Shown here: in pieces, positions 1 to 64,000 of the stretch
Position numbering within the stretch: position 1 is the first letter of the stretch
Layout: each line of letters begins with the position of its first letter
Virus record (IMG/VR): IMGVR_UViG_3300028392_000036
Coordinates: 64,001-128,000 of that record
Origin: a virus
Reading direction: 5' to 3' (one strand)
Length of the DNA: 64,000 nt
Notes under the pieces: generated by a model
Told to the model about the DNA's origin: nothing
Databases searched by the model: none
Seen by the model: the letters and a program-made list of their open reading frames with translations, nothing else
Program-made: the position numbers and the translations under genes

Positions 1-1
1 T

Positions 2-415
2 GACGAAATCAAGATTGCTATTAAAAAATGGAAGACTGCCAACCCTGATGATACCATAAAGAATCAACGCTACAAGTTTATGCGTGGAGAAATATCCGAA
101 TTGCCTTGGATGGGACTTGTGGCTGATAACACAGGCGGTAGAGAAAGCCGCAGTGGTTTTGGTATTAGTTTCCCCGAAACTCCCAACAAAGGTGATACCT
201 TTGTACGAGTAGACGTTATGCCTAGTGCGGTTTACAAGTACAACGGAACAAACTGGATGGCTGTTGACAAAAACCTAAGCGACAGTTATACTTACGACTC
301 AGCTTATATAGAACACCTGATAGATAAAATAAGTACTGGTGAATATGATCCGGACTTGTTGAGTGATAGTGAACGTCAACAAGTAGCAAATTACTTACAA
401 ACAAAACAATCCTAA
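2..415 (+). CDS. Hypothetical phage protein, 5'-truncated by the window edge
   Basis: The frame of ORF 80..415 is open back to position 2 (DEIKIAIKKWK...). Its stop overlaps the clpX start (TAATG). Confidence 0.7.
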   Translation, partial: DEIKIAIKKWKTANPDDTIKNQRYKFMRGEISELPWMGLVADNTGGRESRSGFGISFPETPNKGDTFVRVDVMPSAVYKYNGTNWMAVDKNLSDSYTYDSAYIEHLIDKISTGEYDPDLLSDSERQQVANYLQTKQS

Positions 416-1629
416 TGAAATCTAACGAATCAATCAACACTTGTAGTTTTTGCGGTAAACACAAAGATGCGGTGGCCAAACTCATAGTGGGCGAACAAGT
501 TGCAATCTGCAACGAATGCGTAGAGCTCTGTGAGACCTTGCTTCACGATGAAAACATAATCAAACCCACAGAGGCCGTAGATCTTGACCCAGAGTTGATT
601 AAAGAGCATTTGGATCAATATGTGATTGGTCAGGACCGAGCCAAGCAGGTGCTAAGTGTAGCAGTGGTCAATCACTACAAACGTATTACTAATCCCAGCC
701 CTGAAGTAGAAGTCGAGAAGTGTAATATTCTCATGCTTGGTCCAACAGGCTCGGGCAAAACATTGTTGGCCAAGACTGTGGCACGTTATCTAGATGTGCC
801 ATTTGTTATTGCAGATGCTACCAGCTTGACCGAAGCCGGTTATGTGGGTGATGACGTAGAAAGTTTAATTTCTAGATTATTTGCGGCCGCAGGCGGCGAC
901 ATTGCTAAAACCCAACGTGGTATTGTGTTCATTGACGAAATTGATAAAATTAGCCGTCGTAGCGAGAGTGCCAGTATCACCCGAGATGTATCCGGAGAAG
1001 GCGTCCAACAGGCCTTGCTTAAATTGGTAGAAGGTACCAAGTGCAGAGTCACTCCCACAGGAAGTCGCAAGCATCCTTCAGGGGACATGATTGAGATCGA
1101 TACCACCAACATCTTGTTTATTGCAGGCGGTGCGTTTGTTGGCTTGGACAATGTGGTTAAAAATCGTGTACAGGGAACCAGTATTGGTTTTGGTGCTAAA
1201 ATTAAAAATGACGCCATAACACATTTGGATCAAACTACCCCTGAAGATTTGATCAAGTTTGGTATGATTCCAGAGTTTGTGGGACGTTTTCCTAGTTGGG
1301 TAGCACTTAGCGAACTTAACAAAGAAGATTTAATCCGTATTTTGCTAGATGTCAAACACAGTTATATAGAACAGTATAATTGGTTGTTTGGGCAGGACAA
1401 AGTAGAACTAGAATTCTCATCCGACGCCTTGGAAATGATTGCAGATCGCACTATTCTAAACAAAACTGGCGCCCGAGGTTTGCATAGCGAACTAGAACGT
1501 GTGCTATTACCCCATATGTTCTATTTGGCCCGTTATCGTAGAGAAGGTATTAACCACGTGTTTATTGACGCAGATCAGGTAAATACTCCTACAGAATTAA
1601 AGGAAGCCAATGCAAAAGCTCAGGGGTAG
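415..1629 (+). CDS. clpX: ATP-dependent Clp protease ATP-binding subunit ClpX
   Basis: N-terminal C4 zinc finger (CSFC...CNEC), Walker A GPTGSGKT, Walker [13 protein letters not shown] pore loop, [17 protein letters not shown] loop and IGF ClpP-docking loop. Confidence 0.97.
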
Positions 1630-1834
1630 ATCAGTACTGGTTCAAGACGGCAATGTAGACAAAGCTCTACGCAAGTTCAAAAAGAAGATCCAAGAAACAG
1701 GACTGCTGAACGAACTCCGTGACCGTGAATTCTATACCAAACCCACCACAGCTCGCAAACTCAAGGCATCGGCCGCACGTAATCGTTGGCGCAAGAAACT
1801 CAACGAACAGGCTTTGCCAAAGAAACTTTACTAG
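1610..1834 (+). CDS. rpsU: 30S ribosomal protein bS21
   Basis: ALRKFKK...REFYTKPT...RKLK..AA pattern and C-terminal LPKKLY. Confidence 0.93.
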
Positions 1835-1854
1835 ACTAATTCTTTCGTGTATAA

Positions 1855-1924
1855 TAAATAACAATGTAGTGCCGATGGTCGGGCTACACAACAAGTCATC
1901 TTGCTTATATAAAGGAGAAAACAA
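1855..1924 (+). promoter_or_regulatory. TAAATA promoter plus ROSE-like RNA thermometer 5'UTR of hsp20
   Basis: TAAATA at 1855-1860, hairpin at 1865-1888, then TCTTGCTT-ATATA-AAGGAGA, in which UUGCU (1901-1905) pairs with the SD leaving a bulged G. Confidence 0.65.
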
Positions 1925-2377
1925 ATGACAAAAACTCTCACCCTTCGTTCTTTCGATATTCCCGCACTTCACAAATTTGGTATCGGTTTCGATAACATGT
2001 TTGATGATCTCATGCGTGTGAGTACTCAGCAGTCTACTTCAAACTACCCACCCTACAACATTGTGCAAATCAATGAAGATGAGTACATGATCAGTCTTGC
2101 TGTGGCCGGCTTTGGGCTTGATAATCTTTCAGTTACCAAGGACAAAAAGTTCTTGATCATTGAAGGCAAAGAGTATCACCCTGACAGTGAAAAGATTGAG
2201 CCAAACTACTTGCACAAAGGTATCAGCAACAGAGATTTCCGCAGAGAATTCCAACTTGCAGATCACGTGGAAATCAGTAATGCACACCTTGAACTTGGTA
2301 TCTTGAGCGTTCACTTAAAGCGTGAAGTGCCAGAAGACGCCAAACCAAAGACTATTGCTATCACCTACACAGTGTAA
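1925..2377 (+). CDS. ibpA: Small heat shock protein, Hsp20/IbpA family
   Basis: IGFD, NYPPYNI, LAVAGF, YLHKGIS.R.F.REF.L, A.LELGIL and C-terminal PKTIAI motifs. Confidence 0.95.
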   Translation: MTKTLTLRSFDIPALHKFGIGFDNMFDDLMRVSTQQSTSNYPPYNIVQINEDEYMISLAVAGFGLDNLSVTKDKKFLIIEGKEYHPDSEKIEPNYLHKGISNRDFRREFQLADHVEISNAHLELGILSVHLKREVPEDAKPKTIAITYTV

Positions 2378-2433
2378 TATAATAGTAAATACAGTGGGGG
2401 CGTGGTGCCCCTGCTGAACAACAAGGAACTGAA

Positions 2434-2745
2434 ATGGCGCAAAGCGATACAAGAACACGAATTAAACCTGCCGAAGACTTTAAAGAACCACCAATGTACC
2501 GTGTTGTATATCTTAATGATAATCAAACAACATACGAATTTGTGGTCGAAACGCTGATAGAGTATTTTGACTATACCGCAGACACAGCACACACTATCAC
2601 GACAGATATTCATGATGCTGGATCAGCCTGTGTGGCAGTATTACCTTATGAAATTGCCGAACAAAAAGGCATTGAAATAACCATGCAAGCCCGAGCTCAA
2701 AACTATCCATTGCAAATCAGAGTCGAGCCCGAAGGCGCAGTTTAA
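2434..2745 (+). CDS. clpS: ATP-dependent Clp protease adaptor ClpS (divergent substrate pocket)
   Basis: PPMYRVVYLND..T.EFVV, IH..GSA, YEIAEQK and YPL motifs. Confidence 0.9.
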   Translation: MAQSDTRTRIKPAEDFKEPPMYRVVYLNDNQTTYEFVVETLIEYFDYTADTAHTITTDIHDAGSACVAVLPYEIAEQKGIEITMQARAQNYPLQIRVEPEGAV

Positions 2746-3533
2746 AATTCTATAACAATTCGTTGGGGATAATATACAGATCGAGAATACGGTGTATCTC
2801 CCCTGCCTCGACAGTTATTTACAAAGCGTATTCCTGATCTAGTTTGGTCTATTGAGCCGTGATAGTGACCAAAGCACCAGGTGTGTAGTTTGTTTTCGAT
2901 GTCGGCTGCCATGGCCTGCATCATGACTCTGTTGCCCATAACGTTAAATCTCATGGTACCGTCCAGTTCAATGTCGTGTGCAATTAGCGCAGGATCGGGC
3001 ACAGTATGAGTAATCATTACAATCTTTTTAACATCTTTATGAGTTTGCAATTTGGCCACACTAGAGATCATATAAGTGGCATCGGTGTTGCTCATTCGAG
3101 CAATACCTTTGGTAGCACTCTCGCTTAGGTGATATTTTTCTCTACACCATTGTGCAGCCTGTTCGGGATCAATCCCAAGGTCAAAGTCAAATCCCCACCA
3201 GCCGTTGGTACCCAAAATAGCCACACCGTCCACAATGACCACGTTGTCTTGGAGGTAAACAACATTGGGAATACGACGCAGGCGTTGAGCAAGATCGGTA
3301 TAACTGTATCCTAAATCCTCCAATTGTCCAAAGTGTTCATCGTTGCCGTCGATGTAAAACACCGCTTGGTAACACTTGCCCAGATGTTTAAGGGTTTGAA
3401 CCACAAGATCTCGATCACGGCAGATATCTCCTGCTACCACGCATACAGGACTGGTGGCCTGGTATCCCCAGTCAAACTCCCCTGCCCAGGTTTCGAGATG
3501 TAAATCAGAAATTAAATCAAATGCTAAACTCAT
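2742..3533 (-). CDS. Calcineurin-like metallophosphoesterase
   Basis: SDLH, AGD, GNDEH, THTVP and FGHYH metal-binding motifs. Confidence 0.85.
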   Translation of the reverse strand: MSLAFDLISDLHLETWAGEFDWGYQATSPVCVVAGDICRDRDLVVQTLKHLGKCYQAVFYIDGNDEHFGQLEDLGYSYTDLAQRLRRIPNVVYLQDNVVIVDGVAILGTNGWWGFDFDLGIDPEQAAQWCREKYHLSESATKGIARMSNTDATYMISSVAKLQTHKDVKKIVMITHTVPDPALIAHDIELDGTMRFNVMGNRVMMQAMAADIENKLHTWCFGHYHGSIDQTRSGIRFVNNCRGRGDTPYSRSVYYPQRIVIEF

Positions 3534-3557
3534 GATACATATTTAAAAGGAAATGCA

Positions 3558-3914
3558 ATGAACATAATATTTGGCGACTCTCTCAATCTCATACCTGATC
3601 AATATACCGTTCTAGAATTAGATACGTTTCGTTCTACAGGACAAGTTGAAACAAAAACAGCATATTGTCTAGTCGAAAAAGTGGCAGTAGACGAATTTGT
3701 TACTATGGAGTCTTACAAACAGATTCATGCTGATGTTATCAAGTACTATAAACAGCGTCACTGGAATTATTGTGAACAAGCAATACAAGGACTTATGGGA
3801 AGATGGGGCGGAGAATTAGATAGTTTTTACACAGACTTACTTGGGCGTGTGGCTAGTTATAAATTAAAAGAACCCCCTGATGATTGGGACGGTGTAAGAA
3901 TTAAAATTGATTAA
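3558..3914 (+). CDS. Stand-alone protein resembling the C-terminal helical tail of class III (CHASE2-type) adenylate cyclases
   Basis: ELD..R...Y..., Y.QR.W..., Y..L..R....PPDDWDGV pattern; SD AAGGA upstream. Confidence 0.5.
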   Translation: MNIIFGDSLNLIPDQYTVLELDTFRSTGQVETKTAYCLVEKVAVDEFVTMESYKQIHADVIKYYKQRHWNYCEQAIQGLMGRWGGELDSFYTDLLGRVASYKLKEPPDDWDGVRIKID

Positions 3915-5127
3915 TTATTAGTGTATGTCGCTGGGTCAACTGTTCCATTGCTAATTTAAAATTTTCTCGGTATTCATTGATGATCGAACTTTGCCATTCA
4001 GTTGAAAAAAACAATTCTTGATTGTAGCGAGCAATCTCTCGCAGGTCAGCATAGAGTTTTTGTTTTTCTGTTGAGCCTAAACTAGCAATGCGTTGCAATT
4101 CAGTAACCACTGCACATAATCGGTCTGCAGGATCTAGGATTGTGTCATATGTCTCGATTATGATCGGATCAAATGTTTTAAATCCATACTGACGAAGGTA
4201 CTCAAGACTACCCATAGTAGATACCAATATAAACGGATGTCCGCAGGCGATAGGTCTTAGTATTTTTTCAGTCAATTGCAGTCGATCGTCATCAAATAAT
4301 GTTTCTAAAACAACTTCTAGTTCGGTACTCTGGTAGTCAATTGAGTTGTAATTTGCACTGGCTGAACTAGGGGTATCATTGTAAAAAAAGTATTTCTCAA
4401 GATCTTGACGTTGTATCTGTAAAGCAGGATTTTGAAATCGATGTTGTCGATAGTCGCCCGAATCATCACTATTAAACCCCATGATACAATGCTCAGACAA
4501 TTGATTGTCCACTAGTAATTCAGCAAATTTCAAACGATATTCCCTGGTGCCGCTCCAGGCACGATTGTATATCAAAAAGTCTTTTTTTGGTGCACGATTT
4601 TTTAACAAACAATCGTGTTCGGCATATCTAAACCAATCTCTTGCAATTATAGCATGGCACCACCAGTACACTCCAATAAAGTCTATATTTTCGTATCTTT
4701 GTAAATTTCGTGAACGTTGCTCAGAGTGTACCAATAGTACCGGTATTTTCCACAAGTCATCGCGCATCTCTACTACTTTAATGTTTAACTCTGGCATTTG
4801 TAACATTAACAAACTTTTGTACATCTCTATTAGGTATTCATCGGATAAGCCAACACGATTCTGTTGAACCAATTGATCAACAAACTCAACAGTTGAATAC
4901 AAGTCAAAATTTAACGGCTCTTGATCGTGCATAAACACGTATTTTTTATTCACGACATCTTTGACTGGAGTTGTCCAGTTTTCTAATTGCACACGAGCAG
5001 AAGGCACTAGTTTTCTAAGATCTGTGATTTTTTTTGACCCATGTGGGAAAAACCGATAAATTATTAGATCATCACGACTTGCAATGTCTTGCAAAAAATT
5101 GTATAATCTATCTAAAGGAACACTCAT
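3901..5127 (-). CDS. Hypothetical protein, possibly glycosyltransferase-like (GT10-type C-terminal motif)
   Basis: Long ORF with LET...LTEKILRPIACGHPFIL. Likely start is MSVPLD at 5127. Confidence 0.45.
   Translation of the reverse strand: MSVPLDRLYNFLQDIASRDDLIIYRFFPHGSKKITDLRKLVPSARVQLENWTTPVKDVVNKKYVFMHDQEPLNFDLYSTVEFVDQLVQQNRVGLSDEYLIEMYKSLLMLQMPELNIKVVEMRDDLWKIPVLLVHSEQRSRNLQRYENIDFIGVYWWCHAIIARDWFRYAEHDCLLKNRAPKKDFLIYNRAWSGTREYRLKFAELLVDNQLSEHCIMGFNSDDSGDYRQHRFQNPALQIQRQDLEKYFFYNDTPSSASANYNSIDYQSTELEVVLETLFDDDRLQLTEKILRPIACGHPFILVSTMGSLEYLRQYGFKTFDPIIIETYDTILDPADRLCAVVTELQRIASLGSTEKQKLYADLREIARYNQELFFSTEWQSSIINEYRENFKLAMEQLTQRHTLIINQF
5079..5107 (+). promoter_or_regulatory. sigma70-type promoter for the sugar dehydrogenase operon, lying inside the divergent gene
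   Basis: TTGCAA-17bp-TATAAT; SD AAGGAA at about 5115. Confidence 0.65.
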
Positions 5128-6366
5128 ATGAAAAAAATTGGATTTATTGGTATCGGCAAACTGGGACTTGATTGTGCCGAAGTTATGGCAGAGAAGCATG
5201 AAGTCAGAGGCTACGATATTTACCCACGAGTCAGCGACTCAGTAAAAGTTTGCGATATTGACGAATTGGTCAATGAAAGCGAATGGATTTTTATTGCAGT
5301 ACCCACCCCACACGCAGAAGGCTACGATGGCTCAGTGCCAAGCTCGCATATGGAACCTCGAGACTTTGGCCACGATGCTGTGATTGATGCCATTAACAAA
5401 GTTAATCAACATGCCAAGAGTCCTAAAAAGGTTGTGTTAATCTCTACAGTGCTTCCTGGTACCACACGTACCAAGTTTGTTCCTCTACTAGACAAGCAAC
5501 ATCAGTTTTTGTACAATCCTTACCTGATCGCCATGGGCTCAGTCAAGTGGGATATGGCCAATCCTGAAATGGTTATTATTGGTACAGAAGACGGTGAGCT
5601 CACAGGTATTGCAGGCGAATTGATTGAATTGTACAAAACAATAATGAACAACGATCCACGATATGAAATTGGCACCTGGGACGAATGTGAAGCTATCAAG
5701 ATTTTCTACAACACATACATCAGTGCCAAAGTTGGTATTGTTAATATGATCCAAGATTTTGCCATGAAGATTGGCAATATCAATGTTGATGTTGTTACCA
5801 ATGCATTGGCTCGCTCAACAATGAGATTGCAAGGTCCCAAGTATATGACAGCAGGTATGGGCGATGCTGGCGCTTGCCACCCGCGTGACAATATTGCACT
5901 GCGTTGGTTGGCAGAACGCTATGAAATAGGCTATGATTTGTTTGACACAATTATGCATGCTCGTGAAATCCAAGCTAAAAACTTGGCCCTGTTCCTTGTA
6001 GAACAAGCCAAACAAAATGGTATGAGTGTTGTGATTCACGGCAAAGCATACAAACCTGATGTAGAATACTGTATTGGTTCATACAGCACCTTGGTAGGAC
6101 ACTATGTTAAAGAAGCAGGATTTGGTGTAAGGTATATTGACCCAATAGCAGATGATTCTACTGAAGTTGTTTCGGAAATAGTTGGGCCAGCAGTCATACT
6201 ATGGGCACACAATCGCAAAATCACTTACGAATACACAGGCGAACAAAAAGATACTCAGGCCTATTGTGAAATCCCAAAAGGTAGTATTATCGTTGATCCA
6301 TGGCGCAAACTTCCACAGATTGAGAATTTGACTGTGGTACATTATGGCAACACCAGAAATTCTTAA
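5128..6366 (+). CDS. UDP-glucose/GDP-mannose dehydrogenase family protein
   Basis: Rossmann GIGKLG, IAVPTP, STVLPGTT, YNP, E.IK.FYNTY...K, catalytic GACHPRD and AYKPD. Confidence 0.9.
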   Translation: MKKIGFIGIGKLGLDCAEVMAEKHEVRGYDIYPRVSDSVKVCDIDELVNESEWIFIAVPTPHAEGYDGSVPSSHMEPRDFGHDAVIDAINKVNQHAKSPKKVVLISTVLPGTTRTKFVPLLDKQHQFLYNPYLIAMGSVKWDMANPEMVIIGTEDGELTGIAGELIELYKTIMNNDPRYEIGTWDECEAIKIFYNTYISAKVGIVNMIQDFAMKIGNINVDVVTNALARSTMRLQGPKYMTAGMGDAGACHPRDNIALRWLAERYEIGYDLFDTIMHAREIQAKNLALFLVEQAKQNGMSVVIHGKAYKPDVEYCIGSYSTLVGHYVKEAGFGVRYIDPIADDSTEVVSEIVGPAVILWAHNRKITYEYTGEQKDTQAYCEIPKGSIIVDPWRKLPQIENLTVVHYGNTRNS

Positions 6367-6862
6367 ATATCATATTCCAAAGTTTTGGGATGATGAGTTT
6401 AAGAACCTTGTGTACGTAAATGAACAGTTCAATGACACAGTGAGTCTTGAACGTTGGGTTGCACAAGGCTATGCTAATAAGTTTACTGGGGACATGTGCG
6501 ACATGCGTAGCCCACAGCCCAGTTGGAATGAACGTTTTGTCAACATCTACACTGAACTAGGGTGGAAAGACATTGGCACCAGTTACTATAGAATGGGCAC
6601 TGGTACCATACTTCCCACACATGGCGACTTGTATCTTCGCTATGTTGACTTGTTCAACCTTCAAGGACAAGAACAACGCATACGCAGAGCCATTGTGTTT
6701 TTGGAAGACTGGAAACCTGGACATTATTTTGAAGGTAACAATGTTGCCAAGGTCAATTGGCGAGCAGGCGATGTTGTTGAATGGTGCTATGACGCACCAC
6801 ACTTGGCAGCCAACATGGGACTTGAGCCAAGATACACATTACAAATTACAGGATGGATATGA
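6344..6862 (+). CDS. 2OG-Fe(II) oxygenase-like (double-stranded beta-helix) protein
   Basis: HxD (PTHGD), distal His (APHLAAN) and C-terminal RYTLQITG. Confidence 0.7.
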   Translation: MATPEILKYHIPKFWDDEFKNLVYVNEQFNDTVSLERWVAQGYANKFTGDMCDMRSPQPSWNERFVNIYTELGWKDIGTSYYRMGTGTILPTHGDLYLRYVDLFNLQGQEQRIRRAIVFLEDWKPGHYFEGNNVAKVNWRAGDVVEWCYDAPHLAANMGLEPRYTLQITGWI

Positions 6863-7776
6863 TCAGTAGTTACGATGAGTGGAGTCCACTCAAAAAGATT
6901 GTGGTAGGAACAGCTACCAATGCCAATTGGCCAGTAAATGATCCGGTGTTCTCTAAAGAGAGTGAAAAAACTACCTGGAAAGAAACACCTGTTCCGAGTG
7001 GACCTGTGCCCCAGTGGATAATTGATGAAGCCAACCAAGACCTAGATGGCCTAGCAACGACCCTGATGAGCCTAGGCGTAGAAGTAGTGCGCCCAGATCC
7101 ACTCAACTTTCAAGCCCACGATGGCATGTATAATTATTGCCCACGCGACAGATTGCTGGTGCTTGGTAACACTATTGTAGATCCTGCCATGATGTACCCT
7201 TGTAGAGATATGGAACTACAGTGCTACCAGGACATAGTAGACAGTGCTGATCACTATTTGTTTATGCCACGAAATGAAGGACTAGTACTTGATGCTGCCA
7301 ACATACTACGCCTTGGTCCTAACAAACTGCTGTACCTAGAAAGTGCCAGTGGGAATAAAGAGGCATACTATTGGTTGTTGGCAAATCTGCCAACCAACAC
7401 TAGTATTGAACTATGCAATTTTTATTCAGGAGTGCATATTGATTCGACCATTGTGCCTTTGCGAGAAGGCCTGGTCATGCTCAATGCTAGTCGTGTAAAG
7501 TTTGATAATGTACCCCAGGTATTTGATGGCTGGCACAAGATCTGGGTAAACGATGTTGTTGCCCAAGATTTTTATCAGTACCCGTATGCATCAAAGTGGA
7601 TAGCAATGAATATGTTGGTGGTGGATCCACACACGGTCATATGCGACCGAAATCAACCCGAACTGATCAAAACACTCCAATCATATAAATTTGAAGTGAT
7701 TCCGCTAGAGTTGCGCCACAGCCGAACACTGGGCGGAGGATTTCATTGTGTTACACTGGATCTAGTGCGCGAATAG
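6853..7776 (+). CDS. Amidinotransferase (glycine/inosamine-phosphate amidinotransferase, pentein fold)
   Basis: EWSPLK.IVVG, YCPRD, DAAN, HIDST, MNML and GGGFHCVTLD; Cys-His-Asp triad present. Confidence 0.9.
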   Translation: MDMISSYDEWSPLKKIVVGTATNANWPVNDPVFSKESEKTTWKETPVPSGPVPQWIIDEANQDLDGLATTLMSLGVEVVRPDPLNFQAHDGMYNYCPRDRLLVLGNTIVDPAMMYPCRDMELQCYQDIVDSADHYLFMPRNEGLVLDAANILRLGPNKLLYLESASGNKEAYYWLLANLPTNTSIELCNFYSGVHIDSTIVPLREGLVMLNASRVKFDNVPQVFDGWHKIWVNDVVAQDFYQYPYASKWIAMNMLVVDPHTVICDRNQPELIKTLQSYKFEVIPLELRHSRTLGGGFHCVTLDLVRE

Positions 7777-7784
7777 AATTTGCG

Positions 7785-8192
7785 TTAGGTTGGAAATGGA
7801 ATGGTATTTGTTTCTTTAACCAGGCTAACAAATGTACCATCATCTTCTATTTCGACTATTTTAACATGGTACACACCTGGGTATCTAGGATTGTCTCCAT
7901 TGACAATCAACTCATAAAACTCATTCACCGCCTCAAGAGTGTTGAATGTAAAGGTACCTACAGCATAACGCAAGTCCGGGCTGCCGTTAATCTCCGCCGG
8001 ATAGACTGAATCCAATGGGCCCCAATAGCGATCAAATCCACCATTATCGATTACTTTTCGTCGAAATTCGTTATAAGCATTCCAATCGGGACGCTCTACG
8101 TCACGATCCTCGCCTATTCTAGTGCCCCAGTTCCAGCCCGCAGGTCCTGGAACAATTTCTGTATTTTCGGTTACTATAATTTGGTATTTCAT
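7785..8192 (-). CDS. Hypothetical protein
   Basis: ORF with ATG 5 nt downstream of a TAAATA motif. Confidence 0.6.
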   Translation of the reverse strand: MKYQIIVTENTEIVPGPAGWNWGTRIGEDRDVERPDWNAYNEFRRKVIDNGGFDRYWGPLDSVYPAEINGSPDLRYAVGTFTFNTLEAVNEFYELIVNGDNPRYPGVYHVKIVEIEDDGTFVSLVKETNTIPFPT

Positions 8193-8218
8193 GCAAGTAT
8201 TTATCTCTGACAATAGAT

Positions 8219-8247
8219 TTGACATAAAATAGCAGATCGTTTATAAT
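8219..8247 (+). promoter_or_regulatory. sigma70 consensus promoter of uvsE (predicted leaderless)
   Basis: TTGACA-17bp-TATAAT, with ATG 6 nt after the -10 box. Confidence 0.8.
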
Positions 8248-8253
8248 AAACAC

Positions 8254-9285
8254 ATGACTACACCCCAAATTGGCTTTTGTTGCAAATGGCTCAATGACCC
8301 CGCAGAATGTGGGGGCATGAAAGTCAATGCAAAGGACCGTGACTTAACCGGCAGATCAACCACCATGCGTTGGCTTCGCGAGCACAAGAGCGAAGCTGAA
8401 CAGCGGCAATGGGATATTATGAACCACAATGCCTCGGCCGCTGTACGACTGATCGAGCGTGTGGCCACACTGCCCCAAGGCCGTAGAATGGTACGCCTGG
8501 GCAGTGAAATGCTACAAGGCTACACTGAGAAAGATTGGATCGACTGGTGGCAACGCCGTGAAATACAAGATCACTGTGAAAAGATATTTGCCCCTGTAGG
8601 TGAAACTGCTCGCAGGCTTGGTGTTAGACTCAGTTTCCACCCCGGACAGTTCTGTGTGCTTGCAAGCGAGTCGGATGAAATTGTAGAACGTAGCATACTA
8701 GAATTTGAATACCATGCGGACATGGCTCGTTGGATGGGCTATGGCTCAACGTGGCATGATCATGGATTTAAGATTAACGTGCATTTATCGGGCAAAGGTG
8801 GTCCCGCTAAATTCCTGAAGACCCTGGGTCGCCTCACTCCCGAGGCCAGGAACTTGATAACCATCGAAAATGACGAGATGACAAATGGACTTGACACTAC
8901 TTTGGCTGTGGCTGATCATGTGGCTCTTGTGTTGGATGTACACCACCACTGGATCAACACCGGCGAATACATCGCGCCCACGGACGTTCGTACAACTAGG
9001 GTTATTGACTCTTGGCGTGGCGTTCGTCCTGCAATGCATTTTAGTACTAGCCGCGAGGACGTTTTGGTCGACCATGTTCGAACAGTTCGACCAGACCTTG
9101 CTGAACTTCTTGCTAGAGGTTATAAGAAACAGAAACTCCGAGCACACAGCGACTTCTGTTGGAATACGTCTGTGAATTCATGGGTACTGGGTTTTGCTGA
9201 CCAGTTTGATATACAGGTAGAAGCCAAGGGCAAAAACTTAGCAAGTGAACAACTTTATGAACAATATATTTCTCAACATCTTTGA
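8254..9285 (+). CDS. uvsE: UV-damage endonuclease UvsE/UVDE
   Basis: IGFCC, RLGS, RLSFHPGQFCVLAS, INVH, IENDE, LDVHHHW, HFS, AHSD and VEAKGK motifs. Confidence 0.93.
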   Translation: MTTPQIGFCCKWLNDPAECGGMKVNAKDRDLTGRSTTMRWLREHKSEAEQRQWDIMNHNASAAVRLIERVATLPQGRRMVRLGSEMLQGYTEKDWIDWWQRREIQDHCEKIFAPVGETARRLGVRLSFHPGQFCVLASESDEIVERSILEFEYHADMARWMGYGSTWHDHGFKINVHLSGKGGPAKFLKTLGRLTPEARNLITIENDEMTNGLDTTLAVADHVALVLDVHHHWINTGEYIAPTDVRTTRVIDSWRGVRPAMHFSTSREDVLVDHVRTVRPDLAELLARGYKKQKLRAHSDFCWNTSVNSWVLGFADQFDIQVEAKGKNLASEQLYEQYISQHL

Positions 9286-9544
9286 TTGGATACGCAGTGA
9301 TTACAAAACTAACCCACTTAGGTTCGTCGTGGAAGTACTGGCTTGGGCTGTGTCTATTGGGTGCAGTATTACGATGGCTGCCACTGTACCTAATCCCCCT
9401 CTTGTGGTACTTTACCCTATATGGATTAGTGGTTGTGCTATGTATGCTTGGGCTAGTTGGACTCGTAAATCGTTTGGTATGTTGGCCAACTACTGCCTAC
9501 TAGTCAGCATTGATACTGTGGGTTTGCTACGTATGATTTTGTAA
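9245..9544 (+). CDS. Small membrane protein
   Basis: Three hydrophobic segments; overlaps the end of uvsE. Confidence 0.65.
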   Translation: MNNFMNNIFLNIFDWIRSDYKTNPLRFVVEVLAWAVSIGCSITMAATVPNPPLVVLYPIWISGCAMYAWASWTRKSFGMLANYCLLVSIDTVGLLRMIL

Positions 9545-9573
9545 CAAAATTGTAACACAAATTAGCCTAAATA
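9539..9573 (+). promoter_or_regulatory. Pho-box-like direct repeat plus TAAATA upstream of pstS
   Basis: TTGTAACAAAA-TTGTAACACAA (11-bp period), then GCCTAAATA; near-identical copy at 11528-11562. Confidence 0.75.
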
Positions 9574-9596
9574 ATTGTCTAACAAGGAGACTTTGA

Positions 9597-10601
9597 GTGA
9601 AACAATTATTTGCAATCTTACTAGCGTCAATATCAATCTCAGCATCAGCACAGACTATAACAGGTGCTGGCGCAACATTCCCATACCCCATCTATAGCAA
9701 GTGGTCAGAACTTTACAACAAAGAAACTGGCGTAGCACTCAATTACCAATCAATTGGTTCCAGTGGCGGCATTCGTCAAATTGATGCCAAAACAGTGACC
9801 TTTGGTGCAACTGATGCACCTGTAGCCGGGGACAAACTAGACAAAAATAGTCAAGTACAGTTTCCCGCTATCATTGGCGGAACAGTTCCTATTGTTAACT
9901 TGGATGGCTTCAAGCCCGGAGAACTACGTATTACAGGTCCTGTAATGGCAGAAGTGTTCTTGGGTGAAATCTCCAAATGGAATGATCCAAAGTTGGCGGC
10001 ACTTAACCCAGGTAAAAAATTACCTGACTTAGAAATTACTATTGTGCATCGTGCAGATGGTTCGGGTACTACATTTAACTGGACAGATTATTTGTCATCT
10101 ACCAGCGCCAAGTGGGCCGACAAGGTTGGCAAAGGTGCCGCAGTCAAGTGGCCAGCCGCAAGTTCAGTAGGTGGCAAGGGCAACGAAGGTGTTGCCGCTA
10201 ATGTACATCGTGTTAAAGGCTCCATTGGCTATGTTGAATATGCTTATGTTAAAAAGAACAATTTGACTTTCTTGCAATTACAAAACAAGTCAGGCAAATA
10301 TGTCAGCCCAGATGATCTAACATTTGCTGCCGCGGCAGCCGGTGCTGATTGGTTCTCAGTTCCTGGTATGGGTGTGAGCATTGTAGATCAGCGTGGTGAT
10401 ACAGTATGGCCTGTAAGCACAGCCAGTTTCATCATCATGTACAAAGACCCCACAGACAAGAAAGCCAGCCAAGACACATTGAAGTTCTTTGATTGGGCAT
10501 TCAAGAACGGTAAGAAAGCCGCAGAGGAATTAGACTATGTGGCATTACCAGACATTCTAACAAAACAAATTCGCGAGCGTGTGTGGAGTCAGATCAAGTA
10601 A
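9597..10601 (+). CDS. pstS: Phosphate ABC transporter substrate-binding protein PstS
   Basis: Signal peptide, GAGATFPYP, YQSIGSSGG, FGATD, HRADGSGTT, GKGNEGVA and IGYVEYAY. Confidence 0.97.
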   Translation: MKQLFAILLASISISASAQTITGAGATFPYPIYSKWSELYNKETGVALNYQSIGSSGGIRQIDAKTVTFGATDAPVAGDKLDKNSQVQFPAIIGGTVPIVNLDGFKPGELRITGPVMAEVFLGEISKWNDPKLAALNPGKKLPDLEITIVHRADGSGTTFNWTDYLSSTSAKWADKVGKGAAVKWPAASSVGGKGNEGVAANVHRVKGSIGYVEYAYVKKNNLTFLQLQNKSGKYVSPDDLTFAAAAAGADWFSVPGMGVSIVDQRGDTVWPVSTASFIIMYKDPTDKKASQDTLKFFDWAFKNGKKAAEELDYVALPDILTKQIRERVWSQIK

Positions 10602-10649
10602 TTAAACCGACCACAACGATAGAGTGGCGCTGGAACTCGTAACCAGCAG

Positions 10650-10677
10650 ATACCCCAAATTTTTGGGGTATTTTTTT
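10650..10677 (+). terminator. Rho-independent terminator after pstS
   Basis: ATACCCCAA/TTGGGGTAT stem followed by a T-tract. Confidence 0.8.
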
Positions 10678-10717
10678 GTCCGTGTTTAATGATTTGATCG
10701 CAGAGTTAAATATCTAT

Positions 10718-10882
10718 ATGAGTTGGTTTAAGCGAATTCCACACAGATACCCTCCACAAACGCCTGCCTCTGCACCACATAGAACTAGCCCTGCCACTGA
10801 TCGAGCACTAGAAGAGTCTAAATTGCTGGGTCCAAAATCCCGTAAAAAAACTGTCAAAAAGCCCCCACTAAATACTGAATGA
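10718..10882 (+). CDS. Small basic hypothetical protein
   Basis: ATG 5 nt after TAAATA; stop overlaps the next start (ATGA). Confidence 0.5.
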   Translation: MSWFKRIPHRYPPQTPASAPHRTSPATDRALEESKLLGPKSRKKTVKKPPLNTE

Positions 10883-11541
10883 AACCCACCATAGCCCTAT
10901 TTTTGCACGACCCCAAATGTAGTGTACAAAGTGGCAATGGGCTCATGCGAGCCCTAGGCGATCATTACAAGTTCAAAATATTTGGTAAAAACAAACTAGA
11001 AGATGTGTTCTTTGACGACGTAGACATGATTGCTGTACCCGGTGGCTTTGGCGATGCTGATTCATTTGACGGACTGTTCAAACACAATGCTGAACGTGTG
11101 CAACAATTTCTAGAACGTGGCGGTCGATACTTGGGTATTTGCATGGGTGCATACTGGGCCGGCAGCGAATATCTCAACATCTTGGATGGTGTGGATGCTG
11201 TGCAGTATATCCGTCGCCCTGGCACAGACACACATAGACCACATGCTAAAAACCTGCCTGTGTTGTGGCAAGATCGTTGGGGCAATATTGAGCCCTGGAA
11301 AATGTTCTTTTACGATGGCTGTGCATTGGTAGGGGACAAAACCAAGTTTCGAACCATGGCCACATATATGAATGGAGACGCCATGGCAATTATACAAAAC
11401 AATATTGGACTGATAGGTTGTCATCCTGAAAGCGAGCAGTTCTGGTATGACAGTTACTCCTGGATGCGGGGTCGATATCATAGAGGTCAACATCATACAT
11501 TGTTGTTAGACTTTGTGGATCAAATGTTTGTAACAAAATAG
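10879..11541 (+). CDS. Class I glutamine amidotransferase-like protein (BPL_N type)
   Basis: VPGG, GGRYLGICMGAY nucleophile elbow and HPE. Confidence 0.75.
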   Translation: MKPTIALFLHDPKCSVQSGNGLMRALGDHYKFKIFGKNKLEDVFFDDVDMIAVPGGFGDADSFDGLFKHNAERVQQFLERGGRYLGICMGAYWAGSEYLNILDGVDAVQYIRRPGTDTHRPHAKNLPVLWQDRWGNIEPWKMFFYDGCALVGDKTKFRTMATYMNGDAMAIIQNNIGLIGCHPESEQFWYDSYSWMRGRYHRGQHHTLLLDFVDQMFVTK

Positions 11542-11562
11542 TAACACAGATCCGCCTAAATA
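11528..11562 (+). promoter_or_regulatory. Pho-box-like direct repeat plus TAAATA upstream of plcP-agt
   Basis: TTGTAACAAAA-TAGTAACACAG...GCCTAAATA, same spacing as the pstS copy; ATG 4 nt later. Confidence 0.75.
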
Positions 11563-11566
11563 TTAG

Positions 11567-12361
11567 ATGCAGAAAACGTATCGCAGTATTTTTATCAGTG
11601 ATGTACACCTGGGCACAAGAGACTGCAAGGCAGAAGAACTAAACAATTTCCTAAAGCACAACTCCTGCAATACTTTATATCTTGTGGGGGACATTATTGA
11701 TGCTTGGAAAATGCAACAAAACAAATTGCGATGGAAACAAAGTCATACCAACGTTGTCCGTAGGGTTCTTGGTCACGCTAAACGTGGCACTAGGGTTGTA
11801 TACGTGGCTGGAAATCATGACGAATTCCTGCGTCCGATGATACCGTATGCTGCCACATTTGGTACTGTGGAAATATGTAATCAATGCGAACATGTGGGTG
11901 CAGACGGCAAACATTATCTTGTGGTGCATGGCGACCTGTTTGATGGTATCACCCGACTGGCACCATGGTTGAGTTTTTTGGGAGACAAAGCATATGATTT
12001 TATCCTGGGGCTTAATAGTAGATTTAATTGGATCCGCCATCGTATGGGTTTTGGTTATTGGAGTCTTAGCCAGTTTCTTAAGCATAGGGTCAAAAAAGCC
12101 ATTGACTTCATGTTTCACTTTGAAAGAAACCTTGCGGCCTACTGCAAAAAAAGAGGATTTGATGGCGTGGTCTGCGGTCACATACACCACGCAGAAATAA
12201 AAGAAATAAACGGTGTAGTATATATGAATGACGGCGACTGGGTTGAAAGTTGTACTGCACTTGTAGAACATCATGACGGGCGTTGGGAAATCGTAACATG
12301 GACACAAAAAAATGACCAAGAAGATATTGATAATAACAGACAACTTGCCGGATCAAATTAA
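11567..12361 (+). CDS. plcP: PlcP-type phospholipase C (LpxH-like metallophosphoesterase)
   Basis: SDVHLG, LVGDIID.W, GNHDEFLR (His, not the Arg of LpxH GNRD), HGDLFD, YWSLS, CGHIHHAE and NDGDWVESCTALVE; followed by a GT4 gene. Confidence 0.82.
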   Translation: MQKTYRSIFISDVHLGTRDCKAEELNNFLKHNSCNTLYLVGDIIDAWKMQQNKLRWKQSHTNVVRRVLGHAKRGTRVVYVAGNHDEFLRPMIPYAATFGTVEICNQCEHVGADGKHYLVVHGDLFDGITRLAPWLSFLGDKAYDFILGLNSRFNWIRHRMGFGYWSLSQFLKHRVKKAIDFMFHFERNLAAYCKKRGFDGVVCGHIHHAEIKEINGVVYMNDGDWVESCTALVEHHDGRWEIVTWTQKNDQEDIDNNRQLAGSN

Positions 12362-13325
12362 TGGCGTGGTTACCACTTACAAGAACATTGAGGCTTGTGC
12401 GGTACTGGATGGTTATCATGTTGATTATATTGATCCCGGGCGGTTCCGCTACATTAATTGCCCTCGCTACCACGAAGTCAAGATTGCCTATCCCCGGAAT
12501 CTGGGCGCGAAGATTGAGGAGATTGCTCCGGATTATATCCACATCGCCACCGAGGGTCCTCTTGGTTTGTGGGCTCGAGCATATCTTTCACTGGGCAATA
12601 TTCGTCACAATACCGCTTATCATACTAAGTTTCCAGAGGGACTTAAGAAACTATTTGGGATTCCTGAATTCGTAACCTGGCGGTTTGTACGCTGGTTTCA
12701 CAAACACTCAGGCAAGGTACTAACCACGACAGATTCAATGGTTCGAGAATTGCAAGCACATGGATTCAATGGCGAAGTGATTCCGTGGACACGTGGTGTT
12801 GACCGTGAGATATTCCACCCTGGCTATCGTGATCGAGAAGATGACCACAAAATATTATTATGCGTTGCCCGTGTGAGTAAAGAAAAGAACTTGGAAGACT
12901 TTTTTGAATTACAATATCCCAAGAGTCGCAAAATCATGGTAGGTGATGGCCCTATGCTAGAGAAATATCGAAAGCAGTATCCTGATGTGGAGTTTGTAGG
13001 ATTTAAGACAGGCACAGAACTAGCAGAATATTATGCCAATGCTGATGTGTTTGTGTTTCCAAGTCAGTGGGAAACATTTGGCATTGTGATGATTGAAGCC
13101 ATGGCCTGTGGTACCCCTGTAGCCGCATATCCATGCCAAGGTCCCGAAGATGTTGTGGAACCAGGTGTGACTGGTTATTTAGAACAAGATCTAGCCACTG
13201 CGGTGCATCGTTGTATCGGGCTCAACAGGGACCAAGTATTAGAGGGCAGCCAACGCTGGAGTTGGGAACGAGCCTGGCACATATTCCGAGACAATCTCAC
13301 TCCCAACCACTTGTGGACCAAATAA
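12312..13325 (+). CDS. GT4 glycosyltransferase, Agt-like glycolipid synthase
   Basis: ILIITD...QINGVVTT, HIATEGPLG, TAYHTKFPE, WTRGVD, RVSKEKNLE and FPSQWETFGIVMIEAMACGTPVAAYP; overlaps plcP. Confidence 0.82.
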   Translation: MTKKILIITDNLPDQINGVVTTYKNIEACAVLDGYHVDYIDPGRFRYINCPRYHEVKIAYPRNLGAKIEEIAPDYIHIATEGPLGLWARAYLSLGNIRHNTAYHTKFPEGLKKLFGIPEFVTWRFVRWFHKHSGKVLTTTDSMVRELQAHGFNGEVIPWTRGVDREIFHPGYRDREDDHKILLCVARVSKEKNLEDFFELQYPKSRKIMVGDGPMLEKYRKQYPDVEFVGFKTGTELAEYYANADVFVFPSQWETFGIVMIEAMACGTPVAAYPCQGPEDVVEPGVTGYLEQDLATAVHRCIGLNRDQVLEGSQRWSWERAWHIFRDNLTPNHLWTK

Positions 13326-13343
13326 ATTAATCAAAGGAAAAAC

Positions 13344-13952
13344 ATGAAAGAAATACTACAAACACTTCGCGAGCAACGTTGGGACGATCATCGTTACTAT
13401 CATCACAGTAGAATCAATCAATTTTTACACTTAATCTCAGCCTTAAGTTTCTTGATTGCCTATGTTTATCTGTTTATTGATCCTGTTGTGAGTGCATGGA
13501 TTGCTTGGTTGATTGCCATGACTACTCGTCAAGCCGGGCACTTTTTCTTTGAACCACACGGCTACGATGAATACAACAAGGCCACATTTGAACACAAAGA
13601 AAAAATCAAAATTGGTTTTAACTTAAAACGCAAACGGGTGTTGCTCACATGCTGGGTCGCAGTGCCTGCCCTGGCGTTCTTTGATGCTGAACTAATGAAT
13701 CTGTTAATACCCAACAACGACCCAATGACATTTGTAAACCGTGTGGGTATGGGATGGTTATGGCTGGGTGCGGCTGGTGTGTTGTTTAGAATGATCCAAT
13801 TGACCGCACTACAGAGCAGACGGGTTGCGTTAGTTTGGTGCTTGAAGATCTTGACTGATCCATTTCACGATGTATGGATCTATCGCAAGAGTCCCATATA
13901 CTTGATGCAAGGACAGTTGATTGACCCTGATTTACGTCAAGATTACTCTTGA
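13344..13952 (+). CDS. Membrane protein, Mpo1/DUF962-like
   Basis: YYHH..N..LH and Q.GHFFFE His motifs with about four TM segments. Confidence 0.55.
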   Translation: MKEILQTLREQRWDDHRYYHHSRINQFLHLISALSFLIAYVYLFIDPVVSAWIAWLIAMTTRQAGHFFFEPHGYDEYNKATFEHKEKIKIGFNLKRKRVLLTCWVAVPALAFFDAELMNLLIPNNDPMTFVNRVGMGWLWLGAAGVLFRMIQLTALQSRRVALVWCLKILTDPFHDVWIYRKSPIYLMQGQLIDPDLRQDYS

Positions 13953-14653
13953 TTGCGAAGTCTAGCAAGTCCTAGTATTCTAAACAGGCTGAGCCACATC
14001 CAGCCTATATCGAATTCCCACCAAGTCTTAGAGAGGCGGGCACTCGCTGGTGCCAGGTGGTGGTTGTTGTGCAGTTCTTCGCCGCCAATAACAATGCCCC
14101 AAGGACTAATATTACGACTACGATCTTTAGTTTCGCCATTTCTATATCCTATCCAATGTCCAATGCCGTTTATGACTCCAGCCGCCCAGAATGGAATCCA
14201 TATCATTTGTATACCCCATATAACCGGACCCCACCAACCAAACACTAGGGTGTTGAGCACAAGGAGAATGCCAATGCCAAGTCTACTGTGAGGCTGGTAT
14301 ATGTGAAGCTCCATCCAATCAGCAGGAGTACCAACACCGTATGCGTCAACCATGACACGATCTTTTGATGCTTCATGATACAGTACCGCTCCTTTAAAGA
14401 AAACTCTCTTGATTCCGTACACGTGAGGTGAGTGCGGATCACCTTCTGCATCACTGAATCTGTGATGCTTGCGGTGTATGGCCACCCATTGCTTGGTTAC
14501 CATGCCTGTGGTCAACCATAACCAGGCTCTCATGAAGTGTTCAAGCACAGGATGAAATTCTATACCTCGGTGTGCTTGGCCACGATGTAGGTACAACGTG
14601 ACACAGATGATAGTAATGTGTGTCATTACCAGTGTTGCGATTAGTTCTGTCAT
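13943..14653 (-). CDS. Membrane fatty acid (delta-9 type) desaturase
   Basis: Three His boxes (HRGQAH, HRKHH, HNNHH), plus DPHSP and WWEFDIGW. Confidence 0.92.
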   Translation of the reverse strand: MTELIATLVMTHITIICVTLYLHRGQAHRGIEFHPVLEHFMRAWLWLTTGMVTKQWVAIHRKHHRFSDAEGDPHSPHVYGIKRVFFKGAVLYHEASKDRVMVDAYGVGTPADWMELHIYQPHSRLGIGILLVLNTLVFGWWGPVIWGIQMIWIPFWAAGVINGIGHWIGYRNGETKDRSRNISPWGIVIGGEELHNNHHLAPASARLSKTWWEFDIGWMWLSLFRILGLARLRNQE

Positions 14654-14712
14654 AGTTTATTTACTCATATGTAGGTGCTTTTATTTTAAGCGATTGTTTT
14701 TAAATATATGCT

Positions 14713-14853
14713 ATGAGTAGTATTTTTGAAGAAATAAACGATCTAATGACAGAGAATTCAATTAGCAAAGTATTGGGTATCACTTTGTTGATCCTTGTAT
14801 TTTCTGGAGCAGTTGCTCTTGGGTTTGCCTATTGGATAACCCACAGGCATTGA
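14713..14853 (+). CDS. 46-aa single-TM protein (not in ORF track)
   Basis: MSSIFEE...ITLLILVFSGAVALGFAYW; TAAATA at 14701. Confidence 0.5.
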   Translation: MSSIFEEINDLMTENSISKVLGITLLILVFSGAVALGFAYWITHRH

Positions 14854-14854
14854 G

Positions 14855-15631
14855 TTATCTTCCTAAATATTTTTTAGGTTCGGCTTCTAGTTGGCGTTGA
14901 CGTTCAGACTTTGGAACCCAATCAGTACCCAGTTGAGGATACTTTTTGATTCTATCTTGTATCACAAAAGCCATCATTAGCCCAATCGACAATGCAATAA
15001 CAATACCCATCACTCCCCATATGGCATTGGCCCAAATAGCATCCATACGTCGACGTCTCCTAACAGCACGAATGTGATCTTGTCGCATTTGTTTAGCAAT
15101 AAGAATCTTTTGTTGCTTGCCCATGACCAGCATCATGTCTTCTACTTCAGTATGCAATGCACCCAGTTCAGGAGGTGATTGGTACACCATTATCTCACGC
15201 AATTCTGTGCCCATCTGTTCCAGTTGCTTACGCATCAGCACACGTTGTAAGGCACGTTTACCTAGACTAGCATCACCTTCGTATATCTCGTGCTGACTAT
15301 GTTTTTCTTCTTCTTCAAAGATGGCCATACACTTGTAGTAGTTGTCGTAGTAGGTACCCAGATGCTCGCCGAGTTCAGTGTAGATGCCTGTGGTTTCGCC
15401 GTCACGTTTGTTTAGTTCAATGATGCGATTTTTTTCTTTTACAAATTGATTACGTGCTTCTAAACTGGCTGGTTTTTCTGGAGGATGCAACTTGGCAAAC
15501 TGTTCGTCGAGATCCTTGAGAACGTCCTTGACTTCGCCTGCCGCACCTTTGATATCTTTGTAGAGTTTACAACCGGCCTTGACAGCAGACACCGCCCCAT
15601 TGGCCAAGGCAAAGAGGGTTATGGGATCCAT
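14855..15631 (-). CDS. Hypothetical coiled-coil protein with C-terminal TM helix
   Basis: 258-aa ORF with MDPITLFALA-type N-terminus and a hydrophobic segment near the C-terminus. Confidence 0.7.
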   Translation of the reverse strand: MDPITLFALANGAVSAVKAGCKLYKDIKGAAGEVKDVLKDLDEQFAKLHPPEKPASLEARNQFVKEKNRIIELNKRDGETTGIYTELGEHLGTYYDNYYKCMAIFEEEEKHSQHEIYEGDASLGKRALQRVLMRKQLEQMGTELREIMVYQSPPELGALHTEVEDMMLVMGKQQKILIAKQMRQDHIRAVRRRRRMDAIWANAIWGVMGIVIALSIGLMMAFVIQDRIKKYPQLGTDWVPKSERQRQLEAEPKKYLGR

Positions 15632-15882
15632 TACTTGCCATCCTTCTTAACCGTACGCCATTCGACACAGATCACAGTTCTATTGTTGACGTCGCCGATC
15701 CAGGCAGTTCTGACACATTCAGCTGTGCCTGTTGCTAGTTGTACTTGTTTAGGCGTGAATTCACGGGCAACACTGGGCCGATCGCCACCGTACATGGGCG
15801 AACTTGAAACCATCGCAGAACCGCACAGTATTAGCAATAATACTAGGATTACAGTTCTGTAGATGGCTCCATATTTTTTCAT
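15631..15882 (-). CDS. Small exported/membrane protein
   Basis: Hydrophobic N-terminus, SD GGAG, and stop/start overlap with the next gene. Confidence 0.55.
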   Translation of the reverse strand: MKKYGAIYRTVILVLLLILCGSAMVSSSPMYGGDRPSVAREFTPKQVQLATGTAECVRTAWIGDVNNRTVICVEWRTVKKDGK

Positions 15883-15951
15883 CGTACTCCGTGTCCTTGT
15901 TATTCAGGACTTAGAGTATTTACAGGATCCTTGCGCTAGATTAAACTGGGT

Positions 15952-16497
15952 TTAAAACAATGTGGGAATCCAGAGCCAGATGGCCTGACTCATCAGCAAC
16001 ATTGCAATACCGCCTACATATAAACTGGCGGTGTACAGTCGATTGTTCACTGCCAATATACTAGCCGATAATAGCACAATGGCAATCTGGAATAGACTTC
16101 CAGCAAACGTGTACCAAGGGCTACGTTGTTTTGCCACAGCACGATCTGCTTCTAAACCACGTGCCTTGGCCATGAGTTCTTTCTTGCCCTCACCTGTAGC
16201 AGGATCCGATTCATAACGTGCAATCTTCTTGCTGAGTGCGGCAACCTTGTTCACATCCTTGCGAGCCATGGCATCATCTAAGGCCATCTCGGCCAAGGTG
16301 CCTTTGATTGATTTGGCTTGATAAAATGCCCAAGTATTATTGGCCTCAATGGTGTCGTTTAGTATTCGGCCTGAGTTGCCGTTGCCCATATATGTGTTGA
16401 TAGCCAAGAATGCGGCAAATACAACGATTACCCATCCTGCTTTGTCTTTGATTAGTGCTTCACGCTCTGAGCGTGATAATTGTTTTTGTTCTGCCAT
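15952..16497 (-). CDS. DUF4337-like membrane protein
   Basis: WAFYQAKSIK and FQIAIVLLSASIL motifs, three TM segments. Confidence 0.7.
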   Translation of the reverse strand: MAEQKQLSRSEREALIKDKAGWVIVVFAAFLAINTYMGNGNSGRILNDTIEANNTWAFYQAKSIKGTLAEMALDDAMARKDVNKVAALSKKIARYESDPATGEGKKELMAKARGLEADRAVAKQRSPWYTFAGSLFQIAIVLLSASILAVNNRLYTASLYVGGIAMLLMSQAIWLWIPTLF

Positions 16498-16531
16498 GTT
16501 TAGCTCCTTTGTGTATTATTTATTGGTCAAT

Positions 16532-16553
16532 AAAAAAGCCCCTTGCGGGGCTT
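16532..16553 (-). terminator. Rho-independent terminator
   Basis: AAGCCCC-GCAA-GGGGCTTTTTT on the minus strand. Confidence 0.8.
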
Positions 16554-16555
16554 GA

Positions 16556-16804
16556 TTAGTTTGCTGGGGTCTTCCGTGCTCGGGGCTTTCGGGCTGCCAC
16601 TGCTGGTTTAACAGCAGGTGGTGCCTTGGGCTTGGCCGGTGCTTTTTTAGCAGGAGTAGTTGCTACTGCTGGAGCAGGTTCCGGGGCAATTTCACTTGCC
16701 TTGGGAAACGGCCAATCACTAGCAGGTGCCTCAACTTTGTAAGGCGCCTCAGGTGCCGGTGCGGCAGGCTTGCCGAGAAAGAATTCCTTGATTTTGTTTA
16801 ACAT
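16556..16804 (-). CDS. Ala/Pro/Lys-rich small protein
   Basis: TAAATA and AGGAG upstream; low-complexity basic tail. Confidence 0.7.
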   Translation of the reverse strand: MLNKIKEFFLGKPAAPAPEAPYKVEAPASDWPFPKASEIAPEPAPAVATTPAKKAPAKPKAPPAVKPAVAARKPRARKTPAN

Positions 16805-16824
16805 AACGATCTCCTATAGAGTAT

Positions 16825-17445
16825 TTAACCCTGATCGGTGTTGCCCAAACGCTTCTTCATGAAGTTCAAAAGCAAGCCGTATGCTGGCAAGAACACAACA
16901 AAGCCAACTAAAATCTTCAATAGACTTTGGCTCAGGGCAATCTCGGGCCAGTTAGCGGCCATGTACTCGTCAGCACCACCCGAGAAGGCAATACTGAAGA
17001 ACACATAACTGTCGATGAAGTTGGCAACAACCATGCTGAGTGCAGGAGCCGCCCACCATTGCTGTGTGAACTTTTCGCGAACATATTGGAACACGTATAC
17101 ATCTAACAAGCAACCAATTAGGTATGCTGTGGCTGATCCAAAACCAATACGTAAGGCAACTGATTGTGGTGCGCCTTCTAAGAGAACAACAGCAATACTA
17201 CCAATGATGGCAAGTGGATAGGCAGCCGCAATAGTGGCTCGAGCAATACCTTTACCAATCAATCGTACTGTCAAGTCTGTAGCCAAAATTACCAAGGGAT
17301 AGGTAAATGCGGCCCATGTCAATTTCACACCCATGATCTCAACTGGAATTGAAACTAGAGCATTGCTGATTACGATCACGAAGATATGTAATGCAACCAA
17401 TTTGGCCATCATGACCCGATCTACGCCTTTGAAAATATCAAACAT
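16825..17445 (-). CDS. yhhQ: Queuosine precursor (preQ0/preQ1) transporter, YhhQ/VUT family
   Basis: SNALV, TWAAFTYP...ATDL, RI..GSATAY..G.LLDVYVF, WW.AP..S...N.IDS..FF and LP.YG motifs. Confidence 0.88.
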   Translation of the reverse strand: MFDIFKGVDRVMMAKLVALHIFVIVISNALVSIPVEIMGVKLTWAAFTYPLVILATDLTVRLIGKGIARATIAAAYPLAIIGSIAVVLLEGAPQSVALRIGFGSATAYLIGCLLDVYVFQYVREKFTQQWWAAPALSMVVANFIDSYVFFSIAFSGGADEYMAANWPEIALSQSLLKILVGFVVFLPAYGLLLNFMKKRLGNTDQG

Positions 17446-17534
17446 CTGTGTCTCCTTTGTATGTTGATCTAGTAGTTATGTTTCTAGTGACAGCTCACTA
17501 GAGAAATCGCTTGATTTCTGGTGTTTTTTTCATA

Positions 17535-17600
17535 TATAATACTACATAGGACGCTGGATAGGCCGGGTCCTATAGTAAACTCGCTTTATAGGAGAACCAT
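17535..17600 (+). promoter_or_regulatory. -10 box and structured leader with ROSE-like SD-sequestering hairpin
   Basis: TATAAT at 17535, hairpin at 17546-17573, then CTCGCT-TTAT-AGGAG at 17580-17594. Confidence 0.55.
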
Positions 17601-17876
17601 ATGTTTACAGCAGACGCAATCATCGACACCGTTCAAACCGGTAAAAAAACTTTAGTTAACACATTCGTTACCAACGAAACAGCCAAAGAATCAATGATCA
17701 AGTTCATTGACGCACAAGCAGACTATACCAAACGAGCCGCCAAGGTTGGAATGGACACAGCAACTACATTGACCAGTGAAATGATCAAACAAGTGGAAGC
17801 AGTGGCAAAGTATGACTATGCCAAAGCAGGTCAAGACTTCCTAAAGGCATTCCAGCCCACAACTAGTAAAAAGTAA
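17601..17876 (+). CDS. Small amphipathic helical protein (possibly phasin-like)
   Basis: Strong SD; Ala/Thr/Lys-rich helical composition. The family call is tentative. Confidence 0.55.
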   Translation: MFTADAIIDTVQTGKKTLVNTFVTNETAKESMIKFIDAQADYTKRAAKVGMDTATTLTSEMIKQVEAVAKYDYAKAGQDFLKAFQPTTSKK

Positions 17877-17890
17877 TACCTTAGTATTAC
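17873..17890. promoter_or_regulatory. 18-bp palindromic operator-like site GTAATAC-N4-GTATTAC (copy 1)
   Basis: Perfect inverted 7-mers; recurs at 27423, 41462 and 44960. Confidence 0.6.
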
Positions 17891-17896
17891 CTTTCT

Positions 17897-17924
17897 GAAA
17901 GGCCCCAATTTTTGGGGCTTTCTC
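17897..17924 (+). terminator. Rho-independent terminator
   Basis: GAAAGGCCCCAA/TTGGGGCTTTC stem. Confidence 0.7.
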
Positions 17925-17953
17925 TTGACCAATAAATGTCAAAGTGCTATAAT
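17925..17953 (+). promoter_or_regulatory. sigma70 promoter (predicted leaderless)
   Basis: TTGACC-17bp-TATAAT with extended -10 TG; ATG 6 nt later at 17960. Confidence 0.8.
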
Positions 17954-17959
17954 ACGGTT

Positions 17960-18379
17960 ATGAATACAAAACTTTACTTTGGCTACGGCATGAACACCAA
18001 TCTCAATGAGATGGCGTATCGGTGTCCTCGGGCACGAAGTCTTGGCCACGCACGACTATTAAATAGTGCGTTTCGCTTTGCTACTCACGCTGACGTGGTA
18101 GTGGTACCTGATTGCTATGTGGACGGAGTACTATGGTCTATCACTGAAGAATGTTTACAGAAACTGGATGCACTAGAAGGCTTCCCGCATTATTACAATC
18201 GCATTGAGATGGCTGTGGAACATGACGGTGAAATAAAAGATGCCATTGTTTACTTTATGAACCCTGGTCAGGCAGATGGCTTGCCCAGTCAAGGCTATTT
18301 TGATCTCCTGATGGAAGGCTACACCCAACATGGTGTGCCAACAGAACAATTACACAACGCATTGGAACTGTGGGTATGA
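17960..18379 (+). CDS. Gamma-glutamylcyclotransferase (AIG2-like) family protein
   Basis: YFGYGMN, RCP.A, V.GVLW and LD.LEG.P..Y motifs. Confidence 0.85.
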   Translation: MNTKLYFGYGMNTNLNEMAYRCPRARSLGHARLLNSAFRFATHADVVVVPDCYVDGVLWSITEECLQKLDALEGFPHYYNRIEMAVEHDGEIKDAIVYFMNPGQADGLPSQGYFDLLMEGYTQHGVPTEQLHNALELWV

Positions 18380-18621
18380 TCCGTCGACTGTTACCTGTAC
18401 TATTGTTGACTGGTTGTGCATCAACTGTGAGCTATGTACCACCACCCAGTGTCAATGCCATGCCTAATGATTGTGCAAATCAAACAGCAATGATCAATTG
18501 GTTAGAATCACAAGCTCGTATCCCGCGTCACTCAATGGAAAGGCAAGAAGACTATGAAATCAGCCGTGCATCGTTTCGCCATCGTATTTGGCACGTGCGT
18601 TATATGTGCCGTCCTGTCTAG
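18376..18621 (+). CDS. Predicted lipoprotein
   Basis: Lipobox LLTGC. Confidence 0.7.
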   Translation: MIRRLLPVLLLTGCASTVSYVPPPSVNAMPNDCANQTAMINWLESQARIPRHSMERQEDYEISRASFRHRIWHVRYMCRPV

Positions 18622-18883
18622 TGGATGTGCAACACAGATCAATCCCAATCGTGTGCCTATGCATACTGTGGATCTTAACACTTATCAGATCAACTGTAGA
18701 CTAAAAGACCAACAGGTGGTATTTTTACAAAGTATGAGACAGTCACGTGAAGAACAGTTTGCCGCAAGGATGCGAAGCACTTTCCAACCGTTTAGTTGGA
18801 CACACGACCACGATATTTCATACAACAACCCCAACAAGTTTATTGATTATCACCTTAACCAACTGAGCTATTGCATACAATGA
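18554..18883 (+). CDS. Predicted lipoprotein
   Basis: Hydrophobic N-terminus ending LSSGC. Confidence 0.6.
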   Translation: MKSAVHRFAIVFGTCVICAVLSSGCATQINPNRVPMHTVDLNTYQINCRLKDQQVVFLQSMRQSREEQFAARMRSTFQPFSWTHDHDISYNNPNKFIDYHLNQLSYCIQ

Positions 18884-19440
18884 AACGACTCTTGCTTGCT
18901 GTTCTAATCCCTGTGCTGGCGCAGGCCGAGTGTGTGATGACTGATCGTGTGACAACCGCGGCCACAGTTCGAATTGAAGAACGCAGTGATGTTCGAAAGG
19001 ACATTGTGCCTAGCCCCACAGCAGGTTATCGCAGATGCCAGGTCAGTTACAAAGCCCGTATTGGTGCTCAATGGTACTTGGCTATGGGTGTGTATGATTG
19101 GCCAGGTAATGCCCCAGATGCAGAAGCCTGTGCAGTGGCCATGAGTCGAGCAGATGCTAGTGTACGAACACACGTGGCTCCAGTAGGAGTTCGTGGAGAA
19201 AGCACAATGGTCTGTACCGATCGTCCCAATATGGATACCCTGAGAAAAACAGCAGTGGGCACACAAGGACGCCTGCACCAATTTAGGCCACATCCAGATT
19301 ATCCCCGAGAGTTTTGGCACAATGGTACTCGGTGCCGTTGGTTCTTGGATACCGAATGGGCCCAAACCGATGTACAAACACGCCAAGGCATTATCTGCAG
19401 ATTGGAAACGGATCAGTGGGTAGTGGTTGACAAAATATAA
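18880..19440 (+). CDS. Exported Cys-containing protein
   Basis: Signal peptide MKRLLLAVLIPVLAQA; six Cys. Confidence 0.7.
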   Translation: MKRLLLAVLIPVLAQAECVMTDRVTTAATVRIEERSDVRKDIVPSPTAGYRRCQVSYKARIGAQWYLAMGVYDWPGNAPDAEACAVAMSRADASVRTHVAPVGVRGESTMVCTDRPNMDTLRKTAVGTQGRLHQFRPHPDYPREFWHNGTRCRWFLDTEWAQTDVQTRQGIICRLETDQWVVVDKI

Positions 19441-19455
19441 TCAATCCTGTATAAT
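19427..19455 (+). promoter_or_regulatory. sigma70 consensus promoter
   Basis: TTGACA-17bp-TATAAT. Confidence 0.75.
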
Positions 19456-19488
19456 TGAACTATCGTTAAACTAACCTGAAAGGTATGT

Positions 19489-20289
19489 ATGTTAATCAAG
19501 CATTTATCAATCGTGGCTGTGGCAGTGAGTCTTGTGGCCTGTGCCAGCGCACAAAAAGCAGAGATTCCTGCCACAGCACCTACTGCTCGAGTGGTTGAAA
19601 TTGCGCCACCAGCACATCCTTACGCCTTGCCCCAGACACAGGCTCGAGTAGTACCTCAAGCACCTGCTTGGTATGTGCGTATGCCAGAAGATACGCCAGA
19701 CATGGTGTTTTCAGTAGGTACCGCAACATCAACAGATGAGCAGATGGCCTATGACAAAGCACGTATGGCCGCAGAGCGTAAACTGGTCGAACAGATGTAC
19801 AGTCGGATCACAACACAGACCAACAGTTACAAAGCTGATCGTGGATCAGCCACAATTGAAAATTATCAACAAGTTACTCGTAAAAATGCACGTGGCGAGC
19901 TCAGTGGCGCACAACGAGTTGATAGTCAGGCCACATTTGATGGTCAGTTCTACAAGGTCTACGTGTTATTGCGTTTGCCAACAGGTGCCAACAACACAAT
20001 GCAAACACGTCGTGATCAAGGCCGTTTGCAACGTGAAGCAGATATCCGTGGTCGTGCCGCAGAGCGTGACATGGATGCCAACGAGTCACGTGAGCAAAAG
20101 CAAGAACAGGAAAAAGAACAAGCACTTGAGCGAAGTTTAACTCCACAAAGCAAGGTTACTCCTGTAACTGTGCCCACAACATCAGGTGAAATCAAATTAC
20201 TTGACGTGGACAACGCTGAATACAAGCAAAAACGGGACGAAGCACTGGCCAAACCTAATGCAGTGATTGGTCAAACTGTCGTAAGATAA
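19489..20289 (+). CDS. LPP20-like lipoprotein
   Basis: Lipobox LVAC; P.WY...P, G.A.S.D.QMA..KA...A and Y.VYVL pattern. Confidence 0.7.
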   Translation: MLIKHLSIVAVAVSLVACASAQKAEIPATAPTARVVEIAPPAHPYALPQTQARVVPQAPAWYVRMPEDTPDMVFSVGTATSTDEQMAYDKARMAAERKLVEQMYSRITTQTNSYKADRGSATIENYQQVTRKNARGELSGAQRVDSQATFDGQFYKVYVLLRLPTGANNTMQTRRDQGRLQREADIRGRAAERDMDANESREQKQEQEKEQALERSLTPQSKVTPVTVPTTSGEIKLLDVDNAEYKQKRDEALAKPNAVIGQTVVR

Positions 20290-20337
20290 ACGGCGTATAA
20301 ATAGAAGCGGTGCCAAAAACACCGCTTTTTCTCTTTT

Positions 20338-20919
20338 ATGATCATGCCAATAATTGAAACTACCCAAACTGAACAAACTCACACTCAAGCACTTGCTGAC
20401 ACTGGCATGTATGTTTTTATGGGAGACGTGGATGATGAAAGTATCAAGCCAGTTGTGGAATGGATGCTGTATGAAAACTATGTGAGCAAGAAAAAGAAAA
20501 AAGAATTGTTACTCATGATTTGCTCCAATGGTGGAGACATGGGTGCGGCCTTTGCCCTAATTGATGTAATGATGAGCAGCCAAATTCCAGTAAAAACTGT
20601 GGGCCTGGGAACCATTGCATCAGCAGGCTTGTTGATCTTTATCTCTGGCACTCACGGACGACGAGTTCTTACACCTAATACTTCAATTCTAAGCCATCAG
20701 TTCTCCTGGTACAACGAAGGCAAAGCACATGAGTTGTTTGCTACCATGCGTGAGTTTGAACTCACACAGGCTAGAATGATTGCACACTATGAATTGTGTA
20801 CAGGCCTGGGCCGGGAAGAAATACGCACGAACTTGTTGCCACCACAAGACGTTTGGTTATCAGCATCAGAAGCCCTGGCTCTGGGCATCTGCGATGACAT
20901 CAGTGTGGTCAAGAGTTAA
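20338..20919 (+). CDS. Divergent ClpP-family serine protease
   Basis: SNGGD, TVGLG.IASAG (Ser), LSHQ (His), D.WLSA.EAL.LG..D (Asp). Confidence 0.85.
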   Translation: MIMPIIETTQTEQTHTQALADTGMYVFMGDVDDESIKPVVEWMLYENYVSKKKKKELLLMICSNGGDMGAAFALIDVMMSSQIPVKTVGLGTIASAGLLIFISGTHGRRVLTPNTSILSHQFSWYNEGKAHELFATMREFELTQARMIAHYELCTGLGREEIRTNLLPPQDVWLSASEALALGICDDISVVKS

Positions 20920-20953
20920 ATAGGTCTTAACCACCACGTGCGCTACGGTCTTG

Positions 20954-22027
20954 TTATTTTTTGTTTTGCTTCAGGTATTCCGCATAACTCATAGCCCTCT
21001 GTCCTGTTGCAATATCACGTGGTTGTTTTAGCCAGGCATCCACAGTATCGAGTTTTGTTGGTGCAGGTAATGCTTGTGCGGGTGCAGTTGTTGGCAATTG
21101 CTCTGGTTTGTTGTCTGTGTCAACTTGATTTATTTTATCCAATGCCTTTTTACCTAGTCCTGCTAGTCGTGCAATATCTCCTGGAGAGGTGGTGTTATTT
21201 GGATCAATACCAGCGTCCCACATTTTATACATTTTCTCGCGTACCTGGTCCGGGCTTAGAGCATTTGATAATTTGCTTGGATCGATATATTTCTCGCTGT
21301 CTATCTTTACAGGTTTACCACCGCTAGTGGCTGTGAATTTCGTATATTTGTGAAAACGACTACCCGAAGGCGAACCATCACTTCTTATTATACTTTTGAG
21401 TTCTTCAACTGGGTCAGTTTCACGATTATCTCTAACATAGGTGTCCCCAATATTTCCATCAAAGTCGGTTTTGTAAATTACAATTTTGTTTTCTTCTGGT
21501 GTATTACTAGCATAATAATCATAAGGTTCACTGTCGTCTGGTTCCTTTAGTTTATTTTGATAACGCCAGTCGCTCGGGTCATCGGCTCTTGACCTGAATG
21601 ATGATTTTACTTTTGCAGGATTGATAGCGACACTTTGAAGATGTTTGATCAGTTGGGCAGCCGCCAGTTCGGGATTTTGTCGATACAAATCTAGTAAATC
21701 AAACATTTGATCTGTAGCAGATATGTCATCCCCCCTATCCTCATCGTCATAGTCAGGCTCTATATCTTCAAAACCCAAGGCGCCGGCCATGTCTTCCTGG
21801 GCATCAAACAGATCATCGTCGTCCTCTGCGTCCCATTGATCGAGATGATCTTGAATGCCTTTTAACAATGCAATTCCGGCTGGGATAGGCATAGCGGCAA
21901 CACCTGCTGGTGTTGACAGCAGTTTAACTACAGGTGCAGGCACAGCCGCACTAGCCGCAAAACTTGCTAGACTTTTAAGGAACCCTCTACGAGTTGATTC
22001 GTTGATGTATTCTTTTAGGGTTTTCAT
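20954..22027 (-). CDS. Hypothetical protein, possible internal head protein
   Basis: N-terminus MKTLKEYINE followed by a twin-arginine-like TRRGFLK; acidic central region. Confidence 0.6.
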   Translation of the reverse strand: MKTLKEYINESTRRGFLKSLASFAASAAVPAPVVKLLSTPAGVAAMPIPAGIALLKGIQDHLDQWDAEDDDDLFDAQEDMAGALGFEDIEPDYDDEDRGDDISATDQMFDLLDLYRQNPELAAAQLIKHLQSVAINPAKVKSSFRSRADDPSDWRYQNKLKEPDDSEPYDYYASNTPEENKIVIYKTDFDGNIGDTYVRDNRETDPVEELKSIIRSDGSPSGSRFHKYTKFTATSGGKPVKIDSEKYIDPSKLSNALSPDQVREKMYKMWDAGIDPNNTTSPGDIARLAGLGKKALDKINQVDTDNKPEQLPTTAPAQALPAPTKLDTVDAWLKQPRDIATGQRAMSYAEYLKQNKK

Positions 22028-22031
22028 TTTA

Positions 22032-23762
22032 TTATCCTTTTTTCTTGCGCCCTGTAGTCTTTTCATCAAAGTCGGCATCCTGAGCCTGTCTGGCTGCCTT
22101 GGCTCCCGGCCCAGTTAGTCTAGGTGCTTGTCCCACTTGATTGAGCTTTTCAATGTCCCCAATATCACTAGCATCTGCTGATGCTTCTTTAGAATCGCTA
22201 GGCTTGTTGGTTTTCTTTTTCTTCTTGCCCACGTCACCTGCATTGGGCGGCACTATCATGAAGCCCGGACGATTGTTACCTGCTATGTGGCTGGGTGCGT
22301 GATAGTCAAATTCAAAGTCCAAGTTACCAAACGGCTTGCTGGTAATAACCAGTTGTCCTTCATTGTCAATGTCCACGTGACCCAGCTGGCAATTCAACTG
22401 TTTGATCATGTCGTTCATGATATCTTTGTATTGCTGTTGGTTAGGTCCACGGCGAATCATATACTCTATGCCCTTGCCTAAACTGTAGGCGATAATGTTG
22501 GCAGCACCATCCACATGATCATTGTCGTAACTGTATTTTCCTGCAATACCGGGTTTGGGCTTGTTGGCAGTGAGTCCCAGATAATAGTTTGAATCTTGTG
22601 GCATACCCACATTGCTACCCCATTGGCCGGCCTGTGTGGCAGGAAGTATCATTTGTAAAAATCCCTTGTAATCTAATTTTTCAACCAAGGGTTTTAATAG
22701 TTTTTTTAGTTCTGCCCAACTGTTGAATTCGCCGCCCAAGATGTCCACATAGCTGATATATTCGGGAGTTTGATTTCGATTGGCAGCCAAACAGATACGG
22801 TCAGTGACTGATCCTTCTTTTTTGGTGCTGGCCCAGATCTTGATAGCATCACGAAACATTTTTTGTTTGCCTTCGTCGGTCAAGGTCTGGTCGTATTCTT
22901 CTAGTAGGCTACCCAGACTGTTCATGCTGGTTCCTGAGCCGCCCAGCGCCTTGACACTGTAGCGTGTGTTGCCGCCCACAGTGACGTCGATCAACTTTTC
23001 GTTTCCCACTGGAAAACTAATTTCTTCGCTTTCGTTGGCTAATGCGATCGGAGCCAAGATCTCACCAAAGTCTTGACTGATCATGCCCAGGAATGGTTTT
23101 ACATATTCTAGGCTTTCGGGACTCAATTGTCCAGAGCCACGATTTTCAGCCAGCTCGACTAGCTCGGTCAGCGCCTTGGCCAAGTTTTCATTTTTGATTT
23201 TTGATTTGATAGCTTCTTTAGTGGCAGTGGCTAATTCTTTTCGGTCTGAGTACTCTCCGGCCAGGCCCAACTTGACTGGGGTAAGATCTTTGCGGTTCAA
23301 CACTAGATCAACAGCGGCACCGGCATAGCTGGCAGCAGTCTTGACTCCACGTAGAACAAAGGTAAAAGTCTTGCCTTGACCGGTGTAACTGTAAATACTA
23401 AATTGTCCACTAGATATGGCCTGATGGTCAGTTACAGGTGCTGAAACCAGCCCTAGCCCTTCTGCAGATTGCTCCAGTTGTGCTGGTGTTACGTCGCTGA
23501 TACGCAGTACTGGTAATCGTCCAGATTTTTTGCTGTATTCTATTTTGTTTTTGGCATTTTCAACTCCGGCCTGCTCTAACCATTCTGACAATGCTGGAAT
23601 CATACTTTCGTAATCTGCTTTTTCGGCATAAACGGGCTGGGCAGGTTCTGCACCTGGGGGCTGTGCCGCAACTGCGGCATCTAATTCAGCTTCAAGTATC
23701 ATCATCTGTACCTTTGGTCCTTTGTCTGTAATTGATTCGAATAATTTTAGAGTATCGTGCAT
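22032..23762 (-). CDS. Large hypothetical protein with possible PD-(D/E)XK-like domain
   Basis: 576-aa ORF; DFGE...FP..NEKLID...YSVK pattern. Confidence 0.5.
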
Positions 23763-23791
23763 TTGCTTTTTTCCAAGAATAATGTTATACT
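23763..23791 (+). promoter_or_regulatory. sigma70-type promoter of clpP
   Basis: TTGCTT-17bp-TATACT; SD AAGGAG before the ATG at 23815. Confidence 0.6.
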
Positions 23792-23814
23792 TATCACATC
23801 AACAAGGAGACCCC

Positions 23815-24405
23815 ATGCCAAACTTAGTACCTATTGTACTTGAACAAACAGCCAAAGGCGAACGCAGTTACGACATCTATAGCCGATTGCTAAAAGACCG
23901 TGTGATCATGCTGGACACAGAAGTGTCGGAACACACAGCCAGTTTACTGGTGGCACAGATGCTGTTTTTAGAAAGCGAAAATCCCGACAAGGATATCTCC
24001 CTATATATCAACTCGCCGGGCGGATCAGTAACAGCCGGTATGGCCATCTATGATACCATGCAGTTTATCCGGTGTGATGTGCAGACCATTGTGATGGGAC
24101 AGGCCTGCTCCATGGGAAGTCTGCTAAGTACAGCAGGAGCCGCGGGCAAGCGTATGATTTTGCCCAATGCCCGACACATGATTCACCAACCATCAGGTGG
24201 TGCTCATGGACAAGCCACAGACATCCAAATCCAAGCAAGAGAAATTCAAAAGATGAAAGAGTATCTTACCAACATCTATGTCAAGCATAATTCAGCAGGT
24301 AAAACCTTTGGGCAGTTATCAGCAGATATGGAACGTGATTTCTTTATGTCAGCACAAGAAGCCTTGGACTATGGATTGGTAGACAAGATACTCGATAAAC
24401 GTTAA
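23815..24405 (+). CDS. clpP: ATP-dependent Clp protease proteolytic subunit ClpP
   Basis: [51 protein letters not shown] and YGLVD. Confidence 0.97.
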
Positions 24406-25670
24406 TGAGCCTAAAAGATAATTTTTGCCCAAGTCCTTGGTTCCATATGCGTATTACCAATAATGGTGGTATGACCTATTGCCGTTGGGCAGACAAAAAT
24501 GCAACAGAAGCCAACATTCGAGATGTTGATCCTCAAAGTTTTTTCCAACAACACATGGCCGGTGTACGCAAAAAAATATTGCAAGGCGAACCAGTTGATG
24601 GATGTAAGAGTTGTTATCTCATGGAATGCCACAACAAGGTCAGTGGTAGACAAAAACAACTGCTCAAAATTGGTGTGCGTGTTGAACAGTTCGAAAAGAC
24701 TCTGGCTTCGAGTCCTTGGGTTGATACATTTGCATCGCAGGAATTCTCACAGTCGCCACAAGATTGGCAAATAGACCTTGGCAATCACTGTAACAGTGCT
24801 TGTATTTTTTGTCACCCAAATGCCAGTTCAAGATTGGCCACGGAGTGGCAACGTATAGGTTTTATTGATCAACTGCCAGCACCAAATTGGACCGATGATC
24901 CAGCTCTAGTTGATCAATTTATTACCATGCTTGAAGCAAGCCCGCACATTCAATACTTACACTTTATTGGTGGAGAGACCTTGATCACTCCGGCATTTCA
25001 AACCATACTAGAAGCATTGATCAGGTCAGGATTAAATCACACAGCCACAATAGGATTTACTACCAATCTTATCACTTGGAATCAGCAGGTAGTTGATTTG
25101 CTATCACAATTTGCCGGCGTTAATCTTGGCATGAGTATTGAATCATTTGACTCTGTAAACGATTATGTACGTTGGCCTGCTACGGTATCAAGGACACACA
25201 AAACTCTAGACCAATGGATTGCCATAGCACAAGATCACAATTGGTTAATGCAGTTCCGTACCACTCCCACGGCACTGACCATTGACTCTTTATTGAGTGT
25301 GTACCGGTATGCCTGGGATCGATCAATAGCGATCGAAAGTTGTAATTTTTTAGATCAACCTGAGTGCATGCGTCCATCGGTGTTGCCCTTGAGTTATCGT
25401 CAATCCATAATTGATCGCATGGAATCTTGGATTGCCGAACATGGTACTGATGCTGATATCATTGTAAATACTCGAGATCCAAATGTGGCCCAACAGCAGA
25501 TATTACAAGATCTGCAGAGCTATGTAAACTACTTGAAACATGCGCCTGATGAAAGTTTTAGATTACCTGAATTAGTAGCATATCTAAAACGCATTGAATC
25601 CAGCCGTGGCAATAGTATATTGACCTATCTACCCCAATATGAAGAACTTTTCAGAACTGCTGGCTACTGA
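24405..25670 (+). CDS. Radical SAM protein with N-terminal SPASM/twitch-like Cys domain
   Basis: CNSACIFC (CxxxCxxC), GGE, TTN; N-terminal FC..PW...C...C..C. Confidence 0.85.
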   Translation: MSLKDNFCPSPWFHMRITNNGGMTYCRWADKNATEANIRDVDPQSFFQQHMAGVRKKILQGEPVDGCKSCYLMECHNKVSGRQKQLLKIGVRVEQFEKTLASSPWVDTFASQEFSQSPQDWQIDLGNHCNSACIFCHPNASSRLATEWQRIGFIDQLPAPNWTDDPALVDQFITMLEASPHIQYLHFIGGETLITPAFQTILEALIRSGLNHTATIGFTTNLITWNQQVVDLLSQFAGVNLGMSIESFDSVNDYVRWPATVSRTHKTLDQWIAIAQDHNWLMQFRTTPTALTIDSLLSVYRYAWDRSIAIESCNFLDQPECMRPSVLPLSYRQSIIDRMESWIAEHGTDADIIVNTRDPNVAQQQILQDLQSYVNYLKHAPDESFRLPELVAYLKRIESSRGNSILTYLPQYEELFRTAGY

Positions 25671-25893
25671 GTTAAAACTAAATGTTGTTGTAAATGGTGT
25701 TGCAACCACGGCCAATTTGCATGACCGAATGATTTTTAATGCAGACGATATTGTTGCAGTTGATACTATTAAGGTATTACCACAATATCGTTATTTGGCC
25801 ACTGACGGACAGTTGACTATCGACGAGCCATTCTATAATTGGTATCACAGAATTTCAGGGCAGGGGTGGCTATTAACGCCGCATCAAGGATGA
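25639..25893 (+). CDS. Hypothetical protein
   Basis: ORF overlapping the end of the radical SAM gene. Confidence 0.55.
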   Translation: MKNFSELLATELKLNVVVNGVATTANLHDRMIFNADDIVAVDTIKVLPQYRYLATDGQLTIDEPFYNWYHRISGQGWLLTPHQG

Positions 25894-25946
25894 ACTTCCC
25901 CGCCTTCACGAGCCCAGCGAAACAATGTTACGAGAGCGTCAATCAT
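25884..25946 (-). CDS. 20-aa micro-ORF
   Basis: Last of four tandem small ORFs; AGGA upstream. Confidence 0.35.
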   Translation of the reverse strand: MIDALVTLFRWAREGGEVHP

Positions 25947-25951
25947 TGATG

Positions 25952-26041
25952 TTATCCTGCAATTACCAAATAAACAATCATGGCCGCGATGGCACAGGCT
26001 GTGAATAAAGTGTTATCAGAAACAGGCGGTTTATCGAACAT
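25952..26041 (-). CDS. 29-aa hydrophobic micro-ORF
   Basis: MFDKPPVSDNTLFTACAIAAMIVYLVIAG; starts 3 nt after the previous stop. Confidence 0.45.
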   Translation of the reverse strand: MFDKPPVSDNTLFTACAIAAMIVYLVIAG

Positions 26042-26044
26042 GTT

Positions 26045-26134
26045 TTACATCCATCCATATTTGATGCGATTGCTTGCTCGCATTTGTCCGTATGCCTCTA
26101 GGTATCGCCAAATGGCTTTTAAAACTTGTTTCAT
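26045..26134 (-). CDS. 29-aa micro-ORF
   Basis: MKQVLKAIWRYLEAYGQMRASNRIKYGWM; ATGA overlap with the previous gene and AGGA upstream. Confidence 0.55.
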   Translation of the reverse strand: MKQVLKAIWRYLEAYGQMRASNRIKYGWM

Positions 26135-26301
26135 ACAAAATTCCTATCTGAATTTTTATCATACTGGCGTGACCAGTATTCCACATCTGATGCGCTGGTT
26201 ATGCATTTTGTGCTTAAATACTGTTCCAAGCGTGATTGATAACCTTGCTTGGGGAACATCTCAGCAAGACGTTCGATAAATTGAATAAACATTTGTGACA
26301 T
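26131..26301 (-). CDS. 56-aa protein (possibly DUF3563-like)
   Basis: TAAATA and AAGGAG upstream; LEQYLS....SDVEYW.RQYD. Confidence 0.65.
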   Translation of the reverse strand: MSQMFIQFIERLAEMFPKQGYQSRLEQYLSTKCITSASDVEYWSRQYDKNSDRNFV

Positions 26302-26352
26302 TTACTTTTCTCCTTTGCAGTATTTACCACTAAGTAGAAACCATTATATATT

Positions 26353-27426
26353 ATGAAAATCAGACTAATTGGGCACAGAAATAACCTGGGAATAGGCGTA
26401 CATTATAAAAATTTCGCCGATGCGCTAAAACGCATGAGTTACCTGGGTGATCTAGTGGAAGAAGTCAACTGTGACAATCAAGATGATGTGTGGGACGCGG
26501 CCAAACGTAGTCGGCCTGAAGACGTCAACATAAGTTTTGTAAGCATGCCCATACACGGGCATTATCAAGGTGCTAATATACAATGGGTAGTTTTTGAAAG
26601 TACTCGAGTACCGCCCACAATAATGAGCACAATGCTAGCCGCTGACCAAGTGTGGGTTCCTAGCGAGTGGGGCAGAAAAGTCTTGATTGACAACGGTGCT
26701 GAAGCTGATCGATGCTGGATCATGCCCGAGGGTGTTGATGCACACAAGTACCATCCTTACAACCCGCGAGTTGAATCCTCTGTCATGAGCTATCTCATTA
26801 CCGGCAAATACGAACTGAGAAAAAGCATTATAGAAACAATAGTTGCCTGGGTTCAAGAATTTGGCAACGACCCTGGAGTGGAACTGATTGTCAAAAGCAA
26901 TCATTTTGCCAACCAAGTAGAAAAGTACAACGAACTCTCCAACTGGTTGGGGTCTACAGGCATCAACAATGTTCGTGTGTTATGGGGTGCGATCCCCGAA
27001 GCTGACTTGGTGGACCTGTATCAACAGAGTCATGTGTTTGTTCTACCCAGCAAAGGTGAAGGTTGGGGCTTGCCCTTGATCGAAGCCGCCGCAGTGGGAC
27101 TGCCCATTATCACAACCATGTACAGTGCCCAAACAGAATTTCTACAACATATTACTTCAAGTGTGATCGCCGTGGAATATGATCCGATTCCTATTGCCTG
27201 TGCAGAATATCAATACTTCTATCCCACCGAGGATGGCAACTGGGGGCAGTGGGTGCAACCCAGAGTTGACAGCATACGAACCGCTTTGAGAACTGTCCGC
27301 GACAACTACAGCATACTCAGTGAACAGGCTCGGATCAACAGCGAAATCATACGCAGGGATTTTAGTTGGGACCAATGTGCATTTCGTGTTGTGCAAACAC
27401 TACACAAACAGGGCTTGATAAAGTAA
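26353..27426 (+). CDS. GT4 glycosyltransferase
   Basis: WVPSEW, PEGVD, RK, FVLPSKGEGWGLPLIEAAAVGLPII and FSW. Confidence 0.88.
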   Translation: MKIRLIGHRNNLGIGVHYKNFADALKRMSYLGDLVEEVNCDNQDDVWDAAKRSRPEDVNISFVSMPIHGHYQGANIQWVVFESTRVPPTIMSTMLAADQVWVPSEWGRKVLIDNGAEADRCWIMPEGVDAHKYHPYNPRVESSVMSYLITGKYELRKSIIETIVAWVQEFGNDPGVELIVKSNHFANQVEKYNELSNWLGSTGINNVRVLWGAIPEADLVDLYQQSHVFVLPSKGEGWGLPLIEAAAVGLPIITTMYSAQTEFLQHITSSVIAVEYDPIPIACAEYQYFYPTEDGNWGQWVQPRVDSIRTALRTVRDNYSILSEQARINSEIIRRDFSWDQCAFRVVQTLHKQGLIK

Positions 27427-27440
27427 TACTCAAGTATTAC
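27423..27440. promoter_or_regulatory. 18-bp palindromic operator-like site (copy 2)
   Basis: GTAATAC-TCAA-GTATTAC. Confidence 0.6.
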
Positions 27441-27464
27441 ATAAAAAGTACTACTTTTTGCTGG

Positions 27465-27525
27465 TTGACCAGAAATGCCCATTTTGCTATAATATAGACA
27501 TAGAGTAACAAAACAGGAGTCCCAA
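27465..27525 (+). promoter_or_regulatory. Early promoter/leader cassette type A
   Basis: TTGACC-17bp-TATAAT; the leader ATAGACATAGAGTAACAAAACAGGAG is nearly identical to the one starting at 45560. Confidence 0.8.
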
Positions 27526-27777
27526 ATGCGCCACGTAGCAGGATTTAGTAACAGCACCAAAATTCGTTTTATTGTCAACGGTTTTGGCATGTACGGCACC
27601 ATCAATGACATCTACACAAAAACAGCCACAGCGAGCCATGGTGCGGCTCTGCGATTGGCCATCCAAAAACTGGCTTACGATCGTCGCCACAGTAGTTTTA
27701 CTGGTGACGGCCGCCCAGTGGGTGTCGGCATCACCCACGAGGGACATGACGTTCAAATCACCTTGATGGCCAATTGA
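27526..27777 (+). CDS. Hypothetical early protein
   Basis: Strong promoter and AGGAG. Confidence 0.7.
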   Translation: MRHVAGFSNSTKIRFIVNGFGMYGTINDIYTKTATASHGAALRLAIQKLAYDRRHSSFTGDGRPVGVGITHEGHDVQITLMAN

Positions 27778-27783
27778 TTTTGG

Positions 27784-27841
27784 TTGACCAATATTTCCCG
27801 ATCGGTTATAATACTTGTATAGAAACTAAAAGGAGCCCAAA
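27784..27841 (+). promoter_or_regulatory. Early promoter/leader cassette type B
   Basis: TTGACC-17bp-TATAAT; the 25-nt TATAATACTTGTATAGAAACTAAAA is identical to 45035-45059. Confidence 0.8.
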
Positions 27842-28126
27842 ATGAGTCACAGTTATTATGTCGTCAGCAAAGGTTCAGGTCTTATTGTCAACGACGGTCC
27901 TAACAAAACTCGTGCATACAAAACTTTCGGTGCCGCAATGGCCACCCGTACTCGTCTTTGCCGCAAGTCAGGTTGGAACATATCTGAACTTGCTATCATA
28001 GATACCAAAAGTTACAAACCCCGGATGGTTACCCGCACTAACATAATGACTGGCCAGGAATATCAAGAGGACGTGAATACTCCTAGATCTTGCTCGCCTA
28101 GTTCAGAACTTTTTTGGACAATGTAA
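27842..28126 (+). CDS. Hypothetical early protein
   Basis: Strong promoter and SD; C-terminal TPRSCSPSSELFWTM. Confidence 0.7.
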   Translation: MSHSYYVVSKGSGLIVNDGPNKTRAYKTFGAAMATRTRLCRKSGWNISELAIIDTKSYKPRMVTRTNIMTGQEYQEDVNTPRSCSPSSELFWTM

Positions 28127-28275
28127 TGGTAGATCCCAAGGACTACTGGTTTAAAATGTCGTGGACACAGCCCTATCTGGGCTGGCCCGAACCCAAACAA
28201 AAAGAAACTCCGGAACCCGAGATTACAGATCTTGCTCAGGCCCGCAAAGTGTTGGCAAGGATTATGTCACTATGA
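28126..28275 (+). CDS. 49-aa hypothetical protein (not in ORF track)
   Basis: TAATG and ATGA couplings at both ends. Confidence 0.55.
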   Translation: MVDPKDYWFKMSWTQPYLGWPEPKQKETPEPEITDLAQARKVLARIMSL

Positions 28276-28619
28276 AATGGTTTGCCGAAACTACTGATTA
28301 CAAAGATAACACACCTAATGGTGTGTACTTGTTGGATGATGGCAAGAGCAAGATGTATGCGTTCCGACCATTCGGCACAGGCACAATCAAAGTGTTCAAG
28401 AACCCAATCCGCATTGATCTGCGTGGTCGTAAGTTTGCCATTAACTCTGTTCAATTCAAGACTGAGTTAACAGAACCTGAACCTGAAGGCCGTGTGTTTA
28501 CTGTGACCGGATCTAAAGGTGACACATATACAGTAAACGAGGTGCGTGGCTCATGGTCTTGCACCTGTTCAGGATTTCGATTTAGAGGTGAGTGTAAACA
28601 TATTCGGGAGTTGTCATGA
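28272..28619 (+). CDS. SWIM zinc-finger protein
   Basis: GSKGDTYTV...WSCTCSGFRFRGECKH. Confidence 0.8.
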   Translation: MKWFAETTDYKDNTPNGVYLLDDGKSKMYAFRPFGTGTIKVFKNPIRIDLRGRKFAINSVQFKTELTEPEPEGRVFTVTGSKGDTYTVNEVRGSWSCTCSGFRFRGECKHIRELS

Positions 28620-28924
28620 AATCTATTTTGGCCATTGCATTGTTAGCACTGAGTGGCTGTGCTACCAGTCAAACACCCAATCCTGCTTACAATATTCAAT
28701 TTGAAGCACAACCCAACCTGCCGGAAAAAAGCATACGCTGGGTGGTGATAGAAGACGTCAGTAGATTTTGTCAGGCCAAAATGCCCTTGCTAGGCAACCA
28801 ACGGGTGTTGGCCTGTTCAGAATACAACAACCGTTCCTGTACAATATACACCGGACGTGTCACTGACATGGCCATCGTGGGACACGAAATACGGCATTGC
28901 TTTGAAGGTGCGTGGCACCGATAA
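28616..28924 (+). CDS. Lipoprotein with HExxH motif
   Basis: Lipobox LSGC; GHEIRHCF. Confidence 0.7.
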   Translation: MKSILAIALLALSGCATSQTPNPAYNIQFEAQPNLPEKSIRWVVIEDVSRFCQAKMPLLGNQRVLACSEYNNRSCTIYTGRVTDMAIVGHEIRHCFEGAWHR

Positions 28925-28925
28925 T

Positions 28926-30215
28926 TTAGAAAACTTGTTTCCAGCCGTCAACAGTTTTAGTCCACACTTTGTTGACTGTGGTCCATGTGTTTGCGGAGGT
29001 TTTGATTTTGATACTTTGAACTGGACTCCAGGTATTGCTTGCTGTTTTGACTCGTAAACCTGCAGTTGTAACTGCTTGATAGGTTTGTACACCATTGGCT
29101 TGTGATCCAAGCCCGGTTACAGGATCCCAGCCTGCGGTAGCGGCGTATCCATCCGGAATTTCATACGCATTATTACCATAAATTATATCATAAAAAGAAC
29201 TGTAATTAGAATAAAATATTTTGGCTAGTGAGTTAGGGGGTGGTCGACGACCCCCATTTTTTGATATAAATCTAGCCATCATACCAGCCATAATGGGCGT
29301 AGCCGCACTGGTTCCTGCTATTCCAGACACTACAGCACCATTAAGATAAAATGCATATGATTGATATGGAGCGGCTATGTCAGGAATTCCGCGCCTAGGT
29401 AGTGCGGTTACTGGGCCAGTTATCCCAGTTGAACTATTATATGTTTGATATTTTTTTCCTATTTGTTGAGAAGGTATATTGATAATAGAACTTATGCCAC
29501 CTCCAGACGGTGCGGCAGCCACCTCCGGATTAATTCTTGCATTATACTGATTTACATTTAATATTGTTCCGCCTACTGCTATCACATTGGCATTTGATGA
29601 TGGGTAGTTTACACCTTCAACATTAGTAAATTTTTGTTTTGACCCAGCATCACCAGTTGAGTTAAACACAGATATTCCTTGGGCGACTGCATTGGCTATT
29701 GGTACTGAAAGAAAGTCGCCAAGTCCTCCGTAGTTCTCATTGACTGACCAACTTTGGGTTATTACATCGCACCCGTCTGCTATAGCCGCATTGTAAATAT
29801 TTGCCCACCTGTTTGCGAACTCGGAGTATGTTGATGCACTCAGCGGAGTTCCTATATAGATGTTTATAGTAGCATTTGGTACCATACCTGCTATACAGAA
29901 AATATCTAAAGTATTTTCTGTACTAGCACCATCATTTGGATCAAAATTATTAGTTGCACCATTAACTGATTTAAAATTAATAGTAGGCGCGGTAATTCCT
30001 AAATCGGCCATTGATTTGTTTATGTCACTTTGTAGAAAACCGCCACCTAGACTCAGTATGCCAATCTTAACCCCTGCACCAGTGCTTGTGGGTATGTTGT
30101 ATGCTGTAGCAATCTGAGAAGGAATAAAATTCCCTGGCGCCGGAAGACTAGTTACATCAGGATCATATGATCCAAACTCCGTAATGTCTGGCTTAGGTAA
30201 AAATTCTAATTCCAT
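28926..30215 (-). CDS. S53 (sedolisin/kumamolisin) family serine peptidase, no prodomain, virion-type C-terminal tail
   Basis: ENTLD (Glu/Asp), SW, TGDAG, YPSS..NVIAVGGT, GGGIS, RGIPDIA, GTSAATP and GWDPVTGLGS. Confidence 0.88.
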   Translation of the reverse strand: MELEFLPKPDITEFGSYDPDVTSLPAPGNFIPSQIATAYNIPTSTGAGVKIGILSLGGGFLQSDINKSMADLGITAPTINFKSVNGATNNFDPNDGASTENTLDIFCIAGMVPNATINIYIGTPLSASTYSEFANRWANIYNAAIADGCDVITQSWSVNENYGGLGDFLSVPIANAVAQGISVFNSTGDAGSKQKFTNVEGVNYPSSNANVIAVGGTILNVNQYNARINPEVAAAPSGGGISSIINIPSQQIGKKYQTYNSSTGITGPVTALPRRGIPDIAAPYQSYAFYLNGAVVSGIAGTSAATPIMAGMMARFISKNGGRRPPPNSLAKIFYSNYSSFYDIIYGNNAYEIPDGYAATAGWDPVTGLGSQANGVQTYQAVTTAGLRVKTASNTWSPVQSIKIKTSANTWTTVNKVWTKTVDGWKQVF

Positions 30216-30217
30216 AA

Positions 30218-31171
30218 TCAGAACGTCTGATACCAGATATCACCAATGTTACCTTGATTATCAAGTGGCGCCGCACTTGCTACCCAAATTTGCCTAGCAA
30301 CATTGCTCATTACTGCTTTATTGGTTCCAGTTTGAAATTGACTCGCGGTCATTGCACCCAACGCAGACACAGTGCTCGAAGTTACAATGTTACCAGTGAC
30401 ATTTAAATTTCCACCTGTGGTTATGTTGTTGGCAGTTACTAGAGCGGCAAATACAGTACCAGTAGTGCTAAAATTTCCACCTGACACATTGCCTCCAACA
30501 CTAACTGTATTAGGTGTAAAGGTACCTGATATTGATAAATTTTGTGCGGCTATATTACCGCCTGCCGATATTGATCCAGCAGTCCGCAAGTTGCCACCTG
30601 AAACATTTCCGGTAACTGAAGCATTACTACCCACATTCAAATTAGTAGTTACTATTGAATTACCTTGTACAGTACCCGACGTTAAAATTGTGCCAGTTGT
30701 AGTAATATTACCCGCGGTTATATTGCCTGATGCGGTAATAGTTGATGGAGATAAGACGCCAGTATAAGTTGGCAAGTAAGCCGCAACATTAGAGTTGGTA
30801 TAAGAACTACCAGCACTGATACCAGTCAGTTGTGAGCCATTGCCAAAAAAGTAGGTGCCCGTAACTGTTCCTGCTGATGATATTAGTCCTCTAGAAATTA
30901 AGTTACCACCAGTGACATTTCCAGTGGTTGAAACAACTGAAGGAGTATAACTTCCCCCGTTTATGTTACCACCAACTGTTATGTTGCCTGAAGCACTGAT
31001 ATTTTGGATTGTTAGGTTTCTACTTCCAACTATGTTTCCGCCCGAAGTGAAAGATTGGGTAGCAGTGATATTTCCACCATATACTTCCGCTCCTGACACA
31101 TAAGTTCGAGCACTAACGAATGTAGCGGCAGTAACAGAGCTTTGGGATTGTACATTGGGAAATGATGACAT
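30218..31171 (-). CDS. Tail fibre-like virion protein with GNITGGN repeats
   Basis: Many S/T-G-N-I/V-T-G-G-N repeats, GNGSQLTGI and C-terminal AP...GDIWYQ. Confidence 0.75.
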   Translation of the reverse strand: MSSFPNVQSQSSVTAATFVSARTYVSGAEVYGGNITATQSFTSGGNIVGSRNLTIQNISASGNITVGGNINGGSYTPSVVSTTGNVTGGNLISRGLISSAGTVTGTYFFGNGSQLTGISAGSSYTNSNVAAYLPTYTGVLSPSTITASGNITAGNITTTGTILTSGTVQGNSIVTTNLNVGSNASVTGNVSGGNLRTAGSISAGGNIAAQNLSISGTFTPNTVSVGGNVSGGNFSTTGTVFAALVTANNITTGGNLNVTGNIVTSSTVSALGAMTASQFQTGTNKAVMSNVARQIWVASAAPLDNQGNIGDIWYQTF

Positions 31172-31201
31172 ACGCGGTCCTTTATTATATTTATGCGGCC
31201 A

Positions 31202-31226
31202 CAAGAAAGCCCCTTTCGGGGCTTTC
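31202..31226 (-). terminator. Rho-independent terminator
   Basis: GAAAGCCCC-GAAA-GGGGCTTTCTT on the minus strand. Confidence 0.75.
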
Positions 31227-31231
31227 ATTTT

Positions 31232-31459
31232 TTACGCTTGGTCTACAAACTTTTTGAGTTCTTCGGCCTTGCTCACAATGTCCGTGCTAGTGGGAAAACT
31301 AGGCATGGTCGGGTAAGGTAGCGTACCGCGATTGGCATCGTTCAGCTTGGAATGATATTCGTCGCTTAGTGCTACTCGGGTTTGGTGTACTGGCGTAACT
31401 AGAATTTCGTTAGCCATTTTGAGAAGTTCGAGACGGATCTCGTAAGGTGTTTTGCTCAT
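31232..31459 (-). CDS. Small phage protein
   Basis: MSKTPYEIRLELLKMA...KAEELKKFV; strong SD. Confidence 0.75.
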   Translation of the reverse strand: MSKTPYEIRLELLKMANEILVTPVHQTRVALSDEYHSKLNDANRGTLPYPTMPSFPTSTDIVSKAEELKKFVDQA

Positions 31460-31530
31460 GTTTTTCTCCTGTGTATGTGTGTGTCGTTCAAGTCCCGCCC
31501 TATGCAGGACAAGATTGCTACACGAGCGTA

Positions 31531-31962
31531 TTACTTATAGATGTAGTTGACAGTATCAGAATTTTCGCGGTAGATGCCGGCACCATTTTTCAAATGGAAA
31601 CGCTTGGCCATCTCGGTCTTGGGACTGAGTGTAACGTAGGTATCAATGTCCGGAAATTCCGCTTTGATTGATTCTTGAGCCCGAACAATCAGTTCGCGCC
31701 CTGCGCCTGCGGCATATGACCAAATGGTGTAGAATACCGCGGTTTTGGCACTGCCCACCAACTCCACCAAGTCGTCCACAGCCGCTGGAATCCCATCCAA
31801 AAACTTCACACAAGTGATTGCTCGGGTTTGGTCACCGTCTTTGAGCATGTATATTCGGCTGTTGGAGTTGACTCTTTGGTCAGCAGGTATCTCAGGGCGC
31901 ACTGGGTCGTCCTTTAGGAGATTAACAATTTCGTCAGTAATACTTGTGATGGTGTGTAACAT
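31531..31962 (-). CDS. Hypothetical protein (possibly GNAT-like)
   Basis: DDPVRP, FYTIWSY..GAGRELI and TLSPKT.MA.RFH.KNGA. Confidence 0.6.
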   Translation of the reverse strand: MLHTITSITDEIVNLLKDDPVRPEIPADQRVNSNSRIYMLKDGDQTRAITCVKFLDGIPAAVDDLVELVGSAKTAVFYTIWSYAAGAGRELIVRAQESIKAEFPDIDTYVTLSPKTEMAKRFHLKNGAGIYRENSDTVNYIYK

Positions 31963-32030
31963 ATCTACGCTCTTTATATGCTGGCAACGATGTTGCAAAC
32001 CTATTTATCAAAACTGCGTAGAAAATAAAA

Positions 32031-32372
32031 TTAGGCGTGTATCGCTCGGTACCGTGCCATGGCTCTGGCTCGGGCCACTGCCAATCTCACCTGAATATAC
32101 TCAGACAACTCATCATCGGGTTGGTCGGTCGGTGGCGCCACCCGGGGTCTTCGGGGGGTACTACTACAAAGAAATTCATCATCGGGTGCATCATAAGGAT
32201 CAGTTCCTTGCAACCGAATGGTAGTAAACCTATATGGATTGCTTCTCAACAGTTTGACTTTTGGCACCCGCGGTCCATGTGCTCGTAATACTGTGTGGTC
32301 AGGTGCCACAACAGGTACGTGAGCCCAGACGCCCGTGGCAACCAAAGCCACAATGATTAAAAAATATCGCAT
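32031..32372 (-). CDS. Hypothetical exported protein
   Basis: N-terminal signal-like segment. Confidence 0.5.
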   Translation of the reverse strand: MRYFLIIVALVATGVWAHVPVVAPDHTVLRAHGPRVPKVKLLRSNPYRFTTIRLQGTDPYDAPDDEFLCSSTPRRPRVAPPTDQPDDELSEYIQVRLAVARARAMARYRAIHA

Positions 32373-32511
32373 ACTAGTATATAACGCCTTAGTCCTGCAA
32401 AAGGTTGACTTAGTCTGGGAATGTTGCCAAAATGTGTTGCGATTGTGTTACAGTTGTACTATAATACTTAGATGCTGTACGCAACGGCTACACTTAAGAA
32501 AGGTAAAAATT

Positions 32512-32778
32512 ATGCGTTTTAATGAAGACACCAAGACTTACAAAGTCTTTTCCGCACTGCAATCTGGCGAGACATTGACTCCTGCCCAAGCTCAACACCG
32601 TTTTGGTGTTAAGAACCTCAGCGCCGAGGTCAGCCGCGTTCGCCAGGCTGGTTTCTGTGTTTATGCCAACAGCCGTGTTGCTGGTAATGGCGTGAAAGTT
32701 ACCGAGTATCAAATCGGCAAACCATCACGTAAACTTATTGCCGCAGGCTATCGCGCAATGGCACTTGGTTTGGTTTAA
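32512..32778 (+). CDS. Winged-helix-like small DNA-binding protein
   Basis: L.SGE.LT.AQ...RFGV.N..A.VS..R..G pattern; TTGCGA-17bp-TATAAT promoter at 32437-32465. Confidence 0.6.
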   Translation: MRFNEDTKTYKVFSALQSGETLTPAQAQHRFGVKNLSAEVSRVRQAGFCVYANSRVAGNGVKVTEYQIGKPSRKLIAAGYRAMALGLV

Positions 32779-32815
32779 TCCCGACTCGCTGTCCTAATCC
32801 CAAAGGACACTACAC

Positions 32816-32844
32816 AAAAAACCCTGCTCACGGCAGGGTTTTTT
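32816..32844. terminator. Bidirectional terminator
   Basis: AAAAAACCCTGC-TCACG-GCAGGGTTTTTT between convergent genes. Confidence 0.85.
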
Positions 32845-33436
32845 CTATCAAGTACTGTTTCAATTCCACGTTTGGATGCAAGCGATAGTAGAATATCTTT
32901 TGTGTCACATCCGACTCTACTCTAAACACCAAGGGGGTGTACAATGATTTCTCCTGTGCTTGTACTCGCCGAGCAGTGTGCAAGTCTTTGGTGTCACGCA
33001 CAAATTGTTTGATGATGTTGTCCACAGGCTGTTGATAAAACTGCTCAATTTTGCCATCTTGTATCAAGGCCTGATAGTTCCAGTACTGGCTCAAAAACTC
33101 ACTATCATGGTGGCTCAACTGATACTGCTGGGCCAACTCATGTGTGAACTCTAGTCCACAATCGCCCAGGATCGGCAAGCGACCAGCAAAATTTGCCAAC
33201 CAAAGTGAATTTATCTTGCTGTCGTTGATCAACAGGTACACCTGGTCCACACCCAGATTCCGATACATCTCGCTCCAGACGTTTAGATTTCTGATATAAA
33301 CCGGCAAGAACGAGCTGTTGAATCTTGTGACGGAACAGATCAAAACACGGCGGTTTTGTGTTAGACTTTGCCAGGTAAAGGAATCAAAGCAATCCTTTTG
33401 ATACAACAAGAATTGCTTTGTGGGAGCGACTGTCAA
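32828..33436 (-). CDS. Degenerate peroxiredoxin (Prx5/redoxin)-like protein
   Basis: GVDQVY..IND, GD...EFT and W.Y.ALI.DG.IE.F pattern, without the PxxxTxxC motif. Confidence 0.5.
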   Translation of the reverse strand: MTVAPTKQFLLYQKDCFDSFTWQSLTQNRRVLICSVTRFNSSFLPVYIRNLNVWSEMYRNLGVDQVYLLINDSKINSLWLANFAGRLPILGDCGLEFTHELAQQYQLSHHDSEFLSQYWNYQALIQDGKIEQFYQQPVDNIIKQFVRDTKDLHTARRVQAQEKSLYTPLVFRVESDVTQKIFYYRLHPNVELKQYLIEKTLP

Positions 33437-33444
33437 CTGGGTAG

Positions 33445-34395
33445 TTAGGCCTTGATCATATCGTCAACCAACTGTGGGCTGAAGATATCACGATACTTGT
33501 CGTATAGTGGTTGAGTCTTTTGTTTGAGCTTGGCAATTTCTGCTTCGGCAAAACGGTGATAGCTGATGCCTTTGCGCTCATGCAAATCAGTGTCAGCTTC
33601 AATTTGGTCAGCTTCGTTCACAGTCCATGAACGCTCTAGTTTGGCCACGTGAGCCGACGCCTGAGTCATGGCCTGTTGTTGTTCTGGAGTCAAACTGTTG
33701 AAGAAGTCATTGTTGATCAAAATAGTTGTGAGGAACATGCTGTGATCAGTTCTGGCAATGTGTGTGAGACCTTGCTTGTAGGCTTCGACATCGTAGCGTG
33801 GCAGGGTGGTTTCCACAGTGCCTTTGGCCTTGACCAAGTTGTTGCGATCATCACTCATTGCGGCTGTGGCAGGAACAACTGTGCAACCTAATGCACGAGC
33901 AGTGTCCACACGCACAGGATTCAGAGTTGATACGCAGGTCAGTTTCACAAAGTCTTCACTGGTGGTAACTTCTTGATCCGAAGCAAACACACGGAAGCCA
34001 CCTGAGTAGGTGAATGCCAGACCGCGTACTGCAGATGTTTCTTGTATCTTGCTCAGCAACTTCTTGCCAATTGCGCCATCCAATACTCTGGAGGCGTGAT
34101 CATGATCTTTGAACAGGTAAGGCAGTTCAAGAGCAAAGAAATCTGGATTGTACCAAGAACCCACCCAGCGTGTTTCAACTTGGGTAACTTCGGCATCGCC
34201 AGCATTGATCATGGTCAACGGGTGTACTTTGGCAGTTGAAAACTTCTTGGAATACTCTTCCGAAGTGTAAATTTCAACTTGGATCGAGTCCTGTGTCAAT
34301 TCACGAATCTTTTGGTTAAATGCCTGGGCTGTGCGAATAAAAAGCTCAACAGGTTCGTGATCTACTATCCAACGGATTGTGCGGGTTTGGCTCAT
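33445..34395 (-). CDS. TRAP transporter substrate-binding (DctP-like) protein lacking a signal peptide
   Basis: LELPYLF.D.DHA.RVLDG.IG..L, GGFR, T.H and F.SL.PEQQ; AGGAG before MSQTRTIRW. Confidence 0.8.
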   Translation of the reverse strand: MSQTRTIRWIVDHEPVELFIRTAQAFNQKIRELTQDSIQVEIYTSEEYSKKFSTAKVHPLTMINAGDAEVTQVETRWVGSWYNPDFFALELPYLFKDHDHASRVLDGAIGKKLLSKIQETSAVRGLAFTYSGGFRVFASDQEVTTSEDFVKLTCVSTLNPVRVDTARALGCTVVPATAAMSDDRNNLVKAKGTVETTLPRYDVEAYKQGLTHIARTDHSMFLTTILINNDFFNSLTPEQQQAMTQASAHVAKLERSWTVNEADQIEADTDLHERKGISYHRFAEAEIAKLKQKTQPLYDKYRDIFSPQLVDDMIKA

Positions 34396-34465
34396 ATGGT
34401 TCTCCTGAGTTTGTGATATGATGTACACTTTATTTATGTTCGCAAGCAGATCACCCGTATTTCGC

Positions 34466-34494
34466 TTGACCAATAATTCCCAATTTGCTATAAT
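34466..34494 (+). promoter_or_regulatory. sigma70 promoter (predicted leaderless)
   Basis: TTGACC-17bp-TATAAT with TG; ATG 6 nt later. Confidence 0.8.
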
Positions 34495-34500
34495 TAGGGC

Positions 34501-35634
34501 ATGAAACACATACTTGCACTGATTAGTACTTTGGTTTTAACTGCCTGCGGCGGCGGAGGTGGCGGAGGTGGCGGCGAGCCCAGTAGCGCCACAACAGTTA
34601 AGACGCAACCGTTTTCTTGTGTCGCTCCGCAATCGCAAAGCAATAGATATCGAGCGGCAACGTTTGATGTGCGTAGGGATGATATTGGCCGAACCGCAGA
34701 AGGTCACAATATCACCAGTTTTGCCGCAGTCAAACTCATGATAGATCGTGCCAAGTGTGTGGGTTTTGACACAGCAATTTTTGAAACCAATATCCCTATT
34801 GATATTACAACGGGTCTGGTAAGAACCGATCAACCTATCCCGGTTGATTTTTGGCGATATGTTTCCTATGCCAAAAGTATAGGACTACGTGTGGCAGTAC
34901 GGCCCATTCCTGTGAACTATGTTGATGACAACACTCTCACTGGTGATACAGTTGGGTTATCAGTTTCGCAGGCACTAAACAGTGTCAAAATCTTTGAACA
35001 AAATCTAGCGGTGCAGGCCCAAAATGCCGGCGTGGACATTTTCTACGTGGGGATTTTGAACTACGGAATTGATAATGCCACCTACAATACCGAATGGCAG
35101 GCAATTGTGGATGCAGTAAAATCTGTTTATACCGGCAAGTTAGCCTACACAACCTGTTTGCTTTGTACTGACACAGTTGTTTGGGGCAAAGTGGACATGG
35201 TAGGGATAGAAACCTCAACAGGTAATACTGTGGTCAGTGCCGCCGCTGTACCAAAAATACAAGCCCTGGCCCGCAGTTACAACAAACCTATTATGATAGA
35301 TAATGTGTACATTTATGCAACACCACCATCATATGCCAGTAACTCACTGTGGAACTCAGTAAACTCAGGTAGTGTCAGTAGTTTTCTACCAGATTATGTT
35401 GAACAGGCAAGAAAGTTCAACGAATTTTTTAGTTATATGACCTTGTTGAAATCTGATATTCAAGGCTTTGCGATCGGGCAATACATGCCATGGCTACAGA
35501 ATGCCAACATCCAATCACCGGTCACAAACATAGAAACTCAGTTCAAAATATTTGACACCATAGGCTTTTCGCTGTATAATAACATTCAAGCTCAAACTAC
35601 CATTCAATCATATTTGAGCAAACCGTGGAATTGA
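34501..35634 (+). CDS. Lipoprotein with glycoside hydrolase 113-like TIM barrel
   Basis: Lipobox LTAC plus poly-Gly linker; AKS.GL.V..RP, W..IV..VK.VYTGKL.Y, W..VD.VGI and KPI. Confidence 0.6.
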   Translation: MKHILALISTLVLTACGGGGGGGGGEPSSATTVKTQPFSCVAPQSQSNRYRAATFDVRRDDIGRTAEGHNITSFAAVKLMIDRAKCVGFDTAIFETNIPIDITTGLVRTDQPIPVDFWRYVSYAKSIGLRVAVRPIPVNYVDDNTLTGDTVGLSVSQALNSVKIFEQNLAVQAQNAGVDIFYVGILNYGIDNATYNTEWQAIVDAVKSVYTGKLAYTTCLLCTDTVVWGKVDMVGIETSTGNTVVSAAAVPKIQALARSYNKPIMIDNVYIYATPPSYASNSLWNSVNSGSVSSFLPDYVEQARKFNEFFSYMTLLKSDIQGFAIGQYMPWLQNANIQSPVTNIETQFKIFDTIGFSLYNNIQAQTTIQSYLSKPWN

Positions 35635-35635
35635 T

Positions 35636-36088
35636 ATGCTACTTAAACTGCTAGAGCGTTGGGGTCGTAAACGTATTGTTTATGATCGAGTTGAAAACGA
35701 ACCTTACCTAGAACGCTACTATTTGTTTCTCAAAGACCGAGAACGTTTTCCGTTTAACATATTCCTTCATAAGTTTTTAAAATCAGACCCGGATGATGTA
35801 CATGATCACCCCTGGCCCTACTTTACAATTATCTTGAAGGGTGGATACTGGGAATGGATTCCGCATTTTGATTTGCGAGGTCAAAAGATTTGCGAAATAC
35901 AAAAATGGCGAGGCCCGGGACATTTCCGTTTTAATCGAGCCACCAGTTATCATCGCATTGAACTAGATCCCAAAGTCACTGCCTGGACCTTGTTCTGCCC
36001 TGGACCCAAGCAACGTGATTGGGGTTTCTTGGTCCGGAATAAGTGGATACAGTGGGAACAATATTTGAAACAAAGGAAAACAGTATGA
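35636..36088 (+). CDS. Cupin-like phage protein
   Basis: LHKF..SD...HDHPW, IL.GGY.E and H.IEL. Confidence 0.7.
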   Translation: MLLKLLERWGRKRIVYDRVENEPYLERYYLFLKDRERFPFNIFLHKFLKSDPDDVHDHPWPYFTIILKGGYWEWIPHFDLRGQKICEIQKWRGPGHFRFNRATSYHRIELDPKVTAWTLFCPGPKQRDWGFLVRNKWIQWEQYLKQRKTV

Positions 36089-36381
36089 AGTGGTTAAAAC
36101 GTTGGTTGGCCCGAGCAGTGGTGGAAGGCCATAATGACGCAGAACGTGTAGAACGTATATACGCAACTGCTGGGCCCAAGTTATCCGCTGGAAGAGACGT
36201 TGAAAGCGATGATGGACTCAATATCACAGTACGCAAGGCCATTGGTGGTAAAATTGTGACGTTTAGGCACTATGATCCCAAATCTGACCGCCACAGTCAC
36301 CGGCTGTATGTGATTCCAGACGAACTAGATTTTGAGCGAGAGTTAGGCAAGATGATCACTCTAGAATCAATGAGAGGCTGA
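36085..36381 (+). CDS. Hypothetical protein
   Basis: SD AAGGA and ATGA overlap. Confidence 0.65.
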   Translation: MKWLKRWLARAVVEGHNDAERVERIYATAGPKLSAGRDVESDDGLNITVRKAIGGKIVTFRHYDPKSDRHSHRLYVIPDELDFERELGKMITLESMRG

Positions 36382-36394
36382 AAGTAAATACATT

Positions 36395-36772
36395 ATGCAT
36401 ACCTTAATTGATTTTGTAAGTTTTGTAGTCAACAGTATACTTGTTGGCGCCCTGGTATGGTTTGTTTTTACCTGGGCAGTGAGTCGTTATTTGGAACGCC
36501 AAATTGGTTCGGTGGTACGAGACCTTGATCAGGAACGCCTGATCCCACTCACAATAGAGGTTGACTTAGATCAGTATTTCTGCTATAATAGCATTACCAA
36601 AGCATTTGTATGCCAAGGTCGCAATTTGAAGGAAATTGTGGAACGTTTTAAACAACGCTATCCGGACAAGTCTGCCGCTATCTATGATGGTGATGAGACT
36701 GCGGTGCGTACTCTTAAAAGTCAATTGAAAGAACTCGGTGAAAATTTCTCTAGTATCAGACGTGCATCTTGA
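36395..36772 (+). CDS. Hypothetical protein with N-terminal TM helix
   Basis: ATG 4 nt after TAAATA; hydrophobic N-terminus. Confidence 0.65.
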   Translation: MHTLIDFVSFVVNSILVGALVWFVFTWAVSRYLERQIGSVVRDLDQERLIPLTIEVDLDQYFCYNSITKAFVCQGRNLKEIVERFKQRYPDKSAAIYDGDETAVRTLKSQLKELGENFSSIRRAS

Positions 36773-37592
36773 ATTTGGAGACCTTGATTTTGAAAATGAT
36801 CAAGGTGCCGAAGTCTTGATTCTTGGCGGCGACATCTGTGTTGCTCACGACATTGCCCAACGTGATCCATATGGCGTTATGGGTCCAGAGTATCGTAGCA
36901 ATCGCTTTCACGATTTCTTCCAACGCTGTCATGATCGTTTTCCACACGTGATCTACATTGTGGGCAATCACGAATACTACAATGGTGACTTTGCCACTAG
37001 TTTTGCACACCTAAAGGATGTGCTGGGCTATTTGCCCAATTTGCACATTCTAGAAAAAGAGTCAATCATGATTGGTGACACCACATTCTTGTGTGGTACG
37101 CTATGGACCGACATGAATCGCGAAGATCCAGATACCTTGTATCGCATTCGCAGTTACATGAATGATTTTAAAATCATCCGGGACAGTCGTTATCCTGTGC
37201 ATTACAAAGACTCGGAAGGCAAACGACACACACGTGAGGGCCGATTCAGTCCTGAAGCCAGTGTGGAAGAGCACCGTGCCATGTTGAAATTTGTTGAAGA
37301 GTCAATTGCGTCCAATCCCACTGCTAAGTATGTGGTAGTTGGTCATCACTCGCCCAGCAGATCAAGTACTCACCCGCAGTATGCAGATCAAACCATGGTG
37401 AATGGTGCTTACAGTAGCAACTTGGATGAATTTATAATGGATCGTCCACAGATTAAACTTTGGACACATGGACATACTCACCATGAGTTTGACTACATGA
37501 TTGGCTCGTGCCGCGTGATGTGTAACCCACGCGGCTACGACGGATACGAGGAACAGGCAAGACAATGGAAACTGAAAACAGTAGATATTTGA
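36738..37592 (+). CDS. Calcineurin-like metallophosphoesterase
   Basis: SDVHLE, GGD, GNHE, TLWTD, HHSP, HGHTH and NPRGY. Confidence 0.9.
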   Translation: MKISLVSDVHLEFGDLDFENDQGAEVLILGGDICVAHDIAQRDPYGVMGPEYRSNRFHDFFQRCHDRFPHVIYIVGNHEYYNGDFATSFAHLKDVLGYLPNLHILEKESIMIGDTTFLCGTLWTDMNREDPDTLYRIRSYMNDFKIIRDSRYPVHYKDSEGKRHTREGRFSPEASVEEHRAMLKFVEESIASNPTAKYVVVGHHSPSRSSTHPQYADQTMVNGAYSSNLDEFIMDRPQIKLWTHGHTHHEFDYMIGSCRVMCNPRGYDGYEEQARQWKLKTVDI

Positions 37593-37771
37593 ATTGGTTC
37601 CGGTACAGTGGGATCAGTGTTATTTTTACACTGAACCCACTGCATTGGCGCTTGGTACCCGGTGCTAGACGTGAGCCCAACGATGGATGGCCCAGTCCCA
37701 ATGAACGCACTTGGAGCGTGAGTTGGTTGTTCTTGACCATACGTGGATGGATTGACAATGGAGATTGGTAA
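37565..37771 (+). CDS. Hypothetical protein
   Basis: ORF within a co-directional gene string. Confidence 0.55.
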   Translation: METENSRYLNWFRYSGISVIFTLNPLHWRLVPGARREPNDGWPSPNERTWSVSWLFLTIRGWIDNGDW

Positions 37772-37923
37772 TGCGAGAGTATGCAGAGTTGATCATACTT
37801 GCGGTGCTGATTGCATTGGCTGTGATCAACAACTGTGTAATGGGCCAAGACGGTGAACGTGCGGCACTGGATCAAATACGCAATTCAAGTGGATACTTAA
37901 TACGATATGGACAAACAAACTAA
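37771..37923 (+). CDS. 50-aa membrane protein (not in ORF track)
   Basis: TAATG coupling, GGAG upstream and a hydrophobic segment. Confidence 0.5.
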   Translation: MREYAELIILAVLIALAVINNCVMGQDGERAALDQIRNSSGYLIRYGQTN

Positions 37924-38179
37924 ACAACTAGCCGAACAAGCAGGTTTTGTACTGGATGAATTACCAGATACAGTATTACTTCCATTGGAGGAATTTGCCA
38001 AATTGTTACGAGGTGCTAATACTCGTGAAGTGATTGCATTGTGTGCCAACACAATCAACCGCAACCTCAATGAACAAAAACAAAAAACAAAACAACGTTG
38101 GGATATGGTAGAAGCCGCGGTAATAGTAACAGCATTAGTAGTCTGGGGTGCCTGGTGGTACACTCGGTTGCATAATTAA
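37907..38179 (+). CDS. Hypothetical protein with C-terminal TM helix
   Basis: ORF with hydrophobic C-terminus. Confidence 0.6.
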   Translation: MDKQTKQLAEQAGFVLDELPDTVLLPLEEFAKLLRGANTREVIALCANTINRNLNEQKQKTKQRWDMVEAAVIVTALVVWGAWWYTRLHN

Positions 38180-38189
38180 AGGGTCGGAC

Positions 38190-38903
38190 ATGAAAGTTTA
38201 TATTTCGAAATATCGAGATCACTGGATCTCACCTTACACTATATTGGACTATGTGTTCTTTTGGACTGACTGGTCCAAGTGCAGTCGAGACAAACGTATT
38301 CGCAGTCTTGAAGAAGAACGCACGTATGTAGAACATCCGGCCTGGGTAGAACGCTGGAGCGACCGCCTGGAACCCATTAGTCGTGCTATTCAATGGATAT
38401 TAGATCGTGTGCATCCAGCCATCAACCTTGTGAAAATTGATCGTTGGGATACCTGGAGCATGGACCATACCTTGAGTCCCATCATCTTGCCCATGCTCAA
38501 GCAACTGAAAACAACTCAGCACGGTGCAGGGTTTGTAGACGATGACGATGTACCAGAGGAACTAAAATCAACATCAGCCCCGCCAAAAGAGAACGAATGG
38601 GACACTGATGCCAATCACTTTGCTCGTTGGGAATATGTGCTGGATGAAATGATCTTTGCATTTGAGTGCAAAACAGATGACTCTTGGCAGGATGAGTTCT
38701 GTTCAGGCGAGATTGACATGCTATGGGTTCCTGTGGACAAAGACGGCAACGAAGTGCCCAAAGGTGAACACCGATACCATCAAATGAAAGACGGCCCCAA
38801 CAACACCTACAAATGCGATTATGAAGGTATGAAAGTGGTAGAAACACGTATACAAAACGGCTTCCGCTTGTTCGGTAGATACTACCAAAATCTTTGGGAT
38901 TGA
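38190..38903 (+). CDS. Hypothetical phage protein
   Basis: IDRWDTWSMDHTL..II.PML.QL and GFRLFG.YY.NLWD motifs. Confidence 0.7.
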   Translation: MKVYISKYRDHWISPYTILDYVFFWTDWSKCSRDKRIRSLEEERTYVEHPAWVERWSDRLEPISRAIQWILDRVHPAINLVKIDRWDTWSMDHTLSPIILPMLKQLKTTQHGAGFVDDDDVPEELKSTSAPPKENEWDTDANHFARWEYVLDEMIFAFECKTDDSWQDEFCSGEIDMLWVPVDKDGNEVPKGEHRYHQMKDGPNNTYKCDYEGMKVVETRIQNGFRLFGRYYQNLWD

Positions 38904-38904
38904 T

Positions 38905-39159
38905 ATGTCATTTAAACATCTGGTTAGAGACATGATGACCTACTCTGAAAACTTAGGCGTAGAATTTACTCCCAACTCAATACCCAGGAGCGACTACGAT
39001 GAGTGGCGAAAACAATACACCTGGGACGCTCTCCATGATCTACGCTATGGACAAAGTTTCTGCAACTACTTTGGCATCACAGATCAACGAATCTTCTTTG
39101 AGCGAAACTGGTTGGTTTGCGACACAGTAATTCAGCGAGAGTGGCTTGCAAGATCCTAA
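38905..39159 (+). CDS. Hypothetical protein
   Basis: ORF; RYGQSFCNYF. Confidence 0.6.
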   Translation: MSFKHLVRDMMTYSENLGVEFTPNSIPRSDYDEWRKQYTWDALHDLRYGQSFCNYFGITDQRIFFERNWLVCDTVIQREWLARS

Positions 39160-39388
39160 ATTTCCACATGGTGCATGTATTGACTGGGGGTATCGTATGG
39201 ACACCCAGTCGCAATGGGATGATGTGGCCATGTGGGGATTTGAAACATTTGGTCTCCCTGGTGAACGATATGTGACTGACATAAACATACACGACATGAC
39301 CTGGTGGTTTCGTAGTGAACAGGATCGCTTGGTGTTTGTACTACGCAATGGCCTGGCTCGATGTATACAGTTAGAGTTGACAACATAG
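39146..39388 (+). CDS. Small hypothetical protein (F..E/D....F.L family)
   Basis: W..ETFG.PG.RY...WWFRSEQD..VFVLR. Confidence 0.55.
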   Translation: MQDPKFPHGACIDWGYRMDTQSQWDDVAMWGFETFGLPGERYVTDINIHDMTWWFRSEQDRLVFVLRNGLARCIQLELTT

Positions 39389-39579
39389 AAGTTTTTGATG
39401 CTCTTGATCTAAAGAATCGATTGATCCAGGATGGCCTGGTTGCAGACCGAGATTTTGAGTGGGCTTGGATCACTGCCGAATATGATCAATTCACCGGATG
39501 GACCAGACAAAAACATGCTGAATTTCGATTTACGGATCCATCCTTGGCCACCTTCTATCAGTTGAAATGGTTGAGATAA
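39361..39579 (+). CDS. Small hypothetical protein (F.D....F..LKW family)
   Basis: C-terminal FRFTDPSLATFYQLKW. Confidence 0.6.
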   Translation: MYTVRVDNIEVFDALDLKNRLIQDGLVADRDFEWAWITAEYDQFTGWTRQKHAEFRFTDPSLATFYQLKWLR

Positions 39580-39588
39580 GTATTCTTG

Positions 39589-40386
39589 ATGTTCAAGAAA
39601 ATACTAATCACAATTGCATTGTGTGTGACTGTATCAGCCTATGCCGATAGTGTGTTGCTGTACAACCTAAGCCAAGATCGAACAGTGATGAGTCGTGATG
39701 CTGATCGAGTACGTAGTATTGCATCAATAACCAAGATCATGACTGCCATGGTTGCATTGGATTATGACAAGGATCTCAGTCGACGACTGATGTTGAGCAA
39801 AGTAGTTCGTGGCCATTTGCCCCAACAGGCGTACACCCGTGAACAACTGCTGAAAGCCATGCTGATCAATTCCGACAATGCGGCTGCCGAAACCATTGCT
39901 GAAGATTATCCCGGTGGTCGTAGTGCCTTTGTAGCCAGAATGAATATACAGGCTGATATATGGGGTATGAAAGATACCAACTTTGTTGATCCAAGTGGTC
40001 TGGGAGTATTCAATGTTAGCACGGTTCGGGACGTGGCCAACATGATGTCTACTGCCGCAGGCTACTGGTTTATTACCGAAGTTAGCAGTCAAAAACACAC
40101 GGCCATCGAAACCAGATACAAGAAGAAAATTAGAACCATACGTTTGCCGCATACATCAGGTCAATTGTTGTTTACATTTGATTCAGTGCTGGTCAGCAAA
40201 ACTGGACTAACTTCGTCAGCTGGTTGGTGTGTGGGTATGGTAGTGGAACAAAACAACCAAAAGTATGTAGTGGTCGTTCTAGGCAGCCGTGACAAACGCG
40301 AGCGATTGGAAACAGTCAAGAACATACGCTACAACCATATTGATGATGCAAATTTAAAGCACATACGATTTTCAACTAATTATTAG
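39589..40386 (+). CDS. Peptidase S11 D-alanyl-D-alanine endo/carboxypeptidase (PBP7/PbpG-like)
   Basis: Signal peptide; SxxK (ASITK), SxN (SDN) and KTG. Confidence 0.9.
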   Translation: MFKKILITIALCVTVSAYADSVLLYNLSQDRTVMSRDADRVRSIASITKIMTAMVALDYDKDLSRRLMLSKVVRGHLPQQAYTREQLLKAMLINSDNAAAETIAEDYPGGRSAFVARMNIQADIWGMKDTNFVDPSGLGVFNVSTVRDVANMMSTAAGYWFITEVSSQKHTAIETRYKKKIRTIRLPHTSGQLLFTFDSVLVSKTGLTSSAGWCVGMVVEQNNQKYVVVVLGSRDKRERLETVKNIRYNHIDDANLKHIRFSTNY

Positions 40387-40388
40387 TA

Positions 40389-40628
40389 ATGAAGCACACT
40401 CTTGATACGCCGTTTGAAATCCGACTGGGTGATAGTTTTAACTTTGCCCGAGAGATACACAAACCTTTTGGCGAATTAGATCGGGTACTGGCTTGGTGTA
40501 AGACCGAGCTGGTAGGCGAGTGGCGTTGGCAACTGGTAGATGTCAGCACAGACAAGCGTCCTGGCCGCTATATTTTCTACTTTGATTCAGAACGTGACTA
40601 CTTTGCTTTCACGCTGTATTGGCAGTAA
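40389..40628 (+). CDS. Small hypothetical protein (F.....D...F.L.W family)
   Basis: WC...WRW...YIFYFDSERDYFAFTLYW. Confidence 0.6.
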   Translation: MKHTLDTPFEIRLGDSFNFAREIHKPFGELDRVLAWCKTELVGEWRWQLVDVSTDKRPGRYIFYFDSERDYFAFTLYWQ

Positions 40629-40632
40629 TTTG

Positions 40633-41448
40633 TTATCGAACAGCGCCAGCGATGTCGGCTTTGCTGATGTTCCTAGCACCCATAACATCGTTGCCATATT
40701 CCGTCCAGTCCACTGCCTGCCAAGGTGCTAGATCACCCCGAACAAAAAAGAAACTGTTGGGATTGGCCAGTTCAAATCCTTGTGTGATGATTTGCCCAGC
40801 ACGTCGGCCCTTCATCCTGAATGCAAAGTCGGCATCAGCAGGATCACGCACAAACTCATATCGGCCACTGGGCTTGGGCGGCTGAATTTGAGGTCGCTTT
40901 ACTTCGGTCCTGCGCCAAATTTGTGCCACTGCCGGAACATCGTATCCGCGTCGTGGGCCCTCACTGGGCAGGTAAAAACTATTGCGTGGTAGCACGTATT
41001 CGTCCATGAGTTCAAAGTCGTCGTCCAATCTATTTTGTATGCTGGGTCTGCGAAATGTGCGCGGAACAATTTGTGCAATGAAATCTGCAAAGGTTGAGGC
41101 CTTGTTGAAGAACCGGATGGCCAGATCTGATCCACGACCAAACGGAGGATTTTGTATGACCATGAGCCCTGGTTGACGTTGGTGTTGTGCTGTGAAGAAG
41201 TCTTGTCGAGTAATCTTGGGACTCTTGGGATCCAAATCATACATTTCAATACCAGGAAAATAACGTGCCAGATCTTGATTGCCTGCGGCTGGTTCAATCA
41301 TGCGTGACACTGGCAAGCGGTGACTTTTGACCCAGTTGGCAAATTGTTCTGCCGCTTGCGGACGAGTAAAGAACTGATCGTGCTCTACACCAGCAGATTG
41401 TTTACGCTGTGCTTGGGTTTTTTCCGGGATAAATTCGTTGAAACGCAT
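40633..41448 (-). CDS. Amino (N6-adenine type) DNA methyltransferase
   Basis: DQFFT, motif I IEPAAG and motif IV NPPFG; ATG 4 nt after TAAATA. Confidence 0.8.
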   Translation of the reverse strand: MRFNEFIPEKTQAQRKQSAGVEHDQFFTRPQAAEQFANWVKSHRLPVSRMIEPAAGNQDLARYFPGIEMYDLDPKSPKITRQDFFTAQHQRQPGLMVIQNPPFGRGSDLAIRFFNKASTFADFIAQIVPRTFRRPSIQNRLDDDFELMDEYVLPRNSFYLPSEGPRRGYDVPAVAQIWRRTEVKRPQIQPPKPSGRYEFVRDPADADFAFRMKGRRAGQIITQGFELANPNSFFFVRGDLAPWQAVDWTEYGNDVMGARNISKADIAGAVR

Positions 41449-41461
41449 AGAGTATTTATTT

Positions 41462-41508
41462 GTAATACTTGAGTAGTACTTGACAAAAATACCCAATACC
41501 TGTATAAT
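41462..41508 (+). promoter_or_regulatory. Operator-like palindrome (copy 3) abutting a sigma70 consensus promoter
   Basis: GTAATAC-TTGA-GTAGTAC at 41462-41479, immediately followed by TTGACA-17bp-TATAAT. Confidence 0.75.
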
Positions 41509-41539
41509 GCAAGCATAGCAACTTTTAATAGGTGTCACT

Positions 41540-41776
41540 TTGAGCATAGAAATAAAAAATCTAACCCCCGAGCAAGTAGAAATGCTGGATGCTATGTGGG
41601 CCTGTGAATCAGCAGAAGAATACCTGGCATGGTATCACTTGCTGGACGCTGAAGATCAAGAACAGGCAGATCTACTGCAACGCATGATCATTCTTGAAAC
41701 CATGGATGAGATGTTGGAAGAAGTGAGTGATGGCTATGCTGAAATTAAAACCTATTTAAAAAAGTTTATGCTATGA
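41540..41776 (+). CDS. Acidic hypothetical protein
   Basis: ORF after a strong promoter. Confidence 0.6.
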   Translation: MSIEIKNLTPEQVEMLDAMWACESAEEYLAWYHLLDAEDQEQADLLQRMIILETMDEMLEEVSDGYAEIKTYLKKFML

Positions 41777-42105
41777 ACCATCACTTTGTTGTTGTGTGGG
41801 ATAACACTGGCCTAGAGTACATAGGTGACATTACTGCTGACGAAACGAATCGCAGTTGGTCGGCATTGCAAGGCAAACCTGTCGGTAGCGCCTTGCCAAA
41901 CCTCAATCACATGATACTTCGTGCTAGATACAATCCACAGCGCCACTATGAGATCTATCAGGTGGAAGCCACAGATGGTATCACTGCTGATGACATACGA
42001 GAAATGTTTACAGCCAGTCCACAAACAGCCGCGGACACAATCCGCAGACTCGGTCACTGCTACTTTAGTGACAGGGTCCAAGAAGACCGCGTGGTAATAC
42101 GTTGA
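41773..42105 (+). CDS. Hypothetical protein
   Basis: ATGA overlap; WD..GLE and RAR.NPQRHYEIY. Confidence 0.65.
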   Translation: MNHHFVVVWDNTGLEYIGDITADETNRSWSALQGKPVGSALPNLNHMILRARYNPQRHYEIYQVEATDGITADDIREMFTASPQTAADTIRRLGHCYFSDRVQEDRVVIR

Positions 42106-42254
42106 TGGACGAACTTAAAATACGGTTTGACGAGGATGAATGTAAGTACTATGTGTATTTCAACGGACCTTGGGGACAATGTGCCTATCAAAGCGATCCG
42201 TTTGACACACTAGAAGAAGCTGAAGCCTTCAAACAAGAACAGGAAAAACAATGA
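42105..42254 (+). CDS. 49-aa hypothetical protein (not in ORF track)
   Basis: TGATG and ATGA couplings at both ends. Confidence 0.55.
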   Translation: MDELKIRFDEDECKYYVYFNGPWGQCAYQSDPFDTLEEAEAFKQEQEKQ

Positions 42255-43189
42255 TTACAACAATTAATGGCGATATGTTAGAGGTAGCGGATCAAATTAC
42301 AGACGGATCCATTGACCTACTGCTGACAGATCCACCTTACAACATCAGTGAGGACGGAGCCCAGCCAGTGTGGATTGACAAGGCCACTGGCAAAAACAAA
42401 ACAAACATACACAATCAAAAATTCAGCGAGAGTTTTGACCAGAACTGGGATGAAGTGGGACACGATGAGTTCTTGCAACAGATCAATGGCTGGGCTGAGG
42501 TTTGGTTCAAGAAAATCCGCAAAGGTGGAAGTTTTGCCATCTTTATCAGCGACCAGTATGTGAGCTATCTCTGGACTGCCATGGAGAACGCAGGATTTGA
42601 ACCCAAGCGTGTGTGGACCTGGAAGAAGCCAGCGGCAGTACCGTTCAACCGTCAGGTCAATCCTGTGAGTGCCTGTGAGTATGTGCTTTTTGGCATCAAG
42701 CCCAAGGGCCCTAGAACTTTTAATGCAAATGCCACCAAGGGTTCAATTGTGGAACGCTATGCATCAGCAGACAAGGTCAGTAGTATTGTTTACAAAATGG
42801 TCAAGGATGCCGACAGTCTCGATAACCTTGACAAGATCTTTGATGAGGCCAAGAAAGAAGCCAAACGTATGTTGGCTGATCGCAAGACTGAAGAAGGTTT
42901 AATACAATGTGTGATTCCAAACACCATCACCTACAGTGGTGGTCTGGGCAAGGGCAAGATACATCCTACACAAAAGCCCACTGAGATCTTGGAGTACTTT
43001 ATTGAGTTGTTGAGCAACCCAGGCAACACAGTACTAGATACATTTGCAGGCAGTGGCTCCACTGGTATCGCGTGTGAGAACCGAAATAGAAACTGTATTT
43101 TGATTGAACGTGATCCGGGTATGTTTGCAAAGATGCAAGCTCGAGTTGATGAAAAAACCGCACAATCCAACATAGTTGAGTTCATTTGA
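42251..43189 (+). CDS. Beta-class N4-C/N6-A DNA methyltransferase
   Basis: TDPPY, W.K, HPTQKP and VLDTFAGSGST. Confidence 0.93.
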   Translation: MITTINGDMLEVADQITDGSIDLLLTDPPYNISEDGAQPVWIDKATGKNKTNIHNQKFSESFDQNWDEVGHDEFLQQINGWAEVWFKKIRKGGSFAIFISDQYVSYLWTAMENAGFEPKRVWTWKKPAAVPFNRQVNPVSACEYVLFGIKPKGPRTFNANATKGSIVERYASADKVSSIVYKMVKDADSLDNLDKIFDEAKKEAKRMLADRKTEEGLIQCVIPNTITYSGGLGKGKIHPTQKPTEILEYFIELLSNPGNTVLDTFAGSGSTGIACENRNRNCILIERDPGMFAKMQARVDEKTAQSNIVEFI

Positions 43190-43214
43190 CCTAATTCAAT
43201 AAATTTGTTATAAT
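43186..43214 (+). promoter_or_regulatory. sigma70 promoter
   Basis: TTGACC-17bp-TATAAT with TG. Confidence 0.75.
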
Positions 43215-43243
43215 ACACTTATGTTTAATTTTTGGAGTACCGT

Positions 43244-44377
43244 ATGACCAAGGCTGTGACATCTAACCTAGTAGTAAATCCCTTTGCGCCACCACCTAAG
43301 ATTGTGCAAACCCCGTTGGTGTCAACTGGGAATATCTATGATCCATTGGTTCCCCGTGCAATGGCCATTGCCAATGAAGATGTGGTTCAAGAGGCTATAG
43401 ATGCTTTGCGTACCCGACTTCAAGGAACTCCATACCGTCAAGAACATTTTGGACGGCTTGAAGAGTTAGAATCCAATTTGATCGATATCAATATTGATAT
43501 TCAACGTCTATTAGAAACGCCACATATTGCAAAAAATATTATTGAGCTGTTTGATCCTCGAATCATGCAACCACTCAATGTTATTTTTATTAAAGAAACC
43601 GGACGCTACAGTGCCTGGGAGGGCCAACAAAGTGGCACAGCCTTTGCATTGATGATGCATTTTGGATTGATTACTCCTGACACCTTAATTCAATGTAAAG
43701 TGGTAGATGATGATCTTGTGGTACCTGGCTCAGACTTGGCTGGTGAGGCTGTGGGCAATTACGGATTTCGTTGTATCAATTACAAAGGGCGCAAGGAACC
43801 TGATTTATTTTGGATCTTTAGAAGTATGGTCAATGGTGTTCGGCTCTATAAAAGTACACTGACGGAAGATTTACAGGCCAACGAAATTCAAAATATGTTG
43901 CAAACTCACAGTATGTTTTCAGCACCCGGACTTGAAGCTCGCGGGCAAAAAGCCAAACCGGGTATGGTCACTCACATCAGCAGTATGTTAAACATAGCCG
44001 GACACGGTACCGAGTCAGAAAAATTTGATATAACCAAAGCAGATTTAGATTGGGTGCTAGGTTGGCACAATCGCTACTACGCCAGCGAAAAGGGTGTGAA
44101 CGGTGGTTATTTAATTACATTCGGACGTTTTGCCGCATTGTGTCGTGAGCAAGATATAGCAATTACCAAAGAACACGAGCTTGAGTTTTTCCAGCATATG
44201 AAACGCTACGGATCGCCAAAAGCATTCCACGATGATTGCAAGCAACGATACAAAAAAGTATATGGTGGATGGTCAGACGCTTGCCTATTACCAATCTGGC
44301 AGAAAGATTATATGAAACGTGGCGGCACCTTGCCATTACCAACTATCAAGAATTACAATGAATACAAATCTCTCTGA
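43244..44377 (+). CDS. ParB/Srx-superfamily (DGQHR-like) domain protein
   Basis: IDIQR...H....I...FDP....P..V......Y..WEGQQ; SD GGAG. Confidence 0.55.
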   Translation: MTKAVTSNLVVNPFAPPPKIVQTPLVSTGNIYDPLVPRAMAIANEDVVQEAIDALRTRLQGTPYRQEHFGRLEELESNLIDINIDIQRLLETPHIAKNIIELFDPRIMQPLNVIFIKETGRYSAWEGQQSGTAFALMMHFGLITPDTLIQCKVVDDDLVVPGSDLAGEAVGNYGFRCINYKGRKEPDLFWIFRSMVNGVRLYKSTLTEDLQANEIQNMLQTHSMFSAPGLEARGQKAKPGMVTHISSMLNIAGHGTESEKFDITKADLDWVLGWHNRYYASEKGVNGGYLITFGRFAALCREQDIAITKEHELEFFQHMKRYGSPKAFHDDCKQRYKKVYGGWSDACLLPIWQKDYMKRGGTLPLPTIKNYNEYKSL

Positions 44378-44720
44378 TTCATATCACTTTTATCTTTGGC
44401 GTCATCGCTACATAGATGACGATACTGAGGCCACAGTGACTCGAACTTGTTTTGGAATAACCTCCAATCTTGACAAGAGACAAAACGGATATGAAGGGCA
44501 CGTGGGACATCCTATCCGCTGGGCAGCCGTTTGGCAAGGCCCTGAAAGACAGATACGTGAATTAGAGCATCGTCTCAAAGCCGCTTTTAGAGACTATCTA
44601 TTTGCCGGCCACAATGACTTTGTTTACGAGTGGGTGGACGAGACTGTACCTTACGAAAGTGTAAGAAATTGGGTAGAATGGGAAGTTGAAAATACATTTG
44701 CTGATATAGGAAAACTATGA
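44358..44720 (+). CDS. GIY-YIG-like small protein
   Basis: FYL...FGITSN..KR..GY...ELE...EW. Confidence 0.45.
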   Translation: MNTNLSDSYHFYLWRHRYIDDDTEATVTRTCFGITSNLDKRQNGYEGHVGHPIRWAAVWQGPERQIRELEHRLKAAFRDYLFAGHNDFVYEWVDETVPYESVRNWVEWEVENTFADIGKL

Positions 44721-44971
44721 GCGTTTTACATTTCAAAGCCAGACCATGGACGGTGTTTGATCCTGCCAACAAAGAACACCGGCGTTGGTATAACCAGTTT
44801 GTAACACACGGTGGATGGGGGCAATGTCCTTACAGATTTATTGTGCCCGAAGACCACGGCGATTTGATTACCATGTGCCAACGCAGTCTAGTGCGGTTTT
44901 ATGTGGAGCACGAGTTTAAAATTGTTGTAAAAAAGCCACAAAAAAGAGCCCGGAAAAAAGTAATACGTTAG
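44717..44971 (+). CDS. Hypothetical protein
   Basis: FDPANKEHR and WGQCP.RF. Confidence 0.65.
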   Translation: MSVLHFKARPWTVFDPANKEHRRWYNQFVTHGGWGQCPYRFIVPEDHGDLITMCQRSLVRFYVEHEFKIVVKKPQKRARKKVIR

Positions 44972-44977
44972 TACTAC
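44960..44977. promoter_or_regulatory. 18-bp palindromic operator-like site (copy 4)
   Basis: GTAATAC-GTTA-GTACTAC. Confidence 0.55.
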
Positions 44978-45009
44978 AAAAGCCCTACTAACACTAGGGC
45001 TTTTCTTTT
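44978..45009 (+). terminator. Rho-independent terminator
   Basis: AAAAGCCCTA/TAGGGCTTTT stem followed by a T-rich tract. Confidence 0.8.
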
Positions 45010-45011
45010 GG

Positions 45012-45070
45012 TTGACCGAATATTCTCTTTTTGCTATAATACTTGTATAGAAACTAAAAAGGGGTTTGAA
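45012..45070 (+). promoter_or_regulatory. Early promoter/leader cassette type B (second copy)
   Basis: TTGACC-17bp-TATAAT-ACTTGTATAGAAACTAAAA. Confidence 0.8.
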
Positions 45071-45541
45071 ATGGGTACACGTAGTCGCATCGCAGTAATG
45101 CACGGAGAAGTTTGCAAATCAGTTTACTGTCATTGGGATGGCTATCTTGAGCATAACGGTGCCATTTTGTTGGAACATTATGACTCCTCCAAAGCCAATC
45201 AATTGGTTGCACTAGGTGACTTGTCAAGCCTGCGCCCTGAGATTGGTATCAAGCATCCTTTCAGTTGTTTGGATCCTGAGGCTGGTAGCGACTACGAACA
45301 ACGCTATGGCAACATGTGTACCTTTTACGATCGCGATCGCGGTGAGACAGAATGCACTTGGTCGGTAGATCACACGTTTGAAGACTTCCTGGACCGTGCC
45401 AAAGGTTGTGCCGCTGAGTTTTACTATGTGATGAAAGATGGTACATGGTATGTAGGCGACACTTACGGCTCAACGGCATTAAGTAATAAGTTAACACTTC
45501 TTGCAGAGGCCTTGCAGGCTGTAGAAACGGTTGACCAATAA
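45071..45541 (+). CDS. Hypothetical early phage protein
   Basis: MGTRSRI...YCHWDGY...G..L...Y...LGDLSSL motif. Confidence 0.75.
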   Translation: MGTRSRIAVMHGEVCKSVYCHWDGYLEHNGAILLEHYDSSKANQLVALGDLSSLRPEIGIKHPFSCLDPEAGSDYEQRYGNMCTFYDRDRGETECTWSVDHTFEDFLDRAKGCAAEFYYVMKDGTWYVGDTYGSTALSNKLTLLAEALQAVETVDQ

Positions 45542-45590
45542 TCGCCAAACTGCTATAATATACACATAGATTAACAAAACAGGAGCCAGT
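45531..45590 (+). promoter_or_regulatory. Early promoter/leader cassette type A (second copy)
   Basis: TTGACC-17bp-TATAAT-ATACACATAGATTAACAAAACAGGAG. Confidence 0.8.
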
Positions 45591-46367
45591 ATGCCAGGAT
45601 TTGTAGACGTATCAAATATGACAGCCCGTGAAATTCGCATGATGGACCATGCGGCTGACGCTGACGAATCATATCAGCCACGCCAAACTTGGAAACCCAA
45701 GGCCCGGCCTGCAAGTGTTGCTCACTCTGTGGACAATGTTTGGGGCGCGGCAGTGGCGTCACAACGCATCAATGGCTCTTATGTTAAAGAGACTACTTAT
45801 ATCTTGGACACGGACCAGAACGTCAGTGTGGTAGACAAACGTCGCAACCGCGATATCATTGCAGACATTCTCGCCAACCCTGCTCAACTCACTGTGGAAG
45901 ATATTGCACAGGGCCAGGAGTGCCGCAAGTTCCTGCAAAACGACATTACCTTCCGTGCGCTCAAAGGTCGACTCACAGAGTTTGACAGTGCCATAAGCAA
46001 GGTGATTGCTGTGACTGAAGAGTTTGATACTGTGAAACACAAATACGAATTGGCTGTGGTTGCGTGTCTGCCACAAAGCCATACTCGTGCCTTGGAGCGT
46101 CAGACCGTGCAAGATCGAGTGCGCCAAACATCAGGCGAGTTCGTAGGTAATCCAGGCGACAAGGTTCAACTAGACGTTGAGATTATCAAATCAAATTTCA
46201 GTCAGCAGTGGAACACTTGGTATTCCACTGCCGTTACTCAAGACAATAGTGCTGTGTTTTTTGCCTATCGCCAGCAATTGTCTGTGGGTTCCAAACACAC
46301 TATCGCAGGAACCGTCAAGGCTCACAGAGACGGCTCCACTCAACTCAACCGTGTGAGCATTATCTAA
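45591..46367 (+). CDS. Hypothetical early protein with C-terminal OB-fold-like domain
   Basis: FVG..GDK...V......GTVKAH...TQLNRV. Confidence 0.65.
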   Translation: MPGFVDVSNMTAREIRMMDHAADADESYQPRQTWKPKARPASVAHSVDNVWGAAVASQRINGSYVKETTYILDTDQNVSVVDKRRNRDIIADILANPAQLTVEDIAQGQECRKFLQNDITFRALKGRLTEFDSAISKVIAVTEEFDTVKHKYELAVVACLPQSHTRALERQTVQDRVRQTSGEFVGNPGDKVQLDVEIIKSNFSQQWNTWYSTAVTQDNSAVFFAYRQQLSVGSKHTIAGTVKAHRDGSTQLNRVSII

Positions 46368-46376
46368 GGACACATC

Positions 46377-46505
46377 ATGAGCAAACTCATAATTGGATTC
46401 ATTTTAGGTTTGGTGGTCAGTGCTGTTGGATTTTCGGGCATTGCTCGAATGTTTGACAAAGGCGTACAGACCATCCAAACCCAAAGCAAGGAACTGGCCC
46501 AGTAA
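46377..46505 (+). CDS. 42-aa membrane protein (not in ORF track)
   Basis: SD AAGGA; MSKLIIGFILGLVVSAVGFSG. Confidence 0.6.
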   Translation: MSKLIIGFILGLVVSAVGFSGIARMFDKGVQTIQTQSKELAQ

Positions 46506-46541
46506 AACGGGCAAATCGAATCAAAATTATTGCAAAAGTGG

Positions 46542-46570
46542 TTGACCAATATACTATCTTTTGCTATAAT
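46542..46570 (+). promoter_or_regulatory. sigma70 promoter
   Basis: TTGACC-17bp-TATAAT with TG. Confidence 0.8.
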
Positions 46571-46638
46571 ATTGATATGTTGAGCAGTAATGCAAAACAT
46601 TTTTTAAACTTTAGGCAACTTTGAAAGGCAACTTTATT

Positions 46639-47001
46639 ATGTCAGCAGACAAAATGTTTACAGTAGCAGGTACCGCTACAAATCCCGATGGTACTACTAA
46701 GGCTCGCTTTGCGAACGACTTGGTAGCCCGCATCAAGATCCTTAACAAGGCTAAATGCACCAACATCAACCTGGTAGAATTGCCTCGTGCAATGACCAAG
46801 TTAGAAGCCCTCCAGTTCTTGACTGAGAATGGCATCACCGACGGCGACGCTGGCTATGCTATAGCCAACAAGCTGGCAGAGAAGACCAAGGTCGCCAAGA
46901 AAGGCGAAGTCAAGGTTGCTGGCAAAGGCGTCAAAGCCACAGCACCTAAGACCGCCAAGGCTACCGTGACTGCCGAGGCAGTTGCAAGCACTAACTCCTA
47001 A
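46639..47001 (+). CDS. Hypothetical protein with Lys/Ala-rich tail
   Basis: FTVAG...K.RFAND...RIK.L...ELP.AMTK; own promoter and terminator. Confidence 0.7.
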   Translation: MSADKMFTVAGTATNPDGTTKARFANDLVARIKILNKAKCTNINLVELPRAMTKLEALQFLTENGITDGDAGYAIANKLAEKTKVAKKGEVKVAGKGVKATAPKTAKATVTAEAVASTNS

Positions 47002-47016
47002 TCAGAGTCAGAGTGC

Positions 47017-47043
47017 CAAAAAGGCGGCTTTAGGGCCGCTTTT
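47017..47043 (+). terminator. Rho-independent terminator
   Basis: AAGGCGGCT/GGCCGCTTT stem followed by a T-tract. Confidence 0.65.
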
Positions 47044-47077
47044 CTACGACTTTTTGGTTTGGTACATAATTAATACT

Positions 47078-47329
47078 ATGCTCAAACCAGATGAATACTT
47101 ACACGAGCGCATCCAAAGTGTTATGCTTGAGGTCATGGGTGTGCTATATGGCAACAACATTACCTTGGTACATATGGGTGCCATGATGAGATTGTTGGGA
47201 GTGCCAGATCACAAGGCCGCCGAGCATGATGACGAGATGCTAGAGCTAGATGAAAAGTTTGGCGCTATGCTACTGGAATTAAATAAAAGCACACCAAAAC
47301 AAGTCCCTAAGGACGCTACTATCCATTAA
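47078..47329 (+). CDS. Hypothetical protein
   Basis: ORF with TAATG coupling to the next gene. Confidence 0.6.
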   Translation: MLKPDEYLHERIQSVMLEVMGVLYGNNITLVHMGAMMRLLGVPDHKAAEHDDEMLELDEKFGAMLLELNKSTPKQVPKDATIH

Positions 47330-47574
47330 TGACCATACCTAACTATCGTGCAGTGGAACCTCTGTACATTGTGATCTTGCGTAATACCAATCAAGCCGAA
47401 TCGTTATTTCGAACCTGGATCAAAGAGAATCGAATCGAACACGCTAACATCAACGGCAATCGCATGATGCTTCACGACCAACGTGCATTCGAACAGTTCC
47501 GTGTGACTTGGACACATTCTTGGGACGCTATTTCAGTGTGGGACACCTGGCTCAAGAGACCTGTTTATCTTTGA
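47329..47574 (+). CDS. Hypothetical protein
   Basis: ORF within a co-directional string. Confidence 0.6.
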   Translation: MTIPNYRAVEPLYIVILRNTNQAESLFRTWIKENRIEHANINGNRMMLHDQRAFEQFRVTWTHSWDAISVWDTWLKRPVYL

Positions 47575-47575
47575 T

Positions 47576-48196
47576 ATGGATCCTGTAGTGGTTGCTTACC
47601 CGCCGGGATCGTGTGGTACACGATTAACCAAAAAACTAGCCAATAGTGAGTCTTGGAATCGATACCCAAAACAACACCAACACTTTAGTACTTTACCCAC
47701 AATAAAATATAATGGGTATAACAAATATCCAGAGTCAAAAAATATAGATAATTTGTTACCAATTGAAATCGAACAACCGATAATTGCAGTACATTCCTTG
47801 CACGGCCAAACAATTTCTAAAGTGTTTCCAGGGCGACAAATCGTCAAGGTGCAGGCAAGTTTTTACAAATCCTTGCGACGATGGTGGTATGTATATGGTA
47901 ATCAGTGGTATCAAAAACGGTCGCCGCCCCTGGACCTTTTTTTTCGGCCGTTGCAAAGACATCTAACACCGTGTCAACAAGTCATTGCATATCATGCAAC
48001 CTACTACGAAACTAATGTAGATACTGTTGCTGATCAATGTTGGAAAATTGAACCAGGACAATCGGATTTTGCTGACTTTGTACTGGAAGAATTTGAATTC
48101 CCACATGATTCAGAATTTGATGATGCTTGGAATTACATCAAAGAGATTGCTGATTTTACTGCAATGAAATCAGATCAATTGATCTGTTCAAAATAA
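47576..48196 (+). CDS. Hypothetical protein (P-loop/sulfotransferase-like N-terminus)
   Basis: VVVAYPPGSCGT.L N-terminal motif. Confidence 0.5.
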   Translation: MDPVVVAYPPGSCGTRLTKKLANSESWNRYPKQHQHFSTLPTIKYNGYNKYPESKNIDNLLPIEIEQPIIAVHSLHGQTISKVFPGRQIVKVQASFYKSLRRWWYVYGNQWYQKRSPPLDLFFRPLQRHLTPCQQVIAYHATYYETNVDTVADQCWKIEPGQSDFADFVLEEFEFPHDSEFDDAWNYIKEIADFTAMKSDQLICSK

Positions 48197-48263
48197 TTGC
48201 ATCCAGTGCAACTAATGTGTATAATTAACTGGTGCGAAATGCACTTATTATAAAGGAAATACT

Positions 48264-48449
48264 ATGACACAACACGAACAAATCGTGGCCGCTTATGAAA
48301 CTTACTTGGCCGAGAATGCCAAGTTCGCCGACAAGGGCGTTAAAGCCAGCGCCGCTCGTGCTAGAAAAGCTCTGCAAGAAATGAGCAAGGGCATTAAAGA
48401 GCGTCGCAAAGAGATCACTACAGAAAAAGAAGCCTTGGCCGCCAAATAA
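48264..48449 (+). CDS. Histone H1-like (Hc1-type) small basic protein
   Basis: KF..KGVKASAARARKAL.E..K..KE.RKEI; TTGCAT-17bp-TATAAT promoter at 48197-48225. Confidence 0.7.
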   Translation: MTQHEQIVAAYETYLAENAKFADKGVKASAARARKALQEMSKGIKERRKEITTEKEALAAK

Positions 48450-48646
48450 TGCCAATTGTTCAAGTAGTAGAAGATCCAGATAATCCAGGAGAACTACTGT
48501 TGGATTTGGGTCTTGAACTGTGTGCTGAAATCGGATTGAAAGTAGGCGACACAGTAGAATGGATAGATCAAAAGGACGGCTCATGGCTGTTACAGAAATC
48601 AAAGACCTCAGCGAGTTGCTCGACCAACTCAACACAAAATCTTTAG
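48449..48646 (+). CDS. AbrB/MazE-like small protein
   Basis: GELLL.L..E....GL.VGD.VEW....DG pattern. Confidence 0.55.
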   Translation: MPIVQVVEDPDNPGELLLDLGLELCAEIGLKVGDTVEWIDQKDGSWLLQKSKTSASCSTNSTQNL

Positions 48647-49110
48647 AAGACACGCACTTCAAGTGGACTGCCGATACTATTGAGCCACAGACAACTTACA
48701 GTATATCTAGTGGTGGGACATTTAGTCCCTCATATGGTGCTGTGCCTAATGTGGCTATTAGTGGTAGCACTATGAGTGCCACCGGTATCAATGTTACCAG
48801 TCCTGTTTGGACAACTAACACCACTGCTGGCAGTTACAGTTTTACTGGCCTGAACGTTCAACCCAACAACACAGTCCATATCAAAGGTGAAGACGCTGAT
48901 CTCTTGATCAACGACAAGAGTCTCAAGACCTGGATGGAAAAGGTAGAAGAGCGGCTCAACATCTTGACACCCAATCCTGAACTTGAGAAAGAGTGGGATG
49001 ATTTGCGTAGACTAGGCGAGCGTTATCGCAAACTAGAGAAGAAATGTCGAGAAAAAGCAGACGTGTGGAAGAAATTAAAAAGTATGCCTAAACCCAATAT
49101 TAACATATGA
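48583..49110 (+). CDS. Hypothetical protein
   Basis: Thr/Ser-rich middle and C-terminal coiled coil (EERLNIL.PNPELE..W). Confidence 0.65.
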   Translation: MAVTEIKDLSELLDQLNTKSLEDTHFKWTADTIEPQTTYSISSGGTFSPSYGAVPNVAISGSTMSATGINVTSPVWTTNTTAGSYSFTGLNVQPNNTVHIKGEDADLLINDKSLKTWMEKVEERLNILTPNPELEKEWDDLRRLGERYRKLEKKCREKADVWKKLKSMPKPNINI

Positions 49111-49883
49111 ATAGTAAACAAAGAATCAAACACATAACCAAGTGGATCAAGTCCTATGCCCGGAGTGCCAAAATTGACACTTTGGTAGTGGGAATTTCAG
49201 GCGGCATTGACTCCAGTGTGGTATCCACGCTGTGCGCTGAAACAGGACTCAAAACCATTGTGGTCCAAATGCCCATCCGTCAGAATCGAAAACTGGACAA
49301 TCGCAGTAGTATGCAGGCTGGGTGGTTGCTGGAACGCTACAAAAATGTCACACACGTGAGCATGGATCTAACTTCAGTGTTCACAGCATTTGAAAAGAAA
49401 CTTGAACCAGTGTGCCGAGACAGCAATGACATAACGCTGGCATTTGCCAACAGCCGTGCTAGACTACGCATGATGACCTTGTACCAAATTGCACAAAGTT
49501 ATAGTGGTATTGTTGTGGGCACAGGCAATCGGGTTGAAGACTTTGGCGTGGGCTTTTTTACCAAGTACGGTGACGGCGGGGTTGACATCAGCCCCATTGG
49601 CGACTGCATGAAAACTGCTGTTTGGGACATGGGCAGAGAGTTTGGATTGCCCCAAGAAATCATTGATGCCGAACCTACTGACGGACTCTGGGACGATGAC
49701 CGCACCGACGAAGGACAACTGGGCATGACCTACCCCGAGTTAGAAACGGCTATGGTCCAAGCAGAAACAAATTCTGGTGTGGACAACAAAACTGAAAAAG
49801 ATAATCTCAAGAAGTATCGAGCAATTCGAGCCAGAAACCTGCACAAGATGGAACCAATTCCTGTGTGCCAAATCTCTGAATAA
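49107..49883 (+). CDS. nadE: NH3-dependent NAD+ synthetase
   Basis: GISGGIDSSV, ANSRARLRM, VGTGN..E...GFFTKYGDG, PTDGLW and DE.QLG..Y. Confidence 0.95.
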   Translation: MNSKQRIKHITKWIKSYARSAKIDTLVVGISGGIDSSVVSTLCAETGLKTIVVQMPIRQNRKLDNRSSMQAGWLLERYKNVTHVSMDLTSVFTAFEKKLEPVCRDSNDITLAFANSRARLRMMTLYQIAQSYSGIVVGTGNRVEDFGVGFFTKYGDGGVDISPIGDCMKTAVWDMGREFGLPQEIIDAEPTDGLWDDDRTDEGQLGMTYPELETAMVQAETNSGVDNKTEKDNLKKYRAIRARNLHKMEPIPVCQISE

Positions 49884-49965
49884 AGTAAGCCGTTTACTCC
49901 AAAACGGCACCTTTTTCACCCGGTCTGAGCCCGGTTCTGCAATCAACTGAGTAAGTAAAACTACC

Positions 49966-50541
49966 ATGAAAGCACAAGTAAACTACATCAGCGATCAACT
50001 CGCAATTTGGAGTTCAAGAGCCTTCCGAGTCGCAGGACTTTGGATTGTTGCCCTAGCTGTGATCGCTGTATGCAATCACAAGTTAAATGATCTCCGTGCA
50101 GGCATTGAATCAATGCCTGCTGGTTATGTGTCAGCTACAGAAAAAATTCGATCCTTGGATTGTTTGACACGCAACATCTACTGGGAAGCCGCATCAGAGC
50201 CTTTTGAAGGCAAAGTTGCTGTGGCCCAAGTCACAATGAATAGACTAGCATCAGGACGCTTTGGCGACAGTGTCTGCGGTGTAATCTATCAGAAAAACGT
50301 ATTCTACGAACGAGTAATCTGCCAGTTTAGTTGGGTGTGTGAAAGCACTCACAAAACTCGGCCAGTGCATCAACCCTTGTGGGCAGAGTCAGAATTGGTA
50401 GCCAAAAAAGTGCTACTGGAAAACTTTAGACTGCCCAGTTTAAAAGGCGCACTTTATTATCACGCAGACTATGTTAGCCCGGGTTGGCAAAAACCCAAAA
50501 TTGATAAAATCGGTCGTCACATCTTTTACGGAGAGCGTTAA
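49966..50541 (+). CDS. Cell wall hydrolase (SleB/Hydrolase_2) with N-terminal TM anchor
   Basis: CL..NIYWEA..E...G..AVAQV..NR, CQFSW, YYHADYV.P.W and IG.HIFY. Confidence 0.92.
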   Translation: MKAQVNYISDQLAIWSSRAFRVAGLWIVALAVIAVCNHKLNDLRAGIESMPAGYVSATEKIRSLDCLTRNIYWEAASEPFEGKVAVAQVTMNRLASGRFGDSVCGVIYQKNVFYERVICQFSWVCESTHKTRPVHQPLWAESELVAKKVLLENFRLPSLKGALYYHADYVSPGWQKPKIDKIGRHIFYGER

Positions 50542-50855
50542 TGCCTTTCAATCTTCCTGTTGCAATCATTGCTGTTCGTGATTACATTACTAACAGCCTG
50601 GCACGACTTTCGGCAGATACACTGGGCTGGTTGGCGGCCATCGTATTACATTGTGCAACCCTGCCCAGTTTCCTGGCCTTGATGACCGGGCTTTCGGACA
50701 AGACCCCGAGTTTGGACATCATCCTGTTTCTCTGGGGCGGTTTGATCCTGTTGTTCTTGCGGGCGGTAGTACTGAAAGATATGCTAAACATTGTGACCAT
50801 TGGCGTTGGGTTTATGCTACAGGCTGGATTCTTGGCCTTGATCCTGTTTAAGTAA
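50541..50855 (+). CDS. Small multi-TM membrane protein
   Basis: Three hydrophobic segments; coupled to the hydrolase gene. Confidence 0.7.
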   Translation: MPFNLPVAIIAVRDYITNSLARLSADTLGWLAAIVLHCATLPSFLALMTGLSDKTPSLDIILFLWGGLILLFLRAVVLKDMLNIVTIGVGFMLQAGFLALILFK

Positions 50856-50858
50856 AAA

Positions 50859-50894
50859 GTATTACTTGACCACAAACTCTGAATATGCTATAAT
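50859..50894 (+). promoter_or_regulatory. Operator half-site plus sigma70 promoter (predicted leaderless)
   Basis: GTATTAC abutting TTGACC-17bp-TATAAT; ATG 6 nt later. Confidence 0.75.
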
Positions 50895-50900
50895 ATAGGC

Positions 50901-51140
50901 ATGTTTAAGACAGCCAAACACACTTACCGAACGCTCAAGCAAAGTGATCCTAACTTTAGTTTCAGCCCTGACGGCATTACTCTGGTGCCACGTGCCGGTT
51001 TTGAGATTTCGTCTGGGTGCCCCGGCAACTATGCAGACATCATTCGTGAGTGTATCAACCACGGTTGGCTCAAACCGGTTGCCCATATGCGTGACGAAGA
51101 ACTAACTTGGGAATTATTGAAATATGAAACTCTGCCCTAA
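50901..51140 (+). CDS. Hypothetical protein
   Basis: ORF at the predicted +1 of the promoter. Confidence 0.65.
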   Translation: MFKTAKHTYRTLKQSDPNFSFSPDGITLVPRAGFEISSGCPGNYADIIRECINHGWLKPVAHMRDEELTWELLKYETLP

Positions 51141-51345
51141 ATGCGATGATCGAGCCCTGTGCTGTGATCACTGTGCCTACTTCAACTTCAACGGAGATGC
51201 AGACGGTGCCTACACTGGCGACGGTTGGTGCCGCTTGCACAAGCGAGCAGAAGACCCCGGCAGTCTCTGTGACGAGTACGTTTGTTTTGAACTCTTAGCA
51301 AAGGACGCACCCAATGTCGATGCATCTACACCATCCCAGTCTTAG
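51124..51345 (+). CDS. Cys-rich small protein
   Basis: CPKC...CCDHC...C..H...C. Confidence 0.6.
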   Translation: MKLCPKCDDRALCCDHCAYFNFNGDADGAYTGDGWCRLHKRAEDPGSLCDEYVCFELLAKDAPNVDASTPSQS

Positions 51346-51703
51346 TCTCAACGGTCGTAAAAAAGGCAAGGTCAAGTTTCGTAATGCAGACGAGGCTCGC
51401 AAGGCACGTGAATTAGATACCTCGTGGAAAGAATTAAAAAAGAAGTGGGACGTGGATGCTGAAGAAAAGCGTCGTAATCGTGCCTTGAAGGCCGAACCGC
51501 TTGATTATAAACTGACCACTCCTGCTGGTCGTAGCACCGCGCATATACCCAGTCTGTCAACTCCTGGTGGATCTACAGCACCTGTTTACAAAGTTTATAC
51601 AGGTACCAAGGTCAAAGGTATTGCTACCATGCACAAGTCAAATGCTGTGCCTGTGTTCTCAAACGAAGAGGCTGTGGAGATTTCCAGAATGCGACGTGGA
51701 TGA
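51314..51703 (+). CDS. Basic hypothetical phage protein
   Basis: C-terminal YTGT...GIATMHKSNAVPVF...A.EIS.MRR. Confidence 0.7.
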   Translation: MSMHLHHPSLSLNGRKKGKVKFRNADEARKARELDTSWKELKKKWDVDAEEKRRNRALKAEPLDYKLTTPAGRSTAHIPSLSTPGGSTAPVYKVYTGTKVKGIATMHKSNAVPVFSNEEAVEISRMRRG

Positions 51704-51960
51704 AAGATCTGTATTCCACACCCGAAGCCAGACTGGACACTATACTGGGCGAGGTTAGTTTCTGGGCACAGATGCAACGATGCAGACTATCTGAAGAGGG
51801 TGAGAAGAATTGTCGCACAGGCGCAGACACAATCACATGGTTTAGAGACACTTGGGGCATACAACTGTTACCCTCAGATGATACCATATTTGGATTTCAG
51901 CGTGGAGTCAACATTGTGGATGAGCAAAAGTACATGATATTTTTATTGAAGTGGTCATGA
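51700..51960 (+). CDS. Small hypothetical protein (D.....F.LKW family)
   Basis: C-terminal IVDEQKYMIFLLKWS. Confidence 0.6.
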   Translation: MKDLYSTPEARLDTILGEVSFWAQMQRCRLSEEGEKNCRTGADTITWFRDTWGIQLLPSDDTIFGFQRGVNIVDEQKYMIFLLKWS

Positions 51961-51998
51961 TTAAAAAACGTTTATTAACCTATAAGGGAGATTTTGTA

Positions 51999-52382
51999 AT
52001 GGGTGGTATGTGGGAAAAAGATGAAGTGGTGCGCCTGCTCAAAGGCGTGCCGGGCACACAATATCAAGAAGCAGACGATCAAGTCAAAGAACAGATGCGT
52101 GAGTGGATCCGTGGTCTGTTACAGAACAGCGCAATCAATGTAACATTCACCAAAGCCGACGGAACCGATCGTGACATGCTGTGTACTCTAGATCACAGTA
52201 GGATTCCGGTTAGCATAGCAAAACCAGTGCAGTCAGTAGATGGTATTGTGCGTGAAAGTCGGAAGCCTCGCAAAGAACCTGACCCACATAGTATTCGGGT
52301 GTTTGATTTGCAAAAACAAGAGTGGCGCAGTTTCCGTTTTGACAGACTCCGAAAGGTCACAGCCACCTTGGATTTCCAATAA
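51999..52382 (+). CDS. WYL-like/SH3 beta-barrel phage protein
   Basis: VTFTKADGT.R.M.CTL...VFDL.KQEWRSFR. Confidence 0.7.
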   Translation: MGGMWEKDEVVRLLKGVPGTQYQEADDQVKEQMREWIRGLLQNSAINVTFTKADGTDRDMLCTLDHSRIPVSIAKPVQSVDGIVRESRKPRKEPDPHSIRVFDLQKQEWRSFRFDRLRKVTATLDFQ

Positions 52383-52392
52383 GTAATACTCA

Positions 52393-52611
52393 ATGGCAAA
52401 AGAAGATATTATAAACATGGAGGGTCGAGTAGAAGAAGTACTACCAGCCGCCATGTTCCGGGTAAAAATAGACAACATCAACAACGTGGTACTAGCACAC
52501 TTATCCGGGCGTATGCGCAAGAACAACATCAAAGTCCTCTTGGGAGATCGGGTAGAAATGGAATTTAGCCCATATGATCTTACCAAGGGACGTATTACTC
52601 GTCGCAAATAA
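52393..52611 (+). CDS. infA: Translation initiation factor IF-1
   Basis: [32 protein letters not shown] and [11 protein letters not shown]. Confidence 0.96.
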
Positions 52612-52618
52612 ATACAAG

Positions 52619-53167
52619 ATGGAATTACGCAACCACATCAATCTTGTAGAAGCAAGCACCCGTCCAGCAAAACTGGAAACTACCCCTCTCCCTTACGGTG
52701 TCAAAGACCTTGAGCCTGTGATGAGCAGAGCCACTATCGACTATCATTTTGAACACCTAGCCAAAGGCTATGCAAAGCGTTACAACGCAGGAGAAGGCAA
52801 TGCGGATTTTAATCGTGCTGGCAGTTTTCTACACAATAAATTTTTCCCTCAGCTTCGGGCTCCCAAGGGCGCAAACAAGCCCCGCGGTGCAGTACTCGCG
52901 CTGATAGAAGAAAACTTCAAGACTTGGGAAGATTTCAAGGAGCAGTTTAAAGAAACTGCAATGAAGATCCAGGGGTCTGGTTGGGTTTACTTGAGCACTG
53001 GTGGTACAATCAAAACAATCCCCAATCATCAAGTTCGCACTGATATCTGCTGTTTAGTAGACTGGTGGGAACACGCCTGGAGTTTAGACTACCAGTGGGA
53101 CAAAGAAAAATACCTAGACAATATCTGGAAGATTATTGACTGGGACGTTTGTAACGAAAGACTATAA
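52619..53167 (+). CDS. Fe/Mn superoxide dismutase (divergent)
   Basis: LPY...LEP..S..T..YH, LHNKFF, GSGW and DWWEHA; all four metal ligands present. Confidence 0.85.
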
Positions 53168-53487
53168 TGATATTAGAAACTGGTGCTGTGGCTAAATTAC
53201 GTGACCTAGTTGCTGAAGAGGGCAATCCTGGACTCATGTTACGAGTGTTTGTTCAAGGTGGAGGATGCTCAGGAATGAGCTATGGTTTCACATTTGAAGA
53301 AGTGCAAAACGAGGACGACTTTGACTTTGCGTATGAAGATGTACGGGTTGTAGTAGATAGCATGAGCATGCAATATCTACAAGGTGCCTCAATTGACTAC
53401 AAAGAAGATTTGATGGGTGCCAGTTTTGTGATCAACAATCCACAGGCGCAAACCACTTGTGGTTGCGGAAGCAGTTTCTCAATTTAA
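53167..53487 (+). CDS. erpA: A-type Fe-S cluster carrier ErpA/IscA
   Basis: [26 protein letters not shown] and [11 protein letters not shown]. Confidence 0.92.
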
Positions 53488-54587
53488 CTGTAGTAAGCGA
53501 TTGTAAAGTCTCTCCAACTACCGCTTTGATAAACCTGCGGTAAATTACTAGTAGTATTGTAAACCATATCCCCATTGCTTGGAGACAACGCATCAATTTG
53601 AGATTGTGTTAAGTTAGGCAATCTAAATGCACTAGTAGTTCCGGTGCTAATCACAGTGTTAGCAATCACCACATCAGCAATAATAGTGTTAGATGTAGTA
53701 ATATTACCAGTAGCAGATATACTGCCAGTGGACGAAATATTGCCACCACTCACATTACCAGTTGTTGAAACAGGACTACCAGCAGGAATAGTTACATTAC
53801 CAACAAAGTTTGCCCCGTAAACATTACCAATTGCACTTACTGTTCCACTGGTTAAAAGATTGCCCCCGGTGATATTGCCGGTGGTGCTCATTGCGCCACC
53901 TGCTGGTGGGATCACATTGCCAACAAAGTTTGCACCATATACATTGCCACCTGCGGACAATATTCCTGTGGTTACTACATTACCAACAACATTACCAACA
54001 ATATTACCAACAACATTACCAACAAAGTTTATGCCGGTGATGTTGCCACCTGCTGATATTGTGCCGACACTGGTAATATTACCTCCTGTAATATTACCCC
54101 CTGACGTGACCGATCCACCAGCACTTACTATACCAGCTGTGAGTAAATTACCGCCGGTGATGTTGCCAACTGAAACAATTGAATTGGAACCTCCCAGTTG
54201 ATTTAGAACAAATGCTGTGGTAGCAATTTGAGTTGTAGAAGTGCCATTTGCGGCAGTGGGTGCTGTGGGTGTACCAGTAAATGCAGGACTGGCTTTTTGT
54301 GCCTGAACATAATCTTGACTGGCCAATGCTGACCAGGCATTGGCGCTGTTGTATGCAGAAAGAACGTCTGTGGAACTGTTGTACCAAAGTTGTCCTAGAA
54401 TTGGTTGCAATGGTGCAGTTGAGTTGGCAAAATTTTCCAACAAATACACGTAGTTTTCGTTTTCGTAGGTACCGTAATCTGTTACTGCCCGGCCTACTAG
54501 GGCCAAGTCTGTGGCGGTGGTGTTAACAGTACCGTCTGCAACGATTGCAATTACATTTCCACGGCTGTTGTTGATAATATATGACAT
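53484..54587 (-). CDS. Tail fibre/baseplate-associated virion protein
   Basis: NEN...LLENFA...P...[17 protein letters not shown]...QIATTAFV and GNITGGN repeats. Confidence 0.8.
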
Positions 54588-54678
54588 TGATAGCTCCGAA
54601 TGCTTGTATTTAGCGATAGATTGGGTTCGCAAGCCTGTGTACAAAGTTTGGTAAATACAGCACTAGGACTGCAAATTT

Positions 54679-54957
54679 ATGACACAGCAAATAATCAATG
54701 TAGGAAACGTGGCCAACGATGGACAAGGTACTCCGCTACGCACAGCGTTTCAGTATATAAACAGCAACTTTACTGAACTTTATAATAGTGTATCCACACC
54801 AACAGCATTAGCCAATTTAACTGCTGTAGCAGGTGCTCGTGCATTTGTTAACAATGGTAATTTAGTAGCAACAGGTAATTTTGGAGCTCAAATTGGCAGT
54901 GGTGGTTCAAATGTTGTACCTGTGTGGAGCAACGGCACCAACTGGTACGTGGGATAA
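54679..54957 (+). CDS. Small virion structural protein
   Basis: INVG..ANDG.G.PLR.AF..IN.NFTELY motif typical of myovirus baseplate/tail proteins. Confidence 0.7.
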   Translation: MTQQIINVGNVANDGQGTPLRTAFQYINSNFTELYNSVSTPTALANLTAVAGARAFVNNGNLVATGNFGAQIGSGGSNVVPVWSNGTNWYVG

Positions 54958-54960
54958 TCG

Positions 54961-57900
54961 ATGAGTCAACCAGTTTGGATTACCCCTGTAGGTAGTTTGG
55001 GAACCATACCCGAAGGTATATTTTATCAAAATACACTGTTGGTAGTTGCGGGCGCACTGCCCAACACCCCTACCTGTACGGCTACCACAGCAGGCACCAA
55101 CATCATCACCTGTACCAGTACTGAAGGGCTGTATCCAGACCTCAATGTTGTGTTTAGCGGCAATGTATTTGGTGGTGTTGATCCTGCCATAAGATATTTT
55201 GTATTAGATGTGATCAGCGACACAGAGTTTAGAATCACCGACACAGAGTTTAGTGCTATTCCTGTTGCATTAACAACTGACACTGGCACAATGACCGCAG
55301 AATTCAGACAGCACGTTTACTACACCCTGATTGCTGGTAATTTACCACCGGGTATCCAAGTTTCAGACAATGGATTGATTGTGGGTGTTCCTAGTGCATT
55401 GGCAAGTATACAAGGCGTACCGTTTGATGTCAATAGAGATGTAACCAGCAAATTTACCATTAGAGCGTACACACAAACTGCCACTGGCACAGTTGATCGC
55501 ATTAGAGATCGAACATTCACACTCACTGTAATCAACACCAATGCGCCAGTGTTTACTTCCCCCGGTGACCTTGGAACATATTATGATGGTGACAGATTAG
55601 ATATTCAACTTGGCATTACCAACGTTGGACCAAACAATCCTGCTGTGGTCAGTTTGATAGGCGGTCAATTGCCAGGTGGAGTTTATCTTAGTCCCACAGG
55701 ATTAATATCGGGCTACATTCAACCGTTTGCCAACGTCGATCGACCGCCCGGTTACGATCTCACTCCCGAAGATGTATATCCGTATGACTTTGTTACCAGT
55801 GCTATAAACAAAAACTATCAGTTTACTCTGCAAGTTACAGATGGCACCTCAACTGATATAAAAACATTTAGCTTTTTTGTATATGACCGTTCTACACTCA
55901 ATGCCAGTACCACACAAATCACAGCAGACAATAGTGTGATCACAGCCGACGAAGGTGAAGAACGCAAACCGTTTATTGTAAATTCATTACCATCAAACTT
56001 GGGTACTGTGCGTAGTGACAACTACTATGCACATCAGTTTATTGCCAATGACTACGACACTCCTGATCTCAAATTTGCCATCAGTGTGAACGTGGGATCA
56101 GGACTTCCTCCGGGACTAGGAATTGATCCCAATTCAGGTTGGTACTATGGTTATATCCCCGATCAAGGTGTGACTGAAGTTGAATACAGTTTCAATATTG
56201 TTACCTACCAGGCTGACTTTGTAGGAACACCGATTACTTGTACCGCTACTGCATTCAATACCAATATTATTACCTGCGATAGCACATCACAGATCAATCC
56301 AGGGCAACCGATTGTGTTCACTGGCACCAGCTTTGGAGGTATCACTGCTTCACCAACGCAGGTGTATTATGTTCTCTCAGTAGAAAGCGACACAGAGTTT
56401 ACTATAACCAACAACCTTGGTAGCAATAGTGCGGTAACATTAACAACATCAACTGGTTCCTTGGCAGCCAACTTGATCGTTGCAAGTAGCCCATATCCAT
56501 TTACGCTAACAGTTAATGGGGCCGTCAATGCCGAAGTAATTTGGTCTACACCTGCTGATCTCGGGTACATCGAAAACGGTGCCACAAGTATGTTGGTAAT
56601 ACAGGCAGAGAACACAGGAGGCCGTGCTCTAAAGTATCGTCTCAAGCCAGGGGCCGGTCCTGCACAATTACCATATCCCTATGTGCCTGGAGTATACAAT
56701 CTACTACCACAAGGGCTGAAATTATTAGACTCTGGAGAAATATCTGGGCGAGTAACCTTTAATACCTTTGCCATTGACCTAGGGTCAACAACATTTGATG
56801 CCACGCAATCTGTAGTAAGAAATATTTCTATTCAAGAAACCACATTTGATAGTACTTTTACATTTACCGTGAATGCCTACGCAGAAGATTCTCAACAGGT
56901 ACTTTACAAAGTAAATTCAGTTGAGGTGCTTGATGGCGGATCAGGATACAGTGCAGTAACCACTCCAGTGTTGACATTTAACACACCAATAGGAGCAACA
57001 GCAATTCAGGCACAAGCAGGCACTGTCACTGTGAGTGGTGGTAAGATAACTGCTGTAGCAGTCGAAAATGGTGGTAATGGATACACTAGTCCTGCTATCT
57101 TGACAGTCACTGAAGGGTTCGGCGGATCAGGGGCAGTACTACAATCCATAATGAAACCTACCGGTACCCGAGACGTTGTGAGTGTGGACAAAACATTTAC
57201 CGTACAGGTTCGACGTGTTTACAACAAGCCTTATCAGAACCTGTTGATTGAAGCCATGCCACCGGCTAATGATCGTGCCACAATAACAGAGTTGTTGAAC
57301 AACCAAGAAATCTTTGTGCCAGATTATATCTACAGAATAGATGATCCATACTTTGGCAAGAGTGAACGAGTGATATACCAACACGCATTTGGTCTTGCCC
57401 CCGATACGTTAGAAACTTATGTACTCAGTTTGTATGAAAATCACTACTGGAAAAATCTTGTGTTGGGCGAAATTGATACTGCTCAGGCTATAGATCCTAT
57501 CACAGGCGAAGTGGTATATGAAGTTGTATACAGCAAAATCATAGATGACCTTGTGAATGCATCGGGGGTCAGCGTGAGCAAGATTGTAAATCTTCCTTAT
57601 TCCATCACGGATCCAGGTGATGGCAGCACACAACTCACACAGGTGTATCCTAATAGCCTAGTTGACATGAGAGATCAAGTGATTGACGTGGTTGGACAAA
57701 TATCAACCAAACTTCCACTGTGGATGACTTCAAAACAAACCAATGGAAGAGTGTTAGGCTTTACTCCAGCCTGGGTCATGTGTTACACCAAACCTGGAAG
57801 AAGCCGACAAATTGCTTACTATGTACAAACACAATTCCAAGGACAATTAAACACAGTAGACTTCAAGGTTGATCGATATATTCTAGATCATACACTAAGT

Positions 57901-59127
57901 CGTAACTGGGATACTGTAACTCAAAACTGGACACCAAAACCTAGTTTGACCACATTTGATAGATACGGATCAGGATTACTTCCATTCATTGGATATGTTG
58001 ATATAGCCACACGTTTGGCCTACTCTGATGTTAATCAACAGACATTGGATTATATTACTAGCCTTGGCGGACTTGATGGAATACTATCTAACATCAACGG
58101 AAACACTTTAATCTTTACCAAGCAGGAATACTACACTGACTACGCCACTGCCGATGATGCTTGGCAAGACTATACTACTCTTTATGACGGTGGATTATAT
58201 GATCAAGGTGATGCAACAGATCCATCTGCACCGCCACCACAAAATATCGACTACCCTGTTGAGTCATTTGACGACAGTTATACTATTCCAGGTGGATACA
58301 CTTATGACTGTACTAACACTTATACCAGCACTGATTATATCAAAGCTTCAACTACTGCGGGTATGCAGGTAAATGATCCTGTGTGGTTTACTGGTAGCAC
58401 CTTTGGTGGAATACTTACTACCAATGCCGCTAATGGACTGACTCAAATATACTATATTACCGAAGTGGTCAAAACTACTTGTACTATTACTGCGGCAGGA
58501 ACAAACTTAATAACTTGTGCTAGTGCCACATATTTAAATACCAATGATGTGGTGTGGTTTACCGGTACTACATTTGGAGGTGTAGAAGCATTGACCGCAA
58601 GCAACACTATTCAACAATATTACGTGACCAAAATATCATCTACAACATTCAAGATTTCACTAACACAAGGTGGAGGATTTGTTACTTTATCAAATGCAAC
58701 AGGATCAATGAATGTAAACACGTCATACTTTACTGTAAGCGAAACACAAGGTGGTACTAATACCACCTTGACCACAGCATCGGGTGGTATGCTTGTGAAC
58801 TTTGGCAACACAAGAATGGCCGTCTACACCATATCGGTGGACCCTGTGACTACACTTGTGACTCTTACTCCCACAACACTTACTGCACAAACCCAATATG
58901 TACAAATCACTCGCGGACGCAGATATAAAGGCGCTCAATTGTATTACCCGACAAGCCCGGCACAAGGATATACATTGATCAACTGGCTCCCAGTACCAGA
59001 ATCTAGCTCAAGTGAAACCACATTTGACGCGGCAAGCATGGCGTTTGAACAACCAGTTGATATGTACGATCCCACCGATCGGGATGATAAATATCTGGTA
59101 TTTCCCAAAGCCAATATATTGGTATAA
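54961..59127 (+). CDS. Large virion structural protein with Ig/cadherin-like and repeated beta domains
   Basis: 1388 aa; W.TP.G.LG, G.LP.G..L...G.I.G repeats and four CT....T..I....V.F.G..FGG....YY modules. Confidence 0.8.
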   Translation: MSQPVWITPVGSLGTIPEGIFYQNTLLVVAGALPNTPTCTATTAGTNIITCTSTEGLYPDLNVVFSGNVFGGVDPAIRYFVLDVISDTEFRITDTEFSAIPVALTTDTGTMTAEFRQHVYYTLIAGNLPPGIQVSDNGLIVGVPSALASIQGVPFDVNRDVTSKFTIRAYTQTATGTVDRIRDRTFTLTVINTNAPVFTSPGDLGTYYDGDRLDIQLGITNVGPNNPAVVSLIGGQLPGGVYLSPTGLISGYIQPFANVDRPPGYDLTPEDVYPYDFVTSAINKNYQFTLQVTDGTSTDIKTFSFFVYDRSTLNASTTQITADNSVITADEGEERKPFIVNSLPSNLGTVRSDNYYAHQFIANDYDTPDLKFAISVNVGSGLPPGLGIDPNSGWYYGYIPDQGVTEVEYSFNIVTYQADFVGTPITCTATAFNTNIITCDSTSQINPGQPIVFTGTSFGGITASPTQVYYVLSVESDTEFTITNNLGSNSAVTLTTSTGSLAANLIVASSPYPFTLTVNGAVNAEVIWSTPADLGYIENGATSMLVIQAENTGGRALKYRLKPGAGPAQLPYPYVPGVYNLLPQGLKLLDSGEISGRVTFNTFAIDLGSTTFDATQSVVRNISIQETTFDSTFTFTVNAYAEDSQQVLYKVNSVEVLDGGSGYSAVTTPVLTFNTPIGATAIQAQAGTVTVSGGKITAVAVENGGNGYTSPAILTVTEGFGGSGAVLQSIMKPTGTRDVVSVDKTFTVQVRRVYNKPYQNLLIEAMPPANDRATITELLNNQEIFVPDYIYRIDDPYFGKSERVIYQHAFGLAPDTLETYVLSLYENHYWKNLVLGEIDTAQAIDPITGEVVYEVVYSKIIDDLVNASGVSVSKIVNLPYSITDPGDGSTQLTQVYPNSLVDMRDQVIDVVGQISTKLPLWMTSKQTNGRVLGFTPAWVMCYTKPGRSRQIAYYVQTQFQGQLNTVDFKVDRYILDHTLSRNWDTVTQNWTPKPSLTTFDRYGSGLLPFIGYVDIATRLAYSDVNQQTLDYITSLGGLDGILSNINGNTLIFTKQEYYTDYATADDAWQDYTTLYDGGLYDQGDATDPSAPPPQNIDYPVESFDDSYTIPGGYTYDCTNTYTSTDYIKASTTAGMQVNDPVWFTGSTFGGILTTNAANGLTQIYYITEVVKTTCTITAAGTNLITCASATYLNTNDVVWFTGTTFGGVEALTASNTIQQYYVTKISSTTFKISLTQGGGFVTLSNATGSMNVNTSYFTVSETQGGTNTTLTTASGGMLVNFGNTRMAVYTISVDPVTTLVTLTPTTLTAQTQYVQITRGRRYKGAQLYYPTSPAQGYTLINWLPVPESSSSETTFDAASMAFEQPVDMYDPTDRDDKYLVFPKANILV

Positions 59128-59142
59128 CTAGGACAAAAAAGA

Positions 59143-60054
59143 ATGGCAAGTCAAATTAACCCAAACGACATCGACGGAGCATATCCGGTTGCTGGACAAG
59201 ACAATAACTCACAAGGTTTTCGTGATAATTTCACCAACACCAAAACAAATTTTACTTTTGCGGCAAACGAAATTACCGACTTGCAAAATAACGCAGTATT
59301 AAAGTCTGCACTAAACGGAACCACGCTGGACAACAACATGGGTGGAAGTTTGCTATATGATGCTACTATACAGGACTTTGGGGCCACACGAGTAGCATTA
59401 GGCTCAGTATCTGGATCAACTACCGTTAACTACGCTTCTGGACATTATCAAACGCTCACAACTGGTGGCAATGTAACGTTGACATTCAGCAACTTCCCTG
59501 CATCGGGAATACAGGCCTGGGTAATTGTAAGAGTTACTGTGGCAAGTGTTGCCCACATATTAACATTGTCTTCGGCAGTGGGCACAGGTGCTAGTTCTGC
59601 TTCAGTTTTGGGTATTCAAGGTATCAGCAGTAATGTTATTACCTTTAACGAAACAGGCACATACGAATTCCAGTTCCATACAGAAGACGGTGGAACCACA
59701 ATCTATCTTAGCGAACTAACTCGTCCAAGAAACAGATTTACTAATCCATTGCTTTTAACCGGAAGTGAAGACCTGGCTGCCAGTGGCGCCGCTAGTCTTG
59801 CACTTACAACCAGCTACTTCACAACCGCCGCCGCAGAAACAGCCACCTTGGCTGCAGGCACAACCGGACAAATCAAGGTGTTCAGTGCCGTAAGTATTGC
59901 CGCAGGCAACATGGTCATCACAGTGACCAATGCTGGATGGAAGAGTTCAGGTACAGGCACTATTACGTTTGGTACAATCGGTGCAGGTTGTACTTTACAG
60001 TACACCAACAGCAAATGGTTCTGCATTGGCAACAACGGTTGCACCTTCGGCTAA
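59143..60054 (+). CDS. Virion structural protein
   Basis: ID..YPVAGQDN.SQGFRDNF N-terminus; Thr/Gly/Ser-rich beta region. Confidence 0.7.
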   Translation: MASQINPNDIDGAYPVAGQDNNSQGFRDNFTNTKTNFTFAANEITDLQNNAVLKSALNGTTLDNNMGGSLLYDATIQDFGATRVALGSVSGSTTVNYASGHYQTLTTGGNVTLTFSNFPASGIQAWVIVRVTVASVAHILTLSSAVGTGASSASVLGIQGISSNVITFNETGTYEFQFHTEDGGTTIYLSELTRPRNRFTNPLLLTGSEDLAASGAASLALTTSYFTTAAAETATLAAGTTGQIKVFSAVSIAAGNMVITVTNAGWKSSGTGTITFGTIGAGCTLQYTNSKWFCIGNNGCTFG

Positions 60055-60096
60055 CAAACACTTGACAACCCAGTTGTTCTAGTGTAAACTAACAAC

Positions 60097-60339
60097 ATGG
60101 AACATCCTTTAATCGGCGACATAAATGACTTGACCATTGATGAACTCAGTGCCCGGGTCAGCGAACTTTCCAACAAACTCAATATAGCCGCAGGAACGGG
60201 TAATGCCCATTTATGCGATCAAATTAGAATGGCTCTGGAAACTTTTCGAAACAAGTACCAAGATAAATTAAGAGATTCTTACAAGAAACAAGAAGAAATC
60301 AACCACATCAACTTTGACGACAAAATCAATATCAAATGA
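60097..60339 (+). CDS. Hypothetical protein
   Basis: ATG 6 nt after TTGACA-17bp-TAAACT (60062-60090). Confidence 0.65.
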   Translation: MEHPLIGDINDLTIDELSARVSELSNKLNIAAGTGNAHLCDQIRMALETFRNKYQDKLRDSYKKQEEINHINFDDKINIK

Positions 60340-60935
60340 ACGTTAGACTACAATACGATTTAGAATTTCTTGCAGGTGTCTACTACGAAGATCAACTGCA
60401 AATGAACAGTTACACAGTGAGCCTCAACTTGCTGACCAAGACCAAAGATTCTGCCAGCACCAATATTGCCCTGGATCGAGCCAAGGCATTTGTGCATGGT
60501 GCATTAGAAAGTTCGGTCTTTATAAATCAAGATAATATGGAACGTGCCGAGTTCATGCAAATGATAGGCATCAATGTTACCACGTTGCCTGAAGAACCAG
60601 TTGACCAAATCATTGGAATGATGTTATACTACAAACTTAATGCTGTGATGGAAGGGCGCATGATTGTAACTGGATTAGATATTTCTAGCACACTAGGTGA
60701 CTCAGTTTGGTATCAACACGACGAGGATGATGCGGCTGGACCGTTTACTGCCGATGGTTGGTGGAACCGCGCCAGTATGCAACACGAAACAATAGAGCGC
60801 GATCCTGAACCGGGCAATATTGTCAAAGTAATGTCAACAGGTTGGTATGAATTGAATCTAGAGTGGCCCGAGAACACCGCAACAGTCAGTGACAACACGG
60901 TAGTATTTGCAAACTTTCCAAAAAATGAGAAGTAA
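60336..60935 (+). CDS. Hypothetical protein
   Basis: ATGA overlap; LPEEPVDQII. Confidence 0.65.
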   Translation: MNVRLQYDLEFLAGVYYEDQLQMNSYTVSLNLLTKTKDSASTNIALDRAKAFVHGALESSVFINQDNMERAEFMQMIGINVTTLPEEPVDQIIGMMLYYKLNAVMEGRMIVTGLDISSTLGDSVWYQHDEDDAAGPFTADGWWNRASMQHETIERDPEPGNIVKVMSTGWYELNLEWPENTATVSDNTVVFANFPKNEK

Positions 60936-61443
60936 CCAGTACGGAGAAATAGTACTTGACGAAACTGATCTTTGTGATTTAATCATGCAAGGTCGCGATC
61001 TCTCACAAATGAAATGTGTAGTTGATTCAAATGTAGATATAGAATCAGCAATTCAGTTGTTGGAAGATCCAGGACAATTAGTGTTATGGACATTCCCATA
61101 CAACAGCGATATTAGTGTGCCTGACTGGGATCACATACAACAACGCAACTGGCACATGCCCGATGAATACAAACAACTGGATGTGGCTGAACACGTGGTT
61201 GGGTTATGTGACACACCCGAAAAACTGCAACGTGTGGGGCACGAATTATTATTGTATCAAGAGCGTGGTCTGTTTGATTTACTGCGTTACTTGAAGTATC
61301 TAGTGGATGTCATGCGAGACAATCATGTGATTTGGGGTGTAGGCCGTGGATCTAGTGTGGCCAGTTATGTGCTATACCTGTTGGGTGTACACAGAATAGA
61401 TTCGATGTATTACGATTTAGACGCAGAAGAGTTTTTGCGTTAA
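60925..61443 (+). CDS. DNA polymerase III alpha (DnaE)-like fragment
   Basis: R...EL......WGVGRGSSVASYVLYLLGVHRID...YDL...EFL; ends before the catalytic DxD. Confidence 0.8.
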   Translation: MRSNQYGEIVLDETDLCDLIMQGRDLSQMKCVVDSNVDIESAIQLLEDPGQLVLWTFPYNSDISVPDWDHIQQRNWHMPDEYKQLDVAEHVVGLCDTPEKLQRVGHELLLYQERGLFDLLRYLKYLVDVMRDNHVIWGVGRGSSVASYVLYLLGVHRIDSMYYDLDAEEFLR

Positions 61444-61464
61444 ATATTATTTTAGGAGATAGCA

Positions 61465-61689
61465 ATGACAAATGAAGTATATAAATCAGCTGGTGGTAAA
61501 ACTGTAGATATGGGTGCATTACGTTTACAAAACGAAAAAGTTCGTGCTGTGGGCAATATGCGTGTGAACGCTCGCGGTGATGAAATCAACGACAACAACG
61601 AAGTAATTCGCACAAGAAACGAGCAAGTTAACAAACAGTACAAGGCACAAACTCGTATGCCACTTCCTAGCTCAAAGGATACACAATGA
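61465..61689 (+). CDS. Hypothetical protein
   Basis: TAAATA and AGGAG upstream; AVGNMRVNARGD. Confidence 0.7.
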   Translation: MTNEVYKSAGGKTVDMGALRLQNEKVRAVGNMRVNARGDEINDNNEVIRTRNEQVNKQYKAQTRMPLPSSKDTQ

Positions 61690-62087
61690 CCAAACTTGCT
61701 TTTGAAGCACATAGGTTCAACCGTGATCAACTGAAACCACTCAACGATGTGGTTATTGTAGGCGAGATGACTTTTACCGAACGCTTTACCAATACTGGTA
61801 TTGTGTTGCTCAGTGACAATGGCAAAACTGCAGGTATTCGACCACGTTGGGGGCAGGTATATGCTGTGGGTCCAGATCAAAAGGATGTGCAGGTGGGCGA
61901 GTGGGTTTGTATTGCACACGGGCGTTGGACACGTGGGATTGATATCGAAGACGAAAACGGCAAACAAACTCTGCGCCGGGTTGATCCCAAAGACATCTTG
62001 ATGTCAGCTGATGAACAGCCAGATGACTTAACATTTTCAGATGCAGTACAAGCAGAAGCCGCACCTAGCCATATGCAACACTCATGA
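61686..62087 (+). CDS. GroES-like co-chaperonin
   Basis: LKPL.D.VIV, T..GIVL, G.V.AVG, V.VG and DIL motifs. Confidence 0.8.
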   Translation: MTKLAFEAHRFNRDQLKPLNDVVIVGEMTFTERFTNTGIVLLSDNGKTAGIRPRWGQVYAVGPDQKDVQVGEWVCIAHGRWTRGIDIEDENGKQTLRRVDPKDILMSADEQPDDLTFSDAVQAEAAPSHMQHS

Positions 62088-62320
62088 AGATAGACTGGAA
62101 TGTCAACCAAGTTATCAGTGAGTGTCGCAAAATGTATGCCGGGGCAAATGATCCTTATGTAACAGGTTATGTCAATTGGCCTTGCAAACAAGACTTGTAT
62201 CGTGTAAAATTTGCTATAGACGAGATGTTGAAAAACACTAGTGGATTTGCTGGTGAAGCGGAATGGCTAGAGCAACTGGAAAAAGAACAAATGTGGAAAG
62301 CATTAAAAAATGGAAATTGA
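62084..62320 (+). CDS. Hypothetical protein
   Basis: ATGA overlap. Confidence 0.6.
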   Translation: MKIDWNVNQVISECRKMYAGANDPYVTGYVNWPCKQDLYRVKFAIDEMLKNTSGFAGEAEWLEQLEKEQMWKALKNGN

Positions 62321-62483
62321 AGTACAACCTAAAGACCCAAGCAAGGGACATTTTTATGTGAGCCTTGTAAAGAGTGGTGTACGTATTATAGCAGGTGGAT
62401 GTTTGATTACAGGTAACTTGCTAATGGCAGGTGTTTGTTTTATAATGGCAGAAGTATTAGGTATTGTAGAGGAATTGGTATGA
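62310..62483 (+). CDS. 57-aa membrane protein (not in ORF track)
   Basis: HF.VSLVKSG.RI.AG...AEVLGIVEELV; ATGA overlap with the next gene. Confidence 0.6.
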   Translation: MEIEVQPKDPSKGHFYVSLVKSGVRIIAGGCLITGNLLMAGVCFIMAEVLGIVEELV

Positions 62484-62665
62484 GCAAGGGTTCAAGACCA
62501 CGTCCATATTCAGTGGATCAGGAAACATTTGGCAACAACTATGATGCTATATTCAAAAAGAAATCAACATTCAAAGATCTAGAAGAAGATGCCGACGAGC
62601 GTGCAAGATTAGCAGAACTTGAGAACTTGAAACAAAAGGAAAATAATGAAAGAACTATGGGTTGA
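62480..62665 (+). CDS. Small hypothetical protein
   Basis: MSKGSRPRP.SV....F..NYD.IF; SD GAGGA. Confidence 0.65.
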   Translation: MSKGSRPRPYSVDQETFGNNYDAIFKKKSTFKDLEEDADERARLAELENLKQKENNERTMG

Positions 62666-63569
62666 AAAATATCGTCCCAGGACTGTGGACGGTTATGTGT
62701 TTGTGGATGCTGGTCAACGAGAACAAGTGCAACAATGGATACAAGATGGGACTATTCCACACTTGATGTTGAGCGGTTCGGCAGGCACAGGTAAAACAAC
62801 TCTAGCCAAACTCTTGATCAACGAACTGGGCGTGGACGAGTATGATGTGATGTATGCCAACGGATCCAAGGAAGCACGTAAGGTTGAGTGGGTCGATAAA
62901 CTGATCTCATTCTGTCAAACAATGCCGTTTGGCAAGTTCAAAGTTGTGCTGATTGACGAAGCAGACTATATGAACCCAAACTCTGTACAACCTGCACTTC
63001 GTAACCTCATGGAAGACTACAGCCAAACAGTGAGATTTATTCTTACCTGTAACTATCCTTCAAAGATTATCCCGCCACTGCACTCACGCTGTCAAGGATT
63101 CCAGATTAACAAAACTGATCACACAGAGTTCACTGCCCGTGCCGCAACTGTGTTGGTCACAGAAGGCGTGGAGTTTGACTTGGATATGTTGGACACTTAT
63201 GTCAAAGCCACATATCCAGACTTGCGTAAGTGTTTGAACTTGTTGCAACCCAACTCACAGTCGGGCACACTTGCACCACCCAGTGCGGCTGACAGAAGCG
63301 CAAGGGACTGGAAGTTGGAATGTGTGGACCTGTTCAAACAAGGGCACATTAAACAGGCAAGAACATTGTTGTGTCAAAGTGCCACACCAGAAGAATCAGA
63401 TGCCATATTCCGTTGGATGTATGACAACTTGGACTTGTTTGGGCGGACTCCGGAGCAACAAGATCAGGCTATTGTAATCATACGCAATGGCGCGGCCAAT
63501 ATACCTTTGGTTACAGATCAGGAAATTAACTTGAGTGCTACTTTAATTGAACTTGGCAACATCACTTGA
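62646..63569 (+). CDS. Sliding clamp loader AAA+ subunit (RFC small/T4 gp44-like)
   Basis: LWVEKYRP, G.AGTGKTT, DEAD, Q.ALR..ME, FILTCNY, SRC and D.R. Confidence 0.93.
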   Translation: MKELWVEKYRPRTVDGYVFVDAGQREQVQQWIQDGTIPHLMLSGSAGTGKTTLAKLLINELGVDEYDVMYANGSKEARKVEWVDKLISFCQTMPFGKFKVVLIDEADYMNPNSVQPALRNLMEDYSQTVRFILTCNYPSKIIPPLHSRCQGFQINKTDHTEFTARAATVLVTEGVEFDLDMLDTYVKATYPDLRKCLNLLQPNSQSGTLAPPSAADRSARDWKLECVDLFKQGHIKQARTLLCQSATPEESDAIFRWMYDNLDLFGRTPEQQDQAIVIIRNGAANIPLVTDQEINLSATLIELGNIT

Positions 63570-64000
63570 ACCCAAGATAGATACTGCTAACAGGATCACA
63601 TTCCTGTTGGACTGGGAACTCACAATGAAGTGCAACTTGGATTGCAGTTATTGCGAAACAGGTATCTATGGCGGACACGATAACTCACAACGCCATCCTC
63701 CATTAAAAGACTGTTTAGAGACCATTGACTTTATGTTTGAGTATGTGGACATTTACATGGCCACTAAACCTCGAGGCATTCGCTATGTAGTACTGAATGT
63801 ATATGGTGGAGAGGCCCTGCATCATCCTGATATTATAGATATTCTAAATACAGTACGTGAACGTTATCTTCCTTATCAAGACCGATGGCACTTGACAATC
63901 ACCACGACCACAAACGCTATCATAGCGCCACATAGACTGGATCAAATCATACCCTTGATTGATGAGTTTACTGTGAGTTATCACACTGATAATACTGCAG
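63553..64000 (+). CDS. Radical SAM protein, 3'-truncated by the window edge
   Basis: WELTMKCNLDCSYC, YGGE and TTN read by manual translation; the start codon is uncertain. Confidence 0.85.
   Translation, partial: MATSLEPKIDTANRITFLLDWELTMKCNLDCSYCETGIYGGHDNSQRHPPLKDCLETIDFMFEYVDIYMATKPRGIRYVVLNVYGGEALHHPDIIDILNTVRERYLPYQDRWHLTITTTTNAIIAPHRLDQIIPLIDEFTVSYHTDNTA

Follow-up and report, generated by a model that had tools for sequence, protein, structure and literature searches.

A putative phage-owned phosphate-starvation regulon combining pstS with a plcP-agt-like gene pair in a T4-like jumbo phage

In bacteria, pstS and plcP are members of the Pho regulon, and the question raised by the present locus is whether a phage that carries such genes may own a phosphate-starvation regulon. 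The window, that is the whole stretch of 64,000 nucleotides that was analysed, is part of a T4-like freshwater (lake) jumbo phage of roughly 350 kb, and the phage contig totals 142,901 bp (about 143 kb); as its host, a heterotrophic proteobacterium is more probable than a cyanobacterium. The comparison set comprised 80 related IMG/VR loci, 958 kb in all. The reading that we regard as reasonably probable is a virus-owned regulon in which host PhoB would drive pstS and plcP-agt and lipid phosphorus would be supplied to the phage. The computational checks by which the sequence-only reading could have been refuted all favoured it. The features of the locus are given in Table 1.

Table 1. Features of the pstS/plcP locus (positions in the window)
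Feature	Position	Strand	Evidence and remarks
UDP-glucose dehydrogenase	5128..6366	+	PHROG 9148 at 5e-85; Pfam UDPG_MGDP_dh
pstS promoter	9539..9573	+	two direct TGTAAC half-sites, 9540-9545 and 9551-9556 (11-bp period); TAAATA core 9568-9573
pstS, periplasmic phosphate-binding protein with signal peptide	9597..10601	+	GTG start; NCBIfam, PHROG
Structured RNA, two hairpins with 9-nt loops, then intrinsic terminator	10600..10683	+	covariance model
Small ORF, 54 aa	10718..10882	+	own TAAATA at 10707
BPL_N / class-I glutamine-amidotransferase-like protein	10879..11541	+	own TAAATA 10869; Pfam PF09825, 2.6e-9
plcP promoter	11528..11562	+	half-sites TGTAAC 11529-11534 and AGTAAC 11540-11545; TAAATA 11557-11562
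plcP-like metallophosphoesterase (phospholipase C type, LpxH-like fold)	11567..12361	+	Pfam Metallophos, tree, fold
agt-like GT4 glycosyltransferase	12312..13325	+	Pfam GT4/GT1; EX7E motif residues 254-262
Mpo1-like / DUF962 membrane protein	13344..13952	+	weak Pfam PF06127 match
Fatty-acid desaturase	13943..14653	-	own TAAATA; Pfam PF00487

Comparison of the regions upstream of pstS and ORF 11567 confirmed the claim of the sequence-only reading that both are preceded by the same element of about 35 bp with identical spacing. The first 21 bases of the two copies are identical except for one T/A difference, both copies terminate in GCCTAAATA, and, counted from TAAATA, the half-sites of both stand at -28 and -17. 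The element had further been claimed to occur nowhere else in the window, and a search allowing up to three mismatches indeed returned these two sites alone (expected 0, 100 shuffles); the same search of the entire contig located it before pstS and ORF 11567 only. Its specificity resides in the phased repeats, the pair of TGTAAC half-sites 11 bp apart being confined in the phage contig to these two promoters, and not in the last six to nine bases, since about 18 ORFs in the contig (40 aa or longer) have TAAATA 3-9 nt ahead of their ATG or GTG. The element joins two components, Pho-type repeats and a promoter core of a generic phage late type. Behind the first copy stands the ribosome-binding site of pstS (AAGGAG, 9584-9589). 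The second copy runs over the stop codon (TAG, 11539-11541) of the preceding ORF, and the plcP ATG comes 4 nt later, without a ribosome-binding site. Because this ATG lies only 4 nt after TAAATA, the plcP mRNA is probably leaderless.

The core looks like a T4-type late promoter. Promoters of that type (TATAAATA, gp55/gp33/gp45) likewise have a TAAATA core, serve many genes and lack a -35 element, and complete relatives of our phage encode a gp55-type late sigma factor. In contrast to T4, our phage has just the short form TAAATA, as a rule no more than 4-8 nt ahead of the ATG, and the plcP and pstS loci add upstream activator-type repeats, which to our knowledge are not known for T4 late promoters. 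Moreover, no interface for PhoB is known in a T4-type late sigma, which leaves in doubt the holoenzyme that PhoB would assist, and the late-type nature of the -10 partner counts against a Pho reading.

Analysis of the related loci indicated that related phages retain the boxes and do so specifically ahead of plcP and pstS. TGTAAY-N20-23-TAAATA occurred 72 times in the set, 59 times before plcP, four times before pstS, four times before other ORFs and five times without an ORF; three of the four other sites precede a 52-aa ORF located just upstream of plcP. Half-sites were present in 44 of 48 distinct plcP promoters, phased at -39/-38, -28/-27 and -18/-17, and the phased design was found at all four pstS genes detected, while half-sites of any kind occurred in just 7 of 68 other TAAATA promoters. 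Among the other promoters just one had two phased sites, and the gene behind it is a second plcP paralogue. In about 10 of the 80 loci plcP had neither a TAAATA nor a Pho-box promoter.

Pho-box prediction in phages is unreliable without binding assays (PMC10976474), and binding by PhoB is here an inference. The repeats could instead be read by another host OmpR-family regulator or by an unrecognised phage DNA-binding protein and mark a phage-timed gene class and not a phosphate response, which would agree with their placement on a phage-type core, with the departure of TGTAAC from the TGTCAY boxes that the closest bacterial pstS genes have in front of them, and with the lack of motif enrichment in the MAG holding two related phage contigs. 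We judge this quite unlikely, as the repeats are limited to pstS, plcP and the RNA, the first two belonging to bacterial Pho regulons, and canonical TGTCAC-N5-TGTCAT occupies the same slot in some relatives (L011, L040). The TGTCAY repeats of bacterial pstS promoters end 10 nt before the -10 element and those of the phage 10-11 nt before it, so that period and geometry agree with PhoB promoters within 1 bp; in addition, no OmpR/PhoB-type (winged-helix) DNA-binding domain was found in the phage contig or in two complete relatives.

The phage pstS gene exceeded the cut-off of the NCBIfam PstS equivalog NF008171 (386 bits, cut-off 339), matched PHROG 5385 and shared 75-76% identity with the pstS genes on the chromosomes of two Pseudomonadota. 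The structured RNA begins 0-7 nt past the pstS stop, and its intrinsic terminator lies at 10648-10673 plus a T-run. Covariance model R1 recovered 26 copies of the RNA in related loci, with compensatory changes in eight of nine pairs and 96.9% of cells paired; a search of Rfam with the RNA gave no family match. Without exception the covarying RNA closed a Pho-box unit at its 3' end or stood by itself behind a Pho box. In cyanophages, P-SSM2 pstS is reportedly under host PhoB control, and PhoB binds S-PM2d promoters (PMC10976474). These Pho-regulated genes (P-SSM2 pstS and phoA, S-PM2d genes) also belong to T4-like myoviruses, and in both cases a phage pstS stands behind host-type Pho boxes of a kind common to several genes (PMC10976474). 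The box type differs, being TGTAAY/TGTCAY in our phage and PyTTAAPyPy(T/A) in cyanophages (PMC10976474), and the present regulon extends to enzymes of lipid remodelling and to a structured RNA, for both of which reports from cyanophages are lacking.

Judged from its sequence, ORF 11567 is a PlcP-family phosphoesterase and not LpxH, its phospholipase C activity being inferred. The GNHD motif claimed for it is present (residues 82-85) and differs from the GNRD of proteobacterial LpxH enzymes, but as a mark of PlcP it does not discriminate alone, since a Bacteroidota LpxH-like protein also has GNHD. All metallophosphoesterase motifs of PlcP are invariant. The protein is 45-57% identical to proteobacterial proteins encoded directly upstream of an agt-type GT4; homologues at 40-57% identity occurred in 109 of 301 alphaproteobacterial and 77 of 251 Pseudomonadota genomes, with a GT4 directly downstream in 28 of the best 30 loci. 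Purifying selection on plcP is strong (dN/dS 0.02-0.07, synonymous sites saturated). The alternative is a genuine LpxH of the lipid A pathway, with the GT4 modifying LPS. Source annotations name homologues of this ORF LpxH, LpxH models are its best NCBIfam matches, and its 25 best structural matches are every one LpxH with lipid ligands; the two proteins share a calcineurin-like phosphoesterase core and an inserted helical lipid-binding lid. That identity appears hardly tenable. The scores are low (48 bits against a cut-off of 134 for the NCBIfam LpxH model, 23 bits only against PDB LpxH), and the identity of about 18% is that of a separate paralogous family. In the phylogenetic tree ORF 11567 joined the PlcP-type proteins, the phage sequences forming one clade, and LpxH was split off across a long branch with 99% support, although no experimentally characterised PlcP or Agt was placed under its name. 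Four sampled genomes encoded both a true LpxH (330-340 bits) and a PlcP-type protein, the homologue is common in Alphaproteobacteria, in which LpxI and not LpxH is known to serve lipid A synthesis, and the partner of ORF 11567 is the plcP-linked GT4.

This GT4 gene overlaps the end of plcP, as had been claimed, by 50 nt (12312-12361). The proposed kinship of ORF 12312 to Agt was likewise supported: its best match in a bacterial genome is the GT4 adjoining plcP, and it is the orthologue of the bacterial plcP-linked agt, with glycolipid synthesis inferred; its dN/dS was 0.13-0.18. The PlcP-Agt lipid-renovation operon has been studied in Sinorhizobium/Ensifer meliloti, roseobacter MED193, Pelagibacter HTCC7211, Pseudomonas aeruginosa, Agrobacterium tumefaciens and Methylosinus trichosporium OB3b, and formation of glucuronosyl-diacylglycerol (GADG) at low phosphate requires plcP-agt (PMC9239053). 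The phage keeps its gene order (plcP, then directly GT4), all catalytic motifs and a Pho-type promoter ahead of the pair, with 45-57% (PlcP) and 39-45% (Agt) identity to bacterial homologues, values in the range reported between characterised PlcPs (51%; PMC9239053). In contrast to the bacterial operon, the pair is virus-encoded, the phage copies make up a clade of their own and, across hundreds of phage contigs, have been kept by purifying selection, the two genes overlap, the -10 part is late-type with an apparently leaderless start, and DUF962 and desaturase genes are added. In many related loci with plcP the GT4 was absent from the flank, and in some a GT2/GT21-like transferase and a desaturase were the partners. 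The DUF962 gene follows agt in close relatives (92-97% identity) and probably comes third on the transcript of plcP-agt; the desaturase, found near plcP also in the 353-kb relative L047, belongs to the lipid gene island. A BPL_N-like gene is often near plcP in relatives. The UDP-glucose dehydrogenase could, by inference only, be the source of UDP-glucuronate for a GADG product.

The desaturase, the DUF962 protein and the UDP-glucose dehydrogenase also suggest a broader lipid or envelope remodelling. The same enzymes might mask receptors against superinfecting phages or stabilise membranes during a long jumbo-phage cycle without supplying phosphorus, the repeats having come along with a captured bacterial operon; the TAAATA core predicts late expression at any phosphate status, and the boxes are missing in some relatives. 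We consider this explanation unlikely. The repeats are held at phased positions even though synonymous sites are saturated, they also head the unrelated RNA unit, and they occur at pstS, whose only role known to us is phosphate capture. Phased retention and sharing with pstS and the RNA unit are not the pattern of a passively inherited promoter.

The sequence-only reading had known of no such system described in viruses, and a literature search for viral PlcP or PlcP-Agt found no description. As a caveat, plcP homologues already exist, unrecognised, in the isolated T4-like phages Pelagibacter phage Mosig EXVC030M (locus of genes Mosig_00119 and Mosig_00120) and Synechococcus phage S-SRM01 (QPX48289), with 48% and 36% identity, respectively. 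These genes are annotated as LpxH, lack the adjoining agt of our phage, and do not fall within the clade of the jumbo phages, a placement that suggests independent acquisition; no discussion of them was found in the accessible literature. In Mosig the gene is head to head with pstS, and the intergenic region carries TTAACA-type 11-bp repeats and an ATAAATA-N5-ATG start.

The design of the module is common to hundreds of related phages, and virus surveys appear to file its plcP as the lipid A gene lpxH. The phosphate-starvation regulon that we favour would consist of three kinds of unit, pstS, the plcP-agt(-DUF962) operon and the structured RNA, each headed or preceded by the composite promoter, in which two Pho-box-type direct repeats (TGTAAY, 11-bp period) would replace the -35 element one helical turn upstream of the core that is also the phage's general late-type promoter; this core probably also permits late, phage-sigma-driven expression. 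In a phosphate-starved host, phosphorylated host PhoB would bind the repeats and increase transcription, and PstS would capture more phosphate. PlcP may then remove phosphate head groups from host glycerophospholipids, and the diacylglycerol left would be glycosylated by Agt to a phosphorus-free glycolipid. Through this exchange the membrane would be kept intact while lipid phosphorus is freed for phage nucleotide synthesis, an inferred benefit of mining phosphorus from the host.

Analysis of the deduced product of ORF 11567 indicated that all metal-binding motifs of the phosphoesterase are complete (DxH, GDxxD, GNHD/E, H and GHxH), and an alignment of 25 homologues shows no variation at residues D12, H14, G41, D42, D45, G82, N83, H84, D85, H121, G204, H205 and H207. 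The protein did not reach the curated LpxH cut-offs, scoring 48.4 bits against 134 (NF003743) and 35.4 against 190 (TIGR01854), and gave 23 bits against crystallised LpxH. Used as a query it found matches of 40-57% identity in 109 of 301 sampled alphaproteobacterial genomes, a count that takes in one unpublished genome (G243) on which no other claim depends, and in 77 of 251 sampled Pseudomonadota genomes. When the Pseudomonadota search was run to E 1e-6, the full-length matches lay at E 1e-52 or better and only two pieces of one broken gene were found below them; true LpxH is therefore not picked up by the phage PlcP query. In 28 of the 30 best alphaproteobacterial loci the gene immediately downstream, in the same orientation, encodes a GT4 39-45% identical to that of the phage, and this order of plcP and then agt is the arrangement described for bacterial lipid renovation (PMC9239053). 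Four genomes (G490, G434, G350 and G372) each carry a true LpxH (330-340 bits) plus, elsewhere, a homologue 57% identical to the phage protein.

The maximum-likelihood tree showed that LpxH sequences split off across a long branch (99% support) and that the phage sequences formed one clade (99%) within the PlcP-like family, beside an alphaproteobacterial clade and a clade from the LpxH-bearing genomes. The sequence-only reading, which had taken ORF 11567 for a PlcP, is in keeping with this position, with the qualification that the tree holds no named, experimentally characterised PlcP. That reading had also relied on GNHD as opposed to the GNRD of LpxH. GNHD was present in 97 of 97 PlcP-like sequences and GNRD in five proteobacterial LpxH, but one Bacteroidota LpxH-like protein also carries GNHD, so the motif is supportive and not decisive by itself. 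An AlphaFold model (pLDDT 80) has the phosphoesterase core and a long helical insertion, and the 25 closest structures in the PDB are without exception LpxH, mostly with bound lipid or inhibitor; the predicted fold would fit a lipid-directed enzyme. Two characterised PlcPs are 51% identical to each other (PMC9239053), and the phage PlcP is 45-57% identical to the bacterial family. Between phages, synonymous sites are near saturation, with dN/dS of 0.02-0.07 for plcP, 0.13-0.18 for agt and 0.09 for pstS.

The overlap between the GT4 gene and the end of ORF 11567, noticed earlier, was measured at 50 nt. Searched with the phage GT4, three bacterial genomes (G039, G001 and G434) gave as top hit the GT4 adjoining plcP, at E 1e-68 to 1e-73, the next-best GT4 being at E 1e-29 or worse, and this gap argues for orthology to the plcP-linked transferase and not for general GT4 similarity. 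The assignment of ORF 12312 to agt thus held on comparison, with diacylglycerol (DAG) glycosylation being inferred. Two bacterial genomes have a pstS 75-76% identical to that of the phage. The PlcP-type identity of ORF 11567, the Agt-type identity of ORF 12312 and the identification of PstS are well supported, while the enzyme activities are inferred. Many relatives also have the BPL_N/class-I amidotransferase-like gene close to plcP, on one side or the other and in either orientation.

Features of the phosphate and lipid region and of related loci (positions without a locus prefix are those of the window)
Feature	Position	Strand	Details
TAAATA followed by 4-8 nt and ATG, examples	3533, 14653	-	among about 18 ORFs in the contig
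TAAATA followed by 4-8 nt and ATG, examples	10718, 10879, 11567, 14713, 36395		among about 18 ORFs in the contig
Best sigma-70-like match in the region	9510-9537	+	TTGATA-16-TATGAT, 10/12
35-bp element before pstS	9539-9573
pstS	9597-10601	+	386 bits against a cut-off of 339, PstS equivalog model; cleavable Gram-negative-type signal peptide
Structured RNA and terminator	10600-10683	+	directly after the pstS stop; two short hairpins with 9-nt loops AACGATAGA and AACTCGTAA
Terminator, 54-aa ORF and BPL_N/amidotransferase-like gene	between pstS and ORF 11567		both genes with their own TAAATA
BPL_N/class-I amidotransferase-like gene	10879-11541	+
35-bp element before ORF 11567	11528-11562
ORF 11567 (plcP-like)	11567-12361	+	calcineurin-like phosphoesterase, Pfam PF00149
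ORF 12312 (agt-like)	12312-13325	+	GT4 (GT-B), Pfam PF00534, PF13439, PF13692; EX7E = ETFGIVMIE, residues 254-262
Mpo1-like/DUF962 protein	downstream of GT4
Fatty-acid desaturase	nearby	opposite
UDP-glucose dehydrogenase	5 kb upstream
Copies of the RNA in related loci	L007:7187-7263, L016:7186-7235, L022:2779-2827, L049:4174-4222		and 20 more
Second plcP paralogue, related contig	L068:8287-9027	+	49% identical, divergent
gp55-type sigma, complete relative	L189:1057-1923
pstS/plcP-like divergent intergenic region, phage Mosig	L192:5842-5991
Unknown 143-aa ORF, close relative (record G687)	L194:1501-1995		double box and GATAAATA ahead of it

The source record, of which the window is bases 64,001-128,000, is 142,901 bp long and is rated 41% complete by CheckV. 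The same genes occur in relatives of 353,123 bp (98% complete) and 367,104 bp (100%), and the record therefore represents part of a jumbo phage genome of about 350 kb. It encodes a T4 gp44-like clamp loader and has a GC content of about 44%, and no tRNA genes were found in the window. At the nucleotide level the region matched no deposited phage. IMG/VR was scanned with peptide words taken from the phage PlcP, and 206 contigs encoding a relative came up; the 80 loci retained are 77-96% identical. About half of these have a GT4 gene inside the fetched flank, often with the same overlap. In many relatives, such as the 353-kb phage of locus L047, plcP is followed by a GT2/GT21-like transferase and then by a fatty-acid desaturase (L047:4766-5482, L047:6105-6809). 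This partner fits diacylglycerol glycosylation, and the transferases appear to be swapped around a constant plcP.

The literature search found no paper tying PlcP to a virus, as the sequence-only reading had supposed, and PHROGs contains no family for PlcP. When deposited phages were searched at the protein level, PlcP homologues turned up in Pelagibacter phage Mosig at 48% identity, in Synechococcus phage S-SRM01 at 36% and in a 595-kb uncultured phage at 27%; these are labelled LpxH where annotated, and the gene is not mentioned in the papers on those phages. These copies fall outside the jumbo-phage clade, which suggests that plcP has been captured by phages repeatedly. In Mosig the plcP-like gene stands head to head with pstS, and the intergenic region between them carries TTAACA-type repeats of 11-bp period (TTTAACA-AAAA-CTTAACA) together with an ATAAATA-N5-ATG start; an isolated SAR11 phage therefore has a comparable design. 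Pelagimyophages are known to carry pstS (PMC12379486), and virome surveys file 'lpxH' as an auxiliary gene of lipopolysaccharide synthesis (PMC9611531, PMC10653327).

A search of the window allowing up to three mismatches returned the 35-bp element only in the two copies first noticed, before pstS and before ORF 11567 (none expected by chance), and the same search of the whole contig returned the same two copies only. The 5' part consists of two half-sites 11 bp apart, TGTAAC/TGTAAC at pstS and TGTAAC/AGTAAC at ORF 11567, with no other site in the contig. The repeats, TTGTAAC-AAAA-TTGTAAC and TTGTAAC-AAAA-TAGTAAC, are 7-bp direct repeats of CTGTCAT-like sequence with an 11-bp period. The 3' part, TAAATA, is generic: it occurs at 90 contig sites, and at 18 of them an ATG or GTG 3-9 nt further on starts an ORF of 40 aa or more, in many cases the longest on its strand. 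The leader of pstS is 23 nt long with an AAGGAG ribosome-binding site, and ORF 11567 starts 4 nt past TAAATA. The gap from the end of the box to the -10 is 10-11 nt in the phage and 10 nt in sampled bacterial pstS promoters, and the box takes the place of the -35. A scan of the region for consensus sigma-70 promoters found no more sites than in shuffled sequence. The best sigma-70-like match ends 2 nt before the pstS boxes and could be a separate early promoter, the scan overall being at chance level.

Since TAAATA heads ORFs and a gp55-type sigma is found in relatives, TAAATA looks like a shortened T4-type late promoter core, often giving leaderless or near-leaderless mRNAs, for which there are no transcription start data. 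Comparison with T4-type late promoters, which have a TATAAATA-like core without a -35 element, rests on the roughly 18 ORFs headed by TAAATA and on a gp55 seen in relatives and not in this contig. A gp55-type late sigma is encoded by complete relatives: it was identified (phrog_12791, E 7e-79) in the 98%-complete relative G684, and weak T4 gp55 matches occur in relatives G683 and G685. BLAST with T4 gp55 as query gave no match in this 41%-complete contig, only in the more complete relatives.

In most relatives the TGTAAY half-sites and TAAATA upstream of plcP are kept although the adjacent upstream gene varies. Across 958 kb of related DNA there are 72 instances of TGTAAY-N20-23-TAAATA, 59 before plcP and four before pstS, these four being all the loci that hold pstS; of the other sites, four precede other ORFs (in three cases a 52-aa ORF directly upstream of plcP) and five have no ORF. 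Half-sites were present in 44 of 48 distinct plcP promoters, at -39/-38, -28/-27 and -18/-17 relative to TAAATA, compared with any half-site in just 7 of 68 other TAAATA promoters. Only one other promoter has two phased sites, that of a second plcP paralogue, and canonical TGTCAC-N5-TGTCAT occupies the same slot in two related loci (L011 and L040). Boxes are confined to pstS, plcP, the plcP paralogue, the 52-aa ORF upstream of plcP and an RNA element. A single half-site with TAAATA showed no genome-wide enrichment in complete relatives; specificity is limited to phased double sites. Absence of the boxes from related phages had been named beforehand as refuting a phage Pho regulon; they are instead conserved, and there is good support for a common control element of Pho-box form that is under selection.

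Two further observations concern upstream regions in relatives. The unknown 143-aa ORF of record G687 may be another member of the phage Pho regulon. At four loci (L020, L024, L026 and L029) plcP has neither TAAATA nor boxes, and an 8-bp inverted repeat (GCAAGGTG ... CACCTTGC) lies about 30 nt upstream instead.

Bacterial pstS genes 52-78% identical to that of the phage are mostly preceded by TGTCAY repeats, which end 10 nt before the -10 hexamer where this was measured, and one bacterial promoter (L159) resembles the phage promoter up to GCCTAAAGT against GCCTAAATA. No clear boxes were seen in the short, mostly coding flanks upstream of bacterial plcP. No OmpR/PhoB-type DNA-binding domain was detected in the contig or in two complete relatives, the control search being positive in 10 of 14 reference genomes. 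Host PhoBR is known to control phage pstS and PhoB to bind several cyanophage promoters, and the same study warns that predicted phage Pho boxes often fail (PMC10976474). It is likely that host PhoB reads the boxes, with no binding data at hand and with a half-site unlike the one found at the closest bacterial pstS genes.

A Haliscomenobacter MAG (G003) was considered as a pointer to the host and rejected. Its contigs C110 and C31 (loci L086 and L089) belong to this phage family, with PlcP identities of 97% and 85%, the PlcP-like gene of the MAG itself is just 42% identical and an agt orthologue is absent. The box motif is not enriched in the MAG (19 sites against 44 in the control) and has no sites before Pho genes. 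The phage contigs were most likely binned into it because their base composition is similar, and are not evidence of a host. As a sign of a methanotroph host, pmoC/AmoC was sought in the contig, in four relatives and in the three genomes whose pstS is closest; none was found, a weak result because control genomes likewise gave nothing.

For the structured RNA that follows pstS, a covariance model made from 13 copies detected 26 copies in 62 sources, every one of the 26 on the same strand as plcP, and Rfam gave no match to it. Across 25 copies 96.9% of cells pair and changes on both sides are seen in 8 of 9 pairs, a result reached by none of 500 shuffles, shifted controls pairing at 20-52%; the alignment was fitted to the model, which biases it somewhat toward the structure. 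A copy either starts a few bases from the end of a gene, which is pstS, agt or the GT2 found after plcP, or stands alone 6-7 nt behind its own double-box TAAATA promoter, so that the RNA is always part of a Pho-box unit. The stand-alone copies suggest that pstS is a cassette, present or absent between promoter and RNA. The element may be a small RNA from a 3' untranslated region, a stabiliser or a processing signal, and is a candidate for a phosphate-controlled phage small RNA or 3' UTR element. A pairing between the two loops (ACGA with UCGU) was dropped, since it is not kept in divergent copies.

In many lakes and oceans both the growth of bacteria and the synthesis of phage DNA are limited by phosphorus, to which phages are known to respond with phosphate uptake genes (pstS, phoA) and with the recycling of nucleotides. 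Membrane phospholipid is one of the phosphorus stores of the cell. The bacterial PlcP-Agt pathway is well studied (PMC9239053). The most economical reading of the phage genes, which remains an inference, is that the phage frees lipid phosphorus while keeping the membrane intact. The module puts known enzymes and a switch of known type to a new viral use, and it leads to an uncharacterised, so far unexplained RNA linked to it. On a further and improbable reading, the repeats and TAAATA would make a dual-input promoter, at which host PhoB~P acts on RNA polymerase bearing a phage gp55-type late sigma. That such a promoter and a phosphate-controlled RNA complete a three-part viral Pho regulon, which moves phosphorus from host phospholipid to nucleotide across a large clade of freshwater jumbo phages, belongs to the same improbable reading and is offered only as a conjecture.

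Activation of this sort, by PhoB~P on a polymerase bearing a gp55-type sigma, would have no known counterpart in T4-type late transcription. If the main reading, the freeing of lipid phosphorus, is true, phages of heterotrophic bacteria also tap membrane phospholipid by means of a stolen two-enzyme pathway switched by the starvation sensor of the host. In that case the promoter would be a compact natural case of host-sensor input to a phage promoter, the 'lpxH' entries of viromes would need re-reading, and lipid remodelling would be added to the effects of viruses on aquatic phosphorus and carbon cycling.
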